A stretch of 64,000 nt of DNA from Thalia democratica (lineage: Eukaryota). Where the stretch lies: contig OZ241832.1 of the NCBI GenBank assembly GCA_965202585.1, forward strand, positions 51,894,001 through 51,958,000. The letters are read 5' to 3'. The translations under genes were made by a program, and so were the position numbers. The notes below the pieces were generated by a model. The model saw only the letters and a list, made by a program, of their open reading frames with translations, made no database searches and was not told the origin of the DNA. Each line of letters begins with the position of its first letter. Positions within the stretch are counted from its first letter, which is position 1. Positions 1-64,000 of the stretch are shown in pieces.

Positions 1-3000
1 GAAGTTTTCTAGAATTATGTAATTAAAGCCACATTAGCATTTAATATTTCAGCTTTGTTCATAAATTCAACTACGAAATAGCTAAAAAGTTGAGCAAAAT
101 ACAAAACTGTAATTGTTTACACATACTGACTGTAAAATACAAATAATCGCAGAACTACGTATTTAAATGTTAAGTAATATAGTTCACTGAATCTAAAAAT
201 GTTGTTCAGTTCGACACAGCTTATGTTTTTTTATTATTCACGAAACAAAAAGTGATTAAAATCAGTTCGGAAACTAATATTTTTAACTGGCCACTTAAAA
301 TAGAAAGATTTTGATTTAGAACAGTTGTAAAAAATTTTTGAAATCTATCTTTAAGTAGACTTTTAACTGAAAAAAAAAAGAATCAGATACTGTCGAGTAA
401 CTTTTATGTATGAAATTTATAAACAAAATAGTTGATATTAATCAACTGTTTTATGATAGTAATATTTTTACTTGTTTGTAGAAAATCTACGATAAGCTTT
501 ACTTGACCTTTTTACTCTATGACGTTGGTTTTTGCTTAAACTTACTGTAAATCTTCCAGAAAATGCACTAGAGATGCTAATTAAATGGTTTGGTAAGACT
601 TTGAAAAAAAAAAACATTAGCATATTTTAACAGCTTATTATAAATGTAAAATTCAAAATAATTTTATTCTAACATGTATCAGAAATTGTTGTTGTTATGC
701 TATATGTAAATCTGATTGCAGCAAAGATTAATTTAGTTTATAATTACTAAAAATATTCTAATTAATTTAAGTTTCCTTTAGTTTAAAATAAAACTGTATA
801 CTCTTTTTCAATTAGTTTTTAAGAGTTTAAATAAAGTATTCTTGGTATATCTTTTATACTTTATCAACATGTCCAAAAAAGGAGCTTTAAAAAAAATAGA
901 AATAGAGAATATTTTAAGCAGTTTCAAAATAGTAATACTTAAAATAACTCTCTATGAAGTTTTATATTGTTTAAGTCATTTTACTAAATATAAAAAAATT
1001 TTAAGCCAAATTAGCTGTAAGTAAGACACGCAAATTTATTAAAAAATGTGTAAAAAAATAGTTAGTGTATTAATGTCTACAAAATGCCAGTAGATTACTT
1101 ATATTCACAAAAATTTACAGTTTTGTCACATGTTAGTAATACTGTTGTTTGTGAAACATCTTTCTTAAATAATGTTTCTTTAAAGAAATAATTACGAGAT
1201 TAAAAGCTAATTTAGTAATTTTAAAGATATTTAACCATCTTTTGATATTTAACTAAAGAGAAGTAAGAGAATGGTTTAAAGTTTTAAAGAAATAGTTCTT
1301 AAGGCTATTACTTTAGTTTTATTATGTTTTATTCATGTTTTTAAAAAAATTCGTAAAAAAATTGTTTGTTTCAGTTTTTTTTTAATTTAATTCATAGAAT
1401 GCTGTATTGATTTTAGTTTAAAAATTTTGTACACATTTTTTTCTCTTTTCAAAGTTTTTACTTTTCTTCAAAAATATATCATAATTATAAGATGATAAAT
1501 ATCTTATAAATTTAAATGATTTCCTAGGACTTGGAAGACTTTTTAAATTACAAAAATGAATTTCTAAAAAATTTATTATTTGACTAAAAATATATAGATA
1601 ATTTACTATTAGATTGTTAAACTGTTTTCTTTAGTTAAACCCAGAAAACACTTTATTTTTCCAACTGACTCTAGGCTAGTTAAATTTTATTACTTGAATG
1701 ACAGAAAAAATTACAAATTTTAAGTAAATTTAAGAACTAGGCATTATTTTCTTTAAGAAACTAACGGAATAAATGCAGCTCTAAAAACAAGACAGTATGT
1801 GAAGTAAATAATTTTTACAATACAAGCTTTAATAAATATATATATAAGTAAAATATTTTTATCAATACATCACCGGTTTTAAAAGTATGTCGGTTAGAAA
1901 AATAAGTTAGCTTGAGAAACTGTTAAAAATGATGTGTTTTTAATACTTGCTTTTCTTATTAAACTAGTTTATAATTTTTGCTGGTTTTAAAGTATTTTCA
2001 TAAAACTAGTCTCATATAGTTTCATACTACGAACATTTTTTAATGATAGTACCAATTACAATATAGACTTTCTTAGTGCTACATTGCTTTCACTAATTTA
2101 AGTAAACTGCCTATAAAAAATTAACTTTAGTAAATGTTTTTTTTTATCAATAAATATCTATGTATATGTAAATTTTTAGACTATTTTACCGTAACAGTTT
2201 AAAAAAAACTAAAAAAAAAATTTAGACATCGTTATATAAACTAAAAAAATATATTTCATTATTACCAATGCAGTTTGTTTTTAGTAAAAGTAGTATCTAA
2301 AATAATTAAGTTGCCTAGTATTAAAGAATACCTAGTATTAACTACAATTTACCAAAAAGCTTTTATTTTTATTTGTTACAAAACTGTAGAAATGGGTATA
2401 ATGAAATGTATGAAAAAGAATAAAAAGGACAAAAACTTCATCTTCGACGTCGAAAGCGTGATTGAGCGTCTTTTGAAGCCGGCAGACATGAAGCGGAAAT
2501 GCGGAGTGAAAAAGCGGCTGAAAGTGACCGAGTTGGAAATTGAAGTCATGTGCAAAAAGGTCAGCAACATCCTGATTGGCCAGCCCATGCTGCTCGAGCT
2601 AGAATCCCCCGTGAACGTCTGCGGCGACATCCACGGCCAGTTTAATGATCTGAAGAAGCTCTTCTCGGTCGGAGGGTATCCCCCTTTTCGAAACTACCTC
2701 TTTTTGGGGGATTACGTCGACCGGGGCAAGAACTCGGTCGAAACTTTACTATTATTGATGGCATTCAAAATAAAATTTCCCAAAAATTTTTTCGTCATCA
2801 GGGGCAACCACGAGAGCGATGACGTCAACAAAAGCTACGGCTTCTACGACGAGTGCAAGCGTAAGTACAGCGCAAAAGCGTGGAGAAACTTCAACGACGT
2901 GTTCCGCTGCCTGCCCGTGGCTGCCGTCGTCGCGGGAAAAATATTCTGCTGCCACGGAGGGATTTCCCCCCATCTCGAAACACTCGACCAGATCAGGCAC

Positions 3001-3800
3001 ATCGGCCGGCCGTGCGGCGTGCCGCCGGAAGGCGTGATGAGCGACCTCTTGTGGGCGGATCCCGGCCAACTCGACGGTTTCGTGCCAAATAAAATTCGCG
3101 GGCGTTCGTTCACGTTCGGTACGAGGCAGTTGGAGGAATTTTTGGAGAAGTTCGACTTGGACCTGCTTGTCAGAGGTCACGAGGTTGAGGACTCAGGATT
3201 CAGGTTGTTTGCGGGCGAAAAGGGCGTGACCGTGTTTTCCGCCCCCAACTACTGCGGTTGCCGCGGCAACCGCGGGGCCTTCATGATTGTCGACGAGGAA
3301 TTGAGGTGCCGGTTTAAAATATTTGAATCGGAAGTAAAAACAAAGTAAAAATAGTTTTTATTCGGAGCTTAAAAGTTTTTCTTCTAATTCTATTTCTTTG
3401 TTTAAAATTTTTTAGATGTTTTTAAAAATTAATTTAAAACAATGAACTTAGAAATAAGTGCTACTTATATTTTTGTAAGGCAAAACTTCTAGATCATTAA
3501 TAAATAAAAAATTTAACGTTTTACAATATATGTTTTTTCTTATTTAATTAAAAAAATGAATTTTGTTTTCATATATATATTTTTTTTTAATTGCATCAGA
3601 TAAATTAATATTTTTTTAAAAAAATTTATTTTGTTTTTTAATTAATAGTATATAAATACATCAACATATAAGCTTTTAAGTATTGTAGTGCTGAAGTGAT
3701 TACACAACAACGGTTCTTTAGTCATGTGTTTGAATATTTAGTACTTTTTTTTTCTATTAATAAAATAAATTTTATTAACTTATTTGCTAAAATCTAAGAT
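1..3800. repeat. Left arm of an inverted segmental duplication (partner about 15950-23500)
   Basis: Manual alignment. 1-300 matches the reverse complement of about 23231-23500. 300-565 matches rc of 17175-17444 (e.g. tgttttatgatagtaata vs tgttttataatagtaata). 2746-3348 matches rc of the PP1 pseudogene. 3440-3530 matches rc of about 16400-16560. The outer ends are approximate. Confidence 0.8.
2392..3348 (+). CDS. Intronless divergent serine/threonine protein phosphatase PP1-like catalytic subunit (probable retrogene)
   Basis: Continuous ORF with the PPP motifs GDIHG, GDYVDRG, RGNHE, HGG, RGHE and SAPNYCG. The first ATG is at 2392 (the track's 2275 start is a TTG). There are no introns, unlike the neighbouring genes, and no C-terminal TPPR tail. 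Confidence 0.93.
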   Translation: MGIMKCMKKNKKDKNFIFDVESVIERLLKPADMKRKCGVKKRLKVTELEIEVMCKKVSNILIGQPMLLELESPVNVCGDIHGQFNDLKKLFSVGGYPPFRNYLFLGDYVDRGKNSVETLLLLMAFKIKFPKNFFVIRGNHESDDVNKSYGFYDECKRKYSAKAWRNFNDVFRCLPVAAVVAGKIFCCHGGISPHLETLDQIRHIGRPCGVPPEGVMSDLLWADPGQLDGFVPNKIRGRSFTFGTRQLEEFLEKFDLDLLVRGHEVEDSGFRLFAGEKGVTVFSAPNYCGCRGNRGAFMIVDEELRCRFKIFESEVKTK

Positions 3801-4409
3801 GGTAGTATGCATTTAAACTAGTTTTGTATTTCAATGTATTAGTAGTTTCTGTTCATGAATATAAGATATTGGAATCTGGATATACAATGTACTTTTGATA
3901 GATGTACAAACCTTCACAATGTAGTTTTACAAATTAAAAGTCACAATAGCAAACATCAATAACTATACACTTTTTTTTGTTTAATGTGCATGGAAATTTC
4001 ATTAAAATATAAACAAAACATACACTGATGAGGTTTATAAAAGTCTTATTTAAAAAAAAATCTAAAAGTTGTAATTTTGTTGCAAAAAGTAAAAACTTTA
4101 CAAAATCTTATTTAAAAAAAAAACTGATAATTTTTTTTAGTATTAATATTTAAAAGTTTTAGTTTAAACTTTAAGATCTATGCATGTGATCGCTTAAGTT
4201 TTTGAAAATTTCTTAAAGGTTTGTTTTTTAAACTTTAATACTTTGAACGTCAGCTAAGTTTAACAAACTTTTAATAAATCAGAAAAAAATATGTATAAAC
4301 ATTGGATTGTTAAAGTTTTAAAAATTTATAAAAGATAAATGCTTAAAGTTTTCTCTACTATTCGGAGAGGAATAACAACATTAAGAATACCGAGGTTTTA
4401 TACAAACCT

Positions 4410-7038
4410 TTATAATGAACTCAAAACTAAAACAACAATCCAAAGTAACAAAAGTACATAGTTGTATTTTAACGGATTGGAAGAATTATCTGTGTCTTCG
4501 TTTAAGTCGTCATCAGCGAGCAATCCATTTTGACGGATGAGAATTTCGTCAATTGTTTTCACGTTGCAGTGATCGTTTTCACAACAGACTGCGTCGCATT
4601 CTCTGTTATTAAAAACAATTTTTTGAAATCTATATCAAACTTTGAAAAGATACGAATGAGCTGTGTCATACAATCATGTACGTACAAGGTATAAAAAATT
4701 TGAATAGTTTTATTTAACTTACAGAATTATTAAAAATTTTCTTAGTTTTTCAGTAGAAAATGGTTTTATTTGATTAAAAAAATTCTATTTGAATTAGATT
4801 TATTTAAGCACTGACGAGGTCTTTGACCGAAACTTAGTTTGTAAAATAAAGTCTTGAAAGAATAAATTCACTATTTATCCTTTAGTAGTTGAGATCTTTT
4901 TTTTTTGTTTTCTAAAAATCAAAACATATAATAGAAAATGGTAATTAAACTTTCTACTTAAACCGTATCATACAAATTAAGCCTAAACTAAAAACTTTTA
5001 CAAGTATATACAAAAATTGCAATGTTTTCTTTGAACAGCTTTAATGAAAAGCATTAATTAATAAAAAAGATCTGTAGTTATGCAAAAAGTATAAGCAAAA
5101 AATATTATAAATTGACTTACATAAACTGATGATGCTGAAAATCGTGCTTGTGAAATTTTTCTCCTGTAAGATTTGTTAACTTCTGACAGTGCAAATTAGT
5201 GCAGTGTTCCTCCACAGTACAGTAACCAAATGTCCATTGAACTGTCATAAAATTATTCTTAATGAAAGAATTTAAAGAGAGTGCGCGTCAAAAAGTTGAT
5301 TGTATGAAATATATACATACTTTAAAAATAAAGATAATGCATGTGTTTGTTATTAATAATTAGGCATAAACATCATTAATTCTATGTTTTCTATACATTT
5401 GCATAACATATGTGTATAACAAATTTTCTCCGTTTGGACGCTAAGGAATGAACTTGTTAACATAGTTTTAAAGTAGTTACAATTTGTTAATTGATGCTAT
5501 GACTATTTAAATTTTTTTTTTTACAATATCAGACTTAAGAACAAATTTAGGTATACACTAGCTTATAATGTAACTTAAAGAAAAACATTTCTAGTAGAAT
5601 CTTTATTCAATAAATTTGGTTTGATGGTTGAAGTTTAGCGTCAAGCTTAAATAGTTCATTTAGGACTGTTTGATTTTTACTTTGTAAAGTTTTAGATTTT
5701 CTACTGACAAAAATACAGTTTTTTATACAAATATTTTTTAAAATAAGTTTAAGTCAGTAGAAAACATAAAAAAAAACATTCAGAATCTTTTGAAAAACTG
5801 TGTTTTGGAAGTGTTCTATGAATTTTTATTAATCAAAATGTTAAACTAAGTTCGACATTTGTAGCAAGCAATTTCTTTCAATGTAACACAAGCAACTGAA
5901 ACAAAAAATTACACTTAATGAAAGTTTCTTGCACGTTTCACTAATGTTCCCATGCCAACTCTGCAGAAAACACGCAAAATCTTGTCTTTTTGCCAAAATT
6001 AACAAAATTGCTTCTGCCCGACGACTTATGAAAAATCCCCTCAATTAAGAGTCGTGACGACTCGGGGCATTTTGCAGCAGCAATTTAACCACGAGTCGTG
6101 TGTGAAAATTTATGAAACGTAAACAAGAAGCTGGAGGCTTCCGTCGAGTGTTAGAGGCGTGAAAATTAATCTGATCAACAGAGTCGCGCTTACGTAGGTA
6201 GGATGCAAATAGCACAACCCGATTAATTCGATCTGATGTTTGTTTGAATAACGAAGTTTGAAAATTTTTCGGGCGATATTCTTTAATGTCTATGTTTACA
6301 CATATTCTACAATGAAATAGTAAATAAAAAGTTTGTACTGTACAATATTTGTGCTACAAAAAATTTAAAAAATGACTATAGGTAATTAAAAAACATTGAT
6401 TTACTTGTTTAATACTATTTTATAATAAAATTTTAAAACTTTAGTTTTGGTTTAGTTTGATTTTTTTATTTCGTAAAAATAGGAAACTTGTTCGAAGTAA
6501 AGTATAATATATTGATATGATAAAATTTAGTTGAAACAAATTTAATCTAGTGACCTACTAATGTAAAAAAAAATTATTTGTATAATATTTTTAGTGTATT
6601 AATATTATAGTAAACATAGACTTATAAAACTCTTAAGTTTAATAGTTTTTCAAATGTTAAAAATATTGAGTGTAAAATATATTGCTTTGTACTTAACAAA
6701 ATAAATAAAGTCAAGCACAATAAAAATATTACACCAAATATACAAGCTTTTTCTTGCTTACAAAATTCAAAGTAAATTTGGTAAAACCAACTTCGTAAAA
6801 ACTTCTAACTAAAACAAATCTTACCGTCGAAGTGTCCGGCTGATTTTGAAAACACATTTGCCCTGACGCACTTGTTTTCAGTGGGACCACATTCTTCTGT
6901 CAGGTTGTACGCAACTTCTGGCGGGATAAAAACTGATTTGACATCAAGGATCTTCTGACATTTCAGCCCGTTTACAAAGCTCTTTTCTAACAGACTCGAA
7001 AAGCTTGAAAGCAACGCTAGTAGCAAACTAAATTTCAT
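4410..7038 (-). CDS. Ly6/uPAR (three-finger, Quiver/Sleepless-like) secreted protein with GPI-anchor-like C-terminus, 175 aa; exons 7038-6825, 5241-5121, 4602-4410
   Basis: Three exons join in frame (phase 1, then phase 2) with GT-AG sites. The product has a signal peptide (MKFSLLLALL...), 10 Cys ending in the LU signature CCENDHCN, then DNSS and a hydrophobic end (YVLLLLWIVVLVLSSL*). Confidence 0.88.
4799..4850 (+). ncRNA. Minimal type I hammerhead ribozyme motif (Penelope-pLTR type)
   Basis: CTGACGA (4811-4817), stem II GGTC-TTT-GACC, GAAA, stem III ACT-T-AGT, cleavage triplet GTT, and an interrupted stem I (TTTATTT..GCA / TGT..AAATAAA). Confidence 0.75.
5850..6290. promoter_or_regulatory. 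GC-enriched intronic island, candidate cis-regulatory element
   Basis: Non-coding island in Ly6 intron 1 with an octamer ATGCAAAT (6203-6210), several TAAT/ATTA cores and the palindrome GAGTCG-TGA-CGACTC (6049-6063). Confidence 0.35.
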
Positions 7039-9262
7039 ATTCGGTGCTAAAATTTCTGCAAAATAAATTGAATATTGATTTGACAAATATACTGAAACAT
7101 AAAACTAACGTTTTAATAACTCATTTTTTCAAAAGAGCACAGTTTTTCTTACACTATGAATGAAACAAATGTAAGAAGTGTATAATATCTAACTATTTGA
7201 TCGAAAAAATAAAAAGTGAACAGAAAATTATACTCTCTAATAATAGTAATGTTGCGCGTATCTAAGACTTAACATCCCTTGTTTTTATTACACTATGCAG
7301 GTCCAAAGCAATTTTACATGAAAACACACGAAAAACGTGCGCCACACTCACATGGTCTGATTTTGTGATCAGTTGAATATCTTATAAACATGCCGTGGTT
7401 TGTTTTTCCTCTGCTTCTCTCTTGGCGGTTTAATTCAACTTCTTATAAACAATAAGCTGTTCGATTTAAACTTTCGCGTTTTAATCAAGTTTATTGATGA
7501 GCTTTGTGGTTAAAATAAAAGTTACTGATGAATTATTTAAATAACTTTTTCAAGTTCATTGATACATTTTTCAAGCCTTTGTAGACCCTTGTTTACCACA
7601 CCAAAACATTTATTTTGTTTAAGTTGTTATTAAAAAAAGTTAAGTTAACTAGCTTTTTTGATTCTTGAATTAGAAATCGTGAAGTATTTAACAAGCACAT
7701 TATTTTTTTTCAGTAAACGAAATAATTTACTATTATTTACTACTGAATAAAAATACATTTTTTACATTAGTTATTTTTTAATGTTTTTGTTTTTGCAATA
7801 ACAATATTGAAAAACTATAGTAAAACTTTTTTATTACCAGCTAATTTTAAATTATTTGCATTATATAAAAAAGATTTTAACAATAATCTACGTGAAACTT
7901 TACACCATATGCAAAAGAATATTTAGAAAAAAAGGTTTTAACTCTGAAAATACTATCAGTATTTTTTTACGATAGATTTACGTATAACATATGTTATTGT
8001 ATTTGAAATTTAGTTGGTAATAAAATGTATAAAATAAACTACAAAGTGAAGATCGTACTTAATCTTTACAAGATAAAGTACTTCTAAACGGGAAACAAAA
8101 TTCTTTATGTTTTTCCGTTTGTTAAACTTACTTAAAATAAAATTCACAAAATTCAAAGTTACCATTGTTGAACTTAAAAGAATTAAAAAATGTGATAGTC
8201 ATCCAAACTATAATAACATTTTCTATAAACTTGTAGGGTTACTAAATGTGATTGAAATAGTTTTTTGTACTTTTAAAAACTGTAACTAAATCAAATAAAA
8301 CAAGAGACTGTGGTTTATATGAAAATATATAAAATATATAACTACATTAAAAAAAAATAACTTGCAGATAAACTTAAAAAACTGACTTAATTTCGTTTTT
8401 GGTAGATCTAATGTATGTTTTATTATGAATTTACAGCTTATATTTTTAAATGTTCTAAATTAAGTTCGACTCTATTTAAGTAACTTTTTTTTAATGTGAG
8501 CTCTATTTGAGGAAAAAGCTATAGAATCTTATTTTGCTGAAAGTTCTTTCACAAATTTTCTAAACTATTGTAATATAGTACTTTAATTTCGTTCTATTAA
8601 AACCCTAGTCGCTTTGAGTAAAAATCTTATTCCAAACTAAATAACTAAAAAATGTAACTTTATTTGTTTTAATGTCTTAAACAATTGATTTTTTATACCA
8701 AAGTAATCTTTTAACATGTTTAGTTTTGAACAACTAAAAACATTTTTTGCGGTTAAACACAAATCTTAAACTTATTTTAAACGATACTTTGTTCTGTACC
8801 TTAATTTAGTTTTACCAACTGCACTCAATCTTTATATTAATTTAGAGAATTAGGACCTACAAAAAAAATTTCTTAACTATTGAATATATTTAGTTTTTAA
8901 CATATCATCAATAGTAGACAGTACTAATAATCTTAGACAAAAATACATCAAACCAAGGATGAAGTTTATCTTTATAAAACTTACTCATATGCGGTTTTAA
9001 GATATTATTTTTTTCTGTAGGTTTTAAATCTAAAATTCTAATTAGTTTTTATGTTGCTCCTTGTGTTCAAGAATACTATATTTATACAAATGCTTAGGAG
9101 TATTTCTACTTGCGCATTAAATTCTAATTTATCACCTAGCCTAAGGCTACGCTGCCATACAAAGAATACTGACATTGAAAATTACTTTGAAGCAAAAGCA
9201 AAGTTGTGAACTAAGTTTTATTTTGAAACAAGATTTCAAACATTATTGATAAAGATGCAAGC

Positions 9263-12200
9263 ATGAAATACATTTTGGTGATAGTTTCAGTTTTAATTAT
9301 TAAATGCACTGCTTCAGAAAAGAAAGATGTATCCTTTCTGAATTTAAACTACGTTGAAAATGTAAAGTATTCAGCTGGAAACTCTTGGAAAGATGGTTTT
9401 AGTGTAAGTTTTTTTTTTCATACATTATAAAAAGTTTGTTTAAAAACATTAAGTAACTTATTATTTATTTTTACTTACGTTTGTTTTTTTTTATTGAACT
9501 TAGTTAAAGAAAAATTAAACCAAGTCTTTCAACTTTAATCAACTATTTTGTATTAGTTATAGCTGTATTCGAAGTTTTTGAGGTTAGGTAACAAAAACTA
9601 AAATAGTTTAAATTAACTAAAAGTCTTTTTTATCATTAATTTAATTTACAAAAATATTTTGATAAAATCAGGCTAAAACTTTTAATTTGAACTTAAGTTT
9701 ATTTTCTTTTAACTTTTATGCAAGTTTTAAACTTAGTAAAGTTGTTTTAGTGAACTTTTTTGCCGTTAGTCAAAATGTGTTCGAAAAGGTAAAGTTGAGC
9801 AGATTATTTTTAAGTTTAGCTTGTTGAGTACTTGTATATCATAAAAAATTTAGTGCAGTTAATGATAAAACCTACTAAAGTTTATAGACAGTTTCATAGC
9901 AAGACTTTGATAATTGAAAATTAAATTTAGTTACATATAAATTAACCAAACATATTCCAACAACTGTTTTTTTTACAAATCTTTACTTGTATAACATTTT
10001 ATTTTAAGTGTTTTGAAAAATAATTCTAAAAACTTTAAACGACATATAAAATTATTTCAAACAAGTAATTTTAAAACATTCAAAACAGGGTCAGCTTGAG
10101 TTTACATTGACAAGGACTGTATTCTACTGGACAATCACTTTCATATACGAAGGTCAACTATCAGATTTGAACGTGAGTTTTAACAACAAAAACTTTCGGT
10201 TAAGTTCAAAAAAATTTGAGTCAATCTGAGAAAAACCTTGTGGTTTTCAAAGAAGTAATCTCGTAATGACGTGTGAAAGTGCAAAAGTTTTGCGTTAATC
10301 CTCTGTAATTTTTATACTTTTACGTACTTTTTAAGATTGAATTAAAGTGATGATCAGTGATTAACTGCATGTGTTTAAGGATGTTTATGTTAATCTTGAA
10401 ACTTAATTTACATAAGTAAAATAAACTGTGAAACTGAGTTTAAAAAACAAAAAGTTTAAGTTTAAGAAATTAATGTACTTTTGCCTACAATTTAAAATTG
10501 TCAACAGATTACAAAACTTAGCTTGATAAACATACATCTTTGCTGTATTTTAAAAGTTTTAAGTGTGATAAAAGCATAAAATTCAGAATAAAACACATTC
10601 TTACACAATTATATAAAATATACAAATATCAAGCTGTACTACTATAACTATACAACTACTTTTTACTGTTGGCCTATATAGGATTCTCAGGATTTTCCAG
10701 TGTTTTTATACATTTAATAAGTCTTACTTACCATGTTGAGAAAGTACCACTTTTTTTAGTCATTACTTTTACAAAATTAAATCATTTTTTAACATTTTAT
10801 GCTTACAGACTTTGATACTTTAAAATAGCTCAATGATTTTATGATTTTTTAATTGTTTGTTTATTAACAAAACTTTACTTATAACCATTCGCTGTTATAC
10901 TAATCTTTTGTAGATTATACTTAATTTTTTTTTTCTTATCTTTAATAATTATCATTACAGTTTTACAATGGAGACATTCAAACCATCAGCGCTGGGCTCG
11001 GAAGTTCCGAGTTTCACTTCAAAAACAAGGAGTACAACGGAAGACTCGAAAAAGGTTCAACCCAAAAGGTTTTATTCCAAAAAAATCATTCATTACTGTA
11101 AAAAAATAATCTTATTACCTTACAACTAAATTACGTTAGAATATATGTATGACAAAAAATTTGGAAATAAAAAGCTATAAAAACTAAAAAAATTAGTTTG
11201 ACTTCATGGGTCTATTTCCTGCCGACGGTTCGGACAATCCCACGGTGCCTCCTGTGGAGATCTGGTTCCGAGGCAAGGTCATCTACAGGGAAGGAGGAGT
11301 CGTGAGAACCACCCTGTCACCCGAGGTTACAAGGAGAACAACTGACATGCAATACGTGCTTGACCTGTTAGTTTGATTGAGCAAAGATTGCACACAAATG
11401 CATAGTTGGTTGAATAAGCAAGAAAGCATATGTTTTTATGCGTAGAGTGCGGTTTCTTAATATGAGATTGATCCTTTTTCCACATTTGCAGAAAAATAAA
11501 TCTATGATTTTAACGCACAGAATAAGGAACAACAAAATGCCAACCTTGCCCACCACGACGAAGGGAACAACGAAAAGGACCACAACAACGGAAGCTACAA
11601 CCGAAGCGACAACGACCACGACGGAGCGAGAAGAAAGAAGCAGCAGCACGATGTCTAGCGAGCAGATCAAGAAGCACCGTGAAGTCTGCAACGTCCTGAT
11701 AAAAGTGGCCAAGGCCGCAAACATTTCAATCAACTCGACGGTGCTCCAAAACTGCAACAAGAGCTTTGACGCGACAACATCGAACTCAACTGAAAACCAA
11801 GGAGGGGTTCAAACAACAACGACACCGAAAACGAAACCGACCACTTTAAAAACGACCACCACCCCTGAACCCAAGACCAGGCCGCCGTTTTGGGGCCCGT
11901 TCCAGTACAAGAACCTGGTGCTGGGGACGAGGTACAGCTACGAGCACGCCCTCCACCTGTCCTCCATGTTCTTCGAGGCGCAGAAGTCGGGAAGGCTGCC
12001 CAGGGACAACAGGATCGCGTGGCGGGGAAACTCGGCGCTGAGGGACAAGGCGGGGGGAGGGCAGAGTTTAGTGGGTGAGTGCTTTTAATTAAAATATTTT
12101 TTATTTAGATATCCAAACATAGAAAATATCGAAAAATATTTTTGATGTTGTTATAAAAATGCGCGTTTCTTCATCGTCCACGTTTTATACTTTTTTGGTA

Positions 12201-15200
12201 CTAAGACAAAAAAATTCAGTTCAGAGTCTTGTGGGTTAGTGTTTGAAAATAAAATTAAAAAGATATTTTCACACCTCTGCTTAATTTTTAGCCTGATATA
12301 GAAGAATGATATTTTGCTTTTTAAATATTCAATTTAAGGAAGTTTTGCTTAAAGTTTTGTAAATTTTTCATCTTAAATGTGTATATTAAAATTATTATTA
12401 TTCTATTAATACTTGTTTATTTGCTTTAGAAATAGCAACTTGCTATTTTTTAAAGGTGGATTCTACGACGCGGGGGACACTATCAAGTTCGGGTTTCCGA
12501 TGGCGTTTTCGATGACGATGCTGGCGTGGGGCGGGATCGAGTTCTTCGATGTTTACAAGCAGACGGACGAGCTGCAGTTCCTGATGAAGAACCTGGTGTG
12601 GGGGTCCCACTACATCACAAAGTGCCACACTTCCAAATATGAGTTTTACGCCCAAGTTTGTTTTGTTAAACTGATATTTTTTAATTAACACAAAAATTGC
12701 GAACATAATCATAAAGTTACAAAACAAGCTATAAGACTCTTCGTAACTAAACGCGTGTTGTTTGTTATAAAAATTTTTGTAAAAAAAAATTTTTTTTTAA
12801 TAGTTTTCGTGTAACTCAGGTTGGCGACCCGGAAAAAGAGCACAAAGACTGGGACCGGCCGGAAGACGTGCCGCACAACCGACCAGCGTTCAAAGTGACG
12901 GCCAAAAAACCGGGAAGCGATCTGGTGTTTGAGGCATCAGCGGCGTTGTACGCTACATCCATACTGTTCAATAAAATTTATAACAGTCAGTCTTGTTTAT
13001 GTCATAGCATAAAACTTGAGTACAATTTCTCTAAATGTGTTTTAGTACATGCACTTGTAGTATACTACTCAAAGAAACTTGTAATAGATAGTTTAAGATT
13101 GCTAAAAAAAAGTTTCATAATAAAAAAAAAGACTTTTAACTTTTTTTTAAACTAGTGTTGATATTTATAAGATTGTATATAAAAGAACAGATGTTTAAAA
13201 CTATATAACATATATAATAATGATTTTCAGAAACCACCCAGTACGAAGAAATGCTGAAAAAGCACGCCTTCGAGCTGATGGAGTTCGGGGAAGCCCACCA
13301 GGGATTGTACCACTTTGCCGTGCCACTGGCGAAAGATTGGTACAAGTCGACCGGGTACAAGGACGAATACGTGTGGGCAAAACTGTGGCAGTACAGGGCC
13401 ACCGGAAACAAAACTCATTATGATAAGGTACATGGGTTTTATGATGCGTTTGATTTTGAATTGAGAATTATTTTTTTCAATTTTTATCTACAATTAAAAA
13501 AAAATATTTTCAATTGTTTTAACCAAAAAAAAGAGTGGTTTGTAAGTTATTTTATATGTGCATTGTTAAAATATTTTTGCATTGAAATTCTAACATTTTC
13601 AATTTTTACACGACATTTATTAATACATTTTTTTACTTGAATCTCATCAGATAACAATCATAATAATTTGTATTTGAGTTGTGAAATATTTCTTAATATA
13701 AGCAAATTAATGCTTCAATTAGCAGACTTAGTTGTAGTTTTAGATATTTAGTTGCAATTTTAATACTTTTATAAGGATAAAAGCAGACGATAGTTAGATT
13801 TTAGAGCACTGGATATCTGTTATAGTTGTTATTATCAAAAACAGTTGTTTTTAAATACATATTTTCAATTTTCAAATTCTAAAATTAATATAGCAACAAA
13901 TAAAACTCTTTATAATGTTATTTTTCAGGCTATTGGAATGTACTACAACTGGGGTTTGTTCAAGCAAAACAACAAGTGGTTTTCGTGGGATGACAAAACT
14001 AATGGCCTGCAAATGCTGATTGCTCAAGTTAGTTTGTTTGTAAACATTCAAAAGTGTTGTTGTTAGTACCAGGAGCGTAACTTGAATAAATTTTTTATGA
14101 AAAAAGCGACAAAAGAACGCAAATAACGTACGACGCTTAGTACCAACTAGAACCTGAGTAACTTTCAAAATTTCCTTTGAAACTTTTCAGTTTTGAAAAA
14201 CGGAAAAAAATTACGCAGGATTTAACAATTCAAAATAAGACTAAACATTTGTTTGTAGTTTTAACATTCTCATAAAAAAACTATGCTTTGCAAATATAAC
14301 TCTAAAACATTTTTTGTATTTAATGTAATAAAATTTGAACTTTTTATTTAGTTTTTTGCATTTTAACAACTTCAGTTAGAGTTGACGTAGTTATAATTAA
14401 GTTGTGAGAACAAAAATTCATTCTATCTCAAAATGTATCAAAATACTATTTTCAAAGATAGGAAACAAGCATAAAAAAGGAGCTGAAGAAACAATTGAAA
14501 ATTATTGTAAAAGTCTTAATTTAAAAGAAAGAAAAACGAAAAAAGGACTTTTGTTCTTAAATGAATGGGCTCCATTGCGCTATTCAGGTAGCTACATTTT
14601 GTGAAGATAAATTTTATTTTAACTTAGTTTTAATTTAAACACAAATCTAAAACATAATAGATAAGTTGATATTATATATTTACTTACTATGTACTTATTG
14701 ATTTTTAACATCTATTTTAGCTTAGTCGTCTATCTGATGGCCAGAATAAAATAGCCATTATAAAAAGTCGACGAAACATCAATTTGTTAAACTTTCAACA
14801 GTTCCAACTACTTTTCTTTATTATTTAACAGCAAACGCCGCACTCATCTGTGTGATGGCCGCGCTTGAGGGAGTCAACTTTGATGAGAACATCGAGTTTT
14901 CAACCGAGCAACTGGACTACATGCTCGGCAGCTCGGGTAGGAGCTATGTGGTGGGTTTCGGTAAAAACTACCCGAAAAGACCTCATCACCGGGGAAGCAC
15001 ATGCCCTAACGTGAAACAACGGTCAGCAATGTGAAGCGTTGTTATCAACTTAACATTTTTTATACTAAAGTCACCACGTTAGCGAAAATAAACGTCCTCT
15101 TACATATTTTTGTTGACTTTTATTTGATTCCAATAATCGTCAAAACATTATTACTGAAGTATGTTAAAAGCTTAAATATTTTTTCAATTACTTATCAAAA

Positions 15201-15865
15201 ATGTAGTTGTTCGTGGGATGTGTTCAACTCGAAAATTCCGAACCACAACGTTTTGTACGGAGCGCTGGTGGGAGGTCCTAATGATCAGGACGTTTTTGAT
15301 GACGACAGGAGAAATTTCAAGCAGAATGAAGTGGCACTCGATTACAATGCCGGTTTTCAGGTTAAATATCTTAAAATTTTAAACAAAAGTAATTATTATT
15401 TAAAAAACTTCTTGTAATTTTAAGTTGAGATGATATTTTTAAACAGCTTATTACTAAAAAATTTAAAAAATAAATGATCAAAAATGGATTATCTTTTAAT
15501 TTTTTGATTCAAAAACTAAACAATTATAATTAACTAGAGAATTTTAACTTTTCTTTTAAATCTTACCAGTTTTAAAATTCAAAACATAAAATGCTTGCAA
15601 CTTAGTTATTTTTTTATTCTAGGGACTGGTATCTGGAGTTTTACAAAATGCAATTTATTCTAAACTTGGTTTAAGCAAAGAAGAGAAAAAAGCGAAAACA
15701 ATTGAGAAAAGATCGAGGGAGGCTTGGTATAAGCATTACGAAGAGTATATAGAAGCTTACAATGAAGAAAACAATATTGAACCAGAGAACTCCGCACATT
15801 CAATCCATAACTTTTTCGTCGTTATATCGGCGGTTTTTATCACAACTTTAGGTCAATTTTTATAA
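9263..15865 (+). CDS. Endo-beta-1,4-glucanase (GH9) with signal peptide, CBM2-like module, Thr-rich linker and GPI-like tail; exons 9263-9403, 10089-10172, 10961-11068, 11197-11366, 11521-12074, 12456-12655, 12820-12985, 13231-13427, 13929-14027, 14458-14587, 14832-15021, 15207-15360, 15623-15865
   Basis: All 13 exons join with consistent phases. GH9 motifs: [17 protein letters not shown]-like segment ([17 protein letters not shown]), [41 protein letters not shown] and [11 protein letters not shown]. The N-terminal module reads SWKDGF...YWTITF...[12 protein letters not shown]. Confidence 0.9.
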
Positions 15866-16598
15866 ATGTTGTGCTTTTCTAAACTGATGATGCTGCTTCA
15901 TTTTTATTTTTATCTTTTTAAGATTAAATTAATCTTTTCACTGCTCTTTTACTATGCTTAAGTAACAATACTTTATTCTTTGAAATCTTAAAAACAAAAA
16001 AAAGTAGTTTCTATTAAAAGATGCTCAAACTAAAATCCTTGAAAGTGTAACTTCACTAAACTTTAAAAACAATAAAACATATTTATAAATACATACAATA
16101 TGAGTTATAAACTACTTATGCGTATGATATTCTTTATGTTGCTTTTCCTTTTAACACTTCTGAATTTTTTTAAAGGATAAACTTTGTGCAAGATTTTTTT
16201 TAATCAATTGTAGTTTTCAAAAGTTTATTAATATTTAGCTATCTTTGAAAGTTATTTTTTCCAAAGCTGAAATGAATATGAAAACGAGTTGACGATGTGT
16301 AAGTATTTGAGCAGTATATTAATTAAAAGGTATATAACAGATATTTCATTTATCACTAAAAAAGTAAGTTAATTTTATTCGAAAAAGAATTGTTTTACGT
16401 TAACCGTCTGTAAAACGTTAAATTAGTTATCATAAAAAAAAAACTTTTAATTATGGAGGAATAAACGTACAACTTTTGAATTACTAAAATAATAATATAC
16501 TTTAAAGGATTTAGAAGTTTTGCTTTACAAAAGTATAAGGAGCACTCATTTTAAGACTCACTTCATTAAAATTCAAGACTGTTAAAGTTTCTCAAACT

Positions 16599-17172
16599 TT
16601 AAAACCAATTATACTTTGTCTTTACCTCAAAAATAATAAACCGGCAACTCAACTCCTCGTCCCCAACCCCGCGGTTGCGGCGGGGACCGCAGTAGTTGGG
16701 GGAAGAAAACAAGGTCACGCCCTTACCACCTTTCGTCCCAACCTGAACCCCGAGTCCTTGACCTCGTGACCTCTGACCAGCAGGTCCAAGTCGAACTTCT
16801 CCAAAAACTCCTCCAACTGCCTCGTACCGAACGTGAACGAACGACCGCAAACTTTTTTTGGCACGAAACCGTCGAGTTCGTTTGGGCACGTACCCCTCCG
16901 GCGGCACGCCGCATGTGCCGAATCTGGTCAAAGTTTTTAAGGTAGGGGGAAATCCCTCCGTGGCAGCAGAATACTTTTCCCGCGACGACGGCAGCCACGG
17001 GCAGGCAGCGGAACACGTCGTTAAAGTTTCTCCACGCTTTTGCGCTGTACTTGCGCTTGCACTCGTCGTAGAAGCCGTAGCTTTTGTTGACGTCATCGCT
17101 CTCATGGTTGCCCCTGACGACGAAAATGTTTTCAGGAAACGTTATTTTGAAGGCCATTAGAAGTAATAAAGC
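16599..17172 (-). pseudogene. 5'-deleted, frameshifted copy of the PP1-like gene
   Basis: Highly similar to 2746-3348 (LMAF...RGNHESDDVNKSYGFYDECKRKY...SPNYCG). It has several short deletions that shift frame and lacks the GDIHG and GDYVDRG half. Confidence 0.92.
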
Positions 17173-18397
17173 ATTTAGGAACCGTCCTTAATACTTTTTT
17201 GAATATTTACAGTCTGTTTAAGCATAAAAAGTTATGCCATTCAATAAAAAAGTAATTTCTACTAACCAGTATAAGTATTACTATTATAAAACATTTTTTT
17301 TGTTATTAGCTGTTTTTGCTGATCAATTTCATAAGCAAGAAGTACTCGACAGTTTCTGACTCTTTTTTTTCAATTGAAAAACTATTTCAGAAATCTTTCA
17401 AAAGGTTTTTACATTTATTATTAATCTAAATCCTCTATTTAGAGTAGTGATGTACCGGACTCACTATCCGGGTCTGGATCCGACCGGATATTGCCATTTT
17501 TGGATTTTGATCCGGGTCCGGCCGGATCTTAACAGAGAACCGGCCGATTCGGATCTAGTTAGTAAAAAAGAGCATACAGAAAAGTATTTTTTCAAAAACA
17601 AACCCTTTGTAAACTAAAAAGAGTCATTTTCGTCAGTTAAAATTAAACACCTACCGTGATTGGCCCATTTAAAACACGTGACTAATTTACATTTGTTTAC
17701 ATTAAAACTATGAAATAAAAATTTCAGAAATGCAACTCTTTACCTATGTTGTAAAATTTAAAACTTTACTACCAAATTCTTAGGCTAGTTTTAAGATTTT
17801 TTGAAAAACTCATGCTAGTTTTCTTTTAGATTTTGAATGAGTTTAAGCTGATCCAGTTTTCAATATTTTGTGATTTTCTAGTTAATTTTGTTCAAGAACT
17901 TGATTTTTATTGATTTTAGATTGGTAAGGCTATAAGAGGGGTCCTTCTTGATTTTTACAAGTTGATCTTATTTAATAGATTTTAATCTTAGCTTCCAGAT
18001 ATTGATCTGTGATGTACTTTATCTTTCTATCAATTTTCCTTATACTAAATTAAAAGTTATACATAGTTTTTTTTAACTTTTGTAGAAATGAAATTTTGAA
18101 ACTACAAATGAAAGCTCCACCTTTTAAATGAAAACTAGTGATGTACCGGACTCACTATCCGGGTCCGGATCCGGCCGGATATTGCCATTTTTGTCTGATA
18201 TCCGGATCCAGCCGAATCTTGATATGAAAAATAAGTCCTGTATAAGTATTTACCTAGCTTTCATTATGTTTTCTTGTACAGATTTTATCATTCTTTTAAT
18301 TAGTTTGTAAATAAACTCAACAAAGAAAGATATATTTATTTATGATAAAATCTTATTCAAATAGATTGACCGTGATTGCTCAACTGTCCATGAAGAA

Positions 18398-21300
18398 TTG
18401 CAAACTTGTGATTGTATACCTATAACTCCTTCCCCTGATAGGCCAAAGGAGTTGCCATTTGCTTGCATTCCTGCAAATAATCAAAAGATGAGAGAATGGC
18501 TTTTAAATAGGTACGCATCATCTACATTTAATAAATGTACTCACCAACTGCTTCCAGAAATGACAGGTCCACCTTTGAAAATACATATTGACCAAGATGC
18601 CATTCCTAAAGCAATTCCAAAACATTGGGAAAATGAGGTGAAAGAAACTTTGGATAGGGATACTCGATTAGGTGTACTTGGTAAGACTCCAGTTGGTGTT
18701 CCGTCTACTTGGGTACATCGTATGTTTGTGGTTGCTAAAGCTGATGGTAGCTGTAGAAGAGTTGTTGACCTCTCACCTTTAAATAAGTATTGTGTACGAG
18801 AAACACATCATGTAAAGCCTCCATTCATTCAAATATGTGAAATTCCTGCAAATACTTGGAAAAGTGTGACCGATGCATGGAATGGGTTTCATTCAGTACC
18901 ACTTCGTCCAGAAGATCATCATCTCACAACATTTCTTACTCCATGGGGAAGGTACTACTACAAAGTAGCACCACAAGGTTATTTGGCAAGTGGAGATGCA
19001 TATACGCGCAGGTATGATGAAATTATAATACTTCAAACATTATCAGCTAATTCATATTTAATGCAAAAACAAATAAATAAAACACTCTCTCAAGTTTTTT
19101 TGTGATAGTTTATACGTATTACACTACTTTTCGTCAGAACTTAACAGTAGAACAATTCTAAAACTATGAATAAGTTTTTAAACAAAAACACAAAAAGTTA
19201 AAACTAACAAAGTAATAAGCACAATAAATAATCAGTGTAAAGTAATAAATAATTAAACTCAAATACTACTAACGGATAAAAAATAGATAATTTAACTAAA
19301 TAAAGACACTTTATAATCAAATTCCTTCTGTTTACACAGTTCTGGTTTCTCCAAAAATATAGAGATAGCCTCCAACTTCACGAGATCAAACACACTATTG
19401 CAATGATGGATTATTTTAAATCTGGATATGTCATATTTCCTAGCACAATCTCTATTATTTATTAGATGTTCTGCAACTGAAGATCTTTTTGCTGCGTTTT
19501 TTGTTGCTATTGTCTTTATTTCAGGTTCTTGTTCGATGAATTTCAATACACAAGCAGGTAGATGTTCTTTTATCCTGGTTTTTAAGTGCCTAGAGGTCTG
19601 CCCGATATAGCTCTTTTCGCAAGAGCAATTAAACTTGTATACTACACAACTTTTGTCTTTGTCTGGTATCGGGTACTTCAATTGCACTTTTATTAAAGAT
19701 TTTGAAAGAAATATAACTCTTGGAAGCACTTGATTGTAAGATGTTTTTGTTAAGTCTTTTAGTTTGCTCTCAAATACTCGTGATTTTTCTCCAATATAAG
19801 GTAGTTTTAATATTGCTGGGAACTTCTCCGGTCCAAATAGTCTAGGTTGATTTATGTTATTGTGGTGTGATTTTATCACCTTCTTAATCAGATCTGGTGG
19901 GTAACCATTTTTTATTAGAATTTCTTTTATTCTCTCAACCTCTGAATGAAGTAATTCTTTCGTTTTTGTTTAAAAACTTATTCATAGTTTTAGAATTGTT
20001 CTACTGTTAAGTTCTGACGAAAAGTAGTGTAATACGTATAAACTATCACAAAAAAACTTGAGAAATTATAATAGACATACCTAGAAAGACAAAATGCGTT
20101 GATGACACTGTTTTATGGGATGAGGAGTTGGCTGATCAATGGTGGCGTATGATTGACTATTTAGATTTAATGGGAAAAAATGGAGTTGTACTCAATCCTG
20201 AAAAGTTTCATTTTGCACAAAAACAAATAGATTTTGCTGGATTTACTATTACGAAATCTGAAATTAGGCCACAAAAAAAGTTCATAAATGCGATAAGAGA
20301 TTTTCCTATACCCAAGTCAATAACAGATGTGCGATCATGGTTTGGCTTAGTGCACCAAGTTTCACACTACAACCAATTGACTTCTTTGATGATTGTATTT
20401 AAGCCGTTATTAAGTCCAAAAACTAAATTTTACTGGAATGACGAGCTAGATGATACATTCTACAAATCAAGAGAAGCTATAGTTGCAGCCATAACAAAGG
20501 GAATACAAATTTTTGATTTGGGAAAGCCCACTTGTATACAGCCAGACTGGTCTACAACTGGTATTGGTTACTTTTTGTCGCAGAAACATTGCTCTTGTAA
20601 GTCTGCTGTGCCAGGATGTTGTCAAACTGGATGGCGTATTGTTTTAGCAGGCTCTCGCTTTCTTAGACCTTCTGAATCACGTTATGCTGCGGTAGAGGGA
20701 GAAAGCCTTGCAATTGTATGGGCACTTGAGCAATCACGGTATTTTACACAAGGATGTGATAATTTGTTGGTTCTGACTGATCACAAACCACTGGTTAAAT
20801 TATTTGGAGACACAACACTTGATGAGATTGCAAACCCCCGCTTTTTCCGGTTAAAGCAGAGAAGTCTTTTATGGCGATTCAAGATTCTACATAAACCTGG
20901 TAAACTACACCTTGCTCCAGATGCAATGTCACGTCATCCAGTGGAAACCATTCATAAAACAAAAGATGAAGTTGAGATAAGTACTTCTGAAATTTTAGCT
21001 GGAATACGTTTGCCAGACAGTGAGTGTATCATTGCAAGTAATCAAGTAGGTGACAATTTTCAAGCTGTGACTTTTGACCGAGTTAAAGAAGAAACTTTAA
21101 AAGATAAACAAATGATGAAGCTTATTCATTATGTTCAAGCTGGTTTTCCAGAGACCAAAGACCACCTACCATTAGAATTGCATGAGTTTTGGATAGCTCG
21201 CTATTCTTTGTTTATGATGGATGGGGTCATTATGTGTGGTGATCGTAAACGAGAACTTGATCATAATAAGCTTCTATCACCTAGCAGTATATTCCAGGAT

Positions 21301-22500
21301 GATGTGTATAGAATTGTTATTCCTCCGTCATTAAGAAAAGAGGTTTTAAGAGTGCTGCATTCTGCTCATCAAGGATTCACTGCAATGAACGAGTGAGCAA
21401 AATCGATTGTTTATTGGCCGGGAATAACAAATGACATTCAAGGTTGTCGAGAAAATTGCAATAGTTGTAACTTAATTGCACCAAGCAATCCTCGCCTACC
21501 TCCAATTGAACCATTGATTCCAAAGGTTCCTTTTGAGTCAATTGTTTGTGATTATTTTCATTTCAAAGGTAGGTATTATTTTGTAGCTGCCGACAGACTT
21601 TCAGGTTGGACAGAACAACAAAAAATCAAATTGGGTACAAATGATTCTGGTTCAAAAGGGCTGTGTAAAGCTTTGCGTCGTATTTTTGTGACTTTTGGTG
21701 TTTCAGTTGAAATATCTTCTGATGGAGGTCCAGAATTTTCTGCAAAAGTTACCAAAGATTTTCTGAAACGATGGGGTATACACCATCGTATGTCATCTGC
21801 ATATCATCCAGTGTCAAACGGTAGGGCGGAATTAGCAGTAAAGGCCTCTAAGCGATTGTTAATGGAGAATGTTAGTTCAAATGGTGAACTAAATAATGAC
21901 AAAATGGTACAAGCTTTACTTACGCAGAGAAACACGCCTGATCCAGGATGCAAACTATCACCTGCACAGATCCTTCTGGGACGAAATTTAAAGGACTCAT
22001 TGCCATACCTCAGGAAGAGTATTATGGCTTACAATAACCCGCAGATCTTAAACATTTGGCGTAACGCATGGAGTAAAAAGGAAGAAGCTCTTAGGTCTCG
22101 TTATGTTAAGTCTCTCGAAAATTTAAGTGAGCACACAAGATTGTTGCCACCACTGAATTGCGGTGATCATGTCATGATACAGAATCAAGCAGGTAACTTC
22201 CCTAACAAGTGGGGGAAAAGTGGTGTAGTAGTAGAGCTAAAAGACTATTATCAGTATGTTGTCAAGATTGATGGATCAGGTCGCTTAACTGTACGAAATC
22301 GAAAGTTTTTAAGAAAATTTAATCCTCCTGTTTGCAAATCTCAAAATAGTATCCCTTATCTTAAAAAAGCAAACATACCAATGCAGAAGTTTGTTTTTTC
22401 TGGCAACGATGAGAGAAAAGATTCCAAGGAAAGTTTTGACGGTGTGCGCTCCCAGAAAGGAATACGTTTCAAAGCTGGAGATAACTTTGACAAAATTTGA
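18398..22500 (+). pseudogene. Gypsy pol (RT, RNase H, integrase), interrupted
   Basis: RT motifs RRVVDLSPLN, DAWNGFHS and YYYKVAPQG are split from CVDD (about 20095) by the Penelope insert. RNase H: DWS...YAAVEGE...TDHKPL. Integrase: HSAHQG, a premature TGA at 21394-21396, then CDYF...SDGGPEF...SNGRAE. Confidence 0.92.
19031..20061 (-). mobile_element. 5'-truncated Penelope-like retroelement with GIY-YIG endonuclease and an inverted terminal repeat
   Basis: ORF 19292-19879 contains VVYKFNCSCEKSYIGQTSRHLKTRIKEH. A 102-bp inverted repeat spans 19088-19189 vs 19962-20063. The 12-bp TSD GAAATTATAATA lies at 19019-19030 and 20062-20073. Confidence 0.92.
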
Positions 22501-23043
22501 AAAACACAACCAGCTACCTTCATTTCACCTGAAGACTCAAATTGCATGGATGAAAGCCAATCCTCTACAAATCAGAAAAATGGTGTATTGTCTCGTTTGA
22601 ACCCTAATGATAAATCTAGGGTATCTGAAAGAGATTTTAATGATGATGGAGTGTTTCCAGAAAACGAACTCCGTCGTTCCGGTCGTGTAAGAACCCGGAG
22701 AAAGATTTATGATGCCGAAAGTGGTACATACAAACCTGTTTAAACTGTTGTTAAAATAATTGTTTTTGTACAAATTGTAACTATGTTAATTGTAACATTT
22801 TGTGGTTTTCGTTCGTTTCGAGTGTTGTTTTGTTGATGTTAGCACAGAAAACTGTATTTAAGTTTGCAATTTTTGTAAATAATTGTTTTGTTAAATAGAC
22901 GTGTCGTTTCATCTCCTATGTGATAAAATCTGGGGGGAGATGTATAAGTATTTACCTAGCTTTCATTATGTTTTCATGTACAGATTTTATCATTCTTTTA
23001 ATTAGTTTGTAAATAAACTCAACAAAGAAAGATATTATATTTA

Positions 23044-23220
23044 AGTCCGGATCCGGTTCCGGCCGGATTCTAATTTGAAAAAAAAGTCCGGATTCGGTTC
23101 CGGCCGGATCTTAATATGAAAAAAAGTCCGATTTCGGTTCCGGCCGGATTCTTATTTGAAAAAAAAAGTCCAGATCCGGGTCCGGCCGGATCCTAATTTG
23201 AAAAAAAACTCCAGGTCCGG
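23044..23220. repeat. About 40-bp tandem subterminal repeats of the hAT element
   Basis: Four to five units of AAGTCCGGATCCGGTTCCGGCCGGATTCTAATTTGAAAAAA-like sequence. Confidence 0.85.
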
Positions 23221-24821
23221 TACATCACTAATTTTGAGTGGTTAGCCCCAATAAATTTCAATTAGTTTTTATTTTGTAAATTTAATCTAAGAGCTTTGTT
23301 AAATTCAATAGGTTTTTTCAGTCAATTAACTATATTACTTGACATCGCTTATGCAAAACTAATGTTAGATTTATCATTTGTTTAAATTTTAAGTTTATGC
23401 ATTGTTTTTTTTTTCTAATATTTTGTTGTTGAACTTATAAACAAAGGTGAAACTTTAAGAGTTTTATGTGGCTAGATTTGCATAAGTTTTACAGTTTTTT
23501 ATTGTTAGTTTCAGGTCATAAGTAAGATAGCAATTTATATACAGGGTAATGCTTTGCATTTAATTTAATTAAGCTATTTAATCTTTAAATTCATCGTTTT
23601 AAAAAATATATGTCTATTCATTTCCAAGCAAGTTTAATTCGTAACTGAACTAGTAACAACAGAAATCTGTTTAGTTCAATCGAGCAGTAGATAAGTACTG
23701 TAAATAGTCACTAAAAAAGTTTACAGTAAGCACAGTTTCCTATCAAGAAAATAAAGATAGAAGTTTATTTTTTAGAGGTAACGTGAATATTTTTAATAAC
23801 TTTTATTTTGTGTAATATGCATTAAATAAATTAGAGATAGTAAGTCGAAGGCTATGTAATACAAAACTAATTGGCTTTCAAAAATTCTGTGTTAACAAGA
23901 CTATTATTTGTTTACTTTTTGAAATAAATTTTTTTAAACCCACTGACAGCTTACTCAGCTAACTAACATACTTATTTGAACAAGTTTTAGAGTGTATTAG
24001 CTCATGTTTGTACGTTTTTTTGTATTTATTAATTAATTATTCAATCAAGTTCTTTTTTCTTTTACCCAACATATTTTTTCATGCTCCTAGATCAAGGTAA
24101 AAAATTTAAAGTACACAATTTAAACTAATAAACATATTTAATAGCTATTATTTAAAATAAAAAAATTATATTTATCAAATAATTTATTATTATATTGTTT
24201 ATTGTGCAATGTTGGACTCAGGCATCAAAACCTGAGCCACTTAAACAGGACACACAAAAAGATAAAAAGAAAATAAACTTATATTCAAAACTTTAAGATA
24301 AATTATATATATATATATAAACATAATTTAAATGAAAATACAAAGTTAAACACAATATGATAAACAAATGGTCTAAATTGAAAATTCAGTTCAAAAAATT
24401 CAAATTTATATATTACTTAGTACACACAGTAAAGAAGTTTGTCTAAAATCATGGCTTATAAAACAAAATAAGTTAATAAACAAAATTATTTGTTATATTA
24501 CTGTAAATATAATTTTCACTAGTAATTACTGTGGGTTTTACCATTACTAAAAATAAGTCATCCAATAGTGTTAAAAATATTTTATACACAAGTGTAACTG
24601 TATAAAAAATATAAGGCTAGTGTTCTTGACCATAATTTATTTATAATAATTAAAACTATTCAATGATTTATTACAAGTTATATTTTTTTTAATGACTGTG
24701 TATAAAATATAAAACTTAAAAAAATATTTTATAAAACTATACAACTTTCTTTATTAAGTTATAGCTTTACTGATTTCAAAAAATAGCTGAATAACGCTAC
24801 ATATATATATTTATTTATTTG

Positions 24822-24910
24822 TTATTGAACGATAAAAAAAGCGCTCAAAAAGTTTGGTCTAAGGACCTGGTGTACAAAGTAACCTTTCGGTTATCGAGTC
24901 GTACACCACA
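24822..24910 (-). repeat. Dispersed hairpin element, copy B
   Basis: rc reads TGGTGTAC-GACTCGA-TAACC-GAAA-GGTTA-CTTT-GTACACCA...GAGCGCTTTTTTTATCGTTCAATAA, homologous to 43001-43097. Confidence 0.75.
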
Positions 24911-26840
24911 TGCTTATAAAGTTTCTTACGAGCTATTACACACAGTTTTTTTTTTTTTGTTATCTACATATTTAAATTTTTAGTAATAAAACAATCAGTT
25001 GAACGATATGAAAATTGAAGGAAAATTAAACTAAACGAAAATTAACAGAATTTAGTGTTTAATAATGTACTATGAATGTTGTTTAGTAACATAAGAACTA
25101 AAAAATATAAAATTTTAAATTAACTTTCAAAAGAAGATAAACAACACTAATAACAAACGTGTGAATACCTGAATTATAGGTTACAACTTCTTTAAAGAAA
25201 GTAAAATGTAATACGCTAAAATGTTTTTACGAATATTTTTTTATAAGTATTTTGTGCTAAAAAAGTAATTTTTATTTTATTTAAAAGTTAAACTTGACCA
25301 GTAAAAACAGTTTTACATTTTAATAACTAAATAAACTATTGTAAAAAAAAAATTTAAGAATTTCAAAGAAGTGATCTTTACAATAACTGAACCTAACTTT
25401 TATAAATGAAAATATGAAAATAAGTACTGTAAAATTTATGCTTTTTACAAAAAAAAAAGCAATAACAGTTTTAACAAATACAAATTTCTCTCTATTTTAA
25501 AATATACTTTTTTTTTGAATACTTGTCCTAGTCTAAAACTGTAATAATAGAAAGCAAGCAACATTTGCAATTATAAAAAAAAAGAAGAATTTTTTCTTTG
25601 ATTTACTCAAAAAATATATATATTTCTTAAAACAAAAAACAAAACTTAAACTGCAGTTTTAGCTGTAATAGAATAAGCTATTTTATTTCAACTAAAATAA
25701 ATCTTTAAGATGATATTATTGGTTAAATTTATTAACAAAATAAAGATCTTTAGCTTCCTTTTAAAAGTCTTTTTTTATGCTACACTAATAGGTTTTGAGT
25801 TAGTAAGAAAAATAGCAAAATAATAAAACTTATAAGAAAAAAAAACTAAAGCAAAATAGCTACTCATTAGTATAACTTTATCCTAAAAATAACTTATGAA
25901 TCGACTTGATAGCTAAACTAGCTTAGCAATTATAAGTCCTTCATTTTTTTAGTAGCTTACAGCATAAATGAGTTAAAAAACTTTTAAACTTAACAAAATT
26001 GTATCAAAAGGAACTAGAAAAGTAGAAACACAACTATCATGCTTGCAGCTGGTACATCTTTTAATGAGCTTTGCAACTGTTCAAATTTTAGTTGCTGATA
26101 AAAATGTGTGAGTAAGTTGTGAAAACATCCGTTTTAAAAATGAGTATCCTAAAAAACAAATAATGTAATAATGGTTTCATAAAAACTTAGTTTAGTTAAA
26201 ACCCTCAAAACATCATTTGTTTTTTAGGGTACTCATTTAATACTAAGTTTTGTTTTTAGCTTGATATGTACAACATTTTCCTACTAGTATTAAACTTAAA
26301 ACCTTAGCTTCAATTTTATTTATATATTTAAACTTGTTATTAAGTACTTTAATTAGTATTAATGTTCTATTAGATATTTAGAAAACAATTAAATTGACAG
26401 TATTTAAGATTTATTTGTAACCTACGTTTAGTTTTACAACAAAACCGCTTGCTTTTCACACGCTTAAACTAAAATTAAAATCTTATAACTTTTTGAAAAA
26501 CATCTCTTAAACTTGTAAATAGTAAATAATATTTTTCTTTTTTAAACAGTTATTTTAAGAAGTATTTGTGAGTGAATTTATAAAAACTAATTTTGTTTAT
26601 GTTTTTGCTAATATTTTTCTACTTTTAAACCATACAATTTGACTAAACCTAGTAATTATTTTCATGAAAATAATAACAACAAAACTTGCTAAAAAAGTTA
26701 TTAGTTATTTTAATATATGTATTCAACTAATAAAAGTAGATTGGCATCATTTTATCTGGTTAATCTTATCATGATTTTAACAACTAGGAAACTCATACGG
26801 AATTCAAGACTGAAATCAAAATATAAGTTTTAGTACATTA

Positions 26841-28260
26841 CAGGGTGAACTTTGGACTAGTTCAAAAACTGTCAGTTTGCACAAAATAGAGAAATAAATA
26901 ATACTAGGAAAAGTTGTACCTATTTTTCAATAAGAGGTTTATTACAAGTTTGTTGGACACAAACAAAAAGGAAAGAATACACTTAAAAAAACTTTGTTTA
27001 AGGACCTAGTGTACAAAAACAAAAACTCTCGTTCATCGCTTAAAATATCATAGGAAAGCAAAGTATTTCTCTGAAAATACCAGCCGAGTTACCAAGTGTT
27101 TTCTGAGGTATTATACTTAAATAAGAGAAAATTACGTTTAGCAAAAATACATTGGTGAGCAACACAAAAAAACCTTTGACCACAGAACCACGCCAAAAAG
27201 TACTTCGGATTCATGTTCAACAACGAAGGAGGTCACGTCATAGTCTTGTTCTAAAATTTTTAAGAAAGGTGTTTGCGCTTGAGCTCTTATTTAAGTGTCG
27301 GATGGCGCTCTATTTGTTGGAAGGTAAAAAGTTGATTTACATAATTATTTTTTCATCTCTTAAACAACTGATAACAAAACATTATTAATTTAGATGTCCG
27401 TGCTAATCTTAACACCCTATTCCACGAAAATCTAAGGTTTACACAGGGATGCCACTTGTTTTTTCAAATTTTTTTCCAAGTTTTCGAAATTTCTTCCATG
27501 TTTTTAAAAGTACACATTTTTGGGTCTATTTTTAGTTTTAAATTAATTTATATTTAAGAAATTGTGTTAAATAATAAAAATATTGAAAAGATACTGTAAA
27601 GTTACTTTAAATGTGTTTTTTAACAAAAAAAAATTTTTGATGATGACAAAAATTCCTAATTATATGATAGATTTTTTGTGTCAAATCAAAATTTTACAAC
27701 TGAAAATGTTAAAATTATTAGAAATTCCAGGTTTTTTGATCAAAATTCCAGGTTTTTTTCAAAATTTTTCAAATTCCAGGTTTTTCCAGGTTATTTTAGC
27801 CTAAATTTTCAAATTCCAGGTTTTTCCAGGTTTCCAGGTAAAGTGCAACCCTGTTTACAAGATTTTGAGGTTGGAGCCCATGCCATGAATGAAAACGGTT
27901 TTTTCAGTACTAGACTGTTTAAAAAGACTCATCGATAACTGTTGAAGGTTTAGTAAGCAACTGTCAACGCAAGCTTTAACCGTTAAAAAAAATCACAAGA
28001 AAAACGATTTATAAAAATTTCTTGCTAGATTTAAAATTTTCAAGAAGTATCTTATGTTCCATGAAATAAGTTTTTTTTTAACTCGTCAAGTATTGTCTCT
28101 TTTTCATTTGCATAACCCTTTCGATGATTCTTCTTTTGAAGTCACACTCATTTCTTTAGTCATTTGTCTTGCAGATCTCTTTGACAGGTTTAATAACTTT
28201 CTCATATCAAGCAGCGGGTAACCTCAGATACACTAAGCTGTTGTGTATATTTTTAATAGC
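26841..28260 (-). mobile_element. Decayed Tc1/mariner-superfamily transposase, interrupted by a MITE
   Basis: Frameshifted remnants: NLSKRSARQMTKEMSV (HTH), SFMAWAPTSKSCKP*IFVE*GVKI (cf. SVMVWAG..GK.PLVF..GVKI), FQQ..APS.T (cf. FQQDGAPSHT) and *PPSLLNMNP (cf. WPPxSPDLNP). TA-CAGGGTG TIR-like end at 26839-26847. I found no opposite TIR. Confidence 0.75.
27444..27853. mobile_element. MITE with CAGGG(A/T)TG(C)CAC-type TIR, copy 1
   Basis: Left end CAGGGATGCCAC, right end GTGCAACCCTG, flanked by the direct repeat TTTACA. Internal AAATTCCAGGTTTTT repeats. Confidence 0.82.
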
Positions 28261-29487
28261 TGTTTAGTATAACTACTTATATTGCAATTTTCATAAATAC
28301 AATTAGTTACACTAGACATTACTTAAATAATGTTTCAAGTTATTATAATACAAAAATAAAATAAACTTTAAAATTGAATGACTTTTAGTTGCCTGTAATT
28401 TAAAACAAAATTAATCTTAATGCATAGATAAACCAACACAGAAACTTAAAAAACCAGGTTTTTTGCTGCACTTCTGAAGGTATATTTTAAAAAAATTTAA
28501 ATACCTTTACATATTTTTTAATTGTGTGACTAAGAGGATTCGATCTTATAGCGTTCAGCTAAGATTTCAATGCCGTTTTTTTTTTTAACCCTCATACCAT
28601 TGCTTAAACTTGAAAAAAGTTCCGTGTGGTATATAAAGTTAAAAGTGATTAAATATATAATTGACCTTACCAATAAGGTTATATAAGTACTTGTAAGATG
28701 GTAATTCTTAATAAAACCTTGTTAAATGTGTCATCATTTTATCTTCAAAATTAGTGCCTAAAAGCTAACTTGTTTGAATTCTCTACTAATTTCAAGTTAT
28801 TTTATTTTGCATTAAGAATTTTATTCAGCTATTTCAGATGTATGAGAGTTTACAAATTCTTCGATTAATCACTCAAAATGAGAACTGTTTTCTTTGAAAA
28901 GTTTGACTAAAATACTGATCAACTTAAAATCCTGCACTTATTTCTTATGTAAATTAAGTTATGGTATTAATTTAAACAACTCAGTAACAAGACATTTAAA
29001 ATTTTTTTTTTACTTGACTAAGAGTTGTTAAAGAAAAGTGGTTTCAAAGGAAAAATTACTTACTGTTCAACAAACAAAATTTTCTTTTGTAGCTCGCACG
29101 TGTAAAGAAGCCCTATAGAAAAATGCCTTTATTAAACAAACAAAGAGCATACTAAACAAATATTATATATGTGAGTGCCAACATATGACGAAGTGTTACC
29201 ACGTTTCAATTAAGTGGCATATTGCCAAATTACTTTTCAATATTTCTAAGTATTTCTAGCATTTTCTGAAGTTCTTATACTTTTTTTAACTGCTCGGAAT
29301 TTTTTTTGTAAACTTGAAGCAATTTTTATTAAATTTTGAATGCAGTTCACGGAAATAACCAAAAGTTAATTTCTTGTCAATGACCAAATAAAAGCTATGA
29401 AAAAAGGTAAGTTTCAATTTAATTTAAAGATATGACGATCTATGTCTCATATATATTAAAAATCCAATTCGATAAAATTTACTTACT

Positions 29488-29759
29488 CAAGGTTGCCAAA
29501 TGTTTTTGGCAAGCTTTCTCCAGGTTTTTAAATGTACACACCTTTGGGTCTATCTTTAACTTAGAAGTTAAATGAATGTAAGAAACTGTGTTAAATAGTA
29601 TAAAAACATTGGAAAGATATTTTTAAGCTACTTAATTGTGTTTTTTAATAAAAACTAAATTTGATGATGACAAACTTTATCTATATGTTAGATATTTAGA
29701 GTCAACTCGAAATTTTACTACTTAACATGTTAAAAATTCCAGGATTTTTGGCAACCCTG
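29488..29759. mobile_element. Same MITE family, copy 2
   Basis: CAAGGTTGCCAAA...TTGGCAACCCTG with an internal body shared with copy 1. Flanks are CTTACT / TTTACT. Confidence 0.78.
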
Positions 29760-30051
29760 TTTACTTCAAAGTTTTAATTCAAAATGAACAAACAACGCAA
29801 CATGTGGCAACTTGCAAAAGCAAGTCAATAATTTAATTGGCTCAAATTTTGCTTCAACGCCTTTAAAACAAAACTGCACATTTGATAAAAATCAAAACCA
29901 AAAAAATGTAAGAGGAACTACAAAAGTAGCACAAATAGAATATAATAGACAGACCTAAATATTCGGAAACAAAAAAAAAGAGAGAGCAAAAGGAATTGCT
30001 TAGCACAGCGTAGGTGGCTGCAAAATAATGTTTCTAACTTAATTAAATAAT

Positions 30052-33000
30052 TTATAATTCGTCCTTCTTGTTGAGTTCTTCTTCTTCTGGTAACTCGTCA
30101 TCTGCGTCTTCTTCAACATCCTCCTAAAAAAATATTATATGTTTAGCATTTTTATCCAGTTTATGTTGATTTTTATTAAGAAATAAAATTACCTGTTTGG
30201 GTTGCTATAAAGAGTTAATCAAAGAAATATTACAACTAAATGAAAATAGAATCTATATTTCTATTTTAGCAATTTATTAAATTATGACAATAGAAAAACA
30301 CTCTTTTAAAAAGGCTTAATAAAAATTGTAGATATACAAATAAGGACACAACTATAAACTTTTCTAAGATACGTCTTACTTTATAAATTTTATCATAAAT
30401 AAAATTTATGCTGAAGGAAATATTAATAGTTTGTATTTCTTTTTTTTACATAATTACTACTCAATATTTCAAAAAATTCTCAAACTTTTCTTTCTGATCT
30501 AAACTTTCAGCGTCCGCAAACATATGATAAATAAAACAGGACAAAAATAAATAAAACAAAATCTGTATAGTCAAAATCTAAAGTTCTTTGTGTTCTGTCT
30601 TCTTCTCCTCTGCAGCTTCCTTCTTCTTGCCCATGAACTCGCCGGCGGCCATCTCGGCGTCCTTCCTCACCGCTTCCTCGGTCGCCTTCTGCATGGCCTC
30701 CTCCGTGTCCTTGCCGTCCAGGCCCATGCCCTTCATCATCATCTCCATCTGCTGCTGCATGCCCTTCATGAAGTCGTCGTCCGAAGGCACCATCTTGTCC
30801 ATCATCTCCGCGAACCACCGGTCCAGTTCCTCCATGTGCTGCGTCTCGTCCGCCTTCTCGTGATCGATCAGGTCCTGTGTGACGTCATAACGAGGTTGAG
30901 ACGGTTATTTGTGAGGTCACTGCAAACCACCGGCACTCCAAAAAGTCTATTTCACGTCAAAACGGAAGACCTAGTCTAAAACTCCATAAAAGAAGAGCTT
31001 TTAGGCATTTCAAGTCTCTACCAAACAGCAACGCAGACATCCTAATGTGACGTCATAATAAACTTTTCGTGTCATTCACGTGACTTTAAACCACCAAGTT
31101 TCTACAATACTTCAAAGTAAAACCCTAGATCTATTCAGATAAACAATCTCAAAAATGTCTACAACTCAAAACATGTTTCTACAAATCATACAAACGTCTA
31201 CAAAAAAAATCTAACATTTTTGCTTACCGTGACGTGCTGTTTGTAAAATGGCTGTAGAACAAAATAATGATAAATAAATAGTAAAAGACTGATACATAAT
31301 TTGATGAAAAATTTTTCTTTACCTCTGTTGGCGGTTCCATACCAGTGTAATGGTTGTGTTCCTACAATTTTTTTAATTTATTCAATTTTTGCCTCAACTT
31401 TCAGAATCTACTCAAACCAACTCATGTCCTCACTGCAAAGAAAACTATCTCTATAGAATATCAAACCACTAACTTTCTAGCTATCAGGAAAATATCAGAA
31501 AAATAATCGGCTAATCAGAAAAAAATATTTCCACAACCGTAAAAATCACCACTACTTTTAAACCTACAAAACTTTCCTTTGACGTAGTAACAATAGATCT
31601 AAACGGTACTTTTTTGATGCAAAGAAAGCATCTAGAACTTTCAAACAATTTATATATATATATATATAACTAAACACCAAACTACGTCTACCTCGTCAAA
31701 CTCTTCGTCTACGTTGGCACTTACGTCGGCTCCGTTCGACCTGACGAACTTTTCCATGGCTTCGACTTCGCGGTCTCCGCTGTAGTCCACAACCTTGTCA
31801 CTTCCCTGTTGGTGTCAATATATAATGAGCATATGTTATTATTCACATTAAGTTATTATATACTAACTATTAATAAGTTTCAATATGCGTTGACAACACT
31901 TAATAGGTTTTAAGTTTAAAATTTAACAGAAAGACGAAATTTAAAAGGTAAATTAAAATGTTTGGCTTTTTTTTTTCTTTTAAAATTAACTGAATTATTT
32001 TATTTTAAAATTATTTCAAGCCAAAAATCTTTTAATTGTGAGAATTAAAATAAATTATTAAAAAATATATATCCGGTTTTTAAGTTTTAAAAATACTTTT
32101 TAATTAGGCGCCAAAAATTTTGAGTCATTTCAGTACAAAGTTTTCTAAAATGCAGCAATAAAGACACGTTTATTTGCCACGCACAAAAGAAAAACTAAAA
32201 CTACGTGTAGGCAGCTAAGAGTTCTATAACTGTGTTTCCGCAAAGCGTGGAGTAATTCAAACAATATTAAAAATATTTTTTGTTTTAAAAATGTTAGTGT
32301 GCGCTGTTAAAAAGCAGCAAACTTACGGATGGGAAGAACTTCAAAGTGGGGAATCCCTGGATCTCGAACTCTGACACCTCGTTGGCGGTGGAGTCCATCT
32401 TGGCGATTATGACGTCATCGTCGTCCTTGAAGGCCTCGCCGAGTTTGTCCCATTTGGGCGCCAGTTGCTTGCAGTGGCCGCACCACGGAGCGTCTAAACG
32501 GAAGCACTAATGACTAATTCTATTCTATGTATTAATACGTGTGTAAGCGAATATTGTGTGTAAGCTAAGGTGTAGTTAGAATTTTAAATATTATATCAGA
32601 GCTGGGACTTGCTATATATATATTATTTTTAGTTTTAAACAGAACCCTTCAATACCTTCAAATACTAATGATTTTTAAAGGCAGTAGTATTTGTAAAAAC
32701 GAAGTTTTAAAAAAATAAACGTTTAGAAATATAAACCTATTTGACACTTTACAAACTAACCAATCTAAATAGTGCATTTTTATATACTAGCTAATTGATG
32801 AATGTTGACTTGTCTTAAAACAATGAAAAACGAGAAAGACAATAGAGTTTAATGAACTTATTCAAAAGGGTACTCGAATATTTCAAGTGCTTTCAAAGTA
32901 AACTGGCCACACTATCATGCAATAAAAAACGTTAAAACTATGCTGCTGTGTTTTTAATGCGTTTTGTAATTTCAGTAACTTAAACAGAGGTTTTATTTAG

Positions 33001-36000
33001 ACAAACTATGACACGTTTTGATTTTTAGAAAAGTGAATGAGCAACTAATCATTTGATTGTAGTCAATTAAATGATACACTAGTTATAAAAATACACCGTT
33101 TGTCAATTTCACTTGAAAGTTTAACAAACACTTTTTGTTACCTTTTGAAAACCACAAAAAGAGAGCTTATTTCTAGATCTATGCTAAAACCTTCTAAAAA
33201 ACCTTCTAAACTGCAACCTACATTTTTTAACGTACTTTCAACGGGTCAAATTTTGGGAAGAAGAGCATTGTGGGGTAAGCGCCCACGAATTTAAACCCGG
33301 GAATGTCATTTTTAGTAGCGTCTATTTTGGCGATGACAACGTCGGGATCTTTTTTGAATTTATCTGCAAGTCGCAGCCATGTGCCGTACATCGCGTGTGA
33401 ATGCTCACACCAAGGCGCGTCTGAACACAACAAGTTGAAAAATCAGTACAATACTTGGAATTAATGAGAAGTATGTTTACTAACTCACAAAATGTATTCT
33501 GTTTATAAATGGCTTGGAAACCAATGAGATGTTCACTTGATTATCTACCTTGCTTATCAACGCAATAAACAGCTAAGCCTTGGATTTTAGTAGAAATTAA
33601 AGTGGAAAATTTATTTTAAGTTCAAAACTTAAGGTCTTATTACAAATGTTAGTCTGTGAACTAATACAAAACTTTGGATAAAATGTGATGTTATTTGATC
33701 TAAATGACGCGTGAAAAACTCACAGAATTCGACGAAGACCTTCTTAGTGGAATCGAAAGCGACCTCCTTGAAGTTCTTTCCGACGAGGACAGAGACAGGG
33801 TTCTTGTTCCAGTCTTCTGGGATCTCTTCCGACATCAAGTGGCGGGCAATTTCTCCGGACATGACTCCGGCGGCGAACTTGGTGACTGCTTCGGCTGACA
33901 AGTCTTGTCCTTCCGGCTTGAACTTAGCCATGTTTTCTGCCATTTTGATCACCCTGTAGGTTGGCACGTCCTTTTCGGAGAGTCCGAAGAATTCCATCAC
34001 TCTCTTGTTCTCCTCGACGTCAGAGTCGATGTAGATGAACAACATCTGTTGGTGAAAATTTGTTTTATTGTTTAGTTTGTGTACACTGGTATTCAAATTT
34101 AAATCACTAGTTTTTAAACTTTGATGAAAATGGATAACAATTTTTTATATGTGAAATTAAAATAGTTAAGTCCCTTAGAGTACGTCCTAAAAAAACTTCC
34201 AAGTTTTCAAATGTACAATGTGTTACTGAGGTTAAGTTGCCACTCACCTTTCCTTTGAACTCCTTGGCGGCAGTCCTGAAAGCGTCGGTCTGAGCTTTGA
34301 ACTCTTCAGACTTTTTGGAGAGGAAGAGAAGTGCGTGGTTCTGGATATCTCCACCGAAGATTTTGGGGGCAGACTGTTTTGAGTTGGAAATCATTTACTT
34401 GCTTCATTGTTTTTTTTTTACTTTTATATTTTCAGAATTAGTAACTTCTGTTTATATTAGAAAAAATTGTCTTTCTTTTTGTAAATAATTTCAACAAATG
34501 AATATGTTTATACTTAGTTATTCCTATACTATGATATAATACTTTTTGGTTCAAAATTTTTTTTTTTTCATTTTGTTTAAAGTTTTTACGTTTTAACTAA
34601 TAAGTCACACTTTAAATCACACAACTATTGAAAATATTTTCTAATAAGCAACCACTATCAAAAAAAAACAACAAAAATTCTAACCAACAGCAATTTAAAA
34701 ATTTTTAATTAACATTTGAAAGTAACTTTGACATAAGTGCCATTCAACAAACAAAATATTAAAGCTGTTAAAATTTGTTTGGACTTGAAATTTTAAAATT
34801 TTTAGTCACACTAACCTCGCTGGTGAATTCAGAGAGAAGAGCGATCTGGTTTCCTTTGACGAATTTGGCAAGGTCATCGGCGATGGCACCTTCGAAGTCA
34901 GCGCGTCCTTCGTCGAACTAACACCACAAATAAAAATAAGCAAAAAAAACTACTAAAAATCAACACTTCTACTAATAAAATATCTACAAAGTTCACAGCA
35001 TTCTCAGGTCACGTTAGAACCTTATCTGAGAACTCTTCTAGCAGCGGGTGCTGCTCCCCTTTAATGTCAACTATTAAGTTGTCTCCGCTTTTGTAAATGG
35101 CAGAAAGTGAACCCTAGGTTTTTACTTAAAAATGAAATACATAAAAAGTGGAGAAAGTGTTTACTTCCACAAGTAGTTAGTGTTATGAAGAGTATACATT
35201 TTTTATAAAAGTATCTATTATAAAAGTGGCTTCCAATCAAAAACAAGTTGAAAATTATTTTCATTCAATTTATTAAAAACTGTGACAAAATTTCTCATAA
35301 ATACCTTTTTGAAGACAGCAACTTTGCCAAGTTCAAGACCGGCAGCCTTGGCGGTGGCAGCATCAGAGACTACAAAGAATGGGACATCATCGAAAGAATC
35401 AGCAACCTTGGTGAAAGCTGCACCTTCTTCACTTGATGGATCCTAGTTAAATTTTGATTTTATTATTTACACATTTTATTATTTAGCTGTTATTAATACT
35501 ACTTATTAAACTATCAAGTTTACTTTAAGTAGTTAATCTTTTAAGTTGTATTTTGTGAGATTTAAATAAGTTTGATAGCAACTAATCTTACATATATTTT
35601 TTTATTGTTAACCATTTATGGATGTTCAAGTGTTGTTAAATAAAATTACATAACTAACGAAATATGTAAAGTACTGTGTTTAATCTCTAGGGTTCTAATA
35701 CATTTAGTCAGAAAAAAGTTGTCTATAGATAATTTAAATGTAAAAAGGAAGTAAGAGAAGGATGTTATGATAAATGAGCCACATGACTACTAGAAATTAC
35801 CAATAAGTTATATCAACTAACAGCAAAGTATCCGACAACAGCAACTTCATTGGCGTCCTTAGCCTTGTTGAGGGCTTCTTCTCCGGACAATGGGGTTGTT
35901 GGTGGTCCGGTCTTTTTCTTGAGCCAGTTGACAATGTCAGCAGATTGACGTCCACCTATTGTTAATGAGTTTAAATAATTACAAGAATAAATTTTCTTAA

Positions 36001-39000
36001 AAAGCTTATGTTTATATAGAAAAATTATTTCAATATGTTTTTTTACATTATCTGATTTAAAGAAAATATTTTAGTGTAAATGTTAGAATAATATTTATTA
36101 AAAACCTACTAAAAAAGTTTTTTCTTATAAAACCAAAAAACTTAAGGTAATAAAATTAATTAAAAAACAAAAGCATAAGTAATAACTACTATTCAATAAC
36201 CACCATTAAAATAAACACACACACTGCTGCTTATATTGCAATTCTCTATTGACACGGAAACTGCCTAAGGCAAATTCACAATAAGAACTAGTAGCTGTTA
36301 CAACAATCCTAGAAACCAATATATTTATATTCATTTTACACACTACTACGTGGCTATAGCAAGGAAATAAACAGCACGCTTGTCAGCTTGCCATTGTAAG
36401 TTGTCTGGTGGTCACCGTGGTTTTTCCAAAAGAAAAATGTTGGGTACCCTTTTACATGGAACCTCTTAACGGTTTTTGGGTTGGCATCACCATCAAGCTT
36501 TGCTAGTTTACAATCGGGTATGTCAGTAAGCAATTGAGTGGCTGCTTTTTTGTAATCCTTGTCCATGTGAATGCAGTGTGTGCACCATGGGGCGTCTGAA
36601 AATTAATTCAAATTTTAAACATGCATATTAGAACTATTATTTACCGCCGTATTCCTTGGCCTCTCCGTTCTTAAAGAACTTCAAAGTTGGGTATCCTCTG
36701 ACTTCGAACTTCTCAGCTGCCTTCTTGTGGATGGTGGCGTCAACTTTGGCCAGTTTGATTTCAGATTCTTCAGCAAGGAGGGCACCTGCAGCTTTGGCGT
36801 ATTCGGGAGCCAAGGCTTTGCAGTGGCCGCACCATGGGGCGTCTTAATTGTTTGATTGTTAAAATAAAAGTTCATTTTTTACATATTATAATTACATACA
36901 TAATAAAGTTAAATTTCATGGGGCGTCTTAATTGTTTGTCATGATTATTAATCAAGTTAATTATTAGTTACATAATAAGCTACATGATTAAGTTTTTAGC
37001 TTTTCAGAATAAAAAAAAATACAACAATTAATTGATTATAATTTAGTTTTGTTATCTTATTAAGTGAAAAAAAACATTTAATTGTATATAATTTTGTTTT
37101 GTTACTTTAATAAATTTTGATAGTAAAAAAAACAACATTTAATTGTTTTTCATTAAGCTCAGATAAGTATTTTATTATAAGTAATATTAAGTATTAATAT
37201 TAGTAACAAAGTACAACAATTAAATGTTTATAATTTAGTTTTGTTACTTTATTAAATTTTGATACTAAGAAAAAAATACACTCAATTATTTATAAGCTCA
37301 GATAAGTATTTAATTATAAATTACATTTTAAGCTTATAACCTAATTATAGGGATTAGTAATTGTATCCAACTTTAAAGATTAAGTTTCTAGAAAACTATA
37401 AATTTATGGAGTAAAACAAGACAATTTCAATTTTTGTATTAGCCAAGTTATGTTAATATAAGGTTTTATAACAGTTAACCCTAACCTAAAGTCAATTTTC
37501 ACAACTTAAGTTGTAAAACTTTTTTGAGCTTTTTAACTTACTCAGCTTTTTGGTTATTGAAAATTAAAAACATTACAAAAACTAACATTTTAAATATAGT
37601 CAACTAAGAATAATAACATGGTATTTTAAAATTTTAGTATGCCTGATTTTTTTTAACTTATGATAATAAAATTGTTTTAGCACTGCTTTTACGGCGTCAT
37701 GATTTTTTGCATTGTAAAAAATTGAATATTAAAATATAGTTACTTTTTTATACTGACTCCCAAAAAAATTTTTATTTTTGGAAAAACATTTAGTAAAAAA
37801 ATATTAAACTTTAAAAACAAAAGAAAGATTTAAAAATACTGGTTTCACCTTTTTGTAAATTATTTTATAAACTTGATTGCAAGCATATAATCTTACAACT
37901 TATCTAATAACTAAATTCATTGTCTTTCTTCTCTTCCTTTAGAATTTATTTAAAATATTTTTTTTATAAAAGTAGAAAATCTTTGCTAACTATTTTGAAG
38001 TTTATATATTCAAAAAGACTACTTTGGTAAACATACTTATTAATACTAAGAAAATAGGCTTCTGATGTTATGCTGCAAAATATACTAAAATGGCTGAACA
38101 CATTTTATCAATAATTAATTACTTCAAGAATACAACTATTGTATAAAACAAACTTCAAAATTTGTTAAGTTTTATAAGAAAATTATTTAATAAAAGAAAC
38201 AGTTTCTCAACAATTTTTTTATAATTGAAAAATATTTAAGTAATAAAAAGATAAGTAGTTATATAACATAAAACAGATTTCTGCACATTTATCATTGTGT
38301 TATTTTTATATCTTGATTAAAATTTTTAAACAAATCAAAATTCTTATTTTTCATTAATATCTTAACATGTCATACTTTCAACATATTATTAAATCTGTAG
38401 TGCATTTAAATGACAAATTTAACAGAAAATTTGAATAGAAAATATATATTAAACATTTAACAAAACAGCTTCAAATAAAACCAGCATTGAATTGACAAGA
38501 TACATTAAAAATTGAAAGGACTCATAAGTCAAAATTTAAGATATTATTTAAGATATATTATTTAATATTAGTTTGTGTTAAAACACATATGAATATTCAA
38601 ATTATATTAATTTTAAGACAAATAATAGTAAAAACCATTTTCTGAAAACTAAAATACTACTGTGGTAAAGTATTACTGAAATTATATTTAAATTTTTACT
38701 AAAACTTCAACTAAAACTGAATAAATTGAGGAATTTTAAAATGATCTTTAAAACTTTCAAATAAATAAACAAAAATAAAAACCAAAATGAATTAAACAAT
38801 GTGTTTGCAATCTGCTTATATATATTTCCTTTCTTAAATAGTCAGTTATATTCCTGACAAAACTATATAGCTTTTAATTTAACAATGAAAATTGTTTGTA
38901 AACTATTTGTTAGTTGATATTGATCAAACCCTAAACTTAATAAAAAAACAAAAACTGAATATACTATTATTTGGTAGTTGCATATATAAGTTAAACAAAA

Positions 39001-39701
39001 GTATTATAAGAATTTTACACAGATAAATAATTCATATGATTGTATTTTTTGACAGCAATATAAAATTATCATAAGCTAATGAAACAAAATAAAATATTGT
39101 ATTATACATAGGTTTAATTTCTTTAAAAGAATGTTATTGTTAATGTGTGGGCTAATGGCATAGGGGTCCTTATGATGGCTTAGAAAACTTTCTTAGTTGA
39201 ACATTGCAAGACAGAAACCCAGTAGTCGACACATATATAAAAAATATTTTAACTATTGTGGAAACAAGTCTTAGATATATTATTATAACTACTTAGTAAT
39301 AAATTTAATATTTAGAGAAAAATTAAATACAGCTATATATTTTTATAGACTATATTCTTCAACAAATTATGTATTTTTTTGTACATGTGTCAGTCATGGG
39401 GTTTATCCTACAATATATAACTCAAACTGCCATTAAGACCCATCAGACCACTTGAAGAGTTACAAAATAAAATTTAAAAATATGTTTTACTAAAAGTACA
39501 TACTATATTTATTAATGTTAAATCTTCAAAATTTATATTAAAAAAAAATTATAACTTACAGAATTCTACAAGAACAAATTTGTTGTCCTTGACTGCATCA
39601 TCAAAGTTGTCATCAGTCAACACCAAGACATTTTCCTCAGTTTCAATTGCCTTCACAGACAAAAGTCCAAAAACAAGAAAAACTAATGATAATAACTTCA
39701 T
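30052..39701 (-). CDS. P4HB: Protein disulfide-isomerase, canonical isoform (about 497-508 aa, a-b-b'-a'-c, KDEL); exons 39701-39560, 36842-36645, 35955-35822, 35442-35305, 34917-34816, 34373-34248, 34045-33724, 32493-32327, 31805-31725 (or -31692), 30204-30193, 30123-30052
   Basis: Signal peptide, two YAPWCGHCK motifs with GYPT/GFPT cis-Pro loops, x-linker [10 protein letters not shown], and acidic tail [23 protein letters not shown]. All phases are consistent. Confidence 0.93.
30578..31361 (-). CDS. P4HB: PDI alternative C-terminus: microexons 31361-31323 ([13 protein letters not shown]) and 31251-31228 (PFYKQHVT), plus terminal exon 30874-30578 (Met-rich, HKEL)
   Basis: All are phase 0 with AG/GT sites and lie inside the last canonical intron region on the same strand. 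The terminal exon ends KTEHKEL*. Confidence 0.75.
33236..33420 (-). CDS. P4HB: PDI alternative a'-domain exon (WCEHS, CxxS)
   Basis: [62 protein letters not shown]. Phase 1-0 like the canonical exon 32493-32327, with CAG| acceptor and AAA|GTACGT donor. Confidence 0.85.
35021..35113 (-). CDS. P4HB: PDI alternative b-domain exon
   Basis: 93 nt, phase 0-0, TAG| and AAG|[33 protein letters not shown] aligns with canonical [34 protein letters not shown] ([11 protein letters not shown] vs [11 protein letters not shown]). Confidence 0.7.
36392..36595 (-). CDS. P4HB: PDI alternative a-domain exon (WCTHC), GC-AG donor
   Basis: [68 protein letters not shown]. Same phase (1-1) and same acceptor context (AG|ACGCCCCATGGTGC) as the canonical exon. 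The donor at the homologous position is G|GCAAG. Confidence 0.82.
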
Positions 39702-39873
39702 TATGTCTAAAAGTAAAATTATCTATAAAAGACTATCCTAGTTACCCGAAGTGATCTAAGGAATGAATAGATAAAAAACTGTAAAACTGTCTATACTTAT
39801 TTATTTTATTTCAAACGTGGCTATCTATTCGCATGAGTAGTCACGTTCACCGTTCATCTTGCAACAAAAAGGC

Positions 39874-39892
39874 CGTGTTGAAATCTGATTGG
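39874..39892 (-). promoter_or_regulatory. ER stress response element (ERSE-like)
   Basis: The minus strand reads CCAAT-CAGATTTCA-ACACG, i.e. CCAAT-N9-CCACG with one mismatch, about 175 bp upstream of the PDI ATG. Confidence 0.65.
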
Positions 39893-42800
39893 CTTAGAGC
39901 TATTTCTTTCTTCGCGTGTAACAAACTGCTTAAAAAGACAAATTTGTCAATTATACGAAAGACAAAACTCTATTTTCAAATCTAAAATACTTATTTTTAA
40001 GGAATAAAAACGGATGTATTACATTTTAGTCGTAATTCTTAGTTAACTATATTGAAAATTTTATTAGTACTCTACAAATTTAATTACAAAACGATAATAA
40101 AAACAAACAAACTGCTTGAAACTAATATATTTTTAAATGCATCTATTTTTAGTATTTTTCACATATACAGAATAAAAGTATTTCCATAAATATTTAAGTA
40201 CACTACACATGCTTTTCGATAAAATAGTTCTCTAATTATGATACGTTTTTAAGTGAATTTTGAATACTTTTAGTTGGTCGTTTTTGTATAACTCGATTTC
40301 TAGTAAACGGTCAAAAAAAAAACACGAAATAAAAATAATGTTTTTATAAAAAAAACGATGGAAAGCAGCTCATTCCAATTTATTTTAATTATGACTAAAC
40401 ATTTTCTTTTTAAGACTACTTTTTTTTTCTTAAAAGCGATGGAGCTTATGTTTTGAATTCGATTATATGTTTATACGTTTTTTGAGGGTATTACTTTTCT
40501 AAACTTTGAAAATTTTTATCGATTCTCACAAACTTTGACAAGTTAACATTTGATTTTTTTGTATATAAATATTTTTAAGTTTTAAACTACATAAAACTAC
40601 CAGACAACTACTGTTGGTAACATATATTTAGTTTTATACAATACCGTTAGCTAATAGACCTTTAAGTCTGCGAATTTAACTTAAAAATTATTTACTTGAT
40701 TGATTTATTTGCCATCAATATTTTAGAGTTTACCTTATAAATTTATTATTTAGCTCTAGTTTAGGTTTATTGCTAGATTTTATCGTTTGTAGTAGGTACA
40801 GATATTACATGAAGAAGAAGTTTTTCAAGGCCAATAAATTTATTTTAAATTAGTTATGTATTAAGTCTAGTTACATGACAATGCAAACTATTTAGAAAAT
40901 ATTTAAAAGACTTTACCTCAAAAAGTAATAAATATTTGAAAAAAATAAAAAATATGCTTAGGACTTATTAATATCTACATTAATATCTATTTTTAATTTT
41001 TTACAAAACTTTAAATACTTTTTCAGATATTTGAAAGATATTAAAATAACTATATTTTTAAATATATTTAAATATCTCTCATAATATTTAAAAGTTTGCA
41101 AAAAATAAAAATGGCTTTTAGATATTTATAAGACATACAAACGGTTTTTTTTTCAAGTATTTCAGTTTTAGGCCTTTGAACATTTTTAACAATTTGAATC
41201 AATTTTTAAAAATTGAATTGTCGTTATTTGAATAGTCGTGTATCCGTTTAAAAATCCATAAACTTATTAGTGCTCCCTATTTAAAACAGATTAAAAATTT
41301 TTCATAAAATGTAGGCAAACACTTTTATACCCTAGTTATTCTTATAAGTTGAATATGATTTGTTTTTGAAAACAAAAATTAGCAATAAAGAAAATATATC
41401 TTTTGATGACAAATTTATCATGTCTTTATAACTTTAGTATTATATCAATCAATCACAGTTAACTCGGATATAAACTAAAAAATAAATAAATGTACGATAT
41501 TTATTATATCATACCTTGTTGTAACACAAAAAATTCTGTTATAACTGTTTAAGGTAAAACATTTTATGCAATATACAACTATAAATTCTCATATGATAAA
41601 TGTTGTAAGTATTTTGTAAATACCAAATAAATTTATCGTTTGCAGAATAAAAAAAAAATCTTCTAAATTAACACTTAAACCCAAACAAAGTTGTCTTAAT
41701 TTTTCAGTTAAACAATTATTACGGTTTATTTTGTCATAATAAATATAGTAAATGACATACAAATATTAAAGCTCCAACTGCTGTTTTGAAGTGTTGATTG
41801 GCTTTAGCATTTTATAAATTTTTAAGAAATTTGGTTAAAATAATAAAATATAATGACTATCAAATGTAAAGAAATAAAAATAAAACTTAAAGTTGAAGAA
41901 ATGAATATAACATTTGTAAATGAAATTTATAAACATAAGCATTTGGTGTTATTTTTTTGTAAGAAGTATTTAGTACTTTTTACTTTTAACAAACTTGTTT
42001 ATTTTTTATTTTTTCTCACATACTTGAGGCAAACTTTTTATATAAACTATTATTAAAAACAAAAAAATATTATATTTATTCCTTAAAACGATCGAAAGTC
42101 TGGGGATGCTAGTTTGATAAAGTTACGAAATGAAAAAGTAATAATAAGCAACATAGTGACAAACTGTTTTTAAACATCACAGAAGTGTAAAAAAAGCCTG
42201 CAGTTCTTTTTTTTTCGAAACGATTTCTCTTGTAAATCAATTTTAAATTTATTTTGTATCTAACCTGCTTTCTGCGTGGTAGAATCTTATCAGAATAGTT
42301 TGAATTGTACAACTCATCAAAATCAATCAGGATTGAAATATAAGGGTTACTGAAAACATTTTAATGCCATTAAACTTTAAAATAATTAATTAAAAAGCTA
42401 AAATATTATAACAGCTCACGATAGACATGAACAAATTTTTTCTGTTTGCAAAATCCCTACTGCTACACTAAATTAGTTTGTATTTTAGATAAATTAAGTA
42501 ACGTTTTATTAAAACAAAAAAAGACAAAGAGAAAACTGGAACTGAATGTATTTTAAAACAACACTAAACTTACTATAATCCTACTTTATAGATACAAAGT
42601 AAGTCTAAAAATTAACCAAGTAAGTAAAAATTGCTAACTTAAGTTGGAATTTTATAAATAGAAAAAAAGAGAATGCATTTGTTTTGGATAGAATTAAATG
42701 TAAGGAACTAAATTAGTTTAGAAATGTTTGTAACAGTTTTTATTTTCTATACCCAAGTCACTGTTAAATCATCACAAACCAGCTATAGTTTGTGTTCTCA

Positions 42801-42978
42801 AAAAGAGCTAACAAACAAACTTAGTTTTCTAAATCTGGATATTTTGATGAACTTAATAGCATTATACTTTTTGTAACATTTTTTACTTAGAACTTACAAC
42901 CAGTTTTACAACTTATTTAATATCTGTAAATTTAAAACAAATGTTAAAATTTGTTGGAAAACTGCTAAAACTAAATAC

Positions 42979-43097
42979 TCCTGGACAAGACGTTAAAAGG
43001 TATCCGTGGTGCGACTCGAAAACCGAAAGGTTTGTCGTGCACCACGGATATATGTCCTAGGACCAAATATTTTGAGCGCTTTTTTGTCGTTCAATAA
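42979..43097 (+). repeat. Dispersed hairpin element, copy A (long stem capped by AAACC-GAAA-GGTTT)
   Basis: TCCTGGACA...TATCCGTGGTGC GAC TCGA AAACC GAAA GGTTT GTC GT GCACCACGGATA TA TGTCC T AGGA. Confidence 0.75.
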
Positions 43098-44820
43098 ATT
43101 AGTAAAAATAGTAAAATATTAAAGGCTAGAAGTTATTCAATGCTTAACTAACAACTTATCTTTAACAAAAGTTACATACTTTTTCTTTGTCTAACGAGTC
43201 TAATTCAGTTTAAAGTTATTTAGTACCTTAATATTAAAAATATTTTATTATGAAAAAGAAGTTAATTTTGAGTTAAAAAAAAAATACCATTCAGTTTTTC
43301 AATATATGAACTTTAGCCTTAGACTCAGAGTAAATTAATACTTTTTAAAACAATTTGAATTCTGGTTATAAACGTTTATTGAACTCAATTCGTTGTTGAA
43401 TGGCTGATTTTAAGAGTACAGCTTTCTTTATAAAAATAAAGTATTTTAACTTTTTCTTTATCAATCATGATTGTTCTGCCACTATCAATAGAACATAATA
43501 AAATTTTTATTATTAACTTAAAATAACTAGAGTTACTAAACTTAAAGATAACACGAAATTGAAAGCGGTTTCGAAAAGTTTGAATCAAAAAGAAGTCTTG
43601 TAAAGTATTTTTTTATGTTTTTAATTATTCTGATGTAAAGCTTTATCAAAACAAATAAGTGTTTTTTTATATTAACAAACTTGTATTTTATTATTTAATA
43701 CAGTATATTATTGTGATTTTTTTGCTTAATTCTATAATATACTTATATTTACTAAAAAAAGATACCAACTAAACTTATTGACGTAAAATGTGCATGTTAC
43801 TATTAGTTCGTTCACAAGTTACAAAGTTTTACTACTTTTATCAAGACATATATACTCAATTCTAATGTACATAATAAATAAGAAGAGTGAGCATCATACT
43901 TAAACAATTTTTAAAAACCAAAATTTTTTGAATATCACCAGTCGCAAAGAAAACTTTTATCTTATAAAAGTTTAAGTTTACAAAGCTTCAAATAAACTTT
44001 CTACCATAAGTTTTTTTAGTCATGAACATGTTTATTAAAGCTTTGTACTTGAAATTTTTTTATCAAGTTAAATGTTTAAGAACAAAAGGAAAGTATATAT
44101 AAATATTCATATAGTTTTTAAACATTTTGAAATTTAGTTTAGAAATTTAAAATATAATTTAGTTTTAAAATTTACTAATATTTTATGGTTTAAAAAAAAA
44201 CGTTTCGTTCTAAAATTTCTATAAGGTTTTTGTAATTTAATTATTAAAAATATATTTTCTTTTAGTTGTCTTCGTAAGCAATATGTTTTTGTATTAAACT
44301 GATGCTCAATAGTTTAAATTTCAAGTTTGTTTTATATAACATAGAAACTTTTTAAGTAAGTTAATGCTATTTTATTTTGCAAAATTCTATGATTTATAAC
44401 TTTTGTAAATATTAATAGTAAGGTAAGTATATGCATTTTACTTTAGAAGAAATAGTATGTAGGTAGTTATAATTGTACATAAATAATTGCTTAAAAAGGT
44501 TAAGCTCTATACAATGTATAAACTATTGTGAAACATAACTTAATCAACCTTGGTTAAACTTTTTAAACAAATTTTAAAACACTTGTAAAAGATTAAAACT
44601 TGACAGTAATGTATTTAAAACAGCCATTTATTAATCCTAAGTTCTATTAAGCAGTTATAAAATTACTAGCAATTAAACTAGCAAGCCTTTTATTTTATTC
44701 AAGCAACAAGGAAATCAAACACCGACTTAAACAACAAGGAAGCTAATTAGATTTGTAAAATTTTATTAGAGCAACAAAGAAAACAATAAACAAGGAAAAG
44801 ACACAGTAAATACACGAACA

Positions 44821-44917
44821 ACACGTGTAAGATTTACAGTGGTTCTTCGTATTATCATGACGTAACAGTGTTTCTATGACGTAACAGTTTACAGTGATAT
44901 ACAAGATGTTTACAGTG
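44821..44917. promoter_or_regulatory. Cluster of repeated bZIP/E-box-like motifs
   Basis: ATGACGTAACAGT x2 (44857, 44876), TTTACAGTG x3 (44833, 44888, 44909) and ACACGTGT (44821). Confidence 0.35.
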
Positions 44918-46243
44918 GGATGTCACAGTATGAAATTATTAACATATAAATAAGGAAACATGATAGTTAGCAAAGTTTGTACAAATGAGTTGTATGTGAG
45001 CGCGATGAATGTAAACTTGTAAATTAAATAAAATTCATACAAAACAACTAAATGAGTTTTAGAAGCGAAAAAAAAATATTAACATTTAAAGATTCAGCTA
45101 GTGTTTAGTAATTAAAAATGTAATACTTGAAAAACTTAATTAGTAGATTTAAAACACTAAGAAAAAATTAAAGTTTACTTCGAAAACAAATAACACGAGT
45201 TTCAAATAAAACTTTAAAAAAAAAAATTAATAGCCATTTTTGGTCGTTTAAGCTTATAATCTGAAAAAAAAAGTATAATTTGAAAGTTTTAGTTTATAAA
45301 ACAAATTGAATTTTAAAACTTATTTTAGTAACAAAAAGAAATATCAACGACTGTTTCCTTTGATATTTGAACAATAAAACAACGGATTAAAATTGTGTGT
45401 AAATAGTTCAAAATGCATGAATATATAACTTATATTTGCGTATAAATAATGTGGTCACTTTTTCTTCTATTATGACGTGACTTTCTAGATACTGAAGATG
45501 ACACACTGTAGTCTGAAGATTTGAAAAATTATTTTACTAATTAATATAAATAAAAAAGGATTGCCTTTATTTAAAAGTACGAAGAAAATCAATCTTAAAA
45601 ACACTTTTATGTTTTTATGCTTGACTTAAAACTCATATATGTAAAACTTTAGCTGTTTTAGTGTTTAAAAATAAATTTAGTTTATAAAGATTACTTTTAT
45701 TTATCCTTGAATTATATCATAGTATGAATATATACCGACTTAAAAATCAAAAGTGATAGTAACATTAAAACTGTTTTACTTCTAATTAAAGCTACAAATC
45801 TCTAAATTCAACAACGTTAGTATAAATTCTTGCATAAGATTTAACACCAAAATTTTTAATTTTAGCAGTTTTTATACTTGTTAAACTTTTAAAATAACTA
45901 TTGCTTTAAACTTTTGTAAGGCTAACTCACTTTAAAAAACTTTAAAAAATAATTTATATAATTCTCACAGTGTTTTAAAGTGCTCGTTCTTCAAACCTTC
46001 AATTTAATAAGTATACTTGAAATATGCTACAAGTTAATAGAATAAAAAAAAAACAATCCTTAAGTATTTCAAAGTTTAAACTTGTACCAGCATTTTTAAA
46101 CATGTTTTCAACCTGTAAACTTTATAACATTTTCTTTCACATCAAAAATTTGATAAAAATTCAGCTGAAGACTGAAAATTGTAATACGCAGAAACAGCTG
46201 TCCAGGCTACAAACATACACATAACTTTTTTTGTAAAACAATT

Positions 46244-49200
46244 TCAACCTGAAATGTGGCCGCTTTTGGTGTCCCAGTCCAGCTTGTGGTTTGACTTGAC
46301 CCGGTACCTGACGTGGTACTGGTTCGGTTGATAGTTTTGTCGGTTCTTGTGTGCTGTTTGGGTCGTTGTCACTTGCAGGGGTTCCAATAACCCATCGTCG
46401 TCGTCAGTATAGCTGGTATGTATATATAAGTTTAAAGATTTTATAAAAAGTTTTGGTAGATAGTACTCGACAAATTGAATTGGAGCTAAATATTAATTTA
46501 ATTATATAAAAACAATAGTTTAGACAGCTGTTTCGTACATTAAATATAAAACTTTATGTGCTCCTCAGTAAGTAATAAACTGTAGCTTACTAAAGAGTAC
46601 ATGAAGTTTTATATTTCATGTACGAAACAGCTGTCTAAACTATTGTTTTTATATAATTAAATAAATATATATACATTTTTAAATAAAATAAATATAAAAA
46701 AGAATAGAGCTAAATTAACCATATAAATTTTCACTGAGCGCACTAAAAAACGCTTCTAAACAATTTATTTCAAATATAAAATTCAAGTTGTAAACTTCAA
46801 AAATAAAAACAGTATAATTGTTTCAAATTATAGCTTATCGCTATATTTCTAAACTAAACAAGTATATAAATTTTCTGGATAAATAAAAGGATAACAGTTG
46901 CTTTATAACTGATAAGCTCTAATGAAAAAAAAACATTGTACTTTAATTAATAACAATACGAAATAAACAAGTATTATTTTCAAGAATGAATTGTATTATG
47001 ATAGAAATTATTTAAATAAAATCTCGAAACTTGTATTGAAAACTGATATTGTTCAATTTAGGACTAAAAGTACAACATAAATAAATACTTTTTTATAAAA
47101 ATGTTTTGATGTTGAACACCATTGTCGGATATTTTGGTGCATCAGAAACTTTTTTAAAATAAACGGTTGAACTTGTTTAAAAATTGTTAAGGAAAATTCG
47201 TTTTTCGAACACGTACCGTTTAAAATGGTCTATTTTAGTTTAGCAACTCAGCTTAAAAGTTGTCTGAATTTAAGAAGTAATATATCCAAAAAATCTGCTT
47301 GTTTGTTATTAAAAAGTAAAAAAAAAACATGATTAATTTATGTTAAAATAAAACATTGTGTTTATAAGGAATGGATATTAAGTCTAGTGTACAAATGTAA
47401 GCGAAAAATGTCATCTGCAAAGCGACAACTAAATCATCAATGTTACATCAATTATTCAAACTAAAAACATTAAATATAACTTAAACATATTATTTGGAAA
47501 AATTTTTTTTTTTTTTTAAATAGCAAATATTTGTGAAGTTTAAATAGAAAAGCACAAATATACAATATAATTAGTTTTATTTGCATTTTAAGCTCCAAAA
47601 TACAACCGCAGACAATAAAAAATATTCCAAGTATTTAAATCATACAAAAAAATCTTTTTTCTTTAAGTTTTATTTTTTCAAAGTCTTATATAACTATTAA
47701 TTACCCGTTGATTCGAGGCTTGCTTCCCAAAATGTCGCTGGATTTTCTGTAGGAAGGCCGCCTTTTCACCTGCTTGTGGGGATTACCCTTCGTTCTGTCC
47801 AATCATAATGAAGTATTTAGGACATTTTTTTTATCAAAAACTAACAAAAGTGGAATGACTTGCAAAATTAATGTTAAATTTTTTAGGCAAGATAAAGTTA
47901 ATATTGAGTTTTATACCAAAAAGTGTAACTTTGTAAATAATAAATTCCTGCAAACAAAATTTAAAACGTTTATTTATTTAAACAACATTTAACATAACAC
48001 GAACTTGACTTCTGTGTAGGGGATGTCGAACTGATTCGCGAAACCTTCCATTTGAGTTTGTTCTTTTCTGTTACAAGTTAGTCAGTTTTTGAATTGTACA
48101 AAAGTTTTATTATGCAATAATGTACTTGTTTCTAATAAAAAAACCATTGCTTTCGAGTTTTAATCAAAAAAATATTTACACCACTGAAAATAACATTTTG
48201 CATATATTATTATAATGACGCTGATGTAAATGCAATAATGTTGATTGTTTAAATGTTATCACGACTACAAAAGATCTTAAACCATAGTATGTATAACATT
48301 TTACGTATATACTTTTTTAAATACAGTCAATTTAGTGTGCTTAGAATTGTTTCTCATTGAGAAACAATTCTTAACCAACTTTATAAACTGCTAAGATAAT
48401 ATAATTAGGTAGCTTTTGAAAAAAAAACGACAAATATAAAATATTTTTAGCAAAATAATAATTTTTTTTTTTGGGTTATGTTTAGTTCTGCCTAATTTAA
48501 AGTTACAGGTTGTATTTTGTAGTCAATAAACTTTAACATTAACAAAATTATGACTTTTTATTTATAACAACAAAAATTAGCAGTTCATATATTTTCGTTA
48601 CTACTAGAATTAAAAATCAAACATACCCTTGATTTAAAAAAAATTACTTCAATATAATATTTTTTTTGATAAAGCACAAAACGTTAGTTAATAAAATAAA
48701 AAAATAAAAATTAATAAAAGAGCTTGTAGCACTTTAAAGAGCTTTTATTTATTTAAATTTTCATGTTATAACAAGTGTAAAAAAAACACGTTTATGCAAT
48801 ACTTTTAACAGTCTTAATACTTTTAGTAAGTAAATAAAACATCAATTAAGCCAGTAACAGTTTAAAACATGTTAAAAAAAAGATTTTATTCACACAAGCT
48901 TAAAACGAAAGTTACAACTGACCTGATGTGTTCCCATAGCTGTTGCTTGGCTAGCTCACTGGTGTAAGAAGACCTGGTAGTTTTTAATATTAATGAAAAT
49001 TTGCCAACTTTTGCCAGGTGGAAGTCAGAAAAATAAACTTAATTAGAACCAGGATTCTATGTTTAGTAAAGAAATTTAAACTTGCGTTGATAAAAACATT
49101 GTAAACTTGATTTAAAATAAAGCACAATTTTTTTTTTGAAAATGTTGTTGCAAGAAAAGAAAACATATATAAAAAAAACTTTAGTTCTGCACAATTCGAG

Positions 49201-52200
49201 GTTACAAACTAAAAAAATTTGATAATAATTTTTACAAAAGTTCGGTAATATTTCATATGAAAACTAATGGATAAATTAGTTTTTACTTTACTTGTTAATA
49301 TGAAAAGCTCACATAAATTAACTAAATAAAAAATTGAGCTAACAAAAGAGTTGCAGAATTTTTGTCAATCAATTTTACTATGTTTTGTGCATGGTGAAAA
49401 AACGAAAAGTTTTAGTTACATGAAAATATTTAATAAAAAAACTTCTAAAATATATTTTAAACCATTTAAGAATAAATTTAAAACATGATAGTCTTTTCTA
49501 TGAAGATTACTTTCTTAAATTGTTTCTTTTTCTTCTTAAATTAAAAAGTTTACACAAAAAGTTTTGTAAACAAATTGAGCTGGATAAAAAAGTTTCAGAA
49601 TTTTCTTCTGTTCTGACAATGTTTATAAACTTAAACAACAAAGTTTTATTTGTATGGAAACTTAAGATCTTTTTTTTATTGCACACTGTTAGCAAACCTC
49701 TTGTTATTCGGTTTATGATGTCGGTACGACTTCTTATTCGTAATTTGAGTGTCAATTCTGTTTATCATTTCGCTATCGGTAAAATACTGATTTGGCCTCC
49801 TGAATACAATAAAATTAAAATAAATTAATAGAAAACTTTGCAGATAAATTTAAAAAAAATTGGACTTTTAAGACGTTAAAACTTGATAATATGTTATAAT
49901 ATTACATAAAATAACAAATAAAATTTAAAGAAAAGTGTAAAATACTTTTACATACATTCACACATAACAAAAATAGTTTTAATTAAATTTTACAGACTAA
50001 ATATCAATAGATTTCTCAAATACCTCCTAGTAGTGTTGTGATCCCTGTACTGTCTGTTTCTTCTCGCCCTTATCCTTCTCTTGCTGGGACTGTCAGATTC
50101 TTCACCGCTGGATCTACCGCGCGATCTGTGCATGTTTGTAGAATAAATATCTTATTGGTTTTATTAATACTTTTTTGATCTTGGAAACTATACATATTTA
50201 GTTCTGGTATAAGAATTAAATTGATAAGTTTGCTTGTATAATGAATATTTCATTGATTTTACTAATAATTTTTTGATCTAAAAATTGAGTTGTTTAATAT
50301 TTTTTCAAGATTTAAATCTAGCTTAGTCATCGGAATGTACAGTCAAGAAAAAGTCTTAAATAAAAAAAAGCAGTAAGTTTTTGACGTATGCAATTATCAG
50401 GGTTGTCACTGGTTTTTGAGAAATTTTTTAGAGATTTTCTGAATTTCTTTTAAAAGTACACGTTTATAAGTCTAACATCTTTATAAGTTAGTTTAAAGTT
50501 AAGTTTAAGGTTAAAAACTGTTTTAAATAGTATAACGACATTGAAAAAGTACGTGTAAGCTGCTTTAAATAAGTTTTTTAATGAAATAAAAATTTGATGA
50601 TGACAAAAAACTTTATGTAAATGATAGATTTTTTGTGTCAAATAAATATTTGACCACTTATTAGTAAAATCATTTAAAATTCCTGGGTTTTTAGTGATTT
50701 TTGTTTAAAATTCTAGTTTTTTTTAGCCTATATTGTCAAATTCCAGGTTTTTCTAGGATTCTAGGTTTTGTTGCAACCCTGAATTCTTCCTCTACTTGAA
50801 AATCTGAACAAAAAATATTTGCTTACTACTCAGCTGTTTGCAGTATTTCTGATAGTGTTAAATAAAATCAAGAAACAATAAAAAATGTTTTACTTAAAAG
50901 CAAGAAAGTGTACACTTTTACATATAATTATATTGTAGTTATACTATATAATACTTTTCCAAATAACATTGATATTCAACATGTTTCTGGTTAGATTGTT
51001 GTCTAGATTGTTGTCGCTCAAGGCTTAAGACATACAATATTAGGAAAACTAGCTTATCTAAAAAAACATATCTAACAGCTCACAGTCTGTAGTTCTATTA
51101 AAATTACATCTAAAACTTTTTTATTTATTTTTGTTTTACCAACCTGTTCCTGGACCTCTGATGGGATTCGTTGTCGCTCAAGGCCTGCTTGTGCCGGTGG
51201 TGTCGCTGTTTGCGCTCGCTAGTGGGCGTCATGTACCGCGAAGCGTTGAACATCGAGCTGCGTCGTTAGTAAATGTTTGTTATTATTATTTAAAATGTAC
51301 ATAAATAGTTAAGGTAGTTGAATTTTTTTTTCAAATTTTGTTACGCGAACAAAGTTTCGTTCGAAGAACTTATCTGAATAAATAATTCTGAAAATGCATA
51401 ACAGTCATGAAACATGTTAGTTGAGTCATTTGACATTAGCTAAAAGAGTTGTGGAAACAAGACTAGTTCGTTTTGTATTACGAGAAATTTGTTAAATGGT
51501 GTAATTAAAATTTTATTCAGCTAAACTTGTTTACAACAAAATTCATAAAGACTTAAAACTATTACAAAACGCTGGAATACAACAGCGAAAAGTCTGCGAA
51601 TATGTTATATGCGAAATAACAAAAATACTTGTTAATAATGAAACTATAGCTTAGTAGATAGCTTTTAAAATAGTTAAAAAAAAACTATTGAAACTTAATT
51701 TACAGACGAAAAACCGCAGAATAAGAATGTTCATAAATAACCACAGTTTAGCTTTGTGTAAATTAATGTGACAAAATGTTTGCTTTACATTATTTATTAT
51801 GGGCGTTGTTAATACTACTAATCTGCAACACTTGCTACCAAGATAAGTATAATGATTTGTTGAAGAATTATATTAGTACATATACAAGATTTCATAAAGT
51901 TTTAGAGACTGTAAAACATTAACTGTATAGACAAAACGAGAACTTTTATAAAAATGTTGTTTAAAAGAATAATTAACTTTCCATTATCGTACAGGTAATA
52001 AATTCAACAAACAAACAAATATGAGAAACATAAATTACATTTTAAGTCGAAAAAAGATGTTTATTTGTTTACTTTTAAGTTATGATCATAAAAACAATCT
52101 TTGGAAAAATTACAGTAAAGGTCAACTAAACTAATTCTGTAGCTAAGTGAAATAATTTAATTTCAAAAACACAACACTATTCAATTTAAAAAAAGTTGAA

Positions 52201-55200
52201 TGACTTATTCAAATTAAGCTAACCTACTTATAGAATTTCTTAAAATCAGATATGTAAGTGGGTGGAATAACTTTTAGACTTTATAGATAAAATCTTGAGA
52301 ACAATTAGATACATCTTAAATAGAAAATAAAAATATTCATTAAAAACATCAGCACAAATTTAATTTTTTAACTATGACTTTAAACTATCTTAAGTTTTGT
52401 TCTACTAAATAATTAATAGACAATGAAAAAACAAACCCATTATCATTGACTTGGTAAGTGTTTACATTTTCGTTATTTTCAGGAACACTTTTGTTTTCAG
52501 CTTCTAATTTGTAAACCTCTGGTTGCGGATTAACTGTGAAATTAAAAAGTAAGCTCATTGAAGTTTATCGTTTCTAGGTAGTATTTTTCATAAAAAATTC
52601 AAACAACTAGACTTCATAGCTTTTTTAAAATGAGTTTTTTAAGAAAACTATACAGATGTGCATCAATGTTAAACTTTATGAAATACACGTCAACAAGAAT
52701 GAATAGCTTGAAGTAGTTTATAAAAAAGTCAATTAAAGATTTTAAAAAAGTTGACGTCTAAATAATATTTTTTTTTCAGAAATAAAGAACTATTTAAGAT
52801 TATAATTGTATATATAACATACTAAATAAAAAATCATGATTTAAAAAACAGTAACTTAATCATACTTGTTACATTTTCGTTGCGATTCTGTTGAACTCTC
52901 GGCGGGTACCTCTTACTGCTCAACCTGACAACTTCATATTGGTCGTCTGAATCCTTTGATCTGTAAATATTTGCATAAATTAAACTTCGACTTTTTCATC
53001 TTGTTTAAATTTATTATCTGAACACTAAAATCAAGAGCTGAACTACTAAACAAAAGTGATTGACTTTTTGACTTACGTAGCTTTTATCAACTTGTTTATA
53101 ACTTTTATCAGTATATTTATAAAGTGTTACTTAATAATACGCTTAACTACAACTTAAAAAAAAGCATGTTTAATGTTCATAGAAAAAAAATCAAAAAGAC
53201 AGTATAAGTTAGATAACTGTGACTAAAAAAACATCGAATAAGCTAAAACTATAAGTCTTTTTTTCAGTGTTGTCAACTAAGCAAATAGAAAGTTTTGTAT
53301 AACAGTGAGTTAATTGATTATTACATTATATAAATTAGGATGAATTAATTAAAATTTTCAAATTAGGGTCTTTTTTATCAAAGAAAACTCACAACCTATA
53401 ATTGTTAACTAGTAAAAATCAACACTAAATTATTTCACGACGTCACTAACTCGTATCGTGACGTCATGGCGTGGAAGTGCAGGTGGGACCTGATGACGTT
53501 GCACACTGACGTCACGTCGTGGTCACAGTGGAACGTGTGGGTCGCTGATTGGCCGTTCTTGCTCATCACTTCCACTTGCAGTTGCGCGTTTTTGCTCTTC
53601 ACCACCAGCACCTGCGGCCTGTACGACCAATTGTTTTGTTATTTCAGGTAAATCAGTGTTTTTATTAATTTACATTTATCATTAATTTAAATTACTTATC
53701 GATATAGTTTACATGTGCTTTATAAGGAGTTATTAGTTTATATTTAGACTGCATAATTTTAATACTAGTGCTTGAAAGTTTTGTATCAGAAAATAAAAAA
53801 AGTAAAGTGTAGTTCCGTCATCTTGGCGTTGTGGTTAACATTTATACATATTTTATTTTTTTCTCAATATTTAATCAATCAGTAACGAGATAATGATGTT
53901 TCGGAACATCAATAAATATAGAATTAGTCAAAAGAGTATTTTAAAAAGAATAAACTATATATATTTTTTTTTGCTTGTTAATAATTAATGAGCCTTTTCA
54001 AATTCATCATCTTCAGATGAGCAATTTGAAAATAATTTATTAGTTTGTATAAAAGTGATTTTTTGAAATAGATAAAAAGTCTAATCTCAGAGTTAAATAA
54101 AAATTATGTATTTAAAAAAGTAACACACATTTTTCTTTAATTAGATGTTCTGTTTAAGATTTTAACAAAATTACTTTATGAAATACATTATTTTTCTAAA
54201 GCTGTTTACATTCAACTTAAAGCAAAAATACGTAAATATAATTAAGTCATTAAAATGCAAAGTTACTTGAGTTCAACAAAAACACATGAACTTATGATGT
54301 TTTGAAAACATAAAAAAACACATTTAAATACAATTGAGAATATATGACTAGAGTTGTTTTCAAAACAAAAATTAACTTATGTTTAAGTTGACCTGCCAAC
54401 ATATGACTACTTTTCATTCGACGTGTGAAAAAACAAACATCATAAAAATTAGAATAAAATAAGTTTTCAAGTCATAAAAACAGTAAATTTTAAGAAAAAA
54501 ACTTTAAAGTTTATCCTCAAATAGTTAGCTGCACGAGGATTACTTCATATATATATATATATATATAATTAAGTTATTTAACTTGATAAATCAAATCTAA
54601 TAATTTATTATTTTTGAGAATAAACAATTACTCAGTTTCACCGCAGAGCGGATTTTCAAATTGTAAATCTGTAGTAAAATAATAATGTTAAAAATGACAA
54701 ATAATTAAAAATTGGTTTGAGTTAAGTTTATATACAAAAAAAATTAATAAATAAATTAAAAATTATATTGATGCAAAACAACTTTTAATTTAAAAACTAT
54801 CAAATTATAGTCTACAAACAATACAATTAAACCATAGTATACAGTGGGGTATTGATATCTAATGGATTTAAAAAGATAAAAACTTTTACAGAGTTAGAAG
54901 TTATGGAGTAGTAGATACATATTATTAAGCACACAGTTCTAATAATAAATTAATAATGTATTAATGTTCAAAATAAAACCTGGGAGTAAACATTAAAAAT
55001 TTTTATGAAAGCATTGTTGTTGTTGTTAACACAGTTGTATTGTGATGACAAAGAATAAAATGGCTTTTTGTGAAAAATACTAGATAAGCGAAAAATAGAA
55101 TGAGGGTTAGATTTCAGATGTTGAATTTAAAAAATAAGATAAAAAATATAAAAATTAAAATTAGTGTAGAGATAATCAAAGAGAGTAAAAATTATATTTG

Positions 55201-58200
55201 TTCTAAACTCTATAGTTAAATCAAATCTATACACTGAGCCCACCTTATGGGCTTTATTAATAATAAAGCCTTCAGTTTTGAAGCTGATGAGTGCATAAGC
55301 ACGAAACTAAGTCCTTCAAGTTTTACATCTTGAAATAAATCTTTATATATATGTATATATATACATGTTCGTTTTTAAACCTAATAAACAAACATAGTAT
55401 AGCTTAGAAGTCTATATAATATTTCTTATGTGCTTAAAGTCTCAAAATCACTTAAATAATCAACTGTTATGAGATCGAAAAGATATAACTATAAAATTAG
55501 TTCAACATTTTTGGTCAATACTTGTATCTTGTAACAAGAGTGGAGAGAAAAAAGATGATAAATAGATTTAACACTACTTGAATACTTAATTATAATGAGT
55601 AAACAAAGTATAGCTATAAATTAAAAGTAAATTTTTTGTTATCTAAATTTTTTAAGTGACATCATGTACAAACTTTCCTATTTTGAGTTTATTAGTATTA
55701 TCAACAAATAAATACTTCGCTTGCTTTTGATAAACTTTTAAATTTTAGAAAAACCATAAACTCTAATAGTTAAACATTTTATTTGATTGTTCAAAATTAT
55801 AGTTTATCTAACAAAGTTTAAAAATTAAGTTTAACTAAAAATCATTATATAAACAATAAAGGGTAAAACAGCTTATATACGGAGGAAAATAAAAGTATTA
55901 TAGTTTAAAAAAAAACGCTAAAAAGTACGGCAAACTGCCACATGCAGTGCCTTGCGTGGAGGTGCATTTGCCAACTCATTGCTTGGACGACCCGAAAGGA
56001 GTAAAGCTCCTGCTGAGAATTAAACGTAATATTCAACTAATTAGAACTTTAATTTACCTTTTAAGCAACGAAAGTGATTTTAATTTTGAGGTGATTGAGA
56101 TGAGACGTCCCTCGACCGAGCGCGAAGCATCGGGAGGGAAATGGAGAGAAAGTGAAATCTTGGAGGGAGAAACTCTGAGGGCGACAAACACCGTTCAGAT
56201 CAGCAAGTTTTAAATGGAACGCGATCGATGACTTAGAAGTGGCCCGCCGGCACCTCCGTTAAATACAGATAGATAGCTAGTAAATATACGCGTCGGTTGT
56301 GCTTGCGTCGAGCGTTTGCGAATTCATTTTGTGACGTACAATTTTGAGAGAGCTAAAGTTAGTGAAAAGTTTTCAAAAAAGAGAGTGTTTAAGTAAGTGT
56401 TAGATATTTCTCTTTAACTAACATAATACAACTTAGTCTATAATACTACGCTAGACCTAAATACAAAGCTTATATAAAATGTTTACAGCTCAATATAGTT
56501 TAATAAAAATTACTTTACTAAAACTATACAATTGATTGCAGAAACAAGTTTTTCACGACTAGTTTAAACATTATATGTGTTTTTGAAGATGTATAAATTA
56601 TTGTTCAGAATATTCAAAGTAAACAACTGTTTTTTATTTCAATTAAATAAACAGAAAGTACTAGACTAGTATCAGTATTTATTTTTAGCTAACTTTAAGA
56701 TTTTTCATGTAAACTTATTTTGAACAAGATAACTTGGTTTTTATTAGTTAAAAACTAAGTTTTAGATTAATTTACTTAATTTAAACTACCTTAAAATTTA
56801 GTGACTACGTTTGTTTTGGTTAAAAAACTATCTTTTTTTAAATAAAAAGATAGTTTACACCATCTATTTTCAAGGTATAAGTGATATGTGCAATTTATAA
56901 AGTTTAAACTATTATTTAATAATTTATTCTGAAAAAAAAAACATACACTTTTATACGAAAAACCTAAAGCTTTTATAGTTTATTAAAATAATTTTAAAAC
57001 CCTAAAAAAGATTATAGAGATTATTACACTCATTATTTAAGTAAATATGTAAACATACTCGGAACTATGTTTAAAACTATCTGAGTATTATGTTTTGTAT
57101 ATACTATTCAGGCTTGTACTGACAAAAAAAAATTATGTTTATAAATTTTATTTATATATAGATTAAATTGTTTTACGTTTAGTTAAACGTCACTAAATGT
57201 TTGAAATATCTACTAGTTCAGCTTCATAATATGAAAAATTAAAAAAAAAAACAGTTTGTTAGTTTAAGTCCGGTACACACTAAAACTAAAATATTTTTTT
57301 TATTTTAGTAGGAACCCTAAAAGTGTGTTTAAATGGTTCTGTAGGCTTAGTTCAATCCATTTTATTTTATCTAAATTTTATTAATTTTTTTTACTTTATT
57401 TTAGATTATTAAAAATCTGTCAAGTAAAAAAAAACATAATCTAGCATACGTTTAACTACGAGGTAAACCTGAAATTTTTTCTAGGGGTGCAATGTAATTC
57501 AGTGCAATGAAAAAGGTTCAGTTTTATTTCAAATTGAAAACTTTGGCCTTTAAACTATTTTCAATTACTTCATCGCTCGTGAAAATTTTGTGCAATTATT
57601 ATTTTAAGTTACATGCAAACACTTTAAAGCTCTTCAGTTGTCAAACTTAAAAAATAAAAACCTTTTTATTTATTATTATTTTTTTAAAGTATTTAATCTT
57701 TTTAAATTTCAGCTATCAAAAATAATTTTTATTTGCACTTTTTTTATACTAACATCAAAAAGTTTTATGCGTACAACTGTTTTCATTACTTACAACATTT
57801 CGTATAAGCACATCAAATTGGTATACTATCAAAATCCACCCAATTTTTTAAATATTTTACTTATTTATCAAATAATTTTATATATTTTTTGCATTTTGTT
57901 ATTTTTTATTTATTAACTTTTCACTATCACTATTACCCCTAACTCTTACCCTCGATCGGTAAACGGTTCTCGAATTTGACTGGGTGGATTTTGAACGTGT
58001 CCCCATCAAATTAGTTATTATTTTCGATTGGTTTCAAAAATTTAAACCAAGCAATTATTTTCAATTTGAAAAAATGTGAAAGAAGTTATGGTCAATTACG
58101 ACTGCCATAAATCAAAGCATATCATTTACGAGTATTTTCTTTTTTTTTTTTTAACTATTCTTAAGTTTTTATCAGTAGTACACCCTTTAGTTATTTTGCC

Positions 58201-60266
58201 AAAAATTTAATTCTCAGATGTAAGTATTTTATTATACAGTCATGCTTACAATGAGTATTAAATTCATAAAAAAGTTTAGAACTTTTAAGACACAAACGAT
58301 AATTTTAGTATTCAATACCTGTACAGATAAATTTCATATACAAAAAAGCACAGTTTTAGTATTTTTTAATTAAGACTTCTTATTCGTTTTAATAATTATC
58401 AAAAAAAAATAAACAAACTGAGATAAGTATTTAAAAACTGCTACTAGTTCCTTCGTTGTTACAAATTTTAAAAGTATATTTCAAACCCAGGTTATTTTAG
58501 TACAAATATATTCATTCTTATGAGCTTTTTAGGGTCACTTCTGTTGTGCGAAACAAACTGAAAAAGTGCGAAAAAGTTTTAAATTGAATACTCTAACTGA
58601 TAGTTATCTTTTAAATAACTAGACATTTTTTCATGGTTCGAAACCAATATTACCTATCCAAATATACAGATTGCATGATCATGATAACTAGTGAAAACAT
58701 ATGATATTTCTTTTACCTAACATTAAAATACAAAAATATTTACTCGTAAATAAAGAAACTTTAAGAAAAAAACAAGCGCGTCCTTTTCGAAGTTAAACTT
58801 AAAGTTTTGCAAAACATTTTGTTGAAAAACATTTATCACAATAACAAAAAAAAAAACAAGACAACTTTAAACCAACTTTAACCTTAAATAAAGTTGTTCA
58901 GTGTTTTAGTTAAAAGGAGTATAGCTCATAAAAAACTTTGACATTGCCTTTCGAAGTCTTTGGGTACCAAGGTCTAACATGAAGCCTATGAATTAAAGAA
59001 TACAACCATAATAGCACTTTTATTGCATACTTAAGCTAGATTTATAAAGTATTTATACTAAAAGAAAGTATGATAATACGAAAAAAAGCTACAAAGTTTT
59101 TCAAGACCGAGAGAAATTGTACTTATTGATCAGAAAATTCAAATAATAAAAAGCATATATCAATTAAAAAAACAAATTTAGTTTTTGTAATAAACTTAAA
59201 ACGTAAGTGGGTTTTTTCATTAATGAAAAAGCCTTTTTTTTGACAATGTTAAATAAATTAAAACTTTTTTGACAAAAAATAACATATCACTTTACACGAA
59301 AATCGTTTAAACTTCAACAATATATTGAAAGTACAAACTAAGTTTATTAGTTAATAAATAAAAGCCATTATAATCTTAAGAGCATAGTCATTTGTCTTTT
59401 ATACCTTATTTAATGCTTTTTCTAAAAACATATTTATTATAAATTAGTACTTAGTTTTTCCTTTCTTGGCTCATAACAATCCATAAAGGTGTAAATTTTT
59501 TAATCACAGTTTAAAAATATAAGTTACAAAACATATTTGTTGCTTCTATATCATTAAGCCAACACACGACTTATAAAAGCATACTTCACTTGTATTAAGT
59601 AAGGAACACTTATTTTAACATACATTAAAGTATCTTAAATAGTATTTTATCAATTTAAATTTTTCAAAATCACTATTTGAATAAGACTGTGAATTATTAC
59701 TATACCATTTCTAGAAAAAAAAGCTCTTAGTCATGAAATATTTTTTAAATTAATGCTTTTATAGTTCAAAACTTTTGACCCTTTTAGATGACGTAAAACT
59801 AAAACTAAATATTGTAGTAATATACAATATACATAAGACTTTAACTTAATTATACAAAACATTTTACAAGTTTATTACATAATTATTAATAAATACTGAC
59901 AGATTTAAGAAGTTAAAAGTGTTTTTGAAGTAAAACCTTTTTTATTGAAATAAATGTGGTGCTAACTATCAAATGAAATTGATAACTTAAATAGAACAAA
60001 AACACCTATGTTTTATCTTAAATCTTTAAATGTGAGTTTAGTTAATGTTCTTTAATAATAATAAATAAAACAAAACTGACCAGTAGAAAATGCTGACGCG
60101 TCGCTTGTTCTTGAAAGTTTCGATGCCGCGCGGCGAAAGTCCAATTTGGTACTCTGTCGTGTTGGAGGAATCCCTGAACTTGGAACCGATCAGCTCCACC
60201 CCGTACAAGTCCACCTGCTTGCACTTTTTCAGGTACTTGATCTCCGCACCGGCCGGCGTCAACCCG
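46244..60266 (-). CDS. EPB41L4A: Band 4.1-like FERM protein, 3' portion (5' exons beyond the window end); exons 60266-60081, 53618-53451, 52960-52866, 52533-52437, 51257-51144, 50125-50024, 48973-48923, 48067-48005, 47794-47705, 46412-46244
   Basis: FERM F2/F3 motifs GLTPAGAEIKYL...LYGVEL...IGLSPRGI...FYW|PQV...HTFHC. C-terminal blocks AKQQLWEHI, DIPYTEVKTKGNP and LLEPLQVT recall EPB41L4A (AKEELWKHI, EIPYTKIETQGDP, LVPPLPVT). Phases are consistent. The last exon may splice once more. Confidence 0.8.
46496..46662. repeat. 167-bp foldback (MITE-like) with perfect 45-bp arms
   Basis: 46496-46540 is the exact reverse complement of 46618-46662, and the inner arms pair imperfectly. Confidence 0.9.
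50398..50781. mobile_element. Same MITE family, copy 3 (in a FERM-gene intron)
   Basis: CAGGGTTGTCAC...TTGCAACCCTG with the shared internal body. Flanks are AATTAT / AATTCT. Confidence 0.8.
54632..56345 (-). other. Candidate internal promoter and alternative 5' exons of the FERM gene (..56058; 56012-55929; 54668-54632)
   Basis: CpG-rich island in a 6.4-kb intron with well-formed donor/acceptor pairs. The second and third exons are stop-free in the frame that joins the 53618 exon, but have no in-frame ATG. Confidence 0.45.
55277..55320 (+). ncRNA. Minimal type I hammerhead ribozyme motif
   Basis: Stem I TTTGAAG / CTTCAAG, CTGATGA (55284-55290), stem II GTGC-ATAA-GCAC, GAAA, stem III ACT-A-AGT and triplet GTC (predicted cleavage after 55313). 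Confidence 0.88.
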
Positions 60267-60682
60267 CTGAAGAGGAACGTTTTTTTTTTGTTTACTTTTG
60301 TTCTAAAAAACAGTTTTTTATTCAACGTTCAATTTACAAAAGTTAAAATTTTGTCACTTGCTTTCTTTTGTAATTTAGTTCGGGTTCGAATTTGAATGAA
60401 AACAAAAAACAATTATGGCATAGTCGAATTTAATTAACCAGTTTGTACCAAGGTTTTCCAAACTCATTTTCATGATCGCCCATTATGTATAAATTTAAAC
60501 ATTTATCGGCCCTTAACTATTTATCCTTTTAAATTATGACTTTAATTAACAGTATATTTACATTAACTTTTTATACACAAGTATTGATAGTATATTACCG
60601 TTTCATGCAAAAGCACAAAATTATTTTAACCTTAAAGATTAAATAACTAACTTTTAGTTAAATTTTTGCATACAAAAAATCT

Positions 60683-61210
60683 GGGTGGGTGTCACTTTTG
60701 CACGGCGACTCTTTTGCACGAGTGTAACTTTAACACGCAGGGTCACTTTTGCGCGAGTGGACAATTTTGCACGGCGACTCTTTTGCACGAGCGTCACTTT
60801 AGCACGAGGGGACACTTTTGACCGCCGTCCCTTTAGCACGGAGAGTCATTTTTGCACGAAGACACTTTTGCACAAGCTATTTTTTTTTTTAATTTTAATT
60901 AATTCCTTTTGCTATCACTGTTATCCCTAACCCTTACCCTCGGTTGGTAACTTTTTTTTTTTTGCTTTTTTATTTTATTAGTTTATAATTTTCTTTTATT
61001 GTTTTTTTTATTGTTACTATCACTGTTAATCCGTACCCTCGGTCTATAACTTTTTTTTTGTTTTTTTATTAATTAACATTTTTTTATACACACTTTTTTT
61101 ACTCTCGTGCAAAAATGACCCTCTGTGCAAAATTGTCCACTCGTGCATAATTGACCCTGCGTGTAAAGGTGACGCCGTGCAAAAGTGTCCTCTTGTGCAA
61201 AAGTGACCCA
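60683..61210. mobile_element. MITE with inverted arrays of about 17-18-bp subterminal repeats (GTCACTTTTGCACG)
   Basis: The left array at 60683-60870 and the inverted right array at about 61100-61210 end GGGT(GT)CAC / GTGACCC. The TSD is unclear. Confidence 0.75.
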
Positions 61211-63456
61211 TTCCTAAAAAATACATATGATAAAGTTATTTAATACTTCAAACCTGCCTAATATAAAACTTAAGGATATCTTAATTATTTTAAGGTATAT
61301 CAGCTATTCAGTGGACTGCGAAATAAAATAGTAATAGTTGCTTGAATCCTTTTAAAAATAATTTTTTAAATAGCCCTAGGTTTCATAAAAACTCTTTTAA
61401 CTAAATAAAACATAGATTCCTTAAAAAATAAAGTTATCAGACTTTAAGTGACTGCAATTCGACATAATTTTTTCTAGATGCTAATATAAAATAAATTTCA
61501 GTTTAAAAACTAAAGTAGATTTAAAATGAACTTGAATAATTTTTGTGTTTTAACTTCTTGTAAATGCTTAATAGATACAAATATAAAAAAAAATTTTTTT
61601 GATTAAATAACCGAACAGAAGGCTGTTTTGACTAGTTTTTAAAATTTAAACTTGCATTGTTGATGGTTTATAACTAAAAACTCTATTATTAGGTTAATAA
61701 AATCAAATGATTAAAACCAATTAAGTTAATGCTACTTCAAAATTTCAATAAAAGGACTTAAATGAAGACCCAATAATAAGAACTCTAATTATTCTAATGC
61801 TACTTTTATTTTTAAAATTTAAAAAATGTAAAAATCTTAAAAATAATGTTTTACACTGAAAACATTTTGTATCTACTAAGGATTTTCACTAATTTAAAAC
61901 ACCAATTGAATTTATATCCTTGGTTAAGTTTCAAAAATTAAATCGTGAAAAAAAAAACAGTTGCAGACGTTAGCATGTAGAAAAACATGTTAAATTGATG
62001 TTTATTAAAGTCTGATAGGTTTAATTTTAAAAGTAATTTATTCTAACTAATTTTAAAGCTTTTTCTTGATAAATCCTATGGTTATTTAACACTTGAGCTT
62101 TGAAAAACTAAAAAAATACGTTAATCCCTGTTTTCAATTTCAACTTTATTCTAATTTACTGTGCATATATATATAGTAATTACACATAGATATTATATCT
62201 GTAAAACAAATTTTAGTTTAAAGTAATAAATCCACGTATGAACTAGATAAGATTTTCATCAATTTCTGAAACAGTCTTTGTTTTTCATAATAGTTATTTG
62301 AATCGGTAAAAGTTTAAATAAAATAAGCAGATATTTGAGTAAAAAAATCACCTTTTTAAAACTAAATTATAATATGATCAAAAATTTAAACATAAGTCAC
62401 ACATTTCAAAAAGGTTTATTAATTAATTTCATTTAGCGCATCATCAGAATAATCTTGTTAAAAACTGATAATAGTATAGTGTAAATTTATTTATATACAA
62501 AGAATTTGAAAAGTCTAGCTAAACATTTTTAGCTAGACTTTTCCAATTTCTGACCAAAATAGTCAGAATTGCTGCTGGATACATAATTACTATAACAATA
62601 TTGAGTGGTTGAGTTTATATCGTTTGTGTTTTATAACAAAATGCGTATAAAATTTCTATGGTCTAAGTTCATTAACATTTAATTATTTTAAAACTTTTGT
62701 TCTGTTTGTCTTTTTTTTTATATAATATCTTAAATTATACTGACATTGCAGTTTATCCGGTACTTATTATTTAACTATACGTTTGAAAATTTGTTTAAAA
62801 TTTTTCAAAAATAAGACTAAAAACCATTGTACCATTTATAAAAATATTTAATATTTTGAGTTTGTGTACTTTCATAAGAACTAACAAAAAATAAAATAAC
62901 TTTAAACTTTTGTAAGACGATTTAACAGTAATGCTGTCCAACAAACAGACTTTTGTTTACAAATAAGTTAATTTTCAATGACAAATTAAGAAGAAAAAGT
63001 CTAATAAATCTACTTAATATATTATATTTGTATAAGAGAGGTAAATTATTTTGCGTTTTAACTTTAATATTGAAATAATGTAAATTTCAAAACAACCGGA
63101 TTATTAATTTCTAACTTTCACAAAAAACGCTTATATTCACATTTATATTTGTAGTTTTTTAAATAAAAAATTTGTCAGCAGTGTTTGACAAAAATTTGAG
63201 CTGAATATGTAGTTACATAAAAACACAGTTCTTTACATATTTTTAACAAATTTAGTATCCAATTTTAACTAAATTTTCCAAAATTATCAACATCAAAAGT
63301 ATTGCCAAACTACGTTATGTTTTTAACATTTCTAAAGTTTCTGCAGTTTCTAATAAACAAAATATTTTTAGGATAATCAATTTAAGTTGAAAACTTAAAA
63401 TGTGAAATATATGTAAAAAACTTTTTACATAACTAGATATATATCTCAAATTAGAG

Positions 63457-63781
63457 TAGCGGTGGGCAACGGACGGTTTGCGGGACAGAAATTTTTCCAA
63501 AGTTTAAGTGGAATCCGGTCCGCTAAACAAGTTTTGAAACTTTCACTAGATGTTCTTTAATTGAAAGTGAAAAGCAAACATACGGCTTAGGTACAATTTA
63601 CGGTAGATTTAAAATTATCACTAGTAATAGTAAAATGCAACAGGTCACATAGAATTAGTATTTTGTCTAAATCAATTGGTAAAGTGAGTATCTTTTGTAA
63701 ACTAAATTTAAATGTTTAAACCAGCCAAGGACCAATTTTTTCCCTTCCTGGCCCGCCGAATAAAAACTTAGCCAACCCCTA
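63457..63781. mobile_element. hAT-like MITE
   Basis: TIR TAGCGGTGGGCAA vs rc TAGGGGTTGGCTAA. 8-bp TSD AATTAGAG (63449-63456) / AATTAGAA (63782-63789). Confidence 0.7.
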
Positions 63782-64000
63782 AATTAGAAGAAAACAAAAA
63801 TAAAAGGTAAAATAAGTACCAATACACTGATATAAAAAAAAGTAAACTATATTCCAAAACCTATTAGGAGCAAAATATTTAGACCTCATATCTAACAAAA
63901 ATATGAAAACTTTTAAATCTATAACTATATCAAATGAATAACAATAAGGAAGCTGTGTCTAGTCGATTTTGTATTTATAGTGATTATAAAGTATCTGTAT

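Follow-up and report, generated by a model that had tools for sequence, protein, structure and literature searches.

To our knowledge, no animals other than tunicates make cellulose, and we know of little that explains how they control fibre length, crystallinity, or the growth of the tunic. The sole membrane-bound cellulase discussed so far is a horizontally acquired GH6 enzyme with a weak knock-out phenotype, and the authors of that work are still seeking further epidermal cellulases (PMC10986139). A gene at 9263-15865 on the plus strand of the window (the whole 64,000-nucleotide stretch of DNA analysed here) raises the question of whether a tunicate also holds a GH9 cellulase at its cell surface. 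Our preferred answer, which we regard as somewhat probable, is that the gene encodes an active CBM2-GH9 enzyme with a GPI-type signal, which would be held at the plasma membrane and would cut cellulose beside the cell surface. An active-type GH9 with a CBM2 and a lipid-anchor signal would be a concrete, testable candidate for tunicate cellulose control.

The gene model comprises 13 exons, all with GT..AG borders, and runs from the ATG at 9263 to the stop at 15863-15865. Splicing yields a single 2,436-nt open reading frame of 811 residues, ordered as signal peptide, CBM2-type module, Thr-rich linker, GH9 domain, 32-residue charged helix, N-S-A triplet, 5-residue spacer, and 18-residue hydrophobic end. 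Nine of the 12 junctions are present in the joint table or in contig pieces of spliced RNA contigs from marine metatranscriptome runs, and for the junctions of exons 1-2, 2-3, and 3-4 the metatranscriptome gives indirect evidence, from a single unbroken contig, a loose end, and depth restricted to exons. The loose end, joined to 10089 in X1 and X2 RNA contigs, is read as the 3' end of exon 1 (9263-9403). A first gene model with a junction from 11325 to 11492 was ruled out by three RNA contigs that show 11366>11521. The last exon, on whose presence in the mRNA the earlier note had staked its reading, is joined in every RNA contig seen. In X1 record 3, the junction 15360>15623 between exons 12 and 13 is followed by sequence that continues to 16003 in the 3' UTR (15866-16076, with AATAAA at 16071-16076). 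Among the listed differences between the genome and an RNA variant, 29 are synonymous and 11 are non-synonymous, which indicates that the gene is under purifying selection; three of these differences fall in the last exon, too few to gauge selection on the tail itself. We conclude that the tunicate gene at this locus is intact and transcribed.

The protein has just two strongly hydrophobic stretches, a signal peptide at its N-terminus and a tail at its C-terminus. By inspection, the signal peptide (residues 1-18, encoded by exon 1) gives the strongest hydropathy peak and consists of MK, 12 hydrophobic residues, and C-T-A, with predicted cleavage before the following SE. The remainder of exon 1 begins a CBM2-like module that continues through exons 2 (10089-10172) and 3 (10961-11068), both placed by the gene model, RNA contigs, and the CBM2 HMM, and ends in exon 4 (11197-11366), where the linker starts. 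When residues 19-165 were joined and compared with an HMM made from eight Pfam-confirmed CBM_2 domains, they scored 39.7 bits (E 2e-11), whereas the best of 1000 shuffles reached 6.7 bits; this bears out the earlier assignment of the module to CBM2. Pfam gave no match for the four separate CBM2 exon pieces, which are too short singly, and the N-terminus matched only Pfam-confirmed CBM_2 regions in other proteins. In the HMM alignment, W42, Y77, and Y99 lie at what we take to be the positions of the three exposed Trp of the flat CBM2a binding face; a Cys pair for the terminal disulfide is absent from the protein sequence of the module. Exon 5 (11521-12074; X1 record 1) encodes two Thr-rich, mucin-like linker stretches that flank a short insert, and then about 55 first residues of the GH9 domain (GH9 profile 1-38). 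The linker spans 110 residues, has two Cys and four N-glycosylation sequons in its insert, and is probably O-glycosylated.

Eight exon pieces match Pfam Glyco_hydro_9 (PF00759) above its cut-off of 27.7 bits, collinearly over profile positions 1-443 and with E values of 1e-8 to 1e-19, and BLASTP against animal GH9 enzymes gave 40-45% identity over about 440 residues. Exon 6 (12456-12655; Pfam E 1.3e-19) carries DAGD (residues 357-360, 12467-12478) and aligns residue for residue with positions 52-117 of T. fusca E4 and 51-116 of termite NtEgl. The domain continues through exons 7 (12820-12985; Pfam, RNA contigs), 8 (13231-13427; Pfam, RNA contigs, representative protein search), 9 (13929-14027; junctions 13427>13929 and 14027>14458), and 10 (14458-14587; low GC of 29%; gene model, RNA contigs) to exon 11 (14832-15021; Pfam, motif alignment), with PHHR (residues 667-670, 14981-14992), and exon 12 (15207-15360; Pfam), with NEVALDY (residues 720-726). 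Asp357 and Asp360 align with residues 54 and 57 of NtEgl (1KS8) and 55 and 58 of E4 (1JS4), and Glu721 (15328-15330) aligns with residue 412 of NtEgl, the catalytic acid of animal GH9 enzymes; we take these to be the catalytic residues of the published structures. The three motifs, which the earlier note had called intact, thus stand at their expected places in an alignment with solved animal GH9 enzymes, and the protein is apparently a catalytically competent GH9 endo-beta-1,4-glucanase. It shares the common GH9 fold, Asp/Asp/Glu, PHHR, and a signal peptide with the enzymes of termite (NtEgl), earthworm (3WC3), polychaete (4ZG8), and abalone (HdEG66), and differs from animal GH9 enzymes in its long Thr-rich linker with a Cys-pair insert and in a T after DAGD, where H or N is usual.

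A further difference lies in exon 13 (15623-15865), which was placed by its RNA junction, helix prediction, and an omega-site scan. After the final GH9 helix, this 80-residue exon adds a charged helix, a candidate omega site, and a tail, all missing from every animal relative retrieved. The charged helix covers residues 750-781 (15677-15772). Further on, ENSAHS (residues 786-791) contains the candidate omega triplet N787-S-A (15788-15796), which is followed by the spacer HSIHN and a hydrophobic tail, F794-L811 (15809-15862), of 17-18 uncharged residues with a mean Kyte-Doolittle hydropathy of about 2.1 and no residue after it. A single-sequence AlphaFold model of the exon gave helices H19-50 and H54-79 (mean pLDDT 78), in agreement with the charged helical spacer proposed previously. 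GPI precursors have small residues at omega, omega+1, and omega+2, a short polar spacer, and a terminal hydrophobic stretch (PMC6726743). The arrangement originally described, ENSAHS and a hydrophobic end without a cytosolic tail, matches this textbook layout, and the C-terminal end looks like a GPI-attachment-type signal. Our GPI call came from a rule-based omega-site scan, a crude procedure that also flagged four GH9 proteins merely ending in the last domain helix. Moreover, the last exon is AT-biased, with a GC content of 34% compared to 51-55% in the core exons, and AT-rich sequence tends toward hydrophobic codons, which weakens the GPI-signal reading. Given this tail, the cell surface is the probable place of action of the enzyme.

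The tail sets this gene apart within its own genome, which contains at least 12 GH9 loci. The sister CBM2-GH9 paralogs C8b (P0086) and C5 (P0120 family) have no tail, implying that the tail is a specific addition. Likewise, paralogs with C-termini covered by transcripts end without such an extension. Set apart from this comparison are the C2a, C2b, C10, C8a, and C7 paralogs, in which read-through past '...AVAG' is AT-rich and intron-like. When the whole protein was searched by tblastn against ten paralog regions, neither the CBM2 part nor the tail turned up in a second copy. An exhaustive representative search with exon 8 gave a best identity of 52% and no ortholog; the contig of this best match (P0001) spans 522 bp and could not extend to a last exon. 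No ortholog of the gene or of its tail was found in the collections searched, including the ascidian proteomes present in databases. The 80 residues of the last exon yielded no candidate in a collection of 5.8 billion proteins and no true relative among 465 pattern matches in JGI metagenome contigs; both are weak blanks, as the searches show only matches of similar length and may hide records from the nearest relatives. They give no sign that the tail is conserved beyond very close relatives. In the phylogeny, the gene lies apart from plant sequences on a long unsupported branch, without a supported sister, and it is probably a long-branch, lineage-specific paralog. No GPI-anchored GH9 of any animal was found described in the literature searched.

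In our preferred reading, the signal peptide would direct the protein into the ER, where GPI transamidase would cut at about Asn787 and add a GPI anchor. The enzyme would then sit on the outer face of the plasma membrane with the charged helix as a stand-off of about 5 nm, and the CBM2 on its linker would extend outward to cellulose. Cellulose would be cut adjacent to the cell, and the enzyme would not diffuse off. Two sites of action seem most plausible: the tunic-secreting epidermis, where nascent tunic cellulose would be trimmed or remodelled, and the gut brush border, where algal cellulose would be digested.

The host is a tunicate, the case in which the earlier note had found cellulose remodelling at the membrane attractive. 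This identity is supported by the relatives of one GH9 paralog, whose full-length named members are all ascidian, by a GH6-like exon array in the genome (C7:49.83-49.90 Mb), and by a probable cellulose synthase locus. At that locus (G000:C4:85.543-85.555 Mb), TIGR03030 and the GH6 profile gave three weak collinear matches, and we regard it as the probable CesA locus. A search of the genome for CesA with PF03552 gave no match, and Pfam and PDB searches on two single exons of the locus were blank. Two other candidates for CesA were rejected: the PF13632 match is a chitin synthase (QRRRW type), and the PF13641 match is a small intronless GT2. Because of the probable CesA locus and the GH6-like array, the host does appear to make cellulose.

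A GPI-anchored enzyme of the gut brush border that digests phytoplankton cellulose at the membrane would be equally compatible with the data, and we hold it as a possible, tentative alternative to an epidermal site. As a general statement, animals commonly fix digestive enzymes to their microvilli through TM or GPI anchors (PMC11083476), CBM2 targets crystalline cellulose particles, and ascidians, which also make tunic cellulose, have no detected ortholog. A weak hint of epidermal control, and nothing specific otherwise, comes from an AP-2-like site near the start of the gene, comparable to the Tfap2 site that drives Ciona CesA (PMC10334666). This AP-2-consensus-like palindrome, GCCTAAGGC (9139-9147), stands 116 bp before the ATG, and the promoter around it has a GC content of about 23%; the motif has 6 matches in the window compared to 0.73 expected, and we treat the site as a candidate regulatory lead only. 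If the brush-border site were true, this major ocean grazer would possess a digestive cellulase that is, unusually, bound to the membrane.

We consider it distinctly unlikely that the protein is an ordinary secreted digestive cellulase whose tail is inefficient or removed, or which is quickly shed after anchoring, with the dibasic K-R-S-R of the helix as one conceivable cleavage point. The usual view of animal GH9 enzymes is that they are digestive (PMC10334666), and an N-terminal CBM2 is joined to GH9, as in this gene, in secreted-type proteins of barnacle (P0144) and coral (P0169) and in the C8b paralog. The gene is also lineage-specific and fast-evolving, as is often the case in digestive families, and belongs to a genome rich in GH9 loci. 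However, the constitutive joining of the tail exon in the RNA contigs and the lack of any such extension on paralogs with transcript-known C-termini both argue against this explanation, and an exon that combines helix, omega site, and tail would be an unlikely accident. A type I transmembrane helix without a cytosolic tail and without GPI exchange is very unlikely: the AlphaFold model, in which the tail including the omega region forms one continuous helix, is also compatible with a membrane helix, as are the length and hydropathy of the tail, but the stretch would make a short helix by plasma-membrane standards, includes Ser, two Thr, Gly, and Gln among its residues, lacks flanking basic residues and any cytosolic residue, and has the near-ideal small-residue triplet N-S-A 7 residues upstream, as in GPI precursors (PMC6726743).

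With a GPI-anchored enzyme as the preferred reading, the comparison to plant KORRIGAN made in the earlier note would hold in part. KORRIGAN, by definition a class A GH9 (PMC5977491), is a cellulase bound to the membrane within the cellulose synthase complex; its catalytic domain is held outside the plasma membrane of an organism that produces cellulose there (PMC10334666, ref. 42), as is proposed for this enzyme. KORRIGAN has type II topology, with a cytosolic tail at the N-terminus, a TM helix, and no CBM, whereas this gene encodes a cleavable-type signal peptide followed by CBM2 at its N-terminus and a GPI-type anchor signal at its C-terminus. The apparently cellulose-making host favours the analogy, but the lack of an ortholog in database ascidian proteomes and the long unsupported branch make a conserved core KORRIGAN-like role in cellulose synthesis unlikely.

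Among tunicate proteins, Gh6 / GH6-1, a transmembrane GH6 cellulase of the ascidian epidermis, is also a membrane-tethered candidate cellulase with an extracellular catalytic domain and a proposed modulator of tunic cellulose (PMC10986139, PMC10334666). It is of bacterial HGT origin, with a TM anchor and no CBM2, whereas this gene belongs to an old animal GH9 lineage and has a GPI-type signal. Oikopleura dioica has an expanded GH9 family, as does the genome studied here; the preprint that describes it mentions neither a membrane anchor nor CBM2, and reports members expressed in the house-building, cellulose-secreting epithelium, for which it proposes a role in regulating the length of the polymer or relaxing the fibres; one member of the family has an expansin domain (10.64898/2026.03.31.715263).

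A second GH9-fold gene of the genome, at a C4 locus, encodes a double-GH9 protein that ends ...DESSSRDLSPS-LLLVISVLFINVVLNF before the stop, within one exon. Its relatives, P0171 from Logan and Ciona intestinalis LOC100176349 (P0173), also have a GH9-fold ectodomain, a short Ser-rich stretch, and a hydrophobic end; their tails failed the strict GPI rule, with charged residues near the end. These proteins have two tandem GH9 domains and no CBM2, and in both domains the catalytic base and acid are replaced (DGAG/DGVS; E to S/R), so they are probably catalytically dead and non-enzymatic. Unlike the CBM2-GH9 gene, for which no ortholog was detected, this family is present in an ascidian and in this genome. 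The C4 locus and the tails of its relatives suggest that GPI-type tails on GH9-fold proteins may recur in tunicates. This dead family, with its hydrophobic GPI-like tails, is a second candidate for cellulose control, testable in Ciona. A broader proposal, which we judge unlikely, is that the active GPI-anchored enzyme acts on the tunic-secreting epidermis of this fast-growing pelagic tunicate, where it would trim or remodel nascent cellulose beside CesA terminal complexes as a KORRIGAN counterpart reached independently via a lipid anchor. Taken with the dead double-GH9 protein that Ciona shares, and that may correspond to plant COBRA, it would point to a toolkit of GH9-fold surface proteins with which animals deposit cellulose.

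Among about 200 GH9 relatives, a comparable tail was found in two dictyostelid enzymes only, Cavenderia F4PK43 (P0082) and Heterostelium D3BQT6 (P0035). Dictyostelids make cellulose. Like this gene, both encode an active-type NEVA.DYNA motif and a GPI-type C-terminal signal, but they have a Ser/Thr-rich stalk in place of the charged helix and no N-terminal CBM2. The dictyostelid enzymes and this gene are distant in the tree, which implies that the tail is a convergent feature.

The window gene (9263-15865, +) consists of 13 exons with canonical GT..AG borders that join into a single ORF of 811 codons, in which the catalytic and tail motifs quoted in the earlier note were all found at the expected places. 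On the + strand, the exons lie at 9263-9403 (exon 1, signal peptide), 10089-10172, 10961-11068, 11197-11366, 11521-12074, 12456-12655 (exon 6, DAGD), 12820-12985, 13231-13427, 13929-14027, 14458-14587 (exon 10, surface segment), 14832-15021 (exon 11), 15207-15360 (exon 12), and 15623-15865 (exon 13, tail exon and stop). Exon GC is 29-55% compared to 16-33% in the very AT-rich introns. Within this range, exons 4-8 and 11 form a high-GC group (51-55%), and exons 1, 10, and 13 (29-34%) are nearer to the introns.

Transcript evidence came from one marine metatranscriptome sample, two RNA runs of which yielded contigs with ≈92-99% identity to the window; such contigs show that a transcript exists and how it is spliced, but neither its level nor its tissue. 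These contigs contained the splices 11366>11521, 12074>12456, 12655>12820, 12985>13231, 13427>13929, 14027>14458, 14587>14832, 15021>15207, and 15360>15623, with zero depth in the introns. The 3' end of exon 1 was read in a loose contig end preceding 10089, and a 448-nt contig whose final 136 nt lie on exon 4 implied the exon 2-3 and 3-4 joins. A single contig joined exon 12 to exon 13 and continued past the stop codon to 16003. Thus, the last exon, whose possible absence from the mRNA had been raised earlier, is part of the transcript. Among the coding differences listed between the RNA variant and the genome, 29 of 40 are synonymous and 11 of 40 non-synonymous, which is the pattern of purifying selection among those differences. 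Several of the variant's differences from the window (10050-16049; runs X1, X2, and X5) also occur in the DNA of "organism B", including 10133, 11799, 11890, 13268, 13270, 15303, 15309, 15658, and 15718; therefore, the RNA probably derives from a population closer to organism B than the assembled individual is.

In a Pfam profile search, eight collinear exon pieces matched PF00759 (GH9). Exon 6 aligned without gaps to residues 52-117 of T. fusca E4 and 51-116 of termite NtEgl, so that Asp357 and Asp360 coincide with the two Asp of DAGD; exon 12 aligned to NtEgl 372-422, with Glu721 on residue 412, and exon 11 carries PHHR. We take Asp357, Asp360, and Glu721 to occupy the catalytic positions of the published GH9 structures. 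Among 150 GH9 relatives, the joined N-terminus matched only Pfam-called CBM_2 regions; with an HMM of eight Pfam-called CBM_2 domains from these relatives its score was 39.7 bits, compared to ≤6.7 in 1000 shuffles. A Thr-rich linker of ≈110 residues, with a short insert containing two Cys and four N-glycosylation sequons, separates CBM2 from GH9. The CBM_2+GH9 combination was seen directly in a barnacle and a coral protein. Molluscan CBM2-GH9 enzymes, such as HdEG66, are known as secreted digestive cellulases, as the earlier note had stated; the literature consulted describes HdEG66 as a GH9 digestive cellulase.

An AlphaFold2 run on the 80 residues of the last exon alone (mean pLDDT 78) predicted three helices: the last one of GH9, one of 32 residues along a Lys/Glu/Arg-rich stretch, in agreement with the charged helical spacer proposed earlier, and one over the tail. 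The C-terminus reads as a polar run with Pro, a small-residue triplet from residue 787, a 5-residue spacer, and a hydrophobic end of 17-18 uncharged residues up to the stop. By this rule-based reading, the signal peptide and C-terminal end match the standard layout of GPI-protein precursors (PMC6726743), as the earlier note had claimed. The reading with the best support is that the gene encodes an active cellulase tethered at the cell surface, probably by a GPI anchor. Literature searches on GH9, tunicate, and salp cellulases and on GPI anchoring turned up no animal GH9 described as GPI-anchored.

Elsewhere in the assembly, two weak, collinear matches to TIGR03030, the bacterial cellulose synthase profile, lie on the minus strand of contig C4 (G000:C4:85542670-85555058; L045, L046), in exons VQTPQFFYNVNPDED… (VQTPQFF...) and …RWCKGNLQIF…; a weak GH6 match on that strand follows 10 kb downstream. 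This order equals the GT2+GH6 order of tunicate CesA (PMC6523144). Because each profile match is weak and Pfam and PDB searches with the single exons were blank, we regard this as a probable, not proven, cellulose synthase (CesA) locus. Five GH6-profile matches with a WVKNPGESDG-type motif form a tandem array on contig C7 (G000:C7:49829061-49901809; L036-L043), in five last exons (…HDANVWVKNPGESDG…). For each of them, E is ≈0.3 in the genome-wide search and 3e-4 to 1e-3 when it is scored as a single protein; …YVIDTGRNGG… is encoded by an exon further upstream. The array is probably an expanded GH6-1-type family, and GH6 has been reported among animals from tunicates only (PMC10334666). Contig C5 carries a set of exons of an animal-type chitin synthase, with …CSPGCFSMFR… and …EFYNQRRR… (G000:C5:49110495-49110800; L034).

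The CesA and GH6 loci, and the ascidian relatives of the C5 paralog described below, mark the host as a tunicate. It appears to produce cellulose at its epidermal membrane, which would make a KORRIGAN-style role in epidermal cellulose, the analogy drawn in the earlier note, attractive. Ascidian workers have been seeking epidermal cellulases beyond Gh6 (PMC10986139), and Oikopleura GH9 genes are expressed in cellulose-secreting epithelium (preprint 10.64898/2026.03.31.715263). A further attractive point is an AP-2-type site 5' of the ATG, since Tfap2 is required for Ciona CesA (PMC10334666). This site, GCCTAAGGC, is an AP-2 (Tfap2) consensus-type palindrome at 9139-9147, 116 bp upstream of the ATG in a very AT-rich promoter; a second copy of the 9-mer occurs at 36263 in unrelated sequence. 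The analogy is weakened because protein searches found no ortholog of the window gene in ascidians. A GPI-anchored enzyme of the gut brush border fits equally well. The window protein is not of the KORRIGAN class, because its topology is opposite, it contains a CBM, and the tree places it apart from plant GH9.

As for the GPI-type end of the proposed tethered cellulase, a transmembrane helix is possible but less likely, since the hydrophobic segment is short, rather polar, and free of flanking charges and cytosolic residues. A crude GPI-tail rule was run on the last exon of a C4 paralog and on 205 GH9 proteins with at least 300 residues, window protein included. It picked four, namely this exon, the window protein, and enzymes of Cavenderia and Heterostelium, and also flagged four GH9 proteins whose C-terminus is simply the last helix of the domain. 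Because so few pass, a GPI-type tail is rare in the GH9 family. The two dictyostelid endoglucanases (P0082, Cavenderia fasciculata F4PK43; P0035, Heterostelium album D3BQT6) resemble the window protein in apparent tethering, but theirs is a Ser/Thr-rich stalk before a GPI-type hydrophobic C-terminal end. Dictyostelids would thus be, beside tunicates, a second lineage that makes cellulose and has apparently tethered GH9.

The genome (802-Mb assembly; window on a 67-Mb contig) contains at least 12 GH9 loci. In the GH9 phylogeny proposed earlier as a check, the maximum-likelihood tree placed the window gene on a long branch (1.01), apart from plant GH9 and without a supported sister. Across all searches, nothing matched it better than generic animal GH9 enzymes (40-45% identity), and the 80-residue last exon had no detectable homolog in a protein-collection search and JGI metagenome contigs. 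For these reasons, the gene looks lineage-specific or fast-evolving. By tblastn, no copy of its CBM2 part or tail was found in the paralog regions, and the tail reads as a specific addition. The C8b CBM2-GH9 gene (G000:C8:47541235-47551800; L022, L032), with active-type motifs and no C-terminal extension, serves as its untethered counterpart. Over the GH9 domain, C8b shares ≈95% identity with P0086, a JGI marine metatranscriptome protein of 769 residues. P0086 has an active-type GH9 domain, lacks a C-terminal tail, and matches Pfam CBM_2 weakly, below the cut-off (E 6.6e-5 to 6.7e-4).

Two further paralogs appear to be non-catalytic. The C5 locus (G000:C5:32819200-32827800; L017), 60-77% identical exon by exon to P0120, belongs with P0120, P0164-P0168, P0032, and P0170 to a family built of a CBM2-like module, a thyroglobulin type-1 repeat, and GH9, without a tail. 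The acid Glu is replaced by Gly (N-G-V-S) in the five members nearest P0120, including Ciona, Phallusia, and Clavelina, and by Ser or Ala in the P0032/Styela branch, and DAGD is altered to VSGD in P0120. The named full-length relatives of P0120 (≥97% query coverage) are all ascidian (Ciona, Phallusia, and Clavelina, 47-52% identity); coverage is 68% for Styela and 60% for one coral protein. The altered catalytic residues mark this family as a conserved tunicate pseudo-enzyme. The C4 locus (G000:C4:50433802-50445150; L023, L033), the Logan transcript P0171, and Ciona intestinalis LOC100176349 (P0173) are double GH9-like, with base and acid replaced in both domains and a hydrophobic C-terminal tail in all three. 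The C4 end, DESSSRDLSPS-LLLVISVLFINVVLNF*, is encoded in one single exon (≈L033:6945-7180) and reads as a textbook GPI-type signal; the Ciona and P0171 tails failed the strict GPI rule. Proteins of the C4 type may be conserved in tunicates to bind cellulose at the cell surface without enzymatic activity, an idea similar to that of plant COBRA. A GPI-type tail may be a repeated feature of tunicate GH9-fold proteins.

Elsewhere in the window, an ORF at 2275-3348 (+) encodes a PP1-type Ser/Thr phosphatase without introns (Metallophos E 1e-45; STPPase_N). A partial, frame-broken PP1-type copy on the opposite strand directly follows the cellulase gene (16599-17157, -). Retrotransposon pol remnants (RVT_1, RT_RNaseH, and integrase core) occupy three separate ORFs at 18398-22500 (+); an ORF on the opposite strand, weakly matching GIY-YIG, interrupts them (19292-19879, -).

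Follow-up and report, generated by a model that had tools for sequence, protein, structure and literature searches.

Our results identify a P4HB-type PDI gene on the minus strand at 30052-39701 of the window, the 64-kb stretch of DNA that was analysed, in which three phase-compatible tandem exon pairs (2a CGHC and 2b CTHC, 5a and 5b, 8a CGHC and 8b CEHS) are combined with two terminal exons, one ending KDEL and the other HKEL. We put at roughly 0.8 the probability that this is a single gene with modular isoforms drawn from tandem exons, ancestral to a small marine planktonic animal clade and kept by selection. A first-pass annotation had described duplicated alternative exons in a, b and a′ together with two tails, and its coordinates, phases and frames all hold (Table 1).

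The full translation of the gene is collinear with PDI. Its best solved-structure matches are PDIA1, PDIA3, PDIA4 and TXNDC5, with PDIA1 aligned at the matching a and a′ positions. All four thioredoxin exons (2a, 2b, 8a and 8b) exceed the Pfam gathering score for PF00085 (E = 1e-13 for exon 2b), and the two catalytic thioredoxin domains with WCGHC in exons 2a and 8a place the gene with the P4HB/PDIA1 type. Exon 7 matches PF13848 (Thioredoxin_6, E = 1e-10), which indicates a non-catalytic b/b′ domain between the catalytic ones. The hydrophobic N-terminus reads by eye as a signal peptide, and the sequence itself shows the KDEL and HKEL termini. The canonical splice gives an uninterrupted frame of 494 aa with a short exon 9 and 505 aa with the corrected exon 9 end. 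The all-variant splice, modelled with the short exon 9, is likewise uninterrupted over 574 aa.

Table 1. Exons and related elements of the PDI gene, in window coordinates
Feature	Coordinates	Strand	Description
Exon 1	39560..39701	-	Signal peptide and start of a domain; ends VLVEF, phase 1; common to all isoforms
Exon 2a	36645..36842	-	Canonical a-domain core, WCGHC, 198 nt; PF00085 E = 1e-20
2a-2b spacer	36596..36644	-	49 nt, GT...AG ends
Exon 2b	36392..36595	-	Alternative a-domain core, WCTHC and an extra conserved Cys (IPDC), 204 nt, GC donor
Exon 3	35822..35955	-	End of a, start of b; shared; in spliced RNA contigs
Exon 4	35305..35442	-	b domain; shared; in spliced RNA contigs
Exon 5b	35021..35113	-	Alternative b/b′ junction exon, 93 nt, phase 0/0, weak splice sites
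Exon 5a	34816..34917	-	Canonical b/b′ junction exon, 102 nt
Exon 6	34248..34373	-	b′; shared; gene model and RNA contigs
Exon 7	33724..34045	-	b′, x-linker, start of a′; shared; Pfam PF13848 and RNA
Exon 8b	33236..33420	-	Alternative a′-domain core, WCEHS, 185 nt (2 mod 3); PF00085 E = 3e-8
Exon 8a	32327..32493	-	Canonical a′-domain core, WCGHC, 167 nt (2 mod 3); PF00085 E = 7e-17
Exon 9, long form	31692..31805	-	Goes with the KDEL exon; X15 contig ends 31691, then KDEL exon start
Microexon m1	31323..31361	-	39 nt, HKEL path; 31323 is where the junction data of X1 and X15 stop
Microexon m2	31228..31251	-	24 nt, PFYKQHVT
HKEL terminal exon	30578..30874	-	98-aa acidic, Met-rich tail ending HKEL
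KDEL terminal exon	30052..30123	-	Canonical short acidic tail ending KDEL; start is the X15 loose end at 31691

Either exon 2a or exon 2b appears to be spliced between exons 1 and 3, and in the first catalytic domain the choice swaps a stretch of approximately 65 residues that runs from the active site as far as the cis-Pro loop. The two exons match each other with E = 8e-16 and 45% aa identity (tblastn, 64-kb window). Letters of the 2a-exon 3 junction occur in all three RNA sets, X1, X2 and X15. In X15 a 397-nt contig joins exon 1 to the whole of 2b (36391-36595), the letters at its loose end beside 36595 being the reverse complement of the exon 1 end, and its depth is 9.8 against 10.3 on the 2a-3 junction. 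An X1 contig matches 36460-36595 exactly and ends at the 2b acceptor, with a depth of 7.9 against about 62 on constitutive exons. Exon 2b requires a GC donor, G|GCAAG, which corrects the earlier model, and since the X15 match ends exactly at this donor, 2b is probably joined to exon 3. Among the junctions listed, all from short contigs, are exon 1-2b and 2a-exon 3 and none is 2a-2b. A word-share comparison over 36392-36842 gave 0.42 in the best RNA run, which at face value pointed to one exon only, yet the mapped contigs of that run contain partial 2b and this reading was rejected. The 2a/2b tandem is present in relatives (L002-L011), with 2b in four other taxa. The 2a orthologues of relatives have 98, 95, 85 and 82% aa identity and the spacer measures 49, 50, 56 and 40 nt in four of them, while the GC donor and the 204-nt length of 2b are invariant across five taxa. 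Relatives carry CVHC in 2b. The dN/dS of 2b is 0.05-0.10, with a nonsynonymous shortfall of P = 4e-8.

The 3′ end is likewise alternative, encoding either the short KDEL tail or an acidic HKEL tail of approximately 120 aa, predicted to be helical, that is reached via two microexons. On the KDEL path, RNA places the end of exon 9 at 31692 rather than at the inner gtaagt (about 31724/31725), a correction that is matched by a long exon 9 in the spliced contig of a relative (L018); the inner gtaagt is in frame and may serve as a second donor. On the HKEL path, the stretch that links 30875 to 31323 in X1 (depth 17) and X15 reads as m2 in reverse complement apart from a single base, and m1 is presumably spliced to exon 9. 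The HKEL exon itself is covered by an X15 contig on 30604-30860 with one difference and also has depth in X1. Its GC3 of 0.88 is like that of a highly expressed exon, and its tail is predicted to be all-helical (pLDDT 68). Orthologues of the KDEL exon are found in L016 and L018, and L016 also holds a 39-nt m1 orthologue, a 24-nt m2 orthologue and an orthologous tail ending KEEL. The conserved motifs G[MI]EPPTEP[FY]Y and EELD...PSxDD go with the HKEL and KEEL tails. Both the 2b form, spliced to exon 1, and the microexon-HKEL path are present in a metatranscriptome identical in sequence to the window, and both are also present in a related species.

Exons 8a and 8b form a second catalytic pair (tblastn in the 64-kb window, E = 1e-14, 45% aa identity), and each variant thioredoxin exon, 2b as well as 8b, is nearest to its own neighbour and not to the other thioredoxin exons. 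The best solved-structure match of 8b is to positions 397-451 in a′ of human PDI (PDIA1), TXNDC5 coming first by summed score; neither ERp44 nor AGR chains are in the match list. RNA shows both the 7-8a and the 8a-9 junction. In the deep sets X1 and X2 only the 7-8a junction is seen, and because 8a depth there is 100-700 with no contig on 8b, the share of 8b in these sets is under about 1%. X15, where 8b also has zero depth, is too shallow to judge 8b or 5b and has holes in 8a and exon 7 too. A word-based protein-database search found no 8b-like protein fragment, an uninformative result, since gene calling rarely picks up short, AT-rich exon frames. The JGI metagenome contigs scanned with the 8b alignment yielded no spliced 8b and only generic PDIs at 33-41% identity.

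The likeness within the exon 5 pair is weak but real. Exon 5a is the best non-self match of 5b over the whole window (E = 0.07), the two are end-aligned with 5b 103 nt upstream, and their score was reached by 2 of 20000 shuffles (P = 1e-4). The 4-5a and 5a-6 junctions are in X1, X2 and X15 RNA; none of these sets has depth assignable to 5b, and the deep X1 and X2 hold only the 4-5a junction. X2 depth in the bin 35000-35199 was considered as 5b expression and rejected, as it stems from a piece of about 40 nt near 35148 in low-complexity intron with 80% likeness. An orthologue of 5b, 93 nt long with AG/GT sites, lies in the same intron of one other taxon (L016/L017/L019; tblastn E = 5e-5). Purifying selection on 5b is only suggested by the codon comparison (P = 0.04, sites saturated).

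The first-pass annotation had staked its reading on transcripts that include the variant exons and on orthologues without stops, frameshifts or a dN/dS near 1. Transcripts with 2b and with the HKEL tail are found, and the variant exons of orthologues are intact at low dN/dS; for 8b and 5b the transcripts are missing from X1 and X2. An alternative is that functional choice is confined to the exon 2 pair and the tail, with 8b and 5b used in the past and silent now, or becoming relics in this lineage. The zero RNA depth on both exons in three RNA sets, one of them the shallow X15, fits such a view when 2b and HKEL forms reach roughly 10-50% of the canonical forms, as do the weak splice sites and marginal selection of 5b and the loss here of a second cysteine in 8b that is present in a relative. 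Against this, orthologues of 8b, 185 nt long and with their AG/GT sites kept, occur in two taxa, one at 87% aa identity with CEHS (L012-L015) and the other at 59% with CKFC (L016), the site also being CKFC in L017 and L019. The frame, length, sites and 87% identity have been retained relative to a species near synonymous saturation, and a dN/dS of about 0.04 (binomial P = 3e-11) indicates strong purifying selection on 8b, with splice sites, length and phase conserved in relatives. In the window species and that of L012 the Cys-x-x-Ser lies within an otherwise complete core (APWC, AK[IM]D, cis-Pro YPT), and the CEHS common to the two species makes the Cys-to-Ser change old, with constraint continued since. 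Organism B has a listed difference in 8b, at 33335, that leaves the amino acid unchanged, against a divergence of about 5% in the flanking intron. In a species with introns that otherwise cannot be aligned, exon 5b has retained its length of 93 nt, its phase and its splice sites. We therefore regard silent or decaying 8b and 5b as rather unlikely.

The first-pass annotation had inferred that one gene makes a housekeeping PDI and a specialised, trapping or chaperone-like PDI, and potentially many combinations. In a stricter version the four variant modules are chosen together and these two proteins are the only products. The similar depths of 2b and HKEL, each near half of canonical in X15 and near a tenth in X1, would fit a linked choice of those two modules, although linkage is beyond what short contigs can demonstrate. 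X1 however contains 2b and the HKEL tail without 8b or 5b, so that the modules are not all co-chosen, at least in X1, and the idea of a single second PDI finds no support. The trapping function was read from the CxxS of 8b, a motif that is not conserved: the orthologue in a relative is CKFC, with two cysteines. The strict two-protein scheme thus appears improbable. That the variant exons are an artefact of assembly or annotation (collapsed paralogues, haplotigs or chance frames) is a general risk in an AT-rich draft genome, where the 5b frame is just 34 codons between stops, but is scarcely credible given the same interleaved order in independent metagenome contigs from several expeditions and at least four taxa, unbroken coverage of the 8b and 5b regions, with the sequence on either side, by DNA contigs of organism B, and RNA junctions that link 2b to exon 1 of this locus.

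A single PDI gene with selectively maintained modular exons is the reading that we prefer, and the wider distribution of the layout is consistent with it. The layout recurs in at least four related taxa, in metagenome contigs that were assembled independently and stem from several expeditions, and a compact relative with introns of about 50 nt (L016/L017) packs every element, including 5b, both microexons and the KEEL tail, into about 4 kb. A more distant outgroup (L020/L021) has no duplicate exons. Constitutive exons have a dN/dS of 0.02-0.12, and 2b and 8b are alike in this. The comparison of related species suggested at first pass thus recovered the duplicated exons at low dN/dS, and the claim that the variants are selected rather than relics is borne out by intact orthologues in several taxa (dN/dS 0.04-0.10), with 5b only marginal. 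For the compact relative, a contig from a JGI metatranscriptome (L019) was weighed as proof of 5b and 8b use and set aside, as it contains both exons but retains the flanking introns and has only two introns removed. An exhaustive representative search with exon 7 found no close full-length relative, the best match being at about 55% identity, and those exon 7 matches that are proteins of the Tara unigene set ('merc') are all canonical CGHC forms from distant species.

Exclusivity at the exon 2 pair may be steric, the spacer of 40-56 nt perhaps leaving too little room for splicing, although relatives with introns of about 50 nt may be able to splice such a spacer. The conserved weak GC donor might assist, and would make the use of 2b regulatable. 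At the exon 8 pair exclusivity would be imposed by frame: each exon is 2 mod 3, and inclusion of both or neither gives a frameshift. Exons 8b and 5b may also be used, in a stage, tissue or condition outside the sampled bulk plankton RNA. In the window species, an a′ site built from 8b would be able to attack or hold a substrate cysteine and unable to resolve the bond alone. The variant modules might adjust both the redox properties and the substrate handling of a single scaffold, a role that falls to separate paralogues in vertebrates. A fuller proposal is that one PDI gene replaces a paralogue family, with independent choice at four positions giving at most 16 enzymes on a shared b′ platform, including a CxxS a′ form (a one-cysteine isomerase or retention type) whose use is restricted to a given stage, tissue or stress. 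We advance this tentatively, as somewhat less probable than its alternatives taken together; if true, the locus would amount to a naturally occurring series of domain swaps, and to the first PDI with splicing-selected redox active sites.

PDIs are central catalysts of ER disulfide formation, and the active-site dipeptide, second cysteine, b/b′ junction and C-terminal tail have been studied mostly by mutagenesis and paralogue comparison. Vertebrate paralogues include P4HB (PDIA1), PDIA2 (PDIp, with CGHC and CTHC) and the non-catalytic PDILT. The gene described here shares with them the a-b-b′-a′ order, acidic tail and ER retrieval signal, and it varies where these paralogues vary, in the dipeptide of the active site, in whether a catalytic cysteine is lost and in the tail. 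In contrast, its variation comes from alternative exons in one gene, and the b′ substrate-binding domain is common to all forms. The likeness to PDIA2 and ERp44 drawn at first pass is analogy only, as the variant exons are each copied locally from the exon beside them, which also speaks against PDILT orthology. Exon 2b is no PDIA2 orthologue: its CTHC lies in a rather than a′, it copies 2a, relatives have CVHC and the outgroup lacks it. A full-text literature search found no report of alternative or mutually exclusive active-site exons in any PDI, in agreement with the first-pass annotation, to which no described PDI gene of this architecture was known.

Among ER thioredoxin-fold proteins with CxxS sites are ERp44 (CRFS), AGR2 (CPHS) and yeast Eug1 (CLHS/CIHS). 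The Cys-x-x-Ser of 8b is reminiscent of these by analogy, but it lies in a′ of a four-domain PDI whose a site stays CxxC. With 8a as its nearest relative, 8b does not descend from this group, nor is CxxS its conserved defining state, as CEHS in the window and L012-L015 stands against CKFC in L016/L017/L019.

Mutually exclusive exon pairs that arose by tandem duplication are known from PKM exons 9/10, tropomyosin exons 2/3 and the arthropod Dscam clusters. The PDI pairs resemble them in being adjacent homologous exons of near-equal length and equal phase (198/204 nt for 2a/2b, 185/167 nt for 8b/8a and 93/102 nt for 5b/5a). The very short spacer within the exon 2 pair recalls tropomyosin, and the 8a/8b pair would be frame-enforced as in mutually exclusive exons. 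The gene differs from these systems in that a single housekeeping ER enzyme gene holds three separate pairs together with an alternative terminal module, and in that redox sites are swapped. It is a further and clear example of a housekeeping enzyme whose catalytic sites are replaced through alternative exons, marked by a conserved splicing signature of GC donor, 40-56 nt spacer and frame-locked pair. As long-kept natural swaps on one scaffold, its isoforms differ by one defined module and are directly comparable.

The window consists of AT-rich animal DNA (GC 21–38% per 2 kb) and carries a gene whose product is a PDI-family member of the P4HB type. Three duplicated internal exons with matching phases and two terminal exons had been described in the first-pass annotation, and this layout is borne out in both coordinates and open frames, with two corrections to the gene model: exon 2b uses a GC donor, and exon 9 ends farther on, at 31692 according to RNA. 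Canonical splicing in the order 1-2a-3-4-5a-6-7-8a-9-last exon (a denoting canonical and b variant copies) gives 494 amino acids when modelled with the short exon 9, and 505 once its end is corrected. This canonical protein has a hydrophobic N-terminus, WCGHC in each catalytic domain and a C-terminal KDEL. Swapping in all four variant modules gives an open 574-amino acid frame, also modelled with the short exon 9. All four thioredoxin exons match PF00085 above Pfam's own threshold and exon 7 matches Thioredoxin_6. In comparison with solved structures, 2b falls on the a domain of human PDI, and 8b on its a' domain.

Coordinates of the PDI gene and its variant modules (window positions)
Feature	Position	Strand	Description
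P4HB-type PDI gene	39701-30052	minus	
Exon 2b	36595-36392	minus	WCTHC; 49 nt after 2a; phase same as 2a
Exon 5b	35113-35021	minus	103 nt before 5a; phase same as 5a
Exon 8b	33420-33236	minus	WCEHS; 742 nt before 8a; phase same as 8a
Second terminal exon	30874-30578	minus	ends HKEL

Within the 64-kb window the sole significant matches of 2a, 2b, 8a and 8b are one another. Both pairs share 45% amino acid identity (2a/2b, E = 8e-16; 8a/8b, E = 1e-14), cross-pair identity is 33–36% and every variant resembles its own neighbour most closely. No second copies of the remaining exons were found by searching the same 64 kb. Similarity between 5a and 5b is weak (E = 0.07 over the whole window), yet it is the best non-self match; the alignment reaches the very end of both exons, 5b lies in the intron adjoining 5a, and the score was attained by 2 of 20000 shuffles. 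The significant matches of the exon 2 and 8 pairs, together with the shuffle and position evidence for 5a/5b, confirm the exon duplications.

A search with the 2b peptide returned three exon-sized proteins of 97, 82 and 70% identity, encoded on Tara and other marine metagenome scaffolds. In each, 2a is followed by 2b across a spacer of 49, 50 or 56 nt, and 2b is always 204 nt long and always ends G/GCAAG. An exon 7 search yielded contigs of the '82% species' (L012-L015) carrying an 8b orthologue (185 nt, 150 nt after exon 7, AG/GT sites, 87% amino acid identity, CEHS). The same search also found a 7.8-kb scaffold, L016 (also L017), of a more distant compact species, where introns are ~40–70 nt and the complete design occupies ~4 kb. 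Its order is exon 1, 2a (CGHC), a 40-nt spacer, 2b (CVHC, GC donor), exons 3 and 4, 5b (93 nt, AG/GT), 5a, exon 6, exon 7, 8b (185 nt, CKFC), 8a (CGHC), exon 9, the 39-nt and 24-nt microexons, a helical acidic terminal exon ending KEEL, and the KDEL exon. In a still more distant outgroup PDI (L020/L021, 59% in exon 7), exons are fused, the CGHC exons are single, the end is KEEL and every extra element is absent. The duplications therefore postdate that split and predate the separation of the window lineage from L016. Exons 2a to 6 of the outgroup are fused into one exon (L020 4588-6600, and L021), so intron positions of the PDI gene are fluid among these plankton lineages.

Could the variant exons be relics? 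Nei-Gojobori comparison of the window with the '82% species' gave dN/dS of 0.10 for 2b (dN 0.095, dS 1.01) and ~0.04 for 8b (dN 0.092, dS 2.4, near saturation), alongside 0.02 for 2a (0.034, 1.52), 0.06 for exon 6 (0.052, 0.93) and 0.12 for exon 7 (0.079, 0.66). The nonsynonymous shortfall is significant for 2b (binomial P = 4e-8) and 8b (P = 3e-11), and between 2b and its counterpart in the nearest species 8 changes are synonymous and 2 nonsynonymous (ratio 0.05). Among the differences listed for organism B, one lies inside 8b (33335, synonymous GTC>GTA) and 18 fall in the 358 nt of an intron piece (32761-33118). In the comparison with L016, synonymous sites are all saturated, and amino acid identity is 64% for 2b, 59% for 8b and 35% for 5b, with constitutive exons at 54–82%. 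As judged from conservation and selection, neither 2b nor 8b nor the tail is a relic. With 5b the selection test is marginal (P = 0.04); its case is made by length, phase, splice sites and position, kept where introns are otherwise unalignable, and by a tblastn match in L016 (E = 5e-5), which together make a relic unlikely.

Transcripts bear directly on use of the variants. Runs X1-X6 are marine metatranscriptomes containing the locus, and the animal is therefore planktonic; X7-X10 are DNA of organisms A and B, and X15, from organism C, is spliced and hence RNA. Contigs of X1, X2, X9 and X15 aligned on 30600-36599 contain all canonical junctions (3-4, 4-5a, 5a-6, 6-7, 7-8a and 8a-9, plus 2a-3 junction letters). 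An X1 contig matches 36460-36595 with zero differences and stops exactly at the 2b acceptor while the aligned stretch goes on. A 397-nt X15 contig comprises 164 letters, the end of which is the reverse complement of the exon 1 end, then all of 2b (36391-36595, 6 differences), terminating at the predicted G/GCAAG donor, then 28 letters. Exon 2b is thus transcribed and spliced, and the choice of a-domain core is made by splicing. At the other end of the gene, reverse-complementing the letters of X1 (depth 17) and X15 between 30875 and 31323 gives a 24-nt microexon (31251-31228). Another microexon, of 39 nt, comes before it and ends at 31323, and an X15 contig covers 30604-30860 of the HKEL exon with 1 difference. 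For the KDEL path, an X15 contig passes the inner gtaagt of exon 9, runs to 31692 and joins the KDEL exon; L018, a relative's spliced contig, has the same read-through. The HKEL exon is used in transcripts, the tail is chosen by splicing, and the inner gtaagt may be the alternative donor for the HKEL path. Within exon 9 (31692-31805) this gtaagt (31724-31719) is in frame, forms Val-Ser codons and is present in L016 too. Contig depths (2b 7.9 vs ~62 for constitutive exons in X1; 2b 9.8, close to 10.3 for the 2a-3 junction, in X15) suggest a share of about a tenth of the X1 transcripts, and about half of those in X15, for 2b and for the HKEL tail alike.

Depth over 8b is zero in X1, X2 and the shallow X15; as 8a reaches 100–700 in X1 and X2, 8b is below ~1% there. 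Exon 5b has no RNA depth of its own in these three runs, and X2 depth near it was rejected as expression because it belongs to a low-complexity intron piece. In the compact relative, a JGI metatranscriptome contig (L019 1-1479) is half-spliced, with the 6-7 intron and an intron inside exon 7 removed and every intron around exons 3, 4, 5b, 5a, 8b and 8a retained; the alternative regions may be spliced slowly, or DNA and cDNA may have been mixed in the assembly.

Exclusivity would be enforced differently in the exon 2 and exon 8 pairs. The 40–56 nt spacer of the exon 2 pair has good GT and AG ends and is probably too short for removal, so that 2b would have to be passed over once the spliceosome takes the 2a donor; exons 2/3 of tropomyosin, where a short spacer makes the choice exclusive, are a parallel. 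GC donors are weak splice sites typical of regulated exons, and the invariant one here would let factors set 2b use. Since both exon 2 lengths divide by three, a product with a-a in tandem would keep frame and may be made. Exons 8a and 8b are both 2 mod 3 (8b/8a 185/167 nt in the window, 185/179 nt in L016), and including both or neither would break the frame. Both exon 5 lengths are multiples of three, giving no frame-based exclusivity.

Exon 2b retains within itself what catalysis by an a domain needs (APWC, His before the second Cys, the AKLD lysine, cis-Pro GYPT), with the dipeptide TH (VH in two relatives). A third cysteine just before KLAKLDG (IPDC or IPSC), absent from 2a, occurs in all five taxa (window, L002, L007, L009, L016). 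With catalytic residues kept, the dipeptide changed and a cysteine added, 2b is a predicted redox-active site of altered tuning. In exon 8b the APWC, AK/SID and YPT motifs are retained, alongside a conserved TWLRLA helix of its own. Two species carry CEHS as its active site and the compact relative CKFC; the L016 orthologue (4519-4701) combines two cysteines with Lys-Phe, an unusual dipeptide. From this comparison, the one-cysteine state is read as a lineage feature that does not explain why the exon exists. With a net charge of -15 the alternative tail is acidic; it still has an end of the ER retrieval type and is predicted, at modest confidence (pLDDT 68), to be all-helical. The microexons (window 31228-31361; L016 5338-5453) keep their 39- and 24-nt lengths in the distant relative. 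Their junction encodes G[MI]EPPTEP[FY]Y in both species, and another conserved stretch, EELD...PSxDD, lies within the terminal exon; both may serve to bind some partner.

One gene had been proposed to make a housekeeping oxidase/isomerase and a specialised trapping or chaperone-like PDI. That proposal is supported in part. Splicing that swaps functional exons as modules has firm grounds in conservation, selection and partial RNA evidence. As 8b is absent from X1, where 2b and the HKEL tail occur, the four modules are not selected as a single unit.

PDIA2 carries CTHC, and ERp44, AGR2 and Eug1 are CxxS proteins; the likeness of the former to the alternative sites, and of the latter to 8b, is by analogy only. 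Descent of the variant sites from PDIA2 or the CxxS families was not found in the window comparison, the outgroup or solved structures. A full-text literature search returned no description of a PDI with mutually exclusive exon pairs. The mechanism itself is already known, and the structure of this PDI gene is a set of such pairs.

Follow-up and report, generated by a model that had tools for sequence, protein, structure and literature searches.

Protein disulfide isomerase (PDI) is the central catalyst of disulfide formation in the endoplasmic reticulum (ER), and the role of its resolving cysteine is known mainly from engineered CGHS mutants and odd paralogues. A PDI gene of Thalia democratica, encoded on the minus strand of the 64,000-nucleotide stretch analyzed here (contig OZ241832.1, positions 51,894,001 to 51,958,000; the window), contains two neighboring exons that could each supply the active site of the a' domain. 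One of these (exon B) encodes the canonical WCGHC motif, and the other (exon A), located upstream, encodes WCEHS. The question raised by this locus is whether exon A serves as a working alternative to exon B and, if so, how old the choice is and what a PDI with a single-cysteine a' site would do.

The PDI gene and its two a' exons

The gene has the classical PDI architecture, with a signal peptide, the domain order a-b-b'-a' and a C-terminal ER-retrieval motif. CGHC is present in both catalytic domains of the exon-B isoform but not of the exon-A isoform, whose a' site is CEHS. The nearest named proteins to a full-length canonical cDNA of a relative (L006) are those of the tunicates Ciona, Phallusia, Clavelina and Styela, at 57–62% identity. 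Two further full-length relatives, P0292 and P0297, display Thioredoxin, Thioredoxin_6 and Thioredoxin domains and terminate in KDEL or HKEL, and full-length human PDI gives the best matches in the PDB. The exons and introns around the two a' exons are listed in Table 1. The constitutive upstream exon terminates in ...KKVFVEF plus a single T, leaving phase 1, and is followed by a gtgagt donor. The shared downstream exon contains an internal alternative donor at 31724 that produces the HKEL tail. An alternative pair of a-domain exons, together with the two tails, was also confirmed in part in the same gene. Elsewhere in this genome there is an intronless PDI paralogue, L003, that has lost the a' motif altogether.

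Table 1. Features of the PDI gene around the two a' exons (window coordinates).
Feature	Coordinates	Strand	Description
Constitutive upstream exon	33724..34045	minus	b' end, x-linker and a' start; RNA junctions and cDNA alignments
Intron, upstream exon/exon A	33421..33723	minus	303 nt, GTGAGT...TTCAG; absent from cDNAs L016, L019 and L020
Exon A, variant a' exon	33236..33420	minus	185 nt, phase 1 to 0, single-cysteine active site (CxxS)
Intron, exon A/exon B	32494..33235	minus	742 nt, GC 28%; exon A upstream of exon B
Exon B, canonical a' exon	32327..32493	minus	167 nt, phase 1 to 0, WCGHC, major form; tttag acceptor, gtaagt donor
Intron, exon B/downstream exon	31806..32326	minus	GTAAGT...AACAG; removed in RNA runs
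Shared downstream exon	31691..31805	minus	begins [12 protein letters not shown]; RNA junction to 32326

Exon A reads YAPWCEHS...FFPKFDPLK and comprises 62 codons, including the split first codon, without a stop. It starts (T)AC GCG CCT TGG TGT GAG CAT TCA, the T being the last base of the upstream exon, at 33724, and is flanked by a pyrimidine-rich acceptor (...gtgttcag) and a gtacgt donor. The splice sites around both a' exons are all GT-AG. Exon A alone scores 34.1 bits for the Pfam Thioredoxin family (PF00085; cut-off 23.5) over profile positions 27–81, and exon B, which encodes YAPWCGHC...FFPS, scores 61.7 bits. Residues critical for the fold are retained in exon A, namely Pro-Trp-Cys, the IAKIDAT strand, the cis-Pro YPT motif and the FF strand. 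Its GC content is 47% (GC3 53%), as compared to 25–30% GC in the flanking introns. There is a single copy of exon A in the 802-Mb assembly, and it lies inside this PDI gene between constitutive exons. An earlier note on this DNA had described positions 33420 to 33236 as a CxxS (WCEHS) a'-domain exon without a resolving cysteine, and the open frame, the AG/GT splice sites and the PF00085 match bear this description out.

Duplication and frame incompatibility

The two exons share 46% amino-acid identity. At the nucleotide level they are 62%, 70% and 37% identical at the first, second and third codon positions, respectively, a pattern that indicates an old duplicate maintained as coding sequence. 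Exon A alone or exon B alone leaves an open frame through the gene. Inclusion of both introduces a stop about 29 codons into exon B, and skipping both yields W-K-stop. The frame arithmetic therefore agrees with the earlier proposal that both a' exons (185 and 167 nt) begin in phase 1 and end in phase 0 and that only one of the two can be used at a time. Exclusivity of this kind is the automatic outcome whenever an exon with a length of 2 mod 3 is duplicated.

Further features of a mutually exclusive pair are present as well, in that the exons are adjacent, homologous and equal in phase, have their own splice sites, and break the frame if combined. No junction between exons A and B was seen in four RNA runs mapped to the window. 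Steric hindrance as the mechanism of exclusivity was ruled out by the 742-nt intron that separates the exons. A screen for docking and selector inverted repeats gave AT-rich pairs, 73–84% complementary, that lack comparative support. Transcripts with double inclusion or double skipping would meet a premature stop and would presumably be removed by nonsense-mediated decay.

Conservation and age of the variant exon

Genomic PDI loci were compared from Clavelina lepadiformis (L013), Ciona intestinalis (L014), Styela clava (L015, located via P0278), lamprey (L017) and abalone (L018). In L013, L014 and L015, which represent three ascidian orders, an open CxxS exon lies upstream of the CGHC a' exon, bounded by an AG acceptor and by a GT donor in the correct phase; in L014 it begins near position 6583 and has its donor at 6765. 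The variant motif is WCKYS in Clavelina and Ciona and WCDHS in Styela; the lengths of the variant and canonical exons are 182/182 nt in Clavelina, 179/185 nt in Ciona and 182/182 nt in Styela, so that the ascidian pairs are also incompatible in frame. WCEHS itself is common to the window and to three cDNAs of close relatives (L016, L019 and L020) that are described below. In the window, the cDNAs and the three ascidians alike, the N-terminal cysteine is kept and serine stands in place of the C-terminal cysteine. Neither the lamprey nor the abalone locus has a second a' exon; each has one a exon and one a' exon.

The exon peptides were also placed in a maximum-likelihood tree, where the five variant exons group as a single clade (97/96 support, recovered in 98% of bootstrap trees), apart from a clade of a-domain exons. 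The tree is built from only 61 columns and the variant branches are long, making long-branch attraction possible. The exons of the window, L016, Clavelina and Styela also share IAKID..(T/S)KND, with IAKMDATAND in Ciona. The common position, the common serine and these shared residues point in the same direction as the clade. On these comparisons, the duplication of the a' exon predates the split of the sampled tunicate lineages. The CxxS isoform is absent from the annotated models examined, which were Ciona X1–X5 and X8, Styela X1–X3, C. savignyi, Phallusia and Clavelina P0167; all of these are CGHC/CGHC.

Predicted fold and activity of the CEHS domain

The CEHS a' domain was modeled with AF2 from residues 357–478 of P0166, a protein encoded by one of the cDNAs (48-row alignment). 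The model has a pLDDT of 89.1 and a pTM of 0.86, and its order of elements, E-H-E-H-E-E-(E)-H, is that of the thioredoxin topology, with the YPT motif kept. Confidence is lower at residues 71–80 and in a lengthened loop at residues 91–100. Among solved structures, the closest chain is the human PDI a' domain (4EKZ/4EL1; E 2.9e-33), and alignment to it places an insertion of 4–5 residues in the beta4-beta5 loop.

The origin of the longer loop can be followed in the exon boundaries. Both ascidian a' exons end just before (A/V)(L/V)DY, which corresponds to a position 12 nt into the downstream exon of the window. Relative to this arrangement, the canonical exon in the lineage of the window is shortened by about 15 nt, and the downstream exon is extended by 12 nt, gaining GSDK. 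Because exon A kept the old length, FDPLK and GSDK are both present in its isoform, which gives the beta4-beta5 insertion. The earlier note had suggested that FPKFDPLK overlaps in homology with GSDK of the next exon. This is sound in evolutionary terms, the ancestral acceptor position corresponding to the internal site 31793, and it is the regular site that is used now.

The pair most likely arose when the exon for the a' active site was duplicated in tandem, ahead of the separation of the sampled tunicate lineages. Exon A is spliced in place of the canonical exon, and the two have never been found together in the transcripts seen. The product would keep the nucleophilic cysteine of the a' domain and, judging from PDI chemistry, would be unable to form the intramolecular disulfide. 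With no resolving cysteine and hence no such disulfide, the site should not be loaded by Ero1 and should have no oxidase action at a'. The a' thiolate would attack substrate disulfides, and the mixed disulfides would be expected to persist until resolved by a thiol of the substrate or of glutathione. An isoform of this kind would be biased to isomerization, or to thiol-mediated retention or trapping, rather than to oxidation at a'. CGHS mutants of PDI, yeast Eug1p and ERp44 are expected to show isomerase or mixed-disulfide activity without oxidase cycling, and by analogy the CEHS site may trap its substrates in mixed disulfides.

A different possibility is that the CxxS isoform is expressed and conserved but non-catalytic, acting as a structural subunit or chaperone, or as a brake that refuses oxidizing equivalents from Ero1, with thiol trapping being irrelevant. 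The subunit roles of PDI (in prolyl 4-hydroxylase and MTP) are independent of the active-site cysteines, and it would fit such a role that the two positions separating Cys from Ser are variable (EH, KY, DH) and that the window's lineage tolerates a beta4-beta5 loop longer by 5 residues. However, none of the five variant exons has lost the tryptophan, the N-terminal cysteine, the serine or the cis-Pro motif, which is unexpected for an idle site, while the a' motif of the intronless paralogue L003 was, by contrast, lost. The strict retention of Trp-Cys-x-x-Ser and cis-Pro argues that the cysteine is used. We consider a non-catalytic role a serious but less likely alternative and favor a site that acts through its remaining cysteine.

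Use of exon A in mRNA

Contigs from four marine (meta)transcriptome runs (X1, X6, X2 and X5, from two studies) were mapped to positions 31500–37400. All four support the canonical route, with junctions from 33724 to 32493 and from 32326/7 to 31805. There was zero depth over 33273–33469 in each of the four, in contigs mapped at a 90% likeness cut that would drop relatives with an exon A 86–88% identical, contigs also losing rare variants. In the case of X1, there are contigs identical to the window at depths of 60–130, none with exon A, which makes exon A a rare form at best in that sample. Usage of exon A is low in whole-plankton RNA of the exact species, and the CEHS form is a minor isoform.

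Transcripts that contain exon A were found in close relatives. A screen for active-site motifs among full-length search matches identified P0166, a 511-amino-acid JGI protein with WCGHC in the a domain and WCEHS in the a' domain. Its contig, L016 (2032 nt), follows the window exon by exon, with the block 33433–33235 replacing exon B, and its protein is 93% identical to the exon-A isoform predicted from the window. Two other proteins are closer still to this predicted isoform, namely P0297 (HKEL tail; contig L019) at 98.6% identity and P0292 (KDEL tail; contig L020) at 98.2%, with one or two residue differences from the window within exon A. Both contigs come from one JGI sample and align as ...34047–33724, then 33420–33235, then 31805–..., differing in the choice of tail, for which L020 uses 31805–31691 and L019 uses 31805–31724. 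The cDNAs are 86–94% identical to the window in nucleotides. All three CEHS cDNAs were assembled from short metatranscriptome reads of two samples and derive from relatives of the sequenced individual, and the pairing of a domain and tail in them is unphased. The 90% cluster of P0166 has 14 members, 11 of them CGHC/CGHC and three CGHC/CEHS; each of the 14, a small sample, has one a' site per transcript.

The junctions from 33724 to 33420 and from 33236 to 31805 that had been predicted for exon A are thus present in the cDNAs of close relatives (L016, L019 and L020) but not in the RNA runs mapped to the window. It had also been suggested that exon A might splice to an internal acceptor at 31793, 12 nt into the downstream exon. 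This is contradicted by all three cDNAs, which read FDPLK followed directly by G(S/G)DKVVDY and so use the acceptor at 31805.

Searches for additional examples were less productive. A search of JGI contigs with a constitutive exon returned L006 and L007, both of which are canonical full-length cDNAs of relatives. The exon-A peptide found no relative among JGI metagenome contigs, and none above about 54% identity among 1.84 billion representative proteins, a set in which isoforms collapse into the cluster of their gene. It likewise gave no candidate in a set of 5.8 billion proteins, where matches were limited to lengths of 34–107 amino acids. A region-restricted search with residues 388–455 of P0166 did not find further CxxS isoforms.

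Could the CEHS transcripts originate from a separate, paralogous PDI gene in these relatives rather than from alternative splicing? The cDNAs are from related organisms at the nucleotide identities given above, and there are other PDI paralogues in the window's genome, L003 among them, as would suit a second gene. However, exon A is single-copy in the genome and lies within this gene, the cDNAs match the exon boundaries of the window one for one, and the alternative tails of L019 and L020 are both encoded at this locus. At a 90% threshold the canonical and CEHS forms also cluster together, and apart from the swapped exon their identity to the window is 98%. A separate paralogue is very improbable, and this explanation was rejected on the single-copy exon, the matching boundaries and the locus-encoded tails; alternative splicing of one gene is the reading carried forward.

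Selection on the variant exon

Substitutions in exon A were compared between the window and the cDNAs. Against L019 there are 21 synonymous changes and 1 non-synonymous change (omega 0.007), and against L020 there are 24 and 2 (omega 0.011). The neighboring constitutive exon, compared between the window and L019, has 26 synonymous and 6 non-synonymous changes (omega 0.041). For L016, omega in exon A is about 0.04, a value for which dS is saturated and with which the raw pN/pS of 0.12 agrees, as compared to 0.075 for all other exons together. Exon A is under strong purifying selection, and the constraint on it is at least that on constitutive exons.

That exon A is an unused, decaying duplicate still open by chance is exceedingly improbable, and was rejected on cDNA splicing (L016, L019 and L020) and purifying selection, for although such a pseudo-exon would fit the four RNA runs without exon-A coverage, the weaker GC3 (53% in exon A, 82% in exon B) and the lack of the exon in all annotated ascidian isoforms examined, three cDNA contigs contain clean exon-exon junctions, omega is about 0.01, an open orthologue flanked by splice sites is found in three ascidian orders, and GC is 47% as compared to 28% in the introns.

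Very probably, then, exon A is a genuine, ancient and selectively maintained alternative exon of a tunicate PDI of the PDIA1/P4HB type, and it gives rise to a minor, full-length, ER-retained CGHC/CEHS isoform. This apparent natural switch, by which a single gene can supply the a' site with CGHC or with CxxS, is older than the split of the sampled tunicate lineages. The gene is also a clear instance of an exon duplication taking the place of a gene duplication, in a lineage that did not go through the vertebrate genome duplications. The unannotated exon in Ciona and Styela offers a route to the in vivo role of a single-cysteine PDI site, and it shows that conserved coding exons are missing from present tunicate annotations.

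Relation to known systems

Mutually exclusive homologous exons and CxxS members of the PDI family are both well known. A literature search largely confined to openly accessible journals turned up neither a conserved CGHC/CxxS exon switch inside the principal PDI gene nor mutually exclusive exons in any PDI gene. A wider proposal, which we put forward as possible rather than probable, is that tunicates obtain a small PDI family from one gene. Conserved pairs of exons at both active sites (a: CGHC or C-x-[HPY]-C; a': CGHC or CxxS) would be combined with KDEL or Met-rich (H/K)(K/Q)EL tails, and the CxxS form would act as a dedicated isomerase or thiol-retention form, probably restricted to a tissue or stage. 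If this is true, splicing in tunicates does the work of vertebrate paralogues such as PDILT or ERp44.

Among the closest known systems is PDIA1/P4HB itself. The human protein (4EKZ/4EL1) is an orthologue-grade match, with a signal peptide, the a, b, b' and a' domains, an acidic tail and a KDEL-type end. The canonical isoform of the window has CGHC twice, as in classical PDI; the difference is that the a' site can be swapped to CEHS by the choice of exon. Single-cysteine sites occur in yeast Eug1p (CLHS/CIHS), ERp44 (CRFS) and AGR2 (CPHS). These proteins, like the CGHS mutants, have an N-terminal cysteine and a serine for the resolving cysteine, the same arrangement as in exon A. However, Eug1p, ERp44 and AGR2 are separate genes and the CGHS forms are laboratory mutants, whereas here an alternative exon within the main PDI gene carries the change, which affects the a' site only. 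Common descent with ERp44 or Eug1 does not agree with the position of the variant exons, which branch within the PDIA1-type a' exons and have human PDI a' as their nearest chain. The resemblance in the CxxS motif is thus convergent.

PDILT, expressed in vertebrate testis, is comparable in a different way. It has a PDIA1-like a-b-b'-a' structure with crippled sites (SKQS/SKKC), forms mixed disulfides and has a specialized tissue role, and its structure 5XF7 is among the PDB matches. It differs in being a separate paralogue that has lost other cysteines, whereas the tunicate version is an isoform. As compared to mutually exclusive exon pairs in general, the pair described here shares the usual adjacency, similar length and equal phase, but the swap concerns a catalytic motif and not a binding surface.

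Alternative exons at the a-domain site and the C-terminus

Tandem duplication was also observed for the a-domain active-site exon of the PDI gene, within positions 36357-36842 of the minus strand, where a WCTHC exon follows the WCGHC exon. A contig from X1, a marine RNA run, covers 36460-36595 in the region of the WCTHC exon at a depth of about 8, the depth of the CGHC a exon being about 64. P0258, a protein from the cDNA of a relative, has WCTYC at its a site and a canonical a' site. The same second a exon is present in the ascidians Ciona intestinalis (WCVHC), Clavelina lepadiformis (WCLPC) and Styela clava (WCVHC), and is absent from the PDI loci of lamprey and abalone.

Two alternative C-terminal tails lie within 29805-31361 (minus strand), and each is used in one of L020 and L019, the metatranscriptome cDNAs of close relatives that carry the variant CEHS exon. 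The same tail dichotomy, KDEL versus KKEL or KQEL, is found among annotated isoforms of Ciona and Styela.

Alternative exons of the a domain and of the C-terminal tails
Feature	Position in window	Strand	Source
a-domain WCGHC exon	36842-36645	-	window sequence
a-domain WCTHC exon, after the WCGHC exon	within ORF 36602-36357	-	window sequence
Acidic KDEL tail	31805-31691, then 30125-29805	-	cDNA L020
Met-rich tail ending in HKEL	31805-31724, 39-nt microexon 31361-31323, 30875-30517	-	cDNA L019

The variant a' exon and its surroundings

The boundary between the a' exon and the shared downstream exon (31793-31805 and 32327-32341, minus strand) is displaced in the window from its ascidian position: the canonical a' exon falls about 15 nt short of the ascidian length, and the downstream exon exceeds its ascidian counterpart by 12 nt, gaining GSDK. 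As a result of this shift, the beta4-beta5 loop is extended in the variant isoform only, by about 5 residues.

L019 and L020, two CEHS cDNAs obtained from a single JGI sample, show no differences in their first 1212 nt; within the CEHS exon (1213-1398) 16 positions differ between them, all but one of these differences being synonymous. This pattern may reflect two co-occurring lineages whose shared part was collapsed by the assembler; alternatively, the CEHS exon itself may be unusually diverse.

An AT-rich, 25-nt inverted repeat with 80% complementarity places one arm (33125-33149) in the intron just 3' of the CEHS exon and the other (31940-31964) in the intron 3' of the canonical exon. Pairing of the two arms would loop out the canonical exon. 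Given its AT-richness, this complementarity may be due to chance.

Related PDI-family proteins

The same genome contains an intronless PDI paralogue of 518 aa (L003, G000:C6:26846162-26849335; ORF 436-1992, minus strand), with an N-terminal membrane anchor and WCGYC at the a site; its a' site has degenerated to GPGSKQ. The paralogue has the look of a PDI-like protein of retrogene type whose second site is dead.

CxxS sites also occur in unrelated PDI-family proteins of the public set (P0138, P0142, P0020 and P0054). Some of the public-set CxxS proteins are of a-b-b'-a' size, with WCQHC or WCDHC at the a site and WCQHS at the a' site, and others are P5-like with WCEHS. Their occurrence in unrelated members of the family indicates that single-cysteine a' sites arose repeatedly as separate genes.
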